A stretch of 36,684 bases of DNA from a virus. Its lineage: Duplodnaviria > Caudoviricetes. A program made the translations under genes and the position numbers. The notes beneath the pieces are model-generated. The model did no database searches. It was not told where the DNA came from and saw only the letters and a program-made list of their open reading frames with translations. Shown one piece after another: positions 1 through 36,684 of this stretch. The number at the start of each line of letters is the position of its first letter. Within the stretch, counting starts at the first letter, position 1. Location: IMG/VR virus record IMGVR_UViG_3300037424_000400, positions 1 through 36,684 of that record; one strand, 5' to 3'.

Positions 1-49
1 CATGCATCGCTGGTTTTCGTTCGGGCCGGCGTGATAAAATCACCGAATT

Positions 50-126
<77 letters not shown>

Positions 127-174
127 GAATTCAAAGACTTAGGAACAGCGCCCGCCCAGGCGCTTAGGGAGTCC

Positions 175-396
175 CTAAGTTTTGTCGGCCGCGCGGAGTA
201 GTTCGGTCCAGCCTTTACCTATATTTTTGTACCCCGCTGCAGTCAACGCCATGCTGTAGCCGGCACGATTCACGGTGTCGCTTAGGCGTTGTATTCCGGC
301 CAGCAGTTCCTCATCGTTCACATGATCAAGTGGGTAACCCAAGGCTTCGGATGACGCCCTGAAACGCTTGATTGCGTCCTTCATCCCATCGGTCAT
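175..396 (-). CDS. Hypothetical protein
   Basis: 73-aa ORF whose start overlaps the integrase stop (ATGA). Confidence 0.55.
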   Translation of the reverse strand: MTDGMKDAIKRFRASSEALGYPLDHVNDEELLAGIQRLSDTVNRAGYSMALTAAGYKNIGKGWTELLRAADKT

Positions 397-1454
397 TTCT
401 TCCTCTCCGGCAACGCCAGCCGCGCATCGCTCAACCGGTCGCGGTACTGATCCAAATAGCCTTCCGTGGTGGTGACAGACGTATGCACGGCGCGCTTCTG
501 GATCTCGCGCATATCGACGCCCTGGCTCTCAAGCATTGACAGCGCATAGGGCCGCACGTGCCGCGTGGTGATGCCCTTGCAGCCTGCCGCGTCGACGGCG
601 TCGCGCCACACTTCATAGATGCCATTCTTCGTGTACTTGTCGCCGTCCCGCGCCTGGATGATGTACGGGTCGCGGCGCTTGGCGAGCTCTTCGATTTTGC
701 GCTTCGGCCGCAGCGATCGCGCACGCTCGAGGCACGCGCGGATCTCCGGCGTGATGAGCTGATCGACGACTTCGCCGGATGATTCCTCGGTTTTGCTGGG
801 GGCGAAGTGGATGCGGTCGGCACTGATCTGCGACTCGCGCAGCAGGCGGATCTCGGTCGGCCGCTGCTGGGTGAGATACATCAGCTCGAGGAAGCACTGC
901 CCCATGGGCGTGAGCGCGTCGAATAGTTTCCAGTAGCGTTCGGCATTCAACCGGCCGCGCTGCTTGACCGGCTTTTTGAGCTTGATCTCGCGGCAGGGGT
1001 TGACCTCGACGCCGGTCTTGGATTGGTTGAGCACGCACCAGCTGAAAAACGTCGATAGGCGCGCCTTGTACTTGCCCATGGTGTTCTGTTTGCCGATGAA
1101 ATTGTCGTTCAGGAATGTGATCACGTCGCCAGGCTCGACCTGCGCGGCGTCGAAATCGGCGAAGGCTTTGCTGATCACTTCGAACATGCGCTCGTATTCC
1201 TTGCGCACCTCGAACGTCAGCGTCTTGAAGTGGTCGGCCTGGAAATCCTTGATCAGCGCTTTCATGTTGCCGCTGTGGTCCGGCTGTTCGCAGAGCAGCG
1301 CGGCGCGGGCTTTGAGCATCGCGGCCTCGCCTTCGTCGACGCGGGTGAGCTTGTGCCATTTCTGCCTGGGCCGCCTGGTCCGCGGGCTGCGTTCAGCCAG
1401 GTCCTGGACGTAGTAATAGCGGCCGTCGCTTATGTAGACTCGTGTGATCTTCAC
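393..1454 (-). CDS. int: Tyrosine recombinase / phage integrase
   Basis: Catalytic-type motifs: QRPTEI (R), SKT (K), RHVR (HxxR-like), H in AVHTS, Y in TTEGY; adjacent to the tRNA. Confidence 0.93.
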   Translation of the reverse strand: MKITRVYISDGRYYYVQDLAERSPRTRRPRQKWHKLTRVDEGEAAMLKARAALLCEQPDHSGNMKALIKDFQADHFKTLTFEVRKEYERMFEVISKAFADFDAAQVEPGDVITFLNDNFIGKQNTMGKYKARLSTFFSWCVLNQSKTGVEVNPCREIKLKKPVKQRGRLNAERYWKLFDALTPMGQCFLELMYLTQQRPTEIRLLRESQISADRIHFAPSKTEESSGEVVDQLITPEIRACLERARSLRPKRKIEELAKRRDPYIIQARDGDKYTKNGIYEVWRDAVDAAGCKGITTRHVRPYALSMLESQGVDMREIQKRAVHTSVTTTEGYLDQYRDRLSDARLALPERKK

Positions 1455-1690
1455 TTTGTGACAGCGCGCAGCGCCGGTCGCTCCTGTGCACCTGGTTGAT
1501 TCGCCGCCGGCTGGACCGCGCCGGCACAGACCGCCTCGTAGTGGGCGCGCTCAAGTATAACGCGGTGGGCGCGCGACAGTCGAACGCGCCAGAATCCGCG
1601 CGCGCGCAGCTCCTCGATCTGGCGCTGCGGCTGGGTGAGGCCGCCGGCGATGGCTTCGATTTCGGCGTCGGTGAGGGTAATGTCGGTCAT
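1451..1690 (-). CDS. DUF4224-like protein (putative excisionase/recombination directionality factor)
   Basis: MTDITLTDAEIEAIAGGLTQPQRQIEELRARG pattern; coupled directly upstream of int; start placed at ATG 1690. Confidence 0.75.
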   Translation of the reverse strand: MTDITLTDAEIEAIAGGLTQPQRQIEELRARGFWRVRLSRAHRVILERAHYEAVCAGAVQPAANQPGAQERPALRAVTK

Positions 1691-1962
1691 AGTGGGGATT
1701 TCTTGACGGTTTCGCGCACGCGCACCGGCCGAAACTGCCATGTAGCGCAGCAATCGGTTCTGCTAGTGAATTTATCGTGTTCAAGCCGACACCATTCCCG
1801 CGCCTTCTCCCTGGTTGTAAATAGCAGCGCCCTGGTTGGCTCGCCGTCGTAATAGTTGCGCGGCGCGGTTGAGTCGTGATGCCACAGCGTACTGATCAGC
1901 GTCGGTGTTCCGCTGCGGCTGGTGAATTCGATTCCCCACAGGTCGCGCGACCAGTTCATCAC
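1687..1962 (-). CDS. Hypothetical phage protein
   Basis: ORF translationally coupled (ATGA) to the DUF4224 gene. Confidence 0.6.
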   Translation of the reverse strand: MMNWSRDLWGIEFTSRSGTPTLISTLWHHDSTAPRNYYDGEPTRALLFTTREKAREWCRLEHDKFTSRTDCCATWQFRPVRVRETVKKSPL

Positions 1963-1978
1963 GGCTGCTCGATCGCGC

Positions 1979-2170
1979 TCATGCGTCGAACCTCTCGGTG
2001 TCCGCCATCCTCGCCCTGGCCCGCAGCTCGCCCACCAGCTGCATGTCGTGCTCGTAATCGGCCTTGGCGGAGTGGTCCGGTGGCTCCAATAGAATCCACC
2101 GGCCGCGCAGGGTGTGCGTGCGCTTGAGGTCGCGCGCGCTGGCCTCGATGATCCGCGCGGCCTTGTACAT
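1979..2170 (-). CDS. Hypothetical protein (5' end possibly clipped by a deletion)
   Basis: MYKAARIIEASARDLKR..., good GC3 codon usage, TGATG overlap with the avd stop. Confidence 0.55.
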   Translation of the reverse strand: MYKAARIIEASARDLKRTHTLRGRWILLEPPDHSAKADYEHDMQLVGELRARARMADTERFDA

Positions 2171-2481
2171 CAGCGCGCGGTCGGGTTGGTGAGCTCGATG
2201 GCCTTGGCGTACTGGCCGGTCGAGATCAACCGTTTGTCGCGCGAGAGCCGGAGCAGCAGCTCGGCGACTTGCAGCCGCTCGATCAGCGTGCCCAGGTGCG
2301 GCGCTTTCTCGCGGGCGACATTGGCGCGGAAGATCAGCACGACGATGTCGACGCACTCGTCCCGGAGCTTGCCGCCGATCGATGCCTTGAAGTCGCGGGG
2401 CATGTTCTTGGCGAGATCCGTGATAATGTCGAGCAGGTCGTAGGCGACCTTGTAAATCGGCAGGTTGGTGTGCAGTGCCAT
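2170..2481 (-). pseudogene. avd: DGR accessory variability determinant (Avd / four-helix-bundle protein), apparently 3'-truncated
   Basis: LPIYKVAYDLL...MPRDFKASIGGKLRDEC...IFRAN...LLRLSRDKRLIS is typical Avd. It ends abruptly at ELTNPTAR, lacking the usual terminal IGKQxxGW helix. Lies directly downstream of DUF1566 genes. Confidence 0.8.
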
Positions 2482-2485
2482 GCTG

Positions 2486-2620
2486 AGAAAAAGGACTAAA
2501 GGACTAAATGATTAATCTGCGGACGGCGCGAGCGCGGAGCTTGATGTCGATGTGGCTGTCGCTCTGGTAGCCGTAGCTGAAACCCTGGTACCAGGCATAG
2601 TCCGGACCGGCTGCGGGCTG
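2486..2620 (-). repeat. DGR variable repeat VR1 with GC-rich 3' element and 8-bp direct repeats
   Basis: Near-identical to 2965-3122 and 8793-8950 except at codon positions 1-2. Confidence 0.85.
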
Positions 2621-2953
2621 CGTGGCGGTCCAGTAGGCTTCCTTGCGGAATTCGCCGGGCAGGTTGTGCAAGAGGATCAGCGCATCCACGCGGGAGGGCA
2701 ATACGCCGCCCTGATCTTTGGCCCAAGCGCCCGCGTCTTTCCAGTTGCCGTTGAATTCGCCCGGAAGCAGGATCAACTCGGCCGGGGCGTTGTCGTCGAT
2801 GGTGAGGCCGGCGTATAGGCCGCCTTGGTACGCCGCACCGAACAGCTGTAGTGCAGATGTGTGGACTGGTGTGGCAGCTGGTGCCGCGCCGTCGTTACCG
2901 GGGATTTCGATGATGATGCGCCCGTCCGGGCGCCGGTCGATTTGCAGTTGCAT
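2504..2953 (-). CDS. DUF1566/Lcl-C (CLec-fold) protein, DGR target 1
   Basis: W...WA...GGVLPSR...YWT...AWYQGF...RARAVRR motif set; 3' variable repeat. Confidence 0.88.
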   Translation of the reverse strand: MQLQIDRRPDGRIIIEIPGNDGAAPAATPVHTSALQLFGAAYQGGLYAGLTIDDNAPAELILLPGEFNGNWKDAGAWAKDQGGVLPSRVDALILLHNLPGEFRKEAYWTATQPAAGPDYAWYQGFSYGYQSDSHIDIKLRARAVRRLII

Positions 2954-2964
2954 AGCGTTCCTTT

Positions 2965-3122
2965 GGCGAAATGGTTGAATGGATGAAGGACTAAATGGCT
3001 ACTCTGCGGACGGCGCGCGCGCGGAGCTTGCCGTAGATGCTGGTGCCGTACTGGTAGCCGTAGCCGAAAATCTGGTACCAGGCATAGTCCGGACTGGCTG
3101 CGTGCTGCTCGCCAGACCAGTA
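2965..3122 (-). repeat. DGR variable repeat VR2 plus 3' flank
   Basis: Aligns without gaps to 8798-8950, including about 20 nt past the stop codon. Confidence 0.85.
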
Positions 3123-3392
3123 CCAGTCGGGCTTGAACTCCTCGGGCAGCGTCCGGCGCAGCGTTGCGAGCTCGACGCGGTCGGGGAGGTCGCCGCCGGA
3201 TTTCTTCGCCCAGGCGAGCTGCTTTTTCCAGGTGGCCGGGCCCATGTCGCCGGGCAGCAGGATGATGTGGTGCAGGCCGGCTTCGGTGGTGACGATCCCG
3301 GCCCAGCGCTCGCCGTCGTTCAGCGTCGGGGGCGTGATGGTGAGCGGGACGGTAAGGGTGAATCTGACGGCTTCGGCTTGCGGTGCGTTCAT
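2991..3392 (-). CDS. DUF1566/Lcl-C (CLec-fold) protein, DGR target 2
   Basis: LNDGERWAGI...HHIILLPG...GGDLPDRVE...WYWSGEQ...AWYQIF...RARAVRR. Confidence 0.9.
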   Translation of the reverse strand: MNAPQAEAVRFTLTVPLTITPPTLNDGERWAGIVTTEAGLHHIILLPGDMGPATWKKQLAWAKKSGGDLPDRVELATLRRTLPEEFKPDWYWSGEQHAASPDYAWYQIFGYGYQYGTSIYGKLRARAVRRVAI

Positions 3393-3421
3393 GTGGGGCT
3401 CCTGGTGATGGTGTAAGGTGG

Positions 3422-5086
3422 TTACTTCTTTGCGGTCTTTTTCTTCGCCGCCAGCTTTTCCTTGGCGGCAGCCGTGAGCTCGGCCCGGATCCCGGCCGCG
3501 TCGACGCCGAGGCGCTTGGCGGTGGCGAGCAGGTCATTGGTGTCTCCGCCGCAGTAGCTCGCGGCGTAGCAGGCGCCGATCAGCGCCATGTCGATGAACA
3601 GCGCGCCCAGGTCGGCATCGGTGAGCGCGGGGATTTTCTTTTCGAAGTCGTGGACGTAGTCGTGCCCCTTGGGCTTTTCGATGCCGTCGGCCGCGTTCCA
3701 GGCATCGACCAGGCGCTTGCGATCGTCGAAGCCGAGCCTGCTGAAAAACGCGGTCGCGACCAGGACGGTGTCGTCGCGATTGAACTGGCGCGCGCGACTC
3801 ATGCCCCGGATCTCGGCCAGGATCTGCGTGTTGATCGCGGTCTCCAGGCGGTTCTTGCGCTCCTGTTCCTTGTTGTTGCTGCTGAAACTGGTGCGCGCAT
3901 CGGGCTTGACGCCGTTCGCTTTGAGCGCAGCCGTCACGTCCACGCGCTTGGCGATTTCGAAGAGCTTGCCGGTGTGCGGGCATTCGAGCAGCGCCGTGGC
4001 GCAGGGCTGCTTGCCGATGGCCTTGCGGTAGCTCTGATATTTGCCGCCGATGTAGGCGTCTTCGGCGAGGTCGACATAGCCCTCGTTGAGCGTGCAGCTG
4101 TACTGGTTCGGCTTGATCTTTTTCGCCGGCGCGCCGCTGATGATCGTCTCGCCCTTGGCCTCGAGCTCGGCGCGCTTGCGCGCCCGGGCGGCCTCTTCCT
4201 TGCGCTTGAGGCAGGGTGGGTCGGTGCAGACGTTTGGATTCTTGATTTCGGTGAAGAGGTCCTTCTGGTTGCCGGTGCGGTTGGGGCAGGCGGTGCACGC
4301 GAGGAAGGTGGTGCAGCCGTCGCGCAGCGTGGCGTCGTTGAGCGCGAAGCCGGCGCCTTTCAGGTCGGCCATGTAGGCCTCCTGGACGTGCTCCTGCACC
4401 TGGCGGAAGGTCAGCGGGCCGTCCTGGTCCCAGTAGAGCTTGCCCTTGCCGGAGAGTTCTTTGAGCAGCTCGCGCTGCGTCTCCGGTCGCGGCAGCCGCG
4501 CAATCAGCAGCGCGACCGAGGCCTCGAATTCGCCGGCATAGAAGGCCTTGCGCGCCTCGGGGCACAGTTCGAGCAGTTTCAGCCGGGCGAACACCTGGCT
4601 GCGGCTTTTGCCGAGCTGCTCCGCGATCTGCTCGACGCTGAGCTTTTTGAGCTTGCGCAGGGCGTCGTAGCCTTCGGCCTCTTCCATTTCGTGCAGGTCG
4701 ACGCGCTGGAGGTTTTCGATCAGCTGCAGCTCGAGCGCCTGCTCGTTGGTGTAGGCGCGGACCATGGCCGGGATCTCGGCGAGGCCGGCCATGCGCGCGG
4801 CCATCCAGCGGCGCTCGCCGGCGACGAGCTCGAAGCCGGCCTTGCCCATCGGGCGCAGCAGCACCGGCTCGGCGACGCCGACCTGGCGGATGCTGGCGGC
4901 GAGCTGCTCCAGGCTCTCTGCGGTGAAGCGCGCGCGGCGCAGGCGCTGGATGTCGCTCGTAGACGGCTCGATATCGGCGAGCGGGACGATGGCATAGGTG
5001 GCGGCGGCGTGCGCGGTCGCGCGGTCCGCGATCTTCGTGGCCGCTGTGCTGACGGCGATTGACATGGCGGTGGCGGGTGCGTTCAT
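3422..5086 (-). CDS. ParB/RepB/Spo0J-family protein (long, PRTRC-ParB-like)
   Basis: LAASIRQVGVAEPVLLRP, FELVAGERRWMAA (GxxR box), IENLQRVDL, HTH, CxxC...C..xxC segment. Confidence 0.9.
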   Translation of the reverse strand: MNAPATAMSIAVSTAATKIADRATAHAAATYAIVPLADIEPSTSDIQRLRRARFTAESLEQLAASIRQVGVAEPVLLRPMGKAGFELVAGERRWMAARMAGLAEIPAMVRAYTNEQALELQLIENLQRVDLHEMEEAEGYDALRKLKKLSVEQIAEQLGKSRSQVFARLKLLELCPEARKAFYAGEFEASVALLIARLPRPETQRELLKELSGKGKLYWDQDGPLTFRQVQEHVQEAYMADLKGAGFALNDATLRDGCTTFLACTACPNRTGNQKDLFTEIKNPNVCTDPPCLKRKEEAARARKRAELEAKGETIISGAPAKKIKPNQYSCTLNEGYVDLAEDAYIGGKYQSYRKAIGKQPCATALLECPHTGKLFEIAKRVDVTAALKANGVKPDARTSFSSNNKEQERKNRLETAINTQILAEIRGMSRARQFNRDDTVLVATAFFSRLGFDDRKRLVDAWNAADGIEKPKGHDYVHDFEKKIPALTDADLGALFIDMALIGACYAASYCGGDTNDLLATAKRLGVDAAGIRAELTAAAKEKLAAKKKTAKK

Positions 5087-5101
5087 GGGGCTCCTTTTGC
5101 G

Positions 5102-6184
5102 TTATAGGTTGGCGGGCATGATGACGGCCTCGCGATCGCCGGCGCCGGCGTCGGTGAGGTAGAGGCTGTCGGTGTTGTATTTGCCCAGGTGCAGATTGAC
5201 GCGCTCGTCGGCGAAGGCCTCCAGCGCGTCGACCAGGTAGTGCCATTGCGCGCCGAGCGAGAGGCTTTTGAACTTGCCGTCCGCGGCGCTCCAGTCGAAG
5301 CGCTCCGACGCGCACTCGCCGCCGGCGTTCGTCGCGCTCAGGGTGATGGCCTGGGCGTCGAAGTCCAGGCGGATGCCCTGGAATTTGTCGGCGTCGAAGA
5401 TTTGTGCGACGCGCTTCACCGCGGCGGCGAAGGCGATGCGCGCGACGCTGCCCGTCGCGGCGCGCGCGCTCGGGGTGACCTTGTCCGCGTCGGGAAACTG
5501 TCCGTCGATCAGCTTGGTCGAGAGCGTTTCGCCGCCGGCGTTGACGATCGCGAGCGAGGTGGCCAGGGTGAGCTCGATCTCTTCGTGGTCGCCGGCGATA
5601 TCGAGGATGCGCGCGATGCTGGCGGCCGGAAAAATCGCCGCGTGTGCGCCGTCGGCGCCGTCGAGCGCAACCCGCGCGCGGTGCAGGCGGTGCCCGTCGG
5701 TCGCGACGAGCGCGATGCGGCCGTGCTCGATCGCCATGTGCATGCCGTTGAGGTAGTAGCGCACGTCCTTGACGGCCATCGCCGGCAGGCAAAAGCGCAG
5801 CGCCTTGATGAACGGCGCGGCGGGCACGGTGAGGCTGTACGCGTCCTCCGGCGGGATATCGAGCCGCGGGAATTCCTCGGGCCCGAGCGCGTTGAGTTCG
5901 TAGCGCGTCGGCCCGGCTGCCAGGAACACGCGCGTGCCCTGCACCTTGAACTCGAGCTCGGCCTCTTCGGGCAGCGCCTTGAGGATGCGCGTGAGGCGCG
6001 CCGCGTGCACGCAGAATATCGCCCCGTCCAGGCCGTCGGGCAGCGTGACCGGGATCTCGATCTGCTGCTCGACATCGCAGGCGACGATGTGATTGCCGCC
6101 GATGCGCACATGCTGCAGGATGGGCAGGGCGCTGTTTCGGCTGGCCACATGCGCGGCGAGCGCGACGGCTTGTCGGATTTTCAT
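5102..6184 (-). CDS. dnaN: DNA polymerase III beta subunit (sliding clamp) homolog, phage-encoded
   Basis: 360 aa; LPILQHV, EEFP, DVRYYLNGM, VATDGHRL, KLIDGQFPD, C-terminal VIMP. Confidence 0.93.
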   Translation of the reverse strand: MKIRQAVALAAHVASRNSALPILQHVRIGGNHIVACDVEQQIEIPVTLPDGLDGAIFCVHAARLTRILKALPEEAELEFKVQGTRVFLAAGPTRYELNALGPEEFPRLDIPPEDAYSLTVPAAPFIKALRFCLPAMAVKDVRYYLNGMHMAIEHGRIALVATDGHRLHRARVALDGADGAHAAIFPAASIARILDIAGDHEEIELTLATSLAIVNAGGETLSTKLIDGQFPDADKVTPSARAATGSVARIAFAAAVKRVAQIFDADKFQGIRLDFDAQAITLSATNAGGECASERFDWSAADGKFKSLSLGAQWHYLVDALEAFADERVNLHLGKYNTDSLYLTDAGAGDREAVIMPANL

Positions 6185-6648
6185 GCGGCCTCGAAATTCG
6201 AAAACATCAGATCGGCGATGTGCTGCGTTTGCGCCGGCGAAAAGATCAGCGGCTCGTCGCCGCCGACCAGGACCATGCGCCGGTCGTCTGTCATGGCAGC
6301 GAGAAAGTCGGTGACGTTCGAGGCGCCGGGCGTCGCGGCCTTGCCGTTCGTGCTGCGCGGGGTGCGCTCGGGCGCGGCCGTTGCGCGCTTTTTGTAGTGC
6401 CGCTTTTTGCCGGTCTTGGGCGGCTTGCTGGCTTTTTCGTGCTCCGGCTTATCGGCGGCGCCGGCCTCCGAGAGGGTCCATTTGCGGTCGCCGGTAGAGC
6501 CGCTCGCGGTGAGCTTGCCGTCGTCGACGAGCTGCTTGAGGTAGTAGCCGGCCATGCCAGGATCGACGCCGCTCGCGCGCGCGATGTCGCCTTTGTTGAG
6601 TGAAACGCTGGGTTTGAATACGTTGAGAATCTGATCGCGCTTTGACAT
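6181..6648 (-). CDS. Winged-helix DNA-binding-like protein
   Basis: N-terminal DIARASGV...YYLKQLVDDGKL...G wHTH pattern and a basic linker. Confidence 0.6.
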   Translation of the reverse strand: MSKRDQILNVFKPSVSLNKGDIARASGVDPGMAGYYLKQLVDDGKLTASGSTGDRKWTLSEAGAADKPEHEKASKPPKTGKKRHYKKRATAAPERTPRSTNGKAATPGASNVTDFLAAMTDDRRMVLVGGDEPLIFSPAQTQHIADLMFSNFEAA

Positions 6649-6667
6649 TGCTGTGCCTCCTGGGTGG

Positions 6668-6928
6668 TTAATCGCGGGTGTCGCGGCCTTTCACGAGCCG
6701 AGGCCTGCCTGGTGCGGGTTCGGCCGGCGCCGGCAACGGGATAAAGCCAGAGCCGTTGGATCCGGTGATCTTCATGAAATCGTTCTCGACCTTGGCCGAG
6801 TTGACGATCACCTGCGCGACGCCGGCGATGGTCCTGGCGCGCTCGATCTCCATCGGCTTGTCTTTGTCCTTGAGCGCTTCGAGCGTCTCAAACAGATGGT
6901 TGCGCAGATCCTCAACTTTGTTTTTCAT
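6668..6928 (-). CDS. Conserved phage hypothetical protein (commonly next to HNH genes)
   Basis: MKNKVEDLRNHLFETLEAL...IERARTIAGVAQVIVNSAKVE pattern. Confidence 0.8.
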   Translation of the reverse strand: MKNKVEDLRNHLFETLEALKDKDKPMEIERARTIAGVAQVIVNSAKVENDFMKITGSNGSGFIPLPAPAEPAPGRPRLVKGRDTRD

Positions 6929-7601
6929 TCCGCTGTCTCCTGTTGATCGCTCGTTTAAGGGCGTCGAGCAGCTGCACCGACTGTTTCAGCTCGGGCGGCA
7001 GGTTGTGCACCGAATTGCGCCGCATGTTGTCGGCGCGGCTGATGAGCTCGAGGTTGGCGAGCTCGACGTTGAGCTGGTCGCCGTCCTTGAAGCGCAGGCA
7101 GTAGCCCTTCGGGATCGGCCCGTGCGCGTCTTCCCACAGGACCAGGTGAAGCATCCGCCAGCCGAGCGCGCCGGGCGCGAAGCTCACGCGCATGTCGATG
7201 TAGCCGTCCGTGTTGATGCGCAGCGCGCCGAGCACGTAGAAGTCGGGATCACGGTTGACGGGAAAGCCGCCCTTTTTGAATTGCGTCTCTGCCATGCGCC
7301 CGGGCGCCCAGCCGGGCCGGCGCAGGCCTTTGTTCGCGGGAACGTGCCCCTTTTGAAACCGGCATGCGGCGCCGATGTTGTCGCCCCGGCGCAACCGGCA
7401 CGCCGCCGGGCTGGCGAGGTACGCCGCGCTTTTGACGATGCCGAGTTTTCGCGCGGTGGCGTAGACCGATGTGACGGAGCGGTTCAACTTCCGCGCGAGC
7501 TGCTTGGTCGGCGCGTCTGGATACAGCGCGCAAAGCTGCACCAGGTCGGCGTCGGACCAGCGCCGGCGCGGGGATGCGTCTTTGCCGCGGCGCCCGCTCA
7601 C
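6912..7601 (-). CDS. HNH endonuclease (HNH_3-like)
   Basis: FQKGHVPANKG, HLVLWEDAHGPIPKG...FKDGD..N....NLELISRADNMRRN; GTG start overlaps upstream stop. Confidence 0.85.
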   Translation of the reverse strand: MSGRRGKDASPRRRWSDADLVQLCALYPDAPTKQLARKLNRSVTSVYATARKLGIVKSAAYLASPAACRLRRGDNIGAACRFQKGHVPANKGLRRPGWAPGRMAETQFKKGGFPVNRDPDFYVLGALRINTDGYIDMRVSFAPGALGWRMLHLVLWEDAHGPIPKGYCLRFKDGDQLNVELANLELISRADNMRRNSVHNLPPELKQSVQLLDALKRAINRRQRNEKQS

Positions 7602-7852
7602 CGCCGTTTCCCGATCCACCGCCGGTGCGCCCACATGCTCGCGACGATCCCCAGGGGCCCGCCGCTCAGGTAGGCCGCGATCTGCGCGAGGTTCGCATCC
7701 GGCACCAGCTTGTAGAGCGCGAGCTGCGAGGCGCCGATGACGAAGCTGGTGAGGAAGGCGGCGACGTAGTGCCCGCCGTTGACGTTGAGCGATTGCAGTC
7801 CGAGCGCGAACACGACGACGAAGGTGGAGCCGAAGAGCGCCAGCTCGATCAT
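7598..7852 (-). CDS. Small multi-pass membrane protein
   Basis: 84 aa with about three hydrophobic segments; ATGA coupling. Confidence 0.7.
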   Translation of the reverse strand: MIELALFGSTFVVVFALGLQSLNVNGGHYVAAFLTSFVIGASQLALYKLVPDANLAQIAAYLSGGPLGIVASMWAHRRWIGKRR

Positions 7853-8085
7853 GCGTCGCCCTTGTGCGGGGTGATGCCGCGCTCGCGCAGCCGGCGCTGG
7901 CGCGCCAGGCCGGCGTTCTGGATGCCCATGCGCAGGTATTTGTCCTGCATCGCCTGCTCGAACGTCATGTGCGGCCGCGTCGGCGCAAAGATGGTTTGCC
8001 ACACCGCGCGCAGCGCCGGATCGGCCTCGGGCGCGATCGCGTCGGGGAGGTCGAGCGGGAGGTCCATGGAAGCAGTGGCGTTCAT
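7849..8085 (-). CDS. Hypothetical protein
   Basis: Coupled ORF in the early operon. Confidence 0.6.
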   Translation of the reverse strand: MNATASMDLPLDLPDAIAPEADPALRAVWQTIFAPTRPHMTFEQAMQDKYLRMGIQNAGLARQRRLRERGITPHKGDA

Positions 8086-8315
8086 GCCATCACCGCTTCG
8101 TCAAGCGCGCCGCTGAGTTCGTCCATGGCGCTGAGTGCTTGTTCGAGGGCATTGATACCCTCCTGCATCTTGTCTCCTTTGTCGCCGGCCTGGAGGCCTT
8201 CTGGCATGTTGTCGTACTTTTCCTGCTCTTCGTCGTGCAGCTCATCGATCTGCTCTCGCAGCGTGTCGAGTTGATTGCAGATTGCGGTGATGCGATTGCG
8301 CTGGAATTTGTTCAT
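8082..8315 (-). CDS. Conserved phage hypothetical acidic helical protein
   Basis: MNKFQRNRI...DEEQEKYDNMPEGLQAGDKGDKMQE; ATGA overlaps on both sides. Confidence 0.75.
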   Translation of the reverse strand: MNKFQRNRITAICNQLDTLREQIDELHDEEQEKYDNMPEGLQAGDKGDKMQEGINALEQALSAMDELSGALDEAVMA

Positions 8316-8563
8316 GCCGCGCACTCCTCGCCATTGACGTGGCGGTGGATCGGCAGCTGGCAGATCCCGCAGGCGTTGACCTCGACCTCGTACGCGGTCG
8401 GCACCCGCTCGCAGCGGCAGGCATCGATCGGATCGCCGCACGCGTCCGCGGTGTAGACCGCGCCGCCGTGGTCCTTCGCATAGGCGCCGGCCAGGCGCGC
8501 GCTGTCGGTGATCGCGCCGGTGATGCTGCCATCGGGCCAGCGCACGCCGTAGCGGGCGCTCAT
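8312..8563 (-). CDS. Hypothetical Cys-rich protein
   Basis: Coupled ORF with CxC and CxxC motifs. Confidence 0.55.
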   Translation of the reverse strand: MSARYGVRWPDGSITGAITDSARLAGAYAKDHGGAVYTADACGDPIDACRCERVPTAYEVEVNACGICQLPIHRHVNGEECAA

Positions 8564-8775
8564 GCCGCCCCCGTCCGATTCGCCCGCACCTTGATGTATT
8601 CGTACCCGTCGCGTTCCTCGATGGCGAAGCGGATCGCCGGCCTGGGCTTCGCCGCCGGCCGGATCGGCACCACGTTGCCGCGGTCCACCTGCAGCGCCGC
8701 CGGCGTGCGCCTGGCGGCCGTGTTGCGGCGCAGGCCGAACGCGAAAAACATCCGCTGTCTAAACGTCTGCATCAT
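8560..8775 (-). CDS. Hypothetical protein
   Basis: GGAGG RBS upstream; coupled to the next gene. Confidence 0.55.
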   Translation of the reverse strand: MMQTFRQRMFFAFGLRRNTAARRTPAALQVDRGNVVPIRPAAKPRPAIRFAIEERDGYEYIKVRANRTGAA

Positions 8776-8792
8776 TGCCTCCCGTCGGTGAA

Positions 8793-8950
8793 GATCGAAT
8801 GGTTGAATGGATGAAGGACTAAATGGCTACTCTGCGGACGGCGCGCGCGCGGAGCTGGTCGTCGATGGTGTGGTCGTCCTGGCCGCCGTAGCCGAAGTGC
8901 TGGTACCAGGCATAGTCCGGATCGGCTGCGTGCTGCTCGCCGGACCAGTA
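8793..8950 (-). repeat. DGR variable repeat VR3 plus 3' flank
   Basis: Gap-free alignment to VR2 and VR1. Confidence 0.85.
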
Positions 8951-9175
8951 CGCAGCCCGCTTGAACTGCTCGGGCGCGTTTGCGAAGAGCAGCGCCTGCT
9001 CGCGCCGCGTGGGCAGCTCGCCACCCTGCGCGATCGCCCAGGCCGTGGCCGCGTGCCAGTCGGCGGCGTCGCATTCGCCGGGCAGCAGAATCACGTGGTG
9101 CGTGGCTTTGCCGTCGGCGACGATGACGCCGGCCCAGCGTTCGCCTTCGTTGAGTGCGGGGATGGTGAGTTGCAT
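8819..9175 (-). CDS. DUF1566/Lcl-C (CLec-fold) protein, remote DGR target 3
   Basis: Start MQLTIPALNEGERWAG after AGGAGG RBS; GGELPTRREQALL, YWSGEQ, AWYQHF, RARAVRR. Confidence 0.9.
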   Translation of the reverse strand: MQLTIPALNEGERWAGVIVADGKATHHVILLPGECDAADWHAATAWAIAQGGELPTRREQALLFANAPEQFKRAAYWSGEQHAADPDYAWYQHFGYGGQDDHTIDDQLRARAVRRVAI

Positions 9176-9177
9176 GC

Positions 9178-9417
9178 TTAGCCTCCTTTGGGGGAAAACT
9201 GGTTGATGAGGTAATCGCAATCGCCGACCAGCGCGCCGTCGCTCCAATAGACGGTGATCACGGTGTATTGCCCGGTCGCGTCCGGCGCGCGGCAGCGAAA
9301 GTCGCTGATCTTGGCGTCCGCGGCCGCGCGGCGCGCGGCGTCCTTCGTGCCCAGATCGTAGATCGACAGGAGCATGAGCCCGAACACCACGGCGACGACG
9401 AAGAAAACGAAGCGCAT
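9178..9417 (-). CDS. Small membrane-anchored protein
   Basis: N-terminal hydrophobic helix. Confidence 0.65.
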   Translation of the reverse strand: MRFVFFVVAVVFGLMLLSIYDLGTKDAARRAAADAKISDFRCRAPDATGQYTVITVYWSDGALVGDCDYLINQFSPKGG

Positions 9418-9426
9418 GACGGCGGC

Positions 9427-9625
9427 CTAGAGCGTCCAGCCGAGGAGGCGCTTCGCCTCGACCGAGCACGCCGGCTCGCGCTTGGGCGCGACATCGCCGG
9501 CGAACGAAACGATGCGCGCCTCGGAGTCGTAGGTGGTGGCGATGTAGCGCACGCACTCGGCGAGCACTTCGCGCAGCTGCGCGATCTCGAGCTGGGTTTT
9601 GTAGTGCTGCAGCAGGGGGGGTCAA
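9427..9625 (-). pseudogene. Small ORF (LLQHYKTQLEIAQLREV...) out of frame with its TTG start at a C7 tract
   Basis: Strong GC3 coding frame fills the gap between neighbours; TTG-A-C7-TG needs C6 or C9 to be in frame. Confidence 0.45.
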
Positions 9626-9876
9626 AATACGCCCCCGGCGTATACGGGCGCGAGCAACGCATAAACGGCGTAGCCAACGACAAGCGCGCCGGCCGCGGTC
9701 AGGCACCCCGTGACGATGCGCATGCCGGTGATTTTGGCGGGCGGATTCGACGGCGCGATGTCCTCCGCGGCCGCGAGGGACATCGCGGTGAAAAACCCGA
9801 GCCAGCCGCCGCAGGCGAAGGCGGCGAGGACGATGTACAGCGGGTGCTGCTGGAGCAGGCTGACGATGGCTTGCAT
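9622..9876 (-). CDS. Two-TM membrane protein, first gene of the leftward early operon
   Basis: GGAGG RBS; two hydrophobic segments. Confidence 0.65.
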   Translation of the reverse strand: MQAIVSLLQQHPLYIVLAAFACGGWLGFFTAMSLAAAEDIAPSNPPAKITGMRIVTGCLTAAGALVVGYAVYALLAPVYAGGVF

Positions 9877-9902
9877 GGGGCCTCCGTTTTGGGTACGGAG
9901 GC

Positions 9903-9942
9903 AGAATAGCAAGAAAAACTTGCCGACGCAAGTAAAACTTGC
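9903..9942 (-). promoter_or_regulatory. PL-like promoter with two repressor operators
   Basis: Minus strand TTGCGT-17 nt-TATTCT; palindromes GCAAGAAAAACTTGC (9909-9923) and GCAAGTAAAACTTGC (9928-9942). Confidence 0.8.
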
Positions 9943-9998
9943 GCGCGAGTTAAATCAGGGCGTTTTGTTCAATGGCGCCCGTCTAAACTTAGCCTTGC

Positions 9999-10475
9999 TC
10001 AAAGTGCATGCACGGCATATTTCATGTCATTCAACTGCGTCAAACAATGGCGATTCCAAACTGCGGCTTTTTGTGAGGCGGTGCCCTTAGCTACGACGAC
10101 GATCTCTTTGTTCATTCCTCCGAAGCCGTTCTGGGCGCGATAGCCAAGACAAATCACGGAGGCATCGTCGTTCGCGAGAACGGTGTCCCATTTGACAGAT
10201 TCTGGATTCCTGGCGGCGTCGATAACAATTTGCATCGCGGCGACAACGCGCTGGAATGCCGCCTCTTTCTTTGCTTCCGCGGCCACCTGCTCCGGGCTCT
10301 TGGCGACTTGAACAGAAGTCGGGCTGTTGCACTGGTACACCGCGAGACCAAGGACGCCTGCGAATACGATTCCTAAAACACCGACTTTCTTTGGCCGTTT
10401 GAAACCACAGTGCGGACAGGCTGCGACGCTGTCGCTGTGCTCTTTTCCGCATTCGCCGCATTTTAAAAGCGCCAC
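9999..10475 (-). CDS. Zinc-ribbon, single-TM protein downstream of the repressor (lysogeny-expressed accessory gene)
   Basis: CGECG...CPHCG, then a hydrophobic helix and an extracytoplasmic domain; occupies the lambda rex position. Confidence 0.8.
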   Translation of the reverse strand: MALLKCGECGKEHSDSVAACPHCGFKRPKKVGVLGIVFAGVLGLAVYQCNSPTSVQVAKSPEQVAAEAKKEAAFQRVVAAMQIVIDAARNPESVKWDTVLANDDASVICLGYRAQNGFGGMNKEIVVVAKGTASQKAAVWNRHCLTQLNDMKYAVHAL

Positions 10476-10498
10476 TGAACAATCCTCGGTTAAATCGA

Positions 10499-11050
10499 CT
10501 AGTCGTCCAAATAATCGCCCATTGCCGAGCCTAGATCACGCTCGCCGTTGTGTTTCTTTTTCGGATGCTTATTGCCCGGCGGCGCTGGCGTCACACCGAA
10601 TGCAGCCTCGATCTGTGCGTTGCTCACGCCGCGAAGCGGTTGCTGTCCAAGCTCCTTGCGAGTGATTTCATTGGCGCGATATAGCGCGTGCATCTCGTCG
10701 ATCAGTTCTCGCCGCTGCAGCTTGAACAGGCCAGCGAAGAGGTGCAGCAAAATCTCTTCCTGCGCCGTCGGCACCGTTGGCGTTTTTAATTGATAGCTGG
10801 CTGTCGATTGGTGCAGGGTGGACATCTTGCCGCCATATTCGATGTATGACTCGTCAATGTTAAACACGACGGCCAGGGCCTTTCGAACTGGCTTGCCTGG
10901 CAAGTTGGCGTCGGTCTCATATAGGCGAACGGCTTCGCCAGAGTAGGGCTTAGCGCGACCGGCCGCGGCGGCAAGGCGCCTGCCGAGCTCCGGGCGGCTC
11001 CAGCCCTTGATCTTGCGCAGGTTTGCGATTCGCTTTCCGGGTGTCGTCAT
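10499..11050 (-). CDS. CI-like XRE-family HTH repressor
   Basis: GKRIANLRKIKGWSRPELGRR...VRLYE...ALAVVFNIDESYIEYG; divergent from cro; likely leaderless ATG at 11050. Confidence 0.85.
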   Translation of the reverse strand: MTTPGKRIANLRKIKGWSRPELGRRLAAAAGRAKPYSGEAVRLYETDANLPGKPVRKALAVVFNIDESYIEYGGKMSTLHQSTASYQLKTPTVPTAQEEILLHLFAGLFKLQRRELIDEMHALYRANEITRKELGQQPLRGVSNAQIEAAFGVTPAPPGNKHPKKKHNGERDLGSAMGDYLDD

Positions 11051-11057
11051 AGAGGAA

Positions 11058-11131
11058 AGGCTACAAGTTTTGCTTGCACGGTGCACGTTTTCCAAGTATT
11101 GCTTGCGAGCGCAAGAAATACTTGCTATATT
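11058..11131. promoter_or_regulatory. OR region: three operators with PR and PRM
   Basis: ACAAGTTTTGCTTGC (11063-77), CCAAGTATTGCTTGC (11092-106), GCAAGAAATACTTGC (11111-25); PR TTGCGA-17-TATATT; PRM -10 TAGCCT on the minus strand. Confidence 0.8.
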
Positions 11132-11138
11132 GGCCGTC

Positions 11139-11378
11139 ATGGACTCCACCGAAAACCCAATCGCGCTCCGGCTCGTCGCTCATTTCGGCGGACGCGCGGG
11201 CGCGGCGAAGCGGCTCGGTCGCTCGGCCGAGACCATTCGGCTTTGGTTGGAGAATGGCGTCCCGCTAAGCCAGTCAATCGACGTGGAGCACAAGAGCGGC
11301 GGCGTCGTGACTGCTGAGGAAATCCTGCAGGACGCGAAGCGTGCAAAAGCTGGCGAGGTACCAAAAATCGCGGCATGA
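11139..11378 (+). CDS. Cro-like (YdaS-type) regulator
   Basis: LVAHFGGRAGAAKRLGRSAETIRLW...GVP...IDVEHKSGGVVTAEEI. Confidence 0.85.
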   Translation: MDSTENPIALRLVAHFGGRAGAAKRLGRSAETIRLWLENGVPLSQSIDVEHKSGGVVTAEEILQDAKRAKAGEVPKIAA

Positions 11379-11441
11379 CACAGCCTAACCACTTTTTTTG
11401 TGGTGGCAGTGTCAAGTAGTCGCAAACAGGCTAGGGGGTAG

Positions 11442-11840
11442 TTGACGGTGGTCCAATTTCCATTAGATTTTCAGCCCGGCCTGACGGCACGGTTTCCACG
11501 TTGGGAAGACACTTTCGTCGGAGCCGTTTATTCCTGCCGCAAAGGGCTGAACGGCGTCGCCGGCGATTTGGATATGAGCCCTTCGGAGTTGTCCAAGCGG
11601 CTCAGCCATCATAGCGACGCTAACGAGCCAAGGCCGCTCAGATCGCAGGACATCGTCGGCATCATCAAATCCACCGGCGACATGACGCCGATCTACTGGC
11701 TGGTCGAGCACTTTCTCGAAGATCCCGCGGTTAAGCGTGAGCAGGCCATCAGCCAGCTGGCGGCGCTGGCCCCGATATTTCAGGCGCTCGCAGAGCAGGC
11801 GGGCATCCAGGCGACACCAAAACGTAAATCAGCTACCTGA
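11442..11840 (+). CDS. CII-like phage regulatory protein
   Basis: VAGDLDMSPSELSKRL HTH and TGDMTPIYWL; position after cro. Confidence 0.7.
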   Translation: MTVVQFPLDFQPGLTARFPRWEDTFVGAVYSCRKGLNGVAGDLDMSPSELSKRLSHHSDANEPRPLRSQDIVGIIKSTGDMTPIYWLVEHFLEDPAVKREQAISQLAALAPIFQALAEQAGIQATPKRKSAT

Positions 11841-12155
11841 TCAAGTCGGCAACGACATGACACCCGTCGAGTTTAACCTCAAGGCGCTGCGCCACGCGTG
11901 CGGCCCCCAATCCGTCCGCTCAAAATCGAGCCCAAACGCCCCCAATTATTTTCAGTCTCGTCTGTTCGCTTTCGCACGTCTGTGCGGCGTCGCACAGATT
12001 GGGAGTAGGGGCATGAATACATCGAGGGAAGGGCGCTGCGTTTTGAAGGCGGCAGCCACGCAGACAGACAGGGACCACCTGGAAGCCCGACCCGCCTCAC
12101 TTCCCCGCGGCACTGGGGGAGACGGCACCGCGGCGAAGCCGAAAACCGCGCCCGC

Positions 12156-12440
12156 ATGAACGCCACCCAGTTTATTCTCAAAACCCTGCGCCAGGCGCAC
12201 GGCGCTATGCGCACGGCCGCGCACCCGCCGGCGCAGATCGCCATCCTGCGCGCGATGCCAGACGGCGAGTTCGTCACCTACAGGGAAATCGTCGACAAGG
12301 TCGCAATCGATCGTCACCAGGTTGCCGCCATGGTCCACTACATGCACAAGCGCCGCCTGATCGAGCGCCAGGGCGCGCCGGGCGGCTACAGCTACCGGAT
12401 CAACGCGCGCGGCCGGGCGATGGCGAAGGGGCGGGTGTGA
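12156..12440 (+). CDS. Small winged-helix protein
   Basis: QIAILRAM...TYREIVDKV...MHKRRLIERQG...YSYRINARG. Confidence 0.65.
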   Translation: MNATQFILKTLRQAHGAMRTAAHPPAQIAILRAMPDGEFVTYREIVDKVAIDRHQVAAMVHYMHKRRLIERQGAPGGYSYRINARGRAMAKGRV

Positions 12441-12631
12441 TCCGACGCGGGCTGGCCTTCGTCGCGCGGCTCGCGAGCGCCGCCGCGGGTATCGTCGCGG
12501 CGATGCTGTATTCCATTGTGGTGCTCATGTTCGTCACACTAATCATCGCCAGCGTCATCGTGCGCGTCGCATTCAACGCGCCGCTGATTGCCTGGCGCGC
12601 AGCCAGCAACAAGGCACCACCACCACAATGA
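12437..12631 (+). CDS. Small membrane protein
   Basis: Long hydrophobic stretch; GTGA coupling. Confidence 0.5.
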   Translation: MIRRGLAFVARLASAAAGIVAAMLYSIVVLMFVTLIIASVIVRVAFNAPLIAWRAASNKAPPPQ

Positions 12632-12729
12632 GAACCCCGCACCCCAAAGGGATCAAAGCAGCGCGCGCCTTCGCCGCCCTGTCAACATCGCAACCCATTC
12701 ACATCTGCACCCGACCTCAACCAGATCGC

Positions 12730-12790
12730 GGGTCCTCCCTGCACCGTCTGCATAGCGGATACGAAGCGGCGCGGTTCAGCGCTAGGATTT
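12730..12790 (+). other. Putative lambda-like cos site (cosQ + cosN)
   Basis: GGGTCCT (identical to lambda cosQ), then 21 nt ending TAGCG, 12 nt GATACGAAGCGG, then CGCGG; compare lambda TTACG-N12-CGCGG. Confidence 0.65.
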
Positions 12791-12821
12791 GGGGCGCCCA
12801 CATAGGCAACCCGGGCTGACC

Positions 12822-13457
12822 ATGCTGGCGATCAAAGTCGATATCCGCGGCATGGACGCGGTGCAAAAGAATCTGGCGCGGATCTCGGACGAGCTGAAAC
12901 GCGGGAAGGCGATCGGCGCGGCGCTCAACAAGACGGGGCAAAAGGCGAAGGCCGAAGTTAATCGGGCGATCGTCCAGCGCTACGCGATTAAAGCCGGCGA
13001 GGTGCGCAATTCGGTGTATCTGCGCAGCGCCCGGGCGAAGGCGAACGACTTGCAGGCCGTGATCGAAATTTTCGGCAGTCCGTCCAAGCGCGGGCGGTCG
13101 ATGAACCTGGTGCGGTTCCTCGCTGCGGTGCAGGCGGCCGGCCGGGCGCACAAAACGCGCGGCGCGCGGGGGAACAGAAAAGCGCTGGCGGCGCTCGGTG
13201 CGCAGCTCGGGTTCCAGATCACGCGCTCTGGCGGGCTCAAGCAGATCGAAGGCGCGTTTCTGGGCAACAAGGGGCGCACTGTGTTTCAGCGCACCGGGCC
13301 CGGGCGGCTGCCGATCGCGCCGGTCCAGGTGATCGGGGTATCGCAGATGTTCAGCTCGCGTGCGATCCGCACGCGCGTGATGGCGAAAATAAACGCGGAC
13401 CTGCCGGTCGAAGTGCGCCGCGCGGTGGAGATGATCCTGGCGAGGTCGGCACGATGA
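12822..13457 (+). CDS. Minor tail protein Z (GpZ)-like basic protein
   Basis: AALNKTGQKAKAEVNRAI...Y.IK, GAFLGNKGRTVFQRTG..RLPI....VSQMF. Confidence 0.75.
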   Translation: MLAIKVDIRGMDAVQKNLARISDELKRGKAIGAALNKTGQKAKAEVNRAIVQRYAIKAGEVRNSVYLRSARAKANDLQAVIEIFGSPSKRGRSMNLVRFLAAVQAAGRAHKTRGARGNRKALAALGAQLGFQITRSGGLKQIEGAFLGNKGRTVFQRTGPGRLPIAPVQVIGVSQMFSSRAIRTRVMAKINADLPVEVRRAVEMILARSAR

Positions 13458-13536
13458 ACCTCACCATTTCGGTGCGATATTCCTGTCGCGCCTGCGATCT
13501 TGAAGACATGATGGGGATGATCCTGGCGGGTCCGGC

Positions 13537-16257
13537 ATGAGCGCCAATTACGAGGACGTGCGGGCGCAGCTCGCGGCGGCGGGGCTCCTGGTGGACCGGG
13601 AGCTGGCGCTCGATGCGCGGATCCAGCGCTGGAAGACCGAGGACGGCGGGCACGAGCGGCGCGGCTGGTCGCGGCTGCGCGAGGTGACGTTCGACGACGG
13701 CAACCATTACATCATCGGGGCGTTCGGCGTCTGGCACGGCAACGACGACGGGCGCATCAAGGTCGCGGTGCGGCCGGCCGACCCGGCGAAAAAGCTCTCG
13801 ACCGCGCAGATCGCCGCGATCCGTGCGGCGCAGAAGGAAACCGCGCGCAAGCTCGACGAGGAGCGCAAGCTCGAGGCGAAGACCGCGGCGCGCTGGGCGG
13901 CTGCGGTGTGGGATCGCGCCGCGCCGGCGAGCGAGCACGAGTACACGACGCGCAAGCGCATCCAGGCGCACGGCCTGCGCGTGCTTACCGCCGAGAGCCT
14001 GCAGCACGAGGCCGCGGCCGGCGGCGGGGCAGGGCGCGCCGGCACAGAACAGAACGCAGCAGGGCAGGCGAACTCCCTGTCGAGCGCAAGTACCCCCACT
14101 ACCGCGGCCGAGCGTGCGCGCCTTAGTCATGACGATGCGGCCGATCCGCTAGTCGGCGCGGGCGACCCGGCCGGGCCGGGAACTGGCGACGCGATCGACA
14201 AAGCAACGCCGCGCCCTGCTGCCCCACAAACCGGGGCCGGCGCCGCCGCCCTGCTGCTCCCGGGCATCGACGAGTCGAACTGGTACCGGCTGACCAAGGC
14301 GGTCGGGGCCCTGGTGGTGCCGATGCACGACGCGAATGCGAACGTCTGCGGCGTGCAGTTCATCTACCCGAAGGGGCACGAGCGCGCGAAAAAGATCGGC
14401 CGCGACAAGGAATTCTGGCCCGCGGGCATGGCCATGGCCGGCACCTTCGGGCTGATCGGGCACATCAACCGCTCTGGCCTGGTGCTGATCGCCGAGGGCT
14501 ACGCCACCGCCGCGAGCTTGCACGAAGCCACCGGCCAGACCGTGGCCTATGCGTTCAGCGCGAACAATGTGGCCAAGGCGGCGAAGCTGCTGCGCCAGGT
14601 GTACAAGCGCCTGCGGCTGCTCTTCTGTGCCGACGACGATTACCTGACCGAGGGCAACCCGGGCGTCGCCGCCGCGGTCGCGGCCTGCGCCGCGTTCGAG
14701 CATGCGGCCTGGATCAAGCCGGACTTCACCGACGCGGACGGCAACGATCAACGCAACGGCAAAAAGCTCACCGACTTCAACGATCTTGCCGTGCTGACCG
14801 GGCTGCCCCTCACGCTGGCCAACCAGGTGAACGCCAAGCTCGATGCGTTGAAGTGGCGCGATCCGCAACACGCGCGCGGCGAGGCCGTATCCGGGGAGCG
14901 GGGTGGCGATGCGTCTGACAATAACGGCCGGCGCGCGGCGCAGGCGATCATGGGCGTCGGTGAAGTGGTCGCGCGCTTCGTGCCGCTCGATGACGGCACC
15001 GGCAAGTACGTGTTCGACACCTGGACCAACAAGGTGGCGCACCGCGACCAGATGATTGCGCTTTTGCCCGCCGGCGTGCGCGGCGACGACGTGAAGCGGC
15101 ACCCGGTGTGGATCGAGCGCGGCGCGTGCTATCTCGACGAAGTGGGGTTCGACCCGACGCTGGCCGACGCCGGCGTCAAGCTCAACACCTGGCGCGGCTG
15201 GCCGCGCAAGCCCAAGGCGGGCAAGTGCGAGCTGCTGCTCGACCTGCTGCGCTACCTGTGCTCGGAGGAACCGAACGTCGACGAGGTCTACCGCTGGATT
15301 TTGTGCTGGATGGCCTGGCCGCTGCAGCACCCGGGCGCGAAGATGTTTTCCGCGATCATCATGCACGGCCCGCAGGGCACCGGCAAGAGCACGGTGTTCG
15401 AGACGCTCGCGGAAATCTACGGCGACTATTCCACCGTGTTGAATCAACGCGGGCTGGAGGACAAGTTCAATGCCGACTGGTCGGATTCCAAGCTCTTCAT
15501 CCTGGCCGAGGAAGTGGTGACGCGGCAGGAAATGTGGCACATCAAGAACGAGCTGAAACAGCTTGTCACCGGCAAGTGGATCCGCGTCAACCCGAAGAAC
15601 ATCGCGGCGTACCGACAGCGCAATCAGGTCAACATCTGCTATCTGTCGAACGAAAACCAGCCGCTGCCGATCGAGAACGACGACCGGCGCCACCTGGTGG
15701 TGTACACGCCGCCGGCGCTGCCCGAGGCGTACTTCGACGAGCTCTACGCCGAGATCGAAAACGGCGGCATCGACGCGCTCTACCAGTACCTGCTCGATTA
15801 CGACACCGCGGGCTTTCATCCGAAAAAAAAACCGCCGATGACCGAGGCCAAACAGGCGCTGATGGCGCTCGCGAGCCCCTCCGAGCTGCGCTTCATCAAC
15901 GATTGGGTCGGCGGCGAGCTCGGGCTGCCGGTGTGCCCGGCGCGCTCGATGGACGTATACGCCGCGTACAAGCGCTGGTGCCAGGCCAACGGCGAAGTGC
16001 GGCCGCGGCCGAGCAACCAGTTTTTGGGCACCGTCGGGCGCATGGCGGGCTGGGAGCGCGTACATGCGCGCATCCACACCAACACCAATTACACCGGCGC
16101 GACCGTGTTCAAGCGCCTGCTGGTGCCGCCGGTCAATGTGCTGCAGGCGGCCGGGCGTGAGATGAAGCCGGACGAACAGATCGCCCGCTTTTATACCGAC
16201 GGCGCGGTCGATTTCGCCGGCGCGCTGCACCAGGACGCCGACAGGGGGTACGGATGA
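13537..16257 (+). CDS. Primase-helicase (Toprim + DUF5906/SF3-type NTPase)
   Basis: LIAEGYATAASL and FCADDD Toprim motifs, TDFNDL, Walker A GPQGTGKS, DDRRHLVV. Confidence 0.92.
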   Translation: MSANYEDVRAQLAAAGLLVDRELALDARIQRWKTEDGGHERRGWSRLREVTFDDGNHYIIGAFGVWHGNDDGRIKVAVRPADPAKKLSTAQIAAIRAAQKETARKLDEERKLEAKTAARWAAAVWDRAAPASEHEYTTRKRIQAHGLRVLTAESLQHEAAAGGGAGRAGTEQNAAGQANSLSSASTPTTAAERARLSHDDAADPLVGAGDPAGPGTGDAIDKATPRPAAPQTGAGAAALLLPGIDESNWYRLTKAVGALVVPMHDANANVCGVQFIYPKGHERAKKIGRDKEFWPAGMAMAGTFGLIGHINRSGLVLIAEGYATAASLHEATGQTVAYAFSANNVAKAAKLLRQVYKRLRLLFCADDDYLTEGNPGVAAAVAACAAFEHAAWIKPDFTDADGNDQRNGKKLTDFNDLAVLTGLPLTLANQVNAKLDALKWRDPQHARGEAVSGERGGDASDNNGRRAAQAIMGVGEVVARFVPLDDGTGKYVFDTWTNKVAHRDQMIALLPAGVRGDDVKRHPVWIERGACYLDEVGFDPTLADAGVKLNTWRGWPRKPKAGKCELLLDLLRYLCSEEPNVDEVYRWILCWMAWPLQHPGAKMFSAIIMHGPQGTGKSTVFETLAEIYGDYSTVLNQRGLEDKFNADWSDSKLFILAEEVVTRQEMWHIKNELKQLVTGKWIRVNPKNIAAYRQRNQVNICYLSNENQPLPIENDDRRHLVVYTPPALPEAYFDELYAEIENGGIDALYQYLLDYDTAGFHPKKKPPMTEAKQALMALASPSELRFINDWVGGELGLPVCPARSMDVYAAYKRWCQANGEVRPRPSNQFLGTVGRMAGWERVHARIHTNTNYTGATVFKRLLVPPVNVLQAAGREMKPDEQIARFYTDGAVDFAGALHQDADRGYG

Positions 16258-16264
16258 CGGCGGT

Positions 16265-16517
16265 GTGCCATATGTGCCAGCACTTTGTGCCAGACCCAAA
16301 ACCCCTAAAACCGAATGGAATCAAGGGGCGTGCCATACGTGCCATACGTGCCAGCACATTTTCCCGCGCGCGCGTATGCAAACACTTCCCGCACGTGCAT
16401 GACCTACGCGCGCGCGTACTACATCACCTGGCACACCTGGCACATATGGCACAGTTATTGAAAAGAAAAGGAAATTCGGTAAATTTCTGCTGGCACGTCT
16501 GCTGGCACGTCTGGCAC
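16265..16517. repeat. Iteron-like array, putative replication origin
   Basis: Six GTGCCA followed by six inverted TGGCAC, central CGCGCGCGCGTA/TACGCGCGCGCG inverted repeat, AT-rich patch 16455-16486. Confidence 0.75.
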
Positions 16518-16522
16518 AGACC

Positions 16523-17149
16523 ATGATCGAGTCCAAAACCGCCTTCGCCCGGCGCCTGGGCGTGCACAAATCGCAGATCACGCGCGCCGCGCAGGCCGGG
16601 CGTCTGGTGCTGACGGCCGACGGCCGGGTGGAGGTCGAGGCCAGCATCCCGCTCTGGTACGCAACCAAGGGCAGCAGGGATGACGTGGCGGCTCGGCACG
16701 CCGCCCAGCGGGGCGCAGGCGCGGCGAACGCCGGCGCGGCCGGGCTGACAGGGCAGGGCGCGGGGGAAAGCGCCGCAAACGGGCTGGATTCGCATCCGGC
16801 AACCGGCGGCGCAACGGCCGCAACCGATGGCGCGCTCGAAACCCGCGCCGCCGCCCAGGCGCGCAAGGAATCGGCCGGCGCCGACCTGCTCGAACTCGAG
16901 CGCGCGCAGAAGCTCGGCGCGCTGATCGCGCGCGAAGATGCCGACGCCGCGATGAAGTTCATCGGCGGGGCGCTTCGCGCCGCCCTGGACATCATGCCCG
17001 ACCAGACCGCGCCGCTGGTCGCGCCGATCACAGGCCTCGATGAAGTGCATGCGCTGCTGCGCGAGGCCGCGCAGTCGGTGCTCGCCAGCGTCGGCGAGGC
17101 GATCGAGCGGCAGCGGCGGGAGCTGGAAGCGGTGAAGGCGGGCGCATGA
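16523..17149 (+). CDS. Terminase small subunit (Nu1-like)
   Basis: N-terminal HTH (SKTAFARRLGVHKSQIT), coiled coil, GALIARE; upstream of GpA. Confidence 0.75.
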   Translation: MIESKTAFARRLGVHKSQITRAAQAGRLVLTADGRVEVEASIPLWYATKGSRDDVAARHAAQRGAGAANAGAAGLTGQGAGESAANGLDSHPATGGATAATDGALETRAAAQARKESAGADLLELERAQKLGALIAREDADAAMKFIGGALRAALDIMPDQTAPLVAPITGLDEVHALLREAAQSVLASVGEAIERQRRELEAVKAGA

Positions 17150-18243
17150 GCGTCCGAATTGTCCACGGCGATTGTCTTGAAGAGCTGCGCAAGCTGCCGG
17201 CCGCCTCAGTGCATTGCTGCGTCACCAGCCCGCCGTATTGGGGTCTTCGAGACTACGGCGTAGCCGGGCAGATCGGCCTTGAATCCACGCCCCTAGATTA
17301 CGTCGAAAAGATGGTGGCCGTGTTCCGCGAAGCGCGTCGCGTGCTGCGCGACGATGGGACGCTCTGGCTGAACCTCGGCGACAGTTATGCGGGCAGCGGG
17401 CGTGGCGGGTATGCCGGAAACAAAAGTGGGTTGGATGGATCGGTGGACGGACAGGACAAATCGAGGATCGCTCGTGGGTCGCAACTTGCGGCCGGATTAC
17501 ACGAATCCGCATGCGAAGCGGGGGCAATTGGTCGAGCATGGATTCCTCCACCTAACGGGCTCAAGCAAAAAAATTTGGTGGGCATCCCTTGGCGCGTCGC
17601 GTTCGCCCTACAAGCCGATGGCTGGTATCTGCGCCAGGACATCATCTGGCACAAGCCGAACCCGATGCCAGAGAGCGTGCGGGACCGCTGCACAAAGGCC
17701 CACGAATACATCTTCCTGCTGGCGAAGTCGGAGCGGTACTACTACGACGCCGATGCAATCGCCGAGGCGGTCGTGGGCGACCCGGAGGCCTCCCGCAATC
17801 GGTGGGACACCAAGGACTATGATGTGCCGGGACAGAAGCCGCAGAAGCGCCTCACGCGCGGGAAGCATTCGACGCAGGCCCCGCAGTCCTCTGGACACCG
17901 CATCGTGGAGAACGTCGCGCGGGCCCGCGCGGCTGGCGCGGATCACGACTCGCCGTTCGGCGACACCCGCAACAAGCGCAGCGTGTGGACCGTCACGACA
18001 AAGGCATATGCAGACGCTCACTTCGCTACCTTCCCACCGGATCTGATTGAACCCTGCATCCTCGCCGGCTGCCCGAGGGGGGGGGTAGTCCTAGACTGTT
18101 TTGGCGGCGCCGGGACAACCGGGCTGGTAGCAGACCGCCTGCAGCGCGACGCTATCCTGATCGAACTGAATCCAGAGTACGCGGCGATGGCAAATAGACG
18201 CATCACCGCAGATTCTCCGATGTTTTCGCAAGTCGGCGCATGA
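17146..18243 (+). CDS. DNA methyltransferase, N4-C/N6-A beta class
   Basis: VTSPPYWG catalytic motif, DIIWHKPNPMPES, HFATFPPDL, VLDCFGGAGTTG SAM motif. Confidence 0.95.
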   Translation: MSVRIVHGDCLEELRKLPAASVHCCVTSPPYWGLRDYGVAGQIGLESTPLDYVEKMVAVFREARRVLRDDGTLWLNLGDSYAGSGRGGYAGNKSGLDGSVDGQDKSRIARGSQLAAGLHESACEAGAIGRAWIPPPNGLKQKNLVGIPWRVAFALQADGWYLRQDIIWHKPNPMPESVRDRCTKAHEYIFLLAKSERYYYDADAIAEAVVGDPEASRNRWDTKDYDVPGQKPQKRLTRGKHSTQAPQSSGHRIVENVARARAAGADHDSPFGDTRNKRSVWTVTTKAYADAHFATFPPDLIEPCILAGCPRGGVVLDCFGGAGTTGLVADRLQRDAILIELNPEYAAMANRRITADSPMFSQVGA

Positions 18244-20096
18244 ACCTCGCCCACCTCACCCCCACGCTCGGCCAGGCGGACCTGCTCGCGGTCGCCTGGC
18301 GCGCGGCGTCGCCCAGGCGGGTGTTGTCGGTGTCGGCGTGGGCGGACGAATACCGGGTGCTGACGGGCAAGCAGGCCGGCGAGCGCGGCCGGTATCGCAC
18401 GGCGCGCACGCCGTTTATCCGCGAGATCCAGGACTGCCTGTCCGCGCTCTCGCGCGTGACCGACATCGTGGTGAAGAAATCCAGCCAGGTCGGGATCACG
18501 GAGGCGACGGTGAACTTCATCGGCTACGCGATGGAGCACGCGCCGGCGCCGATGATGGTGATGATGCCGACGCTGGAATCGCGCGACGCGTGGAAGGTGC
18601 AGAAGTTGAACCCGCTTTTGCAGGAGACGCCGTGCGTGCGCGAGCTGCTCGGCGGGGTGCGTTCGCGCGACGCGGCGAACCGGCAGGACCTGATCGACTT
18701 CCCCGGCGGGGTGCTGTTTCTCGCCGGCGGGAATTCGCCGAACTCGTACGCGCAGAAGTCGGTGCGCTACCTGGTGCTCGACGACCTGGATCGCTTTCCC
18801 GAGGAGATCGGCGAGGAAGGCGACGTGATCACGCTGGCCGAAGGCCGCACCAAGGCGTTCGCGCGGTCCAAACGTCTGTATATCAGCACGCCGACGGTGA
18901 AGGACGGCCTGATCGACCGGCAATGGCAGAAGAGCGACCAGCGCACCTACCACGTCGCCTGCCCGCACTGCGGCGCGCGCCAGCCGCTCGACTGGGGCGG
19001 GCCCGATCTGCCTTACGGCATCAAGTGGACCAAGCACGCCAACGGGGAGATCATCAACGCGCGCTATCTGTGCCGCGAATGCGCGGCCGAGATCCACGAG
19101 CACCACAAGCCGGCGCTGCTCGCCGGCGGCGTGTGGATCGCGGCGCACCCGGAGCGCGCGATGCGCGGCTATCACATCAGCGCGCTCTATGCGCCGATCG
19201 GGCTGGGCCCCTCCTGGCTCGAGCTCGCGCGCGGCTGGCACGACGCGCAGGCCTCCACCGCGACGCTGCGCGCGTTCATCAACACGCAGCTCGGCGAGGC
19301 CTGGGAAGAGCGCGGCGAGTCGATCGACCCGAACACGCTCCTGAACCGGCTCGAGGTGTACCCGGCCGCACCGCCGCCGCGCGTGCGCGGCGTCGGCATC
19401 GACGTGCAGAAAGACCGCATCGAGGTGTCGCTGCTCGAATTTGGCGACGGCGAGGAGGCCTGGTACATCGACCACCTGATCGTGGAAGGCGACACCGCGG
19501 GCCTCGACCCCTGGGACGAACTCGCCGACGAGCTCGACGCGCTCGCGCCCGACTGCGGCGGCATCGACTCGGGCTACAACGCCGACCAGGTGTATGCGTT
19601 CTGCAAAAAGCGGCCGTGGCTGTACGTGTGCAAGGGCATCGAGGGGCGCGGCAAGACGCTCACCGAAGACGACGACGCGCGTAAGCGCCGGCTGCGCAAG
19701 CGCCGCAAGAAAGGATTTTCCCCGTTCCTGGTGTCCGACGAAGCGGCGAAAGCGCTCCTCACCCAGCGGTTGAAGCTCGCGCCGCCGGAAGAGAACGGCA
19801 CGCGCCCGGGGTATCTGCATTTTCCGCGCGAGGCGGCGTTCGACGACGAGTTTTTCGCGCAGCTCGCCTCGAACAAGCTGGTGGAGAAAACCAAGCGCCG
19901 TCGCCTGGTGCGCGAATGGGTGCAGACGCGTGTACGCAACGAAGCGTTCGATTGCTGGAAACTCGCGCTCGCGGGGCTGCGGCTGTCGAAGCTGCAGCCC
20001 GGGGCGGCGCGCCGCGGCGGGATCTCGCTCGCCGGCAGCGCGCGCGCGGCGGCGGGCGGCATCAGCCTGGCCGGGTCGCGGCGCGGCAACGCATGA
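18240..20096 (+). CDS. Terminase large subunit, lambda GpA family
   Basis: KSSQVGITE Walker A, YLVLDDLDR, ISTPT, CPHCG, GIDVQKDR, RNEAFDC. Confidence 0.95.
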   Translation: MNLAHLTPTLGQADLLAVAWRAASPRRVLSVSAWADEYRVLTGKQAGERGRYRTARTPFIREIQDCLSALSRVTDIVVKKSSQVGITEATVNFIGYAMEHAPAPMMVMMPTLESRDAWKVQKLNPLLQETPCVRELLGGVRSRDAANRQDLIDFPGGVLFLAGGNSPNSYAQKSVRYLVLDDLDRFPEEIGEEGDVITLAEGRTKAFARSKRLYISTPTVKDGLIDRQWQKSDQRTYHVACPHCGARQPLDWGGPDLPYGIKWTKHANGEIINARYLCRECAAEIHEHHKPALLAGGVWIAAHPERAMRGYHISALYAPIGLGPSWLELARGWHDAQASTATLRAFINTQLGEAWEERGESIDPNTLLNRLEVYPAAPPPRVRGVGIDVQKDRIEVSLLEFGDGEEAWYIDHLIVEGDTAGLDPWDELADELDALAPDCGGIDSGYNADQVYAFCKKRPWLYVCKGIEGRGKTLTEDDDARKRRLRKRRKKGFSPFLVSDEAAKALLTQRLKLAPPEENGTRPGYLHFPREAAFDDEFFAQLASNKLVEKTKRRRLVREWVQTRVRNEAFDCWKLALAGLRLSKLQPGAARRGGISLAGSARAAAGGISLAGSRRGNA

Positions 20097-20395
20097 GCAC
20101 GCGCGACGACGATTTGATCCGCGACATCCTCGCGCGCGTGCTCAAAGTCATCGCGAGCGGCGACACGTTCAGCGAAGCGCTGTCGGTGCAGATCGAGGAG
20201 GAAGTGCATCACGACTGGGCGGGCGAGACCTACCGCGTCTCCAAGCGCATCGACAACCCGAAAAGCGCACGCTACGGTCCGCATTTGAAAAAGGCGATCG
20301 TCGCCGAAGCGGAAAAGGGGACGCCGGTGCCGGAGGTGCAGCGCAAGTTCGGGGTGGGCAGGGCGACGATTTATAGGCTGTTGAAGCGCGGGTGA
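20093..20395 (+). CDS. Mor/C-like transcriptional activator (C-terminal HTH)
   Basis: WAGETYRV and EVQRKFGVGRATIYRLLK; ATGA-coupled to terL. Confidence 0.7.
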   Translation: MSTRDDDLIRDILARVLKVIASGDTFSEALSVQIEEEVHHDWAGETYRVSKRIDNPKSARYGPHLKKAIVAEAEKGTPVPEVQRKFGVGRATIYRLLKRG

Positions 20396-20428
20396 AGGTG
20401 ATGCTGTTCGTTAAAAGGGGTTGAAAGT

Positions 20429-21412
20429 ATGGCAGAGATAAGCACCCAACGGTCGATCGATTCTTTAATCCGCGATTTTGCGCGGCGCGTGTCGGAACGC
20501 GCGACGCTACCCGTGGTGCACAAAGCGTTTTCCGATAGTCCATTGGGCGCGCTCGCCCTGACACCGGTTGCGCCCCCTCCCGAGAAACAGGAAGCGCCGA
20601 TTATTACGCGCGCTGAAGCGGTACGGGCTGACATCATTTTTCAGGCAGCCGCCCAGACAGCGTTTAAGCGAGTGCTAAAGGCAGAACCGAACGGAACGCT
20701 GCTCGGCAAAAAAGCAGTCGAAATATGCCAGACAGCCTTCAATTCCGCGATAAAAATGCATTGCGGAAAAATTCTCGCTGCGGCGAAGGTGAAGCCCGGA
20801 GCATTTAACTCAATCATGGAGCAAAAAGCAAAAGCCAAACTGGCCCGGAAAGAACTCGCCGCCGAACTCCGTTCCGGTAGAAAGCGATTGAGCAATTTGC
20901 AGTGGAAGATTGCCCATGCCGATGATGTCGCGGAACGCCTGGTTGAGGCACGAAGGCGCGAGAAGGTAAAGGGTGCGCGCGAACAGTTGGCAAACGCTCT
21001 TGTATCGGCGCGGGCTAGACTAAAGGCGCTTAGAAATAGTTTTGATAGCGACTCCCACACTCTGGTCGGTTATGCGAGGTCGGCTATGAATGATGTGATT
21101 ATCGCTGGCAGCCAATATCCAGAAATTCCACTTCCCACGTTTAAGCCGACTCCAAACGCCAGTGGTTTGCCATCCGCGCCTGGTATTTACTTTCTATGGG
21201 TTGACGATGTGGTCGAGTACGTTGGTCAATCGATACGCCTTTGTGACCGTCTCCGATTGGGGATGCATCACGTTCTTAATGAGAGGCATCGGATATCAGT
21301 GGTTTTCGTGGATCGGAAGGAATTGACATGGGCTGAGTGCTACTACATCGGGGCGCTTAGGCCACATAGAAACTTCGGTGCAAGTGCATCACATTACGAA
21401 CCACCCGATTAG
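20429..21412 (+). CDS. Moron: coiled-coil protein with C-terminal GIY-YIG nuclease-like domain
   Basis: PSAPGIYFL...EYVGQSIRLCDRL...E...P..N; visibly AT-richer than its flanks. Confidence 0.75.
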   Translation: MAEISTQRSIDSLIRDFARRVSERATLPVVHKAFSDSPLGALALTPVAPPPEKQEAPIITRAEAVRADIIFQAAAQTAFKRVLKAEPNGTLLGKKAVEICQTAFNSAIKMHCGKILAAAKVKPGAFNSIMEQKAKAKLARKELAAELRSGRKRLSNLQWKIAHADDVAERLVEARRREKVKGAREQLANALVSARARLKALRNSFDSDSHTLVGYARSAMNDVIIAGSQYPEIPLPTFKPTPNASGLPSAPGIYFLWVDDVVEYVGQSIRLCDRLRLGMHHVLNERHRISVVFVDRKELTWAECYYIGALRPHRNFGASASHYEPPD

Positions 21413-21466
21413 CTTGGGTGTGGACACGATGTTCTTTTTGAAGCGAAACTGAGAAAGGAGAATGAC

Positions 21467-21736
21467 ATGAACCGCCGCGGTTTTCTATCCCTGGTGTTAG
21501 CTACCATGCTTCCGGCGCCAAACGCGAACGCAATGCCAAAGGAAGCTGCGAAAATGGTGTTTGCTGAACCGTTCCTCAAAAGCCCGACGTTCTGCACGTC
21601 GGTAGGATGGTCGGCAGGATCGGCGGTCGGACCGACCTCGCGCTGCGTGGTCACCAACGTGTTTAGATTCAGAGATAGCCTTGAAGATCTTCGGTCGGCG
21701 GCGCAGATCGAGGCCGCCGCCAGCTTTAAGTCGTGA
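21467..21736 (+). CDS. Small protein with twin-arginine-like N-terminus
   Basis: AAGGAG RBS; MNRRGFLSLVLA. Confidence 0.5.
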   Translation: MNRRGFLSLVLATMLPAPNANAMPKEAAKMVFAEPFLKSPTFCTSVGWSAGSAVGPTSRCVVTNVFRFRDSLEDLRSAAQIEAAASFKS

Positions 21737-21744
21737 TCCGCCGC

Positions 21745-21788
21745 CCTGTCTCACTTGCCTTAACTTGAGACAGCCGCGCGGCTAAGGT
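21745..21788 (+). promoter_or_regulatory. Activator-dependent late promoter 1
   Basis: CTGTCTCA-N12-TGAGACAG dyad, then TAAGGT -10; 33-bp exact copy at 26315. Confidence 0.7.
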
Positions 21789-21827
21789 GCAAGGGAGTGC
21801 GACCCCCCCCACCCGGAGCCCTTGCAG

Positions 21828-22055
21828 ATGGCCGGCATTACCCTCGCGCAAGCCGAAACCCAGCTTGCCGCCTACCTCGCCGCCGAAACCGCTGTTCTTT
21901 CCGGCCAAGCCTACGAAATCGCCGGGCGCACGCTGCGCCGTGCGAATCTGGAGGACATCCGCCTCGGCATTGCCACCTGGGATGCGCGCGTCAAAACGCT
22001 TGCGCGCGCCGCCGAAGGCCGCACCCGGTCGCGCACCATGGTGCCGGGCGGCTGA
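21828..22055 (+). CDS. Head completion protein gpW-like (DUF6148)
   Basis: YLAAETAVLSGQAYEIAGRTLRRANLEDIR; precedes the portal. Confidence 0.85.
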   Translation: MAGITLAQAETQLAAYLAAETAVLSGQAYEIAGRTLRRANLEDIRLGIATWDARVKTLARAAEGRTRSRTMVPGG

Positions 22056-22057
22056 CC

Positions 22058-23989
22058 GTGAAGCGCCTGCCCGTTATCACCCCGAACCTGCTCGACCGCG
22101 CGATCGCCGCGGTGGCGCCGCGCTTCGCCGTCAAGCGGCTGCAGGCGCGCACCATGCTGGCCCTGGCCGGCGGCTACACCGGCGCGCGCATGGACCGCGC
22201 GAGCCTCGGCGGCTGGCACGCGCAGCCGGGCGGCCCGGAGTCCGATATCGTCGCCGACCTCCCCGCGCTGCGCGCGCGCTCGCGCGACCTCGCGCGGAAC
22301 GTCCCCATCGCCGCCGGTGCGATCGGCACGCAGGTGTCGCATGTGGTCGGCACCGGCCTGTCGGCCTCGCCCAGCCCGGACGCCGCGTTCCTGGGCCTTA
22401 CCGAGGCCGCCGCCGAGGCCTGGCAGGTGGCGACGCAGCGCGAGTGGAAGCTGTGGGCCGAATCGCGCGACTGCGACGCGGCGCGCCAGCTCAACTTCTA
22501 CGGCCTGCAGCGGCTCGCGTTTCGCAGCGCGCTCGAATCGGGCGACGCGTTCGTGCTCACGCCGAACCTGCGCCGGCCGAACCGGCCCTATCAGCTCACG
22601 CTGCAGGTGATCGAGGCCGATCGCGTGTGTAACCCGGATTACAAGGCGGATTCGGACGCCATCGTCGCCGGCATCGAGCGCGCCGGCGTGGGCGGCGAGG
22701 CGATCGCGTGCCACATCGTCGACCGGCACCCGGGCGAACTGCGCAAACGCGGCGCGAACTGGACGCGCTACGTCTACACCGGCAACGCCAGCGGGCGGCG
22801 CAACGTGCTGCACCTCTTCGAGCCGACGCGGCCGGGCCAGGTGCGCAGCGTGCCCGCGCTCGCGCCGATCATCGAGCCGCTGAAGCAGCTCGGGCGCTAC
22901 ACCGAGGCCGAGCTGCAGGCGGCGGTGACCTCGGGGCTATTTTCCGTGTTCGTGAAAATGGACCCCGAAGCGTTCAACGAACTGTTCGACGGCGACGCGC
23001 AGGAGACCATCGTCAACCAGGCGAAGGGCTGGTCGGGTGAAATGGAAAGCGGCAAGGCGATCAACCTGCTGCCCGGCGAAGACATCACCTCGGCCAACCC
23101 CGGGCGGCCGAACGCCGCGTTCGATCCGTTCGTGCAGGCGATCCTGCAGCAGATCGGCATGGCGCTCGAAATCCCCTACGAAGTGCTGACCATGCACTTT
23201 TCCTCGAGCTACAGCGCGGCGCGCGCGGCGCTCCTGTCGGCGTGGCGGTTTTTCCGCTCGCGCCGCGACTGGCTCGCGACCTACCTGTGCCAGCCGGTCT
23301 ATGAGCTGTGGCTGGAGGAGGCGGTGTCGATCGGCCGCATCGCCGCGCCCGGCTTTTTCGCCGACCCCGCGGTGCGCGCCGCCTGGTGCGCGGTGCAGTG
23401 GACCGGCGACGGCCCCGGTTCGATCGATCCGGTGAAAGAAGTTGCCGCTGCGCAGCAGCGCGTCGACATGGGCATTTCCACGCTCGCGGCCGAATCGATC
23501 CTGTATGACGGCGTCGACTGGGACACCAAGCACCGGCAGCGGGTGAAGGAAGAGGCGGCGAGGAAGGAAGGCGGGCTCGCCCAGGTGGCGCCCGCCGTCG
23601 TGCCGGCGCCGGGCGCACCGCAGGACGCAGACGCCGAAAACGTGGACGGAACCGATGCCGAAGCACCGGGCGCGATCGACGCGACGCGGCTCGAATCGCC
23701 GGCGTATCGCGCAGAGATCGAAGCGCCGCGCGAGCGCGATCCGCTTACCGCGGTGCTCGGCGCCGCGCTCACCGCGGCGGTGCAGCGCGCCCCGGCCGGA
23801 TCGACCACCTACCAGGGCCGGCCGGTGAAGGCCTGGACGTTCGAGACCGACGAGCGCGGCATCACCACCGCCACACCGATTACCGAAGAGGCACCCGTCA
23901 TGGGCTGGACATTCGAAACCGACAACCAGGGCAACACCGTCGTGCGCCAGAAGGCGCTCGACGCGCAGACGGAGGAGCAACCCGCATGA
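22058..23989 (+). CDS. Portal protein, lambda family, with C-terminal extension
   Basis: LRARSRDLARN, LQVIEADR, RPGQVRSVP, SYSAARAAL, IDPVKE; GTG start at 22058. Confidence 0.95.
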   Translation: MKRLPVITPNLLDRAIAAVAPRFAVKRLQARTMLALAGGYTGARMDRASLGGWHAQPGGPESDIVADLPALRARSRDLARNVPIAAGAIGTQVSHVVGTGLSASPSPDAAFLGLTEAAAEAWQVATQREWKLWAESRDCDAARQLNFYGLQRLAFRSALESGDAFVLTPNLRRPNRPYQLTLQVIEADRVCNPDYKADSDAIVAGIERAGVGGEAIACHIVDRHPGELRKRGANWTRYVYTGNASGRRNVLHLFEPTRPGQVRSVPALAPIIEPLKQLGRYTEAELQAAVTSGLFSVFVKMDPEAFNELFDGDAQETIVNQAKGWSGEMESGKAINLLPGEDITSANPGRPNAAFDPFVQAILQQIGMALEIPYEVLTMHFSSSYSAARAALLSAWRFFRSRRDWLATYLCQPVYELWLEEAVSIGRIAAPGFFADPAVRAAWCAVQWTGDGPGSIDPVKEVAAAQQRVDMGISTLAAESILYDGVDWDTKHRQRVKEEAARKEGGLAQVAPAVVPAPGAPQDADAENVDGTDAEAPGAIDATRLESPAYRAEIEAPRERDPLTAVLGAALTAAVQRAPAGSTTYQGRPVKAWTFETDERGITTATPITEEAPVMGWTFETDNQGNTVVRQKALDAQTEEQPA

Positions 23990-24381
23990 GCTCCAAATAC
24001 AACGCCGCGCGCCGCGCCTTCGGCGAAGGCTCGCTCTCCTGGACGCGCGACCGCATCGTCGCGCAGCTCGTGTCCGCGGAATACAAATTCAACGAGACCC
24101 ACGCCACCGACACATGGCTCGCTGGCCGCGTCGGCGATCCGGTCGAACTCGCCGAGCGCAGCGTCGCCGCCACCGGGCACGTGCGCGCGAAGCAGATGAT
24201 ATTCAGGGCCGTGCGCGGGCCGCAGGTGGTGGCGCTGGCGATCTACCGCGCGCCGGGCGAGGGAAGCAAGCAGCCGCGCACGCTGATCGCCTATATCGAC
24301 GACGTCGAGGCCTTCCCGATGATGCCCAACGGCGGCGACATCCTGATCGACATGCCCGAGCAGGGCATATTCCGCGTCTAG
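23986..24381 (+). CDS. Putative virion structural protein
   Basis: GSLSWTRDRIVAQLV...LIAYID...PNGGDILI...GIF pattern seen in phage fibre-associated proteins. Confidence 0.65.
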   Translation: MSSKYNAARRAFGEGSLSWTRDRIVAQLVSAEYKFNETHATDTWLAGRVGDPVELAERSVAATGHVRAKQMIFRAVRGPQVVALAIYRAPGEGSKQPRTLIAYIDDVEAFPMMPNGGDILIDMPEQGIFRV

Positions 24382-24384
24382 CGC

Positions 24385-25443
24385 ATGTACCTTTCTGACT
24401 TCATCAAGGAGACGGCCCCGGCGCCCGGCGTCGGCGCGTATGCGCTCGCCGGCGCCGCCGCGGGCTTCACCGCGATCCCCACCGCGGCCGATGGCCTGAC
24501 GCTGCCCTACGGCGCGACCGACGGCAGCGGCTACGAAACCGGCATCGGCACCTACACCCACGCCACGCGCACGCTCGCGCGCACCACAATCAAGAAATCG
24601 TCGAACAGCGACAACGCGGTGAACTGGGCAGGCGGGACGATCAGCATCGTCGTCGGGCTGCTCGCCGACATGGTGCCCGCCACCTACGGCACCACCGGCC
24701 AGGTGCTGCGCGGCGTCACCGGCGCAGCACCCGCCTGGGGCGCCCCGCTCGCCATCGGCGATACCATTACCGACGCCACTGCGGGGAGCATTTTATTTGC
24801 CGGCGCGGCGGGCGTGGTCGCGCAGGACAACACCAACCTCAAATGGGGCACGACCGCAGGCCAAGGCTTGACCGCGAAGGCGGGAACGGCAGCAAGCGCA
24901 GTCTCGGCGTTCGAACTCAGCCAAACTTGGAACTACGCAACCGCTGCAATCACCGGCGTCAAGTGGACGTTCACCGATACATCCAGCCATGCGAACACGC
25001 TGGCGCTGCATATATTGGGCGGGGTGGCTGGGGCGACGGACCTCCTCAAACTTACGAAAACCGGGGCTTTGCAAGTAGCAGACGGATCGAGTACTGCGCC
25101 ATCATATTCGTTTGCTGGCGACCCTGACACCGGATTTTTTAGCTATACAAATGGAAATTTTGCTGTAACCAACAATGGGCAGGTAAATTTCGGGTATGTA
25201 GGCAACTCCCTGATTGCTAGGTCAACTGGTTCCTATAACTTTGCATCCGGTGGCACAGTGCTTTCTAGAGACACAAGTATAACGAGGCTAGCAGAAGGCG
25301 TAATTCAGATAGGCGTTGGGGCGCTTGCAGGTTCTACCGGCACTATTCAGTGCAAGCACAACTCTAGCGACGGCAGTGCTGGCGTATCAGGCACAGGCAC
25401 CACCATTACCTGCAAAGACGGAATCATCACGGCTATTTCGTAA
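24385..25443 (+). CDS. Fibre-like virion protein
   Basis: YETGIGTY...TLARTTIKKSSNSDNAVNW N-domain, GTTGQVL, DGSSTAPSYSFAGDPDTGFF fibre motifs; Gly/Thr/Ala-rich. Confidence 0.75.
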   Translation: MYLSDFIKETAPAPGVGAYALAGAAAGFTAIPTAADGLTLPYGATDGSGYETGIGTYTHATRTLARTTIKKSSNSDNAVNWAGGTISIVVGLLADMVPATYGTTGQVLRGVTGAAPAWGAPLAIGDTITDATAGSILFAGAAGVVAQDNTNLKWGTTAGQGLTAKAGTAASAVSAFELSQTWNYATAAITGVKWTFTDTSSHANTLALHILGGVAGATDLLKLTKTGALQVADGSSTAPSYSFAGDPDTGFFSYTNGNFAVTNNGQVNFGYVGNSLIARSTGSYNFASGGTVLSRDTSITRLAEGVIQIGVGALAGSTGTIQCKHNSSDGSAGVSGTGTTITCKDGIITAIS

Positions 25444-25453
25444 AGGACGACCA

Positions 25454-25687
25454 ATGCCCACCCTAACCATCACCTACCCCGCAGGCGACGGACAACGATT
25501 TGCCGCAGCCCTGGGCAAAGCGCAATCCCTGAAAGACGCGAACGACAATCCGCGCAGCGCGACAGCCGCTGAGTGCAAGTCCTTCCTGATTGGGCGGGCG
25601 CGGCAGCTGATCGTGGATGTTGAAGGGGCCGAGCTGACGAAGGCGGCGCTCGACGCTGTGGTCGTGCCTTCGGTGGACATGACATGA
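25454..25687 (+). CDS. Hypothetical protein (possible fibre chaperone)
   Basis: AAGGA RBS, follows the fibre gene. Confidence 0.6.
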   Translation: MPTLTITYPAGDGQRFAAALGKAQSLKDANDNPRSATAAECKSFLIGRARQLIVDVEGAELTKAALDAVVVPSVDMT

Positions 25688-25869
25688 ACGACCTCGACAT
25701 TCGCATTGCCGCGCTCGCGCGCGAGTACCAGGCGCATGTCGCGCAACTCTCCGGCCGGGCCGCTGGCCTGGCCGCAGAACTTGCCGCGACGCAGGCGCAG
25801 CTCGAAGCCGCGCAAAAGCGCGTGGCCGAACTCGAAAAGCCGGCCGAGGCCGCAAAAAACGGAGAGTAA
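25684..25869 (+). CDS. Small coiled-coil protein
   Basis: Heptad pattern; ATGA coupling. Confidence 0.65.
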   Translation: MNDLDIRIAALAREYQAHVAQLSGRAAGLAAELAATQAQLEAAQKRVAELEKPAEAAKNGE

Positions 25870-25872
25870 TCC

Positions 25873-26277
25873 ATGCAATTCGGTGCCGTACCGTTTGGCT
25901 CGGTGCCGTTTGGGGCGGGCGCGGCAGAGTCCCGCGTCCAGGTCGCCGGCGTCATCCGCTACGCCGTGCCGGGCTGGCCCTCCCTGCAGCGCGCGTTCGC
26001 GCACGCGATCGTCGAAGCCGACGAATTCTGCCGCCTGGTCGCGCGCCAGCTCGCGCCGCCGGCACAGCGCGCTGCGGTGCGCAAAACGGACGCGCTCCAG
26101 CTAGAGGCCGCCGACGAATTGCGCGCACCGACCGCCCGCGCCGTGTTCGCCGCGCGGCTGCGCGCAGCCGCCAACGACGAGCCGCTGCCGCAGCTCGCCC
26201 ACGCGCACCCGGTGCGCGCCCGCCGCGGCCTGCCGAGCCGCGAGGTGCTGGCGCATTTTCTGCGCGAGATCGCCTGA
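25873..26277 (+). CDS. Hypothetical protein
   Basis: GGAG RBS; FGAVPFGSVPFG N-terminal repeat. Confidence 0.55.
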   Translation: MQFGAVPFGSVPFGAGAAESRVQVAGVIRYAVPGWPSLQRAFAHAIVEADEFCRLVARQLAPPAQRAAVRKTDALQLEAADELRAPTARAVFAARLRAAANDEPLPQLAHAHPVRARRGLPSREVLAHFLREIA

Positions 26278-26314
26278 ACGCGTTTTGCATGGCGCCGCCG
26301 CGCCGAGCCTGGCG

Positions 26315-26358
26315 CCTGTCTCACTTGCCTTAACTTGAGACAGCCGCCTGCGTAATCT
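26315..26358 (+). promoter_or_regulatory. Activator-dependent late promoter 2
   Basis: Exact 33-bp repeat of 21745-21777, TAATCT -10 at identical spacing. Confidence 0.7.
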
Positions 26359-26442
26359 GCATTTGTCCACTGCGGAGCGCATCTACACAGTTTGGAAATC
26401 CGGTCCGCGCCGTGGCGTTATTTCACTGAAAAAGGCTGAGCC

Positions 26443-27237
26443 ATGACCCAGAAAGTCGCCCACACCAACAGCATGGTGGAAGCCGTCGACGCGGCGGTCG
26501 CTGTTGCCTACCGTTCCGCCGTGACCGCGGCCGACGTCGTCGCCGTGCCGGGCACGGTCACCTGCACCAAGCAGGCGGGCGGCTCGGCCGATGCGGGCGA
26601 ATACACCGTGTTCGTGATCGCAGGCAACGCCTACGGCCGCACCACGGCGAAGCAGGGCAACACCACGGTCACGACCGAAACCACGAACCTCACCGTGCGG
26701 GCCGCGTTCGCGGCCGTGACGGGCGCGACGTACTACGACATTTATTGCAGCACCGACGGCGCCGCGGCCAAGTGGGTCGGGCGCATCACCGAAGCCGAGC
26801 GCGCGAGCGGCATCAAGATCGATGCGGTGGGTTCGACCGCCGCGGGCGGGGCTGCGGGCGCGGTGGATATCGAAGAGGTCGGCACCGGCATCGCGGTCAA
26901 CGCCGCGAGCAATGCGGTGAACACCGCGTTCAGCATCCCGGCATCCCCGGTCGATTGCACCGGCTATCGGTATGTCGATTTCGATCTGACCCTGAGCCGC
27001 ACGGGCGACGCCGTCGTGCCGGCGCTCACGGTGATTCCGTTTTACTACAACGCGCGCACGGCGACGTACCAGGCCGGCACCGCGGTGGCGCTCACCTTCG
27101 GCGGCGCGGCCGGCGTCTACAACCCGATCAAGCAGCGCACGCGGGTGGAGGCGCGCGGCAATGCGGGCGTGGCCCTGGTGGTGGCCGCGATCGCCGGCAC
27201 CGGCGCGTCGCTCGACATCGATGCGACGCTGAGCTGA
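26443..27237 (+). CDS. Putative virion beta-rich structural/decoration protein
   Basis: Ala/Thr/Val/Gly-rich, FnIII-like AVTGATYYDIY motif; in the head operon. Confidence 0.65.
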   Translation: MTQKVAHTNSMVEAVDAAVAVAYRSAVTAADVVAVPGTVTCTKQAGGSADAGEYTVFVIAGNAYGRTTAKQGNTTVTTETTNLTVRAAFAAVTGATYYDIYCSTDGAAAKWVGRITEAERASGIKIDAVGSTAAGGAAGAVDIEEVGTGIAVNAASNAVNTAFSIPASPVDCTGYRYVDFDLTLSRTGDAVVPALTVIPFYYNARTATYQAGTAVALTFGGAAGVYNPIKQRTRVEARGNAGVALVVAAIAGTGASLDIDATLS

Positions 27238-27240
27238 GCG

Positions 27241-28650
27241 ATGAAGCTCCTCGATATCCTCACCTCCCCCTGGGCGATCCAGCCCGAAAAGCTGCTGGAG
27301 ATCCAGGCGATTTACGCGACGCATCTGCGCGGCGAGAAAATCGACATCGCCGCGGTGGAAAAGCGCCTCGGCAAGCCGCTCGCAAACGAGCGCGCGCCCT
27401 ATGAGAATCGCGACGGCGTCGCGGTGATCGCGCTGCACGGGGTGATCGCAAAGCGCATGAACCTCTTTGCGCAGATCTCGGGCGGCGTCTCGACCGAGCT
27501 TGCCGCGCGCGACCTCGCCGATGCGATCGCTGACCCGGCGGTGCATTCGATCATTTTGCATATGGATTCCCCCGGCGGCACGGCGGACGGCACGCAGGCG
27601 CTCGCGCGCACCGTCATGGCCGCGCGCGACGCGGGCAAGCCGATCGTCGCCTGGGCCGACGGCGTGATGGCCTCGGCGGCGTACTGGATCGGCTCGGCGG
27701 CCGCGCGCGTCTACATGGCCGACGGCACCACGCAGGTCGGCTCGATCGGCGTCGTGGCGAGCCACACCGACGTGTCGGGCTGGGAAGCGCAGCGCGGCGT
27801 GAAGACCACCGAGATCTACGCCGGCCAGTACAAGCGCATCGCCTCGAACTATGCGCCGCTCAGCGCCGATGGCAAACAATCGATTCAGGACCAGGTCGAC
27901 TACCTCTACGCGGTCTTTGTCGCCGACGTGGCCGCGCAGCGCGGCGTGTCGGTCGATACCGTTTTGAACTCCATGGCCGATGGACGCATCTTCATCGGCC
28001 AGCAGGCGATCGACGCCGGGCTCGTGGACGGTGTTTCCACGCTCGACGCGTTGGTCGCTGACTTGAACCGCAGCCGGCTCCAGGGCGGACCCGATTTCGC
28101 GGCGCGTGCAGACGTTCGCACGAATACGACGGACGTACCCCTCATTCTTTCAGGAGATGTGATGAAAATTACCAAAGAAACCCTCGCGGCCGAGGCCCCC
28201 GAGCTGCTCGCCGCGATTCAAACCGACGCGCACGCCCTGGGCCGGGCCGAAGGCCTCGCCGCCGGCGCGCAAGCCGAACGCGAACGCATCCAGGCAGTCG
28301 AAAACCAGCTGATCCCCGGACACGAAACGCTGATTGCCGCGCTCAAATTCGACGGCAAGACCAGCGGGGCGGAAGCGGCGGTGCAGGTGCTCGCCGCCGA
28401 AAAAACCCTGCGCGGCACCGCGCTCGCGCAACTGCGCGGGGACGCGCCGAATCCGGCCGCAGCACCCGCGGCGCCGTCCAATGCACCTGTGGCGGAAGAT
28501 CACACGCTGCCGCTCGAAGACCGTGCCCGCGCCAAGTGGGACACCGACCCGAAGCTGCGCGGCGAGTTCAGTAGTTTCAAAAACTATCTGGCCTATACCC
28601 GCGCCGACGCAGCCGGAAAAATCCGCGTGCTCGGGCGCAAGTCGGCCTGA
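27241..28650 (+). CDS. S49-family prohead protease with C-terminal scaffold
   Basis: MDSPGG, MASAAYWIGSAA, VGSIGV, AIDAGLVDGV. Confidence 0.93.
   Translation: MKLLDILTSPWAIQPEKLLEIQAIYATHLRGEKIDIAAVEKRLGKPLANERAPYENRDGVAVIALHGVIAKRMNLFAQISGGVSTELAARDLADAIADPAVHSIILHMDSPGGTADGTQALARTVMAARDAGKPIVAWADGVMASAAYWIGSAAARVYMADGTTQVGSIGVVASHTDVSGWEAQRGVKTTEIYAGQYKRIASNYAPLSADGKQSIQDQVDYLYAVFVADVAAQRGVSVDTVLNSMADGRIFIGQQAIDAGLVDGVSTLDALVADLNRSRLQGGPDFAARADVRTNTTDVPLILSGDVMKITKETLAAEAPELLAAIQTDAHALGRAEGLAAGAQAERERIQAVENQLIPGHETLIAALKFDGKTSGAEAAVQVLAAEKTLRGTALAQLRGDAPNPAAAPAAPSNAPVAEDHTLPLEDRARAKWDTDPKLRGEFSSFKNYLAYTRADAAGKIRVLGRKSA
28162..28650 (+). CDS. Nested in-frame scaffolding protein (Nu3-like)
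   Basis: Internal AGGAG RBS before ATG AAA ATT; GAQAERERIQAV motif; preceded by a low-GC3 linker. Confidence 0.65.
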   Translation: MKITKETLAAEAPELLAAIQTDAHALGRAEGLAAGAQAERERIQAVENQLIPGHETLIAALKFDGKTSGAEAAVQVLAAEKTLRGTALAQLRGDAPNPAAAPAAPSNAPVAEDHTLPLEDRARAKWDTDPKLRGEFSSFKNYLAYTRADAAGKIRVLGRKSA

Positions 28651-28702
28651 TCGCCCAGGGCACCCCCAGGCACAACCCAACCCATACGACAAGGAACCCA
28701 TC

Positions 28703-29593
28703 ATGAAAAAATCGCTGCTTTACTTCTGCGCAATCGCCGGGCTGGTCGCCGGCGCCGTGGCGCTCGCTGCAACCGGGCATATCTCGCAGGAGACGCTCGC
28801 GACGCTGCCTTACCTCGGCTTGATCGGGACGACGTTGGCAGCCAACAGCCCGCGCGCCTACGAGCTCGGGAACCGCAATGAAATTCCGGTGATCGCATCG
28901 GACATCATCTACGAAGGCGCCGCCGTCGGCGTCGTCGACGCTACCGGGCACGCCCGGCCGCTGAACGCTGCCGACCGCTTCGTCGGCTTCGCCGAAGCCA
29001 AGGCCGACAACTCCGCGGGCACCGCCGCCGCGATCAACGTGCGCCTGATCGCCTCGGGCGAGGTGCAGCTCTCGGTGACGGGCGCGGTGATCACGGACGT
29101 GGGGCAGCCGGTGTACGCGACCGACGACGACACCTTCGTGTTCCTGCCGACCGGCGCCGTGTTCATCGGCTTCGTCAAGCGCTTCGTCTCCTCGGGCGTG
29201 GTGGTCGTCGGGTTCGATGCGGCCAACTACAAAGACCCGTACGGCAACAGCGTGCGCGAAACGGTCTCGGCCGACCTGACCACCGACATTCAGGACACGG
29301 GCAAAACCCTGTTCGTCGATACCGACGCCAAAACCATCACCCTGATGGCTTACGCGGCGGCGACGGCGAGCCGCTTCAAGGTGGTGAACATCGCGCCGTT
29401 CGGCACGGTCGAGGTCGCCATCGACCCCAACGGCAGCGACAAGATCGCCGGCCCGAACGACACCGGCGCCGACGGCGGCATTTTGGCCAATACCAAGGCC
29501 ACCGCACGCCGCGGCGATTACGTGGTCATTTCCGCAAACGGCGACGACGGCTGGATCGTCGAAGAAATCCGCGGCACCTGGACCATCGCGTAG
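28703..29593 (+). CDS. Capsid decoration/cement protein with extra N- and C-terminal regions
   Basis: IIYEGAAVG...FVGFAE...DVGQPVYATDDDTF; AAGGA RBS; precedes the capsid gene. Confidence 0.75.
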   Translation: MKKSLLYFCAIAGLVAGAVALAATGHISQETLATLPYLGLIGTTLAANSPRAYELGNRNEIPVIASDIIYEGAAVGVVDATGHARPLNAADRFVGFAEAKADNSAGTAAAINVRLIASGEVQLSVTGAVITDVGQPVYATDDDTFVFLPTGAVFIGFVKRFVSSGVVVVGFDAANYKDPYGNSVRETVSADLTTDIQDTGKTLFVDTDAKTITLMAYAAATASRFKVVNIAPFGTVEVAIDPNGSDKIAGPNDTGADGGILANTKATARRGDYVVISANGDDGWIVEEIRGTWTIA

Positions 29594-29641
29594 CGCGGCC
29601 CGGCCCCTCGAACAGAACCCAACGAAAAAAGGACAAACACC

Positions 29642-30595
29642 ATGGACCAAAGCATCCTCAGCAGCCGCGATGTGGTCGGCATGTACTACGCGCGCCTGGA
29701 GAACCCGATGAACGCCGGCTGGATCGACGGCGTCTCCAACCTGTTCGGCAGCGACCAGGCCTCCGAGCAGTACCCCTTCCTCGGCCAGAACCCGCGCATG
29801 CGCGAATGGATCGGCGGGCGCCAGGCGAAGGGCCTGCGCGCAAACAGCCTGACCATCACCAACCGGCATTACGAAGCAACGACCGAAATTGCGCTGCGCG
29901 ACCTGCGCCGCGACAAGACCGGGCAGCTCGAAGCGCGCATTGCCGAATTCGCCGACGAAGGCGACGCGCACTGGGGCACGCTGCTCTCGACGCTGATCCT
30001 CGCGGGCACCGCGACGGCCTGTTACGACGGCTCGTACTTTTTCGACACCACCCACGCCGAAGGCGACTCGGGCACGCAGGATAACGACATATCAATCGAT
30101 ATCTCCGCGCTGGCGGCTTCGGTGCACGGCGTGATCACCGCGCCGTCGGTCGAGGAGATGCAGCAGTGCATCCTCAAGGCGATTGCGCAGATCATGTCGT
30201 TCAAGGACGACCGCGGCCGCCCGATGAACTCGAACGCGCGCCGCTTCATGGTCACCGTCCCGGTGGGGCTGTACCTGGTCGCCGTGGCCGCTGTAAGCGT
30301 GCTCACCACCGCAGCGCTGTCGGGGTTCAACCTCAACCCCAACCTCGTCGCAGGGTTGACGGTCGACGTGCAGATGATGCCCGAGCTCACCTGGACCGAC
30401 AGCTTCGCGGTCTGGCGCACCGACGGCCCGATCAAGGGCCTGATCCGGCAAAACGAGATGGACCCGCAGTTGAAACTGAAGGACGAAAACTCCGACTTCG
30501 CCTTCGACAACGACGCGATCCAGATCGGCATCGACGCCTGGCGCGGCGCCGACTACGGCCTGTGGCAGCGCGCCTGCTACGTGACGATGACATGA
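29642..30595 (+). CDS. Major capsid protein, Mu gpT-like family
   Basis: YPFLGQNPRMREWIGGR, ITNRHYEAT, CYDGSYFFDTTH, YGLWQRA. Confidence 0.92.
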   Translation: MDQSILSSRDVVGMYYARLENPMNAGWIDGVSNLFGSDQASEQYPFLGQNPRMREWIGGRQAKGLRANSLTITNRHYEATTEIALRDLRRDKTGQLEARIAEFADEGDAHWGTLLSTLILAGTATACYDGSYFFDTTHAEGDSGTQDNDISIDISALAASVHGVITAPSVEEMQQCILKAIAQIMSFKDDRGRPMNSNARRFMVTVPVGLYLVAVAAVSVLTTAALSGFNLNPNLVAGLTVDVQMMPELTWTDSFAVWRTDGPIKGLIRQNEMDPQLKLKDENSDFAFDNDAIQIGIDAWRGADYGLWQRACYVTMT

Positions 30596-30882
30596 GCGAA
30601 GCGCTCGCCCTGAAGTATCGCGTGCTGACCCCCGTGCGCTTCGGCGCCGGGGCGCTCCTGGGTCTCACCGAGGCCCAGCTGCGCGGTCGCCAACACGCGC
30701 TCAAAGCCGCCGCGAAAGGCCTGCACCAGGTGGTGACCGAGGTGCAGTTCAAGCGCGGCGAGGAGCTCGTCATCGCGGGCGACGTGCCCAAGGTGCTGGC
30801 GAACGCGCTGCAGCCCCTCTCGGGCCGCGCCGCGGCGGCGGCCCGGGCCGCAGCGTCGGCGACGGCTGCGGCTACGGCTTAG
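30592..30882 (+). CDS. Hypothetical protein after capsid
   Basis: ATGA-coupled; VQFKRGEE. Confidence 0.65.
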   Translation: MSEALALKYRVLTPVRFGAGALLGLTEAQLRGRQHALKAAAKGLHQVVTEVQFKRGEELVIAGDVPKVLANALQPLSGRAAAAARAAASATAAATA

Positions 30883-30889
30883 GCGCGCC

Positions 30890-31180
30890 ATGGCCTTCAC
30901 CGAAGACAGCGCCGTCTTCATCAACGCCGACACGCCGGGCTACGTCCTCGCGACCGTCGGCGGGGTTGAGGTCGACGCGCTCTTCGATAACGGTTACGCC
31001 GCTGCCCTTGGCATCGAGGGCAGCGCGCCGAGCCTGACCGCGGCCTCCTCCTCTGCGGTCAGCTCGGCCGCCCACGGGACCACGGTCGTCGTGGGCGGCG
31101 TTTCCTACACCGTCACCGGCGTCGAGCCCGACGGCACCGGCGATGACGGCATGACGGTGCTCAGGCTGCAGGAGGCGTAA
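30890..31180 (+). CDS. Head-tail joining protein (FII-like)
   Basis: ALFDNGY...YTVTGVEPDGTG..GMTVLRL. Confidence 0.8.
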   Translation: MAFTEDSAVFINADTPGYVLATVGGVEVDALFDNGYAAALGIEGSAPSLTAASSSAVSSAAHGTTVVVGGVSYTVTGVEPDGTGDDGMTVLRLQEA

Positions 31181-31185
31181 GCGCT

Positions 31186-31629
31186 GTGGCCAACCACCTG
31201 CACCGCCAGATCCGCGAGGCCGTTGAGTCGAAGCTCACCGGCCTCACCACCACGACCACAAACGTCTACGCCAACCGGCTGCAGCCCATGAGCGATGCGA
31301 CCCTGCCGGGGCTGCGCATCTACATGGATGAAGAGGACGTGGCTACCGCAACCATCCACACGCCGGCGCTGCAGGAGCGCAGCCCGGTGCTGGTCGTCGA
31401 GGCCTGCGCCAAGGCGGCGAGCGGGCTCGACGACACGCTCGATCAGATCTCGAAAGAGGTCGAGGTGGCGCTCGCCGGCGGCATCACCGTCGGCAGCCGC
31501 ACGCTCTACCCCGCCTACACCGGCATGCGGTTCGAGGTCGAACAGTCGGACAAACCCGTCGGCGTGAAGCGCATGACGTTTTCCATTTCCTACACGGCGA
31601 TGAACAACGCGCCGGACGTTTTAATCTGA
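31186..31629 (+). CDS. Tail terminator-like protein
   Basis: HRQIREAV...DDTLDQISKEVEVAL; position before the tail tube. Confidence 0.7.
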   Translation: MANHLHRQIREAVESKLTGLTTTTTNVYANRLQPMSDATLPGLRIYMDEEDVATATIHTPALQERSPVLVVEACAKAASGLDDTLDQISKEVEVALAGGITVGSRTLYPAYTGMRFEVEQSDKPVGVKRMTFSISYTAMNNAPDVLI

Positions 31630-31642
31630 AAGGAGCTTGACC

Positions 31643-32284
31643 ATGGCAACTGCAACCAAGTGGAGCAATGTCGGCGTCGCGGTGCAATCTGCGCTGGCCG
31701 CGGCGACCACCATCACCGCCATCACCAAGGCGAGCCCCGGCGTCGTGACCAGCGTCGCGCACGGCTATGCGGACGGCGATTATCTCGTGCTCACGATCAC
31801 CGGCATGAGCCAGCTCGACGACATGGTGGTGCGCGTGGACAACAAGACCACCGACACCTACGAACTCGAAGGGGTGGACACCACCGACTTCGACACGTTC
31901 GCGACCGGCACCGCCGAGAAAATCACCTTCGGCACCACGCTCGCGACGGCGACCGGCGTCAACGCATCCGGGGGCGACTTCGACTTCATCGACACCACCA
32001 CGATTCACGACACCGTGAAAAAGCAGATCCCCGGCATCGCCAACCCGGCGACGTTCACCTTCGAAAACATCTGGGATGTGTCCGACGCCGGCCTGATCGC
32101 GCTCAAAGCCGCCTCGGACGCCCAGGCGAAGCGCGCGGTTCGGTTCAGTTTTGCGAACGGGCAAAAGCTCGTCTTTACCGGCTACATCGGCGCGTCGCTG
32201 CTGCCGACCGGCGGCGCGCAGGAACTGGTGAAGACGAGCGCCGTCATCACCATGTTTGGCAAGCCGAACGTGCTGGCGACCTAA
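31643..32284 (+). CDS. Major tail tube protein
   Basis: TITAITKASPGVVTSVAHG, SGGDFDFIDTT, KQIPG; AAGGAG RBS. Confidence 0.9.
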   Translation: MATATKWSNVGVAVQSALAAATTITAITKASPGVVTSVAHGYADGDYLVLTITGMSQLDDMVVRVDNKTTDTYELEGVDTTDFDTFATGTAEKITFGTTLATATGVNASGGDFDFIDTTTIHDTVKKQIPGIANPATFTFENIWDVSDAGLIALKAASDAQAKRAVRFSFANGQKLVFTGYIGASLLPTGGAQELVKTSAVITMFGKPNVLAT

Positions 32285-32291
32285 GGCGCCG

Positions 32292-32654
32292 ATGGAAAAG
32301 CTGAAAGTCACGATCAAGTCGCCGGCGACGTTCGCCGGCGAGGTCGCGCTGGACGTGCCGGGGTCGGAAGCAAAAGGCGCGGTGCGTTTCGTCTTCCGGC
32401 ACAAGGGGCCGAACGCATTCTCGGCGTGGATCGCCGGCGTCGCCAAGCGCACCCCGGTGGACATGCTCGCCGAGGTGATCGCCGACTGGTCCGGCCCGGT
32501 GGACGAGGACGGCGATGCGGTCGCGTTTTCCCCCGCGGCGCTCGGCTGCCTGATGGACGACTACCCGGGCGCCGACGAGGCGATGCTGAAATGCTACGCC
32601 GCGCGGCTGCGCGAGGAACGCGAAAAAAACTCGTCGAGGCCGCCCAGCGTTTAG
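32292..32654 (+). CDS. Tail assembly chaperone (gpG-like)
   Basis: PATFAGEVALDVPG...VIADWSG...FSPAAL; ends with a slippery site. Confidence 0.85.
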   Translation: MEKLKVTIKSPATFAGEVALDVPGSEAKGAVRFVFRHKGPNAFSAWIAGVAKRTPVDMLAEVIADWSGPVDEDGDAVAFSPAALGCLMDDYPGADEAMLKCYAARLREEREKNSSRPPSV

Positions 32655-32941
32655 TCGCCGGTCGGCCCGACGCCGATACACTGATCGGCCAGCTCTCGGC
32701 GCAACTGATGGGAGACGACGCGATCGAGATATGGGAAGAGAACGAGACCACCATGCAGCTCTTCGCCCGGATGGGAACGCAGTGGCACCACGCACCCAAT
32801 GGCAGGCCGACCGGGCTGCGCTATGAGGCGCTCCCGGCCGTAGCGCGGCGCTGCCACATCGGCGCGGCCGAGCGCGATGCCGTGTTCGATGGCCTGCAGG
32901 TGATGGAGGCCGCGGCGCTCGAGGTGTTCCGTGGCCGCTAA
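32624..32941 (+). CDS. Tail chaperone frameshift extension (gpGT, DUF1799-like) via -1 shift at A AAA AAC (32624-32630)
   Basis: IWEEN...LFARMGTQW...GLRYEAL...GLQVMEAAAL lies in the -1 frame. Confidence 0.85.
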   Translation, partial: KKLVEAAQRLVAGRPDADTLIGQLSAQLMGDDAIEIWEENETTMQLFARMGTQWHHAPNGRPTGLRYEALPAVARRCHIGAAERDAVFDGLQVMEAAALEVFRGR

Positions 32942-34775
32942 CAACACCCGCATCGTCATCACCGCGCAGGACAATACCCGCGGCCCGCTCAACGCAGTCA
33001 AAACCAACCTCGGCGGGCTCGCCGGCGCGGCGCGCTCGCTGCAAGGCACGTTCGCCGCCCTGGGCGTCGGCCTGGGCGCGGGCATGTTCGCGCGCATGAT
33101 TTCGAGCGCAATCGACGCGCAGGACGAACTGGGCAAAATGAGCCAGAAGGTCGGCGTCTCCGTTGAGGCGCTGGCCGGCCTGTCGCACGCGGCCGATCTG
33201 TCCGACGTGAGCATCGGATCGCTGCAAAAGGGGCTGAAGACGCTCTCGACGCAGATGTTCGACGCCTCGATGGGGCTGGCCGAATCGAAGCGCAATTTCG
33301 CGGCGCTCGGCATCGAAATCAAGAACACCGACGGCACGCTCAAAGCGTCCGACGTGGTGCTGGAAGAGGTGGCCGACCGCTTCGCCGAACTCGCCGACGG
33401 GCCGGCGAAAGCCGCGCTTGCGGTCAAGCTCTTCGGCAAAGCGGGCCTGGACCTGATACCGCTGCTGAACCAGGGCAGCAAGGCGATTGCAGACCAGGCC
33501 GCCGAGGGGCGGCGCCTGAACCCGGTCACCGCCGAGTCGGCGCGCCAGGCGGAACTGTTCAACGACAGCCTGAACCGGCTGGGCAAGAGCTTTTCCGCGA
33601 TCGGCATTCGCGCGCTGAACGATCTGCTGCCGGTCATGTCGGGCCTGGCCGAAGTGTTCGCCGAGGATGCGCTCGCGGGCGACCTGGACAACACGAAAAC
33701 AAAAACCGACGCACTGAACAAGTCGTTCAATCCCTTTGTCGAGACGCTGCGCGCGGTCGCCGTGCTCGGCAGCAACGTGTCCTTCGTCTTCAAGGGCGTC
33801 GGCACCGAGCTGGGCGGCATGGCGGCGCAACTCGCGGCGCTCGGGCGCGGCGATTTCAAAGGGTTCGCGGTCATCCGCGCGGCGATGATCGAGGACGCAA
33901 ACAAAGCGCGCGCGGATTTCGACGCCTGGGAAAAGAAGCTCATGGACCTGGGCACCGGCGCGGGCCCCGCTGCGCCGCCGAAGAAAAAGCAAAAAGGCAG
34001 TTTGACGCTGGGCGATCCGGCCGAAGGCGCGAAAGCGCTGAAGGAAGCCGAGCGCCTGCGCAAGCTCGACGCCGACGGCTGGGTCAAGCACATCGAGGCG
34101 ATGACCGCAGAATACGAAGACGGCCTGCGCGAGCAGGCGAAGATGGCCGACGACTTCAACGCCAGCCAGGAGGCCGCGCGCAAGACGCAATGGGAGCAGG
34201 TGTTCGCCGAAATCGACGCCGACCAGGCGCGGGCGATCGAAGAGGGCAAGATCCTGCTCGGCTATGCGGAAACCACCACCGACGAAATGACCGAATTCTG
34301 GAAATCCGCCGCGCAGAGCATGCAGGCGTCGATGTCGGACCTGTTCTTTGACGTGATGCAGGGCAACCTGTCGGATTTGTCCGGCAGCTTCAAGAAAACC
34401 ATCGACCGCATGGTCGCGGACATGCTCGCGGCGAAAGCGGCGACCGCGCTCTTTGGCAAAGGCTTCGGCCAGGACGGCGGGTCGATCGGCGGCCTGGTCG
34501 GCAAGGGCCTCGAATGGCTCGGCATGCCCAAATTCGCTTCGGGCGGCGCGTTCACCGTGGGCGGCGCCGGCGGCACCGATTCGCAGCTCGTGCGCTTCAT
34601 GGCCACGCCGGGCGAGCGCGTGAGCGTGCAGACGCCTGCACAGCAGGCGGCGGGCGGCGCGATGGTGCTCAACCTCACGCAGCATTTCAGCGGCGCGGTC
34701 GATCGGCGCTCCGCCAGCCAGGCGGCCGCCGCGGCCGGCGAAGCGGTGCAGCGCGCGCTCGCGCGGAATACCTGA
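32931..34775 (+). CDS. Tape measure protein
   Basis: Ala-rich helical 614 aa, LFGKAGLDLIPLLNQG, FASGGAF C-terminus; follows the chaperones. Confidence 0.9.
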   Translation: MAANNTRIVITAQDNTRGPLNAVKTNLGGLAGAARSLQGTFAALGVGLGAGMFARMISSAIDAQDELGKMSQKVGVSVEALAGLSHAADLSDVSIGSLQKGLKTLSTQMFDASMGLAESKRNFAALGIEIKNTDGTLKASDVVLEEVADRFAELADGPAKAALAVKLFGKAGLDLIPLLNQGSKAIADQAAEGRRLNPVTAESARQAELFNDSLNRLGKSFSAIGIRALNDLLPVMSGLAEVFAEDALAGDLDNTKTKTDALNKSFNPFVETLRAVAVLGSNVSFVFKGVGTELGGMAAQLAALGRGDFKGFAVIRAAMIEDANKARADFDAWEKKLMDLGTGAGPAAPPKKKQKGSLTLGDPAEGAKALKEAERLRKLDADGWVKHIEAMTAEYEDGLREQAKMADDFNASQEAARKTQWEQVFAEIDADQARAIEEGKILLGYAETTTDEMTEFWKSAAQSMQASMSDLFFDVMQGNLSDLSGSFKKTIDRMVADMLAAKAATALFGKGFGQDGGSIGGLVGKGLEWLGMPKFASGGAFTVGGAGGTDSQLVRFMATPGERVSVQTPAQQAAGGAMVLNLTQHFSGAVDRRSASQAAAAAGEAVQRALARNT

Positions 34776-34777
34776 TC

Positions 34778-35356
34778 ATGGCTTTCATCGAAACCCCGCG
34801 CTTCCCCGACAAGATCGCGCAAGGCACGCAGTTCGGCCCGGCCTATTCGACCGCGAAGGCGCGCAACCTCGGCGGCTACGAAGTGAGCAACCAGAACTGG
34901 TCGATGCCGCTCTACGAAGGCGACGTGAGCCACGCGGTCAAGACGCAGGCGCTGCTCGATGACCTGATCGCGTTCTTTCACGCGGTGGCCGGCCCGCACA
35001 AGGGCTTCCGCTTCAAGGATTTCGCCGACTACACCGTGACCGGCGCGCAGGGCACGCTCACCGTCATTACGGCCGACACCACCTGGCAGCTCTACAAGAC
35101 CTACACCTACGGCGCGGTCAGCGCGACGCGCAAGATCCAGAAGCCGGTCTCCGGAGTGGCGTTCGCCGGCGGCGGCACCTACGCGCTCGACACCGCGACG
35201 GGCATCGTCACGCGCAGCGCGGGCGCGAACCCGACGAGCTGGACCGGCGAGTTCGATGTGCCGGTGCGCTTCAACGTCGATCGCTTTTTGCCGATCGCGC
35301 TCACCTCGGCGCTCTACAACCTGCCCGCGCTGCCGATCGTCGAGGTGCGGCTGTGA
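34778..35356 (+). CDS. DUF2460 distal tail protein (GTA-like)
   Basis: FIETPRFP, GFRFKDFADY, GEFDVPVRF. Confidence 0.9.
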   Translation: MAFIETPRFPDKIAQGTQFGPAYSTAKARNLGGYEVSNQNWSMPLYEGDVSHAVKTQALLDDLIAFFHAVAGPHKGFRFKDFADYTVTGAQGTLTVITADTTWQLYKTYTYGAVSATRKIQKPVSGVAFAGGGTYALDTATGIVTRSAGANPTSWTGEFDVPVRFNVDRFLPIALTSALYNLPALPIVEVRL

Positions 35357-36201
35357 AAACCTTCGCCGCCAACCTGACCGCGCACCTCGCCACGCGCGAG
35401 ACCACGCTCGCGACTGCGCTCAAGATCACGCGCGAAGACGGCACCGTGTTCGGCTTCACCACGCACGACATCGACGACGTGGTGTCGGGCGTCACCTATT
35501 CCGCGAATCCCGGCCTCGATGTCACCGCGATCGAAACCGCCGCCAACGCCGCGGTCGGCAACCTCGATCTCACCACCTTGCACGACGGCACGGTCTTCAC
35601 CACCGCCGACATCCTCAACGGCGTCTGGCGCAATGCGGCGTTCACCATTTTTCGCTACAACTGGGCGGCCCTGGCCGATGGCGTCGACACGCTCCTCGCC
35701 GGCACGCTGGGCGAGGCGACGCTGCGCCAGAACACCGTGGTGGTCGAGCTGCGCGACCTGCGCCAGTACCTGCAGCAGGCGGTGGGCGACGCCTCCTCGA
35801 AAACCTGCCGCGCGCGCCTGGGCGATGCGCGCTGCGCGAAGGTGCTCACCGCCTTCACCCATACCGGCACGCTCACCGCCGCGGCGAGTAACCAGGTGTT
35901 TACCGATTCCGCGCGCGCGGAAGCCGCCGCGTACTTCGACGAAGGCGAGATTACCTGGACGGGCGGGGCGAACGACGGCCTGTCTGCCAAGATCAAGTCG
36001 TTCGCCGCGGGCGTGTTCACGCTCGCGCTGCCGATGTACGGCACCGTCGCGATCGGCGACACCTACAGCGCGGTGGCGGGCTGCAGGAAGCGCCTCGCCG
36101 AGGATTGCGTGGCGAAATTCGACAACGTGCTCAACTTCGTCGGCGAGTCGCACCGGCAGGGGCTGAACGACCTCACCGCGTCGCCGGTGCCGGACGTATG
36201 A
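35353..36201 (+). CDS. DUF2163/BR0599 tail hub protein (GTA-like)
   Basis: REDGTVFGFTTHD, CRARLGDARC, AGCRK...C..KFDNVLNF.G. Confidence 0.92.
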   Translation: MKTFAANLTAHLATRETTLATALKITREDGTVFGFTTHDIDDVVSGVTYSANPGLDVTAIETAANAAVGNLDLTTLHDGTVFTTADILNGVWRNAAFTIFRYNWAALADGVDTLLAGTLGEATLRQNTVVVELRDLRQYLQQAVGDASSKTCRARLGDARCAKVLTAFTHTGTLTAAASNQVFTDSARAEAAAYFDEGEITWTGGANDGLSAKIKSFAAGVFTLALPMYGTVAIGDTYSAVAGCRKRLAEDCVAKFDNVLNFVGESHRQGLNDLTASPVPDV

Positions 36202-36635
36202 GCACGCGCGCCGACATCGTGCGCGTGGCCCGGTCCTACCTCGGCACGCCGTTTCACCACCTGGGCCGGCTGCCGGGCGTGGGCCTCGATTGCGCCGGTG
36301 TGCTGGTCTGCGTCTGCCGCGAGCTGGGGCTCGTCTCGGCGGGCTTCGACACCCCGGCGTATTCGCCTACGCCGGACGGGCGCACGCTCCTCGATGGTTG
36401 TGCGCAGTACATGACCCCGATCGATCGCGAGGCGATGCAGCCGGGCGACGCGATCCTGGTGATTACCGACTTGCACCCGCAGCACCTCGCGATCCTGGGC
36501 GATCACGCGCACGGCGGCCTGTCGATCATACACGCCGCCGCCCTGGCGCGCCCGGCGCGCGTGATCGAGACGCGGCTGCTGTTCAGCCGCGCGCAGCGCT
36601 TTGTCGCGGCGTTTGCACTGCCGGGGATTGCGTAA
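36198..36635 (+). CDS. NlpC/P60 tail-associated peptidase
   Basis: ARSYLGTPFHHLGR..GVGLDCAG, HLAI, IIHA. Confidence 0.92.
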   Translation: MSTRADIVRVARSYLGTPFHHLGRLPGVGLDCAGVLVCVCRELGLVSAGFDTPAYSPTPDGRTLLDGCAQYMTPIDREAMQPGDAILVITDLHPQHLAILGDHAHGGLSIIHAAALARPARVIETRLLFSRAQRFVAAFALPGIA

Positions 36636-36684
36636 TGGCCCAGCTCGTCATCTCCGCAGCCGGCGCCGCGATCGGCGCCACCTT
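36635..36684 (+). CDS. Start of tail-tip/host-specificity protein (partial)
   Basis: MAQLVISAAGAAIG, TAATG overlap, expected synteny. Confidence 0.65.
   Translation, partial: MAQLVISAAGAAIGAT

Follow-up and report, generated by a model that had tools for sequence, protein, structure and literature searches.

The DNA analysed here (the window) comprises 36,684 nt of the IMG/VR record IMGVR_UViG_3300037424_000400 (Duplodnaviria; Caudoviricetes), which is linear, 91% complete and ends inside the tail module. Its minus strand carries three short genes with DGR-like variable ends: target 1 (2504..2953, 149 aa), which adjoins an avd gene (2170..2481, minus strand), target 2 (2991..3392, 133 aa), and target 3 (8819..9175, 118 aa), located about 6.3 kb upstream of avd and close to where the leftward operon begins. 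The integrase gene (393..1454, minus strand), adjoining a tRNA-Pro (50-126), marks the end of the operon that it shares with the targets, and the same-strand genes are closely packed down to it, a few gene starts being estimated. At the head of this operon we found two CAAG-N5-CTTG palindromes (9910..9941), likely the left operator; three more copies (11064..11124), likely the right operator, lie between a likely repressor gene (10499..11050, minus strand, with a weak transcriptional-regulator match) and a divergent cro-like gene (11140-11378). The five copies of this palindrome in the window compare with 0.38 expected. All three targets have good ribosome-binding sites. A promoter scan revealed no sigma-70-like consensus promoter at the left operator, a point against the reading favoured below. 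The operator-like palindromes and the packed run of genes bear out the placement proposed earlier from the sequence alone: the phage is temperate, and the three targets sit in its leftward early operon.

In a DGR, the RT and Avd copy an RNA that contains the template (TR), misread its adenines and overwrite each variable repeat (VR). When the minus-strand 3′ ends of the three target genes were re-aligned, the same gapless alignment reported in the sequence-only reading was obtained, with VR1 at 2516..2620, VR2 at 3003..3107 and VR3 at 8831..8935, all on the minus strand. The eleven variable codons it had listed are exactly as given (VR1/VR2/VR3: GGT/AGT/GAT, GGT/ATT/CAC, AGC/GGC/GGC, TAC/TAC/GGC, AGC/TAC/GAC, GAC/GGC/GAC, AGC/ACC/CAC, CAC/AGC/ACC, GAC/TAC/GAC, ATC/GGC/GAC and AAG/AAG/CAG), and the 105 nt of the repeat contain two further differences, one lying upstream (CCC/CAC/CAC) and the other within the GC-rich end (GCT/GCG/GCG). 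The near-fixed third base was also recovered, since the 21 variable columns are distributed as 10, 9 and 2 over codon positions 1, 2 and 3. No other site in the window matched the VR2 core at more than 52 of 111 positions. The search of the whole record for the template yielded only these three VR copies and no TR.

The adenine bias in the window was measured using the TR of a relative as a proxy. We used that of L120, the closest relative found, although this sequence seems chimeric or duplicated immediately 3′ of its own TR, which counts against its use as a template. The template deduced earlier from the VRs alone proved almost identical to this actual TR. Against it, each VR shows 14 mismatches at A, accompanied by one non-A mismatch in VR1 and VR3 and two in VR2; pooled, mismatches occur at 42/105 A versus 4/210 non-A positions (Fisher p 7e-19). 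With the template of another relative, L121, the values were 39/102 and 14/213. The proposed adenine-specific origin is supported by these figures; the expectation that mismatches map only to template adenines holds as a strong bias, with four non-A exceptions against the L120 template. The same bias was observed in relatives (1240/2869 A versus 26/5606 non-A mismatches in 113 distinct viral pairs) and in 24 genome loci (616/1421 versus 11/2779). A search of viral contigs with the exact degenerate VR/TR pattern gave no matches. We conclude that the three VRs very likely carry genuine DGR-type, adenine-specific diversification and are the relic of a real DGR.

The product of 2170..2481 matches the Avd family (PHROG 3206, E 7e-28; Pfam bAvd, E 1e-7, below the curated cut-off), so that the adjacent avd announced by the sequence-only reading is indeed present; its truncation had been missed. 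The gene contains 99 homologous codons followed by four foreign codons and a stop, and avd in relatives mostly encodes 116-124 aa. It is 93-94% identical to the avd of L120 and L121 as far as position 2185 and unrelated beyond. At this deletion junction (2184..2185) the end of avd, the RT-15 RNA, the TR and the RT have been lost, a deletion of at least about 1.4 kb as estimated from the spacing in relatives. On the other side lies the remnant of a small gene downstream of avd (1979..2184, minus strand), which lacks an N-terminal segment present in 4/4 homologues. The record (91% complete) contains no RVT_1 match, and tblastn with the RT of a relative gave nothing better than E 0.25; the RT-15 RNA, present in 5/5 relatives scanned, is absent from the window. 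In L121, TR and RT are present after avd. Among the 109 loci with enough downstream DNA, a full RT lies directly behind avd in 99 and is lost or broken in 10, hence related cassettes do carry an RT. Since the end of avd, the TR and the RT are deleted, the window is not a working DGR; the multi-target DGR described earlier stands as to its origin and its three targets, but not as a functional element. With template and RT removed, it is highly likely that the three variants are now frozen. Regarding the flanking genes, neither the small downstream gene nor its homologue P0002 gave confirmed loci in viral contigs, a single-protein locus search returned four loci, three of them distant, and the full avd of a relative matched no solved structure by sequence.

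Behind each VR we observed an AT-rich array with an 8-nt period, at 2491..2509 (VR1), 2970..2996 (VR2) and 8798..8824 (VR3), all on the minus strand; those of VR2 and VR3 are identical, and that of VR2 is conserved in L120. Such an array was found behind 103 of 106 VRs, 0 of 60 TRs and in 6.5% of shuffles, and in the genome loci behind 51/56 VRs versus 0/24 TRs. There is no GC-rich hairpin downstream of the IMH in the window: folding energies of the 60 nt past each VR are −2.0, −0.7 and −1.4 kcal/mol, and the family mean is −2.6 kcal/mol. The accessible text of PMC5758913 places such a hairpin in 34% of DGRs, and the array is a concrete candidate for discriminating target from template in the hairpin-less remainder, roughly two thirds. 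In the openly accessible literature we found no description of it. The idea that the array supplies stops in all three frames was dropped, given that many units contain none.

The targets had been described as CLec (DUF1566) proteins. Their matches to Lcl_C/DUF1566 are weak (E 3e-3 to 6e-5, below the curated cut-off), and the predicted structure of target 3 (pLDDT 96.5) has the Lcl C-terminal domain as its closest PDB fold (TM 0.73, E 1e-4). In agreement with the description, they appear to be stand-alone C-type-lectin (Lcl_C) domains with the VR at the C-terminus, the fold being modelled for target 3. A homotrimer prediction for target 3 (score 0.06, mark 0.42) gave evidence neither way. The claim that these proteins lack signal and tail-fibre features is also sustained: no 19-residue stretch exceeds a hydropathy of 0.94 in the three targets of the window, no fibre or stalk part was found in the targets of 104 relatives (105-217 aa) nor in 27 longer homologues (all ≤367 aa), and the latter matched no tail family. 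At most one Cys lies outside the last 40 aa in 98/107 targets. No PADLOC defence model was matched, PADLOC not being an anti-defence library. A sliding-clamp fusion suspected in P0024 was unsupported on checking. A quick tree of the target scaffold was mostly unresolved, with long branches for the sequences of the window, and it was not used.

Relatives of the cassette are plentiful, and most of their loci carry two or three small targets. Among 75 recurring neighbour families, none had a tail or head protein as best hit, no recurring effector was found, and three were lysis-class; the survey favoured same-strand ORFs, 16 of the 75 families were unmatched, and many of the rest have no assigned function.

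The window represents a defective form of an already known class of DGRs, with a published layout (PMC5758913 Table S1; PMC7883833). TG-TG-AVD-TR-RT elements with CLec2/DUF1566 targets are tabulated by Wu et al. 2018 (PMC5758913 Table S1) from Burkholderia cenocepacia H111, B. thailandensis MSMB43, Pseudomonas GM67, GM18 and NZI7, and other hosts. According to the available portion of that work, this class occurs in Beta- and Gammaproteobacteria. As in the window, a tandem pair of short DUF1566 targets immediately precedes avd; at least five rows add a third target that is not adjacent but 3-10 kb away, and the stem-loop is often weak or absent. The window differs in having lost TR and RT and in its cut avd, and its assignment to the CLec2 class rests on the DUF1566 match and the shared layout. 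In its accessible parts, PMC5758913 proposes neither an early-operon siting nor a function for these elements, and no paper testing such targets or stating their early-operon placement was found in the openly accessible literature. The Burkholderia phage Magia (PMC7883833; NC_070954) is likewise temperate, and its gene order is alike: a remote target just past the immunity region, then a tandem pair of targets, avd and an integrase downstream. Unlike that of the window, its DGR is intact: all three VRs have 0/49 non-A mismatches to their own TR, and its avd is 63% identical to ours. Its authors point to the short genes 47 and 57 as potential targets and propose adaptation or host range as the role of the DGR, without a test (PMC7883833).

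As in BPP-1 (mtd-avd-TR-brt), changes in the window are adenine-specific and fall at codon positions 1-2, the VR with its GC-rich end forms the C-terminus of a CLec protein, and an avd gene occurs, here truncated. In BPP-1, by contrast, the single target is a tail fibre and the IMH is followed by a GC-rich hairpin (as described in the available text of PMC3240598), whereas the window has three early-operon targets of 118-149 aa followed by the 8-base-period array and no stable hairpin. Neither a tail-module siting nor a fibre or anchoring domain, as in Mtd-like targets, is found here. A likeness is also offered by the short, CLec-only targets, predicted to be cytoplasmic, of multicellular bacteria, which Dore et al. 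2024 propose as hypervariable sensors in conflict systems (accessible text of PMC10907252); those targets are encoded by cells, next to genes for ATPases and effectors, whereas the targets of the window are phage-borne.

From these results, we favour, with a probability of roughly 0.58, the view that the window holds the remnant of a three-target DGR, likely frozen, whose products likely act as hypervariable soluble binders within infected cells. The array behind each VR would mark it as a recipient, replacing the hairpin of BPP-1, and would have enabled a single template to supply all three targets, which lie 0.03, 0.5 and 6.3 kb upstream of avd, until the deletion took away template and RT and presumably froze the three variants. 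The target proteins would be made upon infection or induction and may bind a host protein through their variable strands and loops; the most likely candidates for this partner are defence sensors, defence effectors and other host regulators. Phage DGRs are usually taken as host-range switches acting on tail fibres. Because this class instead diversifies two to four tiny early-region proteins, each a stand-alone lectin fold, its purpose is probably a different one, and a role of the targets as intracellular binders seems somewhat better than an even bet.

Some evidence points outside the cytoplasm. The closest solved fold is a domain of the Legionella surface adhesin Lcl, and the other structural look-alikes are long adhesin- or collagen-like proteins; both count against the intracellular reading. 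Most known phage DGR targets are tail proteins (in the accessible part of PMC8144416), and host range is one option of the Magia authors (PMC7883833). The targets could accordingly be made early and act as small virion-added adhesins or be released by lysis, the DGR tuning host range. We consider this unlikely, because the surveyed neighbour families gave no tail or head best hits, because no fibre or stalk part was found in targets and longer homologues, and because in Magia about 11 kb separate avd from the tail fibre, which is encoded on the opposite strand. It is less probable still that the cassette rides along, mostly selfish or neutral, in a recombination-rich early region and that its targets do little. 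The loss or breakage of the RT in 10/109 loci, the free exchange of target N-termini among relatives, and a published literature in which no phenotype was found would agree with this; however, in target 1 the scaffold dN/dS, from one set of pairs that gives no date for the deletion, is 0.09 against L120 and 0.17 against L121, all three targets have good ribosome-binding sites, and of the 10 loci without an RT, 8 retain open target frames and two show no target. In addition, Cys codons at variable positions are depleted (4 seen versus 61 expected from base frequencies), to which RT bias may contribute.

Other alternatives concern the deletion itself. The missing part of the record may hold an RT and TR, or a tail-linked role, and the VRs might still be diversifying in this way or in trans from another prophage of the host. 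The 91% completeness of the record, the intact arrays and VR ends, a different avd in the probable source run X1, and the trans activity discussed for other DGRs (available text of PMC10907252 and PMC5758913) are in line with this possibility, which we judge improbable, since the RT lies directly behind avd in nearly all of the loci surveyed, both junction-flanking genes are cut, and the contig over VR1 shows no differences, although contigs drop rare variants. That TR and RT are absent through assembly collapse at the repeats, in a DGR that is really intact, is very improbable. Assemblers do stumble over DGR repeats, and a join of this kind is seen in L120, but the junction lies inside avd and not in a repeat, and it is crossed by one unbranched 2,899-base contig of run X1 without differences; no alternative junction contig at ≥90% identity was present in the approximately 73% of this run that was read. 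The junction-spanning contig may derive from the source sample itself. Small shares of runs X2 and X3 contained fragments of relatives only.

Extending the reading of frozen intracellular binders to the whole class, we tentatively suggest, as a proposal more doubtful than the reading itself, that the temperate phages of proteobacteria include a widespread clade, with Mu-like as well as integrase-type members, that uses a DGR to maintain an early repertoire of tiny, soluble, antibody-like binders against host defence proteins, addressed by the hairpin-independent 8-base-period array, with selected sets fixed by deletion of the mutator. The window contributes a clean natural knockout of the published layout and otherwise adds little; cultured phages such as Magia make the purpose of the class testable.

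The 3' ends of the three stand-alone lectin-fold target genes (2504-2953, 2991-3392 and 8819-9175, all on the minus strand) share a gapless repeat, as the sequence-only reading had claimed. The eleven variable codons that it listed were all correct, and 19 of the 21 variable columns of the 105-nt variable repeat (VR) fell at codon positions 1 and 2, where changes had been proposed to lie. A metagenome search with target 1 as query yielded two close relatives, L120 and L121, whose avd DNA is 93-94% identical to that of the window. Using the template repeat (TR) of L120 (L120:1290-1394) as a proxy, we observed that the three VRs differ from it at 42 of 105 adenines and at 4 of 210 non-adenine positions (p = 7e-19), which supports the suspected adenine specificity; the template inferred earlier departs from that of L120 at one fixed position, ambiguous letters set aside. 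Against the L121 template, mismatches occurred at 39 of 102 adenines and 14 of 213 positions elsewhere. At one non-adenine position (approximately 2582 in VR1 and 3069 in VR2), VR1 and VR2 carry T while VR3 and both relatives' templates carry C; by this comparison, VR3 may last have been rewritten before a change in the lost template. In L120, a VR-type tail or array and a second avd start follow the TR (L120:1394-1482), so the 3' end of this relative may have been assembled chimerically or may carry a genuine duplication.

The gene at 2170-2481, proposed to be Avd, gave the corresponding profile match. Its homology to the relatives ends after codon 99, at position 2185, and in the relatives avd mostly spans 116-124 codons, with RT-15 (a structured RNA), TR and the reverse transcriptase (RT) gene behind it. 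Past the break lies a small gene that lacks an N-terminal segment present in 4/4 homologues. Since the RT ends approximately 1.74 kb from the avd start in the relatives, at least 1.4 kb was deleted from the window. A 2,899-base unbranched contig from sequencing run X1 crosses the avd junction with zero differences; the contig counts against a mis-join but is not independent evidence, as this run may derive from the source sample. No fourth repeat copy, RT or RT-15 RNA was found in the window, which is the entire IMG/VR record, linear and 91% complete. The claim of a multi-target DGR therefore stands in that this is a real three-target element of a catalogued class with adenine bias, but the element is disabled: it descends from and works like a DGR, yet is not a member of the functional ones.

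With the avd protein as query, we found 248 viral relatives and retained the top 80; a partial scan of genomes added 36 loci, mostly Betaproteobacteria by record titles. Among the 109 loci whose downstream DNA reaches 1.9 kb or more (7 ending sooner were excluded), 99 carry a full RT behind avd (70/75 viral, 29/34 genomic), contrary to the possibility raised earlier that related cassettes lack any RT or TR. The other 10 indicate that RT losses like that of the window recur across the family; target frames are open in eight of them, and the other two have no target, one being merely a distant avd. In loci L090 and L114, natural deletions have joined avd in frame with the remaining RT, and in L117 avd is cut early. 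The TR anchor is present in 73 of the best 80 viral loci, with no target in 1, one in 16, two in 51, three in 4 and four in 1; of the 45 viral loci whose upstream DNA extends to 7 kb, 40 have two or more. In the genome loci the anchor was found in 24/36, and 22 of these 24 have two or three targets (two of these loci are copies). VRs were accepted with up to 15% non-adenine mismatch, and the viral family showed mismatches at 1240/2869 adenines and 26/5606 other positions, a non-adenine rate (0.5%) far below that threshold. Loci L078-L080 have a remote target approximately 6.3 kb upstream of avd on the strand opposite to the DGR, and a second RT lies on the opposite strand in L076.

This avd is present in twelve GenBank phage records. 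The Burkholderia phage Magia has the three-target layout of the window, but intact; its announcement (PMC7883833) singles out two short genes, 47 and 57, as potential targets, with adaptation or host range as the suggested role. Wu et al. (PMC5758913) list CLec2/DUF1566 elements of the order TG-TG-AVD-TR-RT, several of which have a third target at a distance of 3-10 kb, and give DUF1566 alone for about half of the target class. Viral DGR targets are described as mostly tail proteins (Roux et al., PMC8144416), and cytoplasmic sensor targets are proposed for cellular DGRs (Dore et al., PMC10907252). The accessible parts of PMC11661182, PMC10053308 and PMC12860723 added nothing specific, and the main text of PMC12860723 does not mention DGRs. 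The searchable literature yielded no test of target function, statement of early placement or description of the 8-base array behind the VRs.

From tRNA-Pro (50-126) at one end, the window passes through the integrase and a leftward operon, then a divergent regulator pair, replication genes, and head and tail genes. The leftward genes up to the integrase lie on the same strand with intergenic gaps of at most 43 nt, and the three targets have good ribosome-binding sites. Five copies of the palindrome CAAG-N5-CTTG are present (0.38 expected), two at the start of this operon and three separating the divergent regulators; this placement supports the part of the earlier proposal, transcription from a repressor-controlled PL, that concerns repressor control. 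However, the candidate repressor has a weak transcriptional-regulator match, and a promoter scan of the left operator site found no consensus. Across the family, 263 neighbour clusters lay no more than 6.5 kb from avd, and we scanned the 75 found in at least three distinct loci, a selection weighted toward same-strand ORFs. None of these 75 had a tail or head best match; the matches included ParB, integrases, repressors, recombination and SSB proteins, methylases, Mu transposase and Gam, with three lysis-class families, many unknowns and 16 without a match, and a separate scan of 35 of 61 neighbour clusters had the same outcome. The cassette is therefore placed in the early regions of integrase-type and Mu-like phages. 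Other features of the window include a full-length phage sliding clamp in the early operon (5102-6184, all three DNA_pol3_beta domains), adjoining a 554-aa ParB-like protein; a zinc-ribbon protein (9999-10475) that contains a hydrophobic segment, is encoded in the interval from the repressor gene to the left operator, and is possibly a membrane protein expressed in the lysogen; a 327-aa gene (20429-21412) flanked by terminase-like and portal-like genes, for which neither Pfam nor PADLOC gave a match; and a 47-nt direct repeat, 87% identical and internally symmetrical, which precedes the head-gene block (21745-21791), recurs 4.6 kb later (26315-26361) and is possibly a late regulatory or packaging site.

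All three target proteins match Lcl_C (PF07603, formerly DUF1566), the identity originally assigned to them, but with scores below the curated cut-off. The structure model of target 3 (pLDDT 96.5) has the Legionella Lcl C-terminal domain as its best solved match (TM 0.73), which is also the top sequence match. The variable codons map to the final strands and loops of this model, and the variable residues probably form one pocket, as judged from the family. The 104 distinct targets of the relatives have 105-217 aa, and the 29 scanned showed Lcl_C only, besides weak sub-cut-off matches. In agreement with the predicted lack of a signal peptide, no hydrophobic 19-mer above 0.94 is present in the window's three targets; among 107 family targets, a mildly hydrophobic N-terminal stretch occurs in 7 and a lipobox-like match in 1, and 98 contain no more than one Cys before the final 40 aa. 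None of 27 longer homologues (up to 367 aa, some resembling tandem fusions) matched a tail family, consistent with the view that these are not tail fibres. The target 1 scaffold has a dN/dS of 0.09-0.17 against L120 and L121, a value that mostly records time before the deletion. The N-terminus of target 1 differs from that in L120:1-736, while the lectin domain and flanks are conserved; target N-termini appear to have been swapped among phages. Tyr, Asp, Ser, Asn and Gly account for 72% of the residues at 1016 diversified codons, and Cys was observed 4 times against 61 expected; this composition, which resembles that of antibody paratopes, would fit selection for a binding surface, although RT bias may contribute.

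An inverted repeat is reported for 34% of DGRs by Wu et al. (PMC5758913), and Guo et al. (PMC3240598) define a hairpin in the Bordetella phage BPP-1. In contrast, the DNA after the VRs of the window does not form a GC hairpin, and is instead AT-rich with an 8-base period (autocorrelation 0.48, 0.29 in shuffles). A two-unit pattern of this array, defined post hoc from inspected data, lies behind 103/106 VRs, 0/60 TRs and 6.5% of shuffles, and the three VRs are the only sites in the window followed by a stricter form of it. In the genome loci, which were not used in defining the pattern, the array follows 51/56 VRs and 0/24 TRs. We infer that the array is a recipient signal. A contig of run X1 joins position 8797 back to 8762 via a 37-base palindromic stretch that resembles a CRISPR repeat; this may be a CRISPR array with spacers against the DNA just after VR3, and could point to the host.
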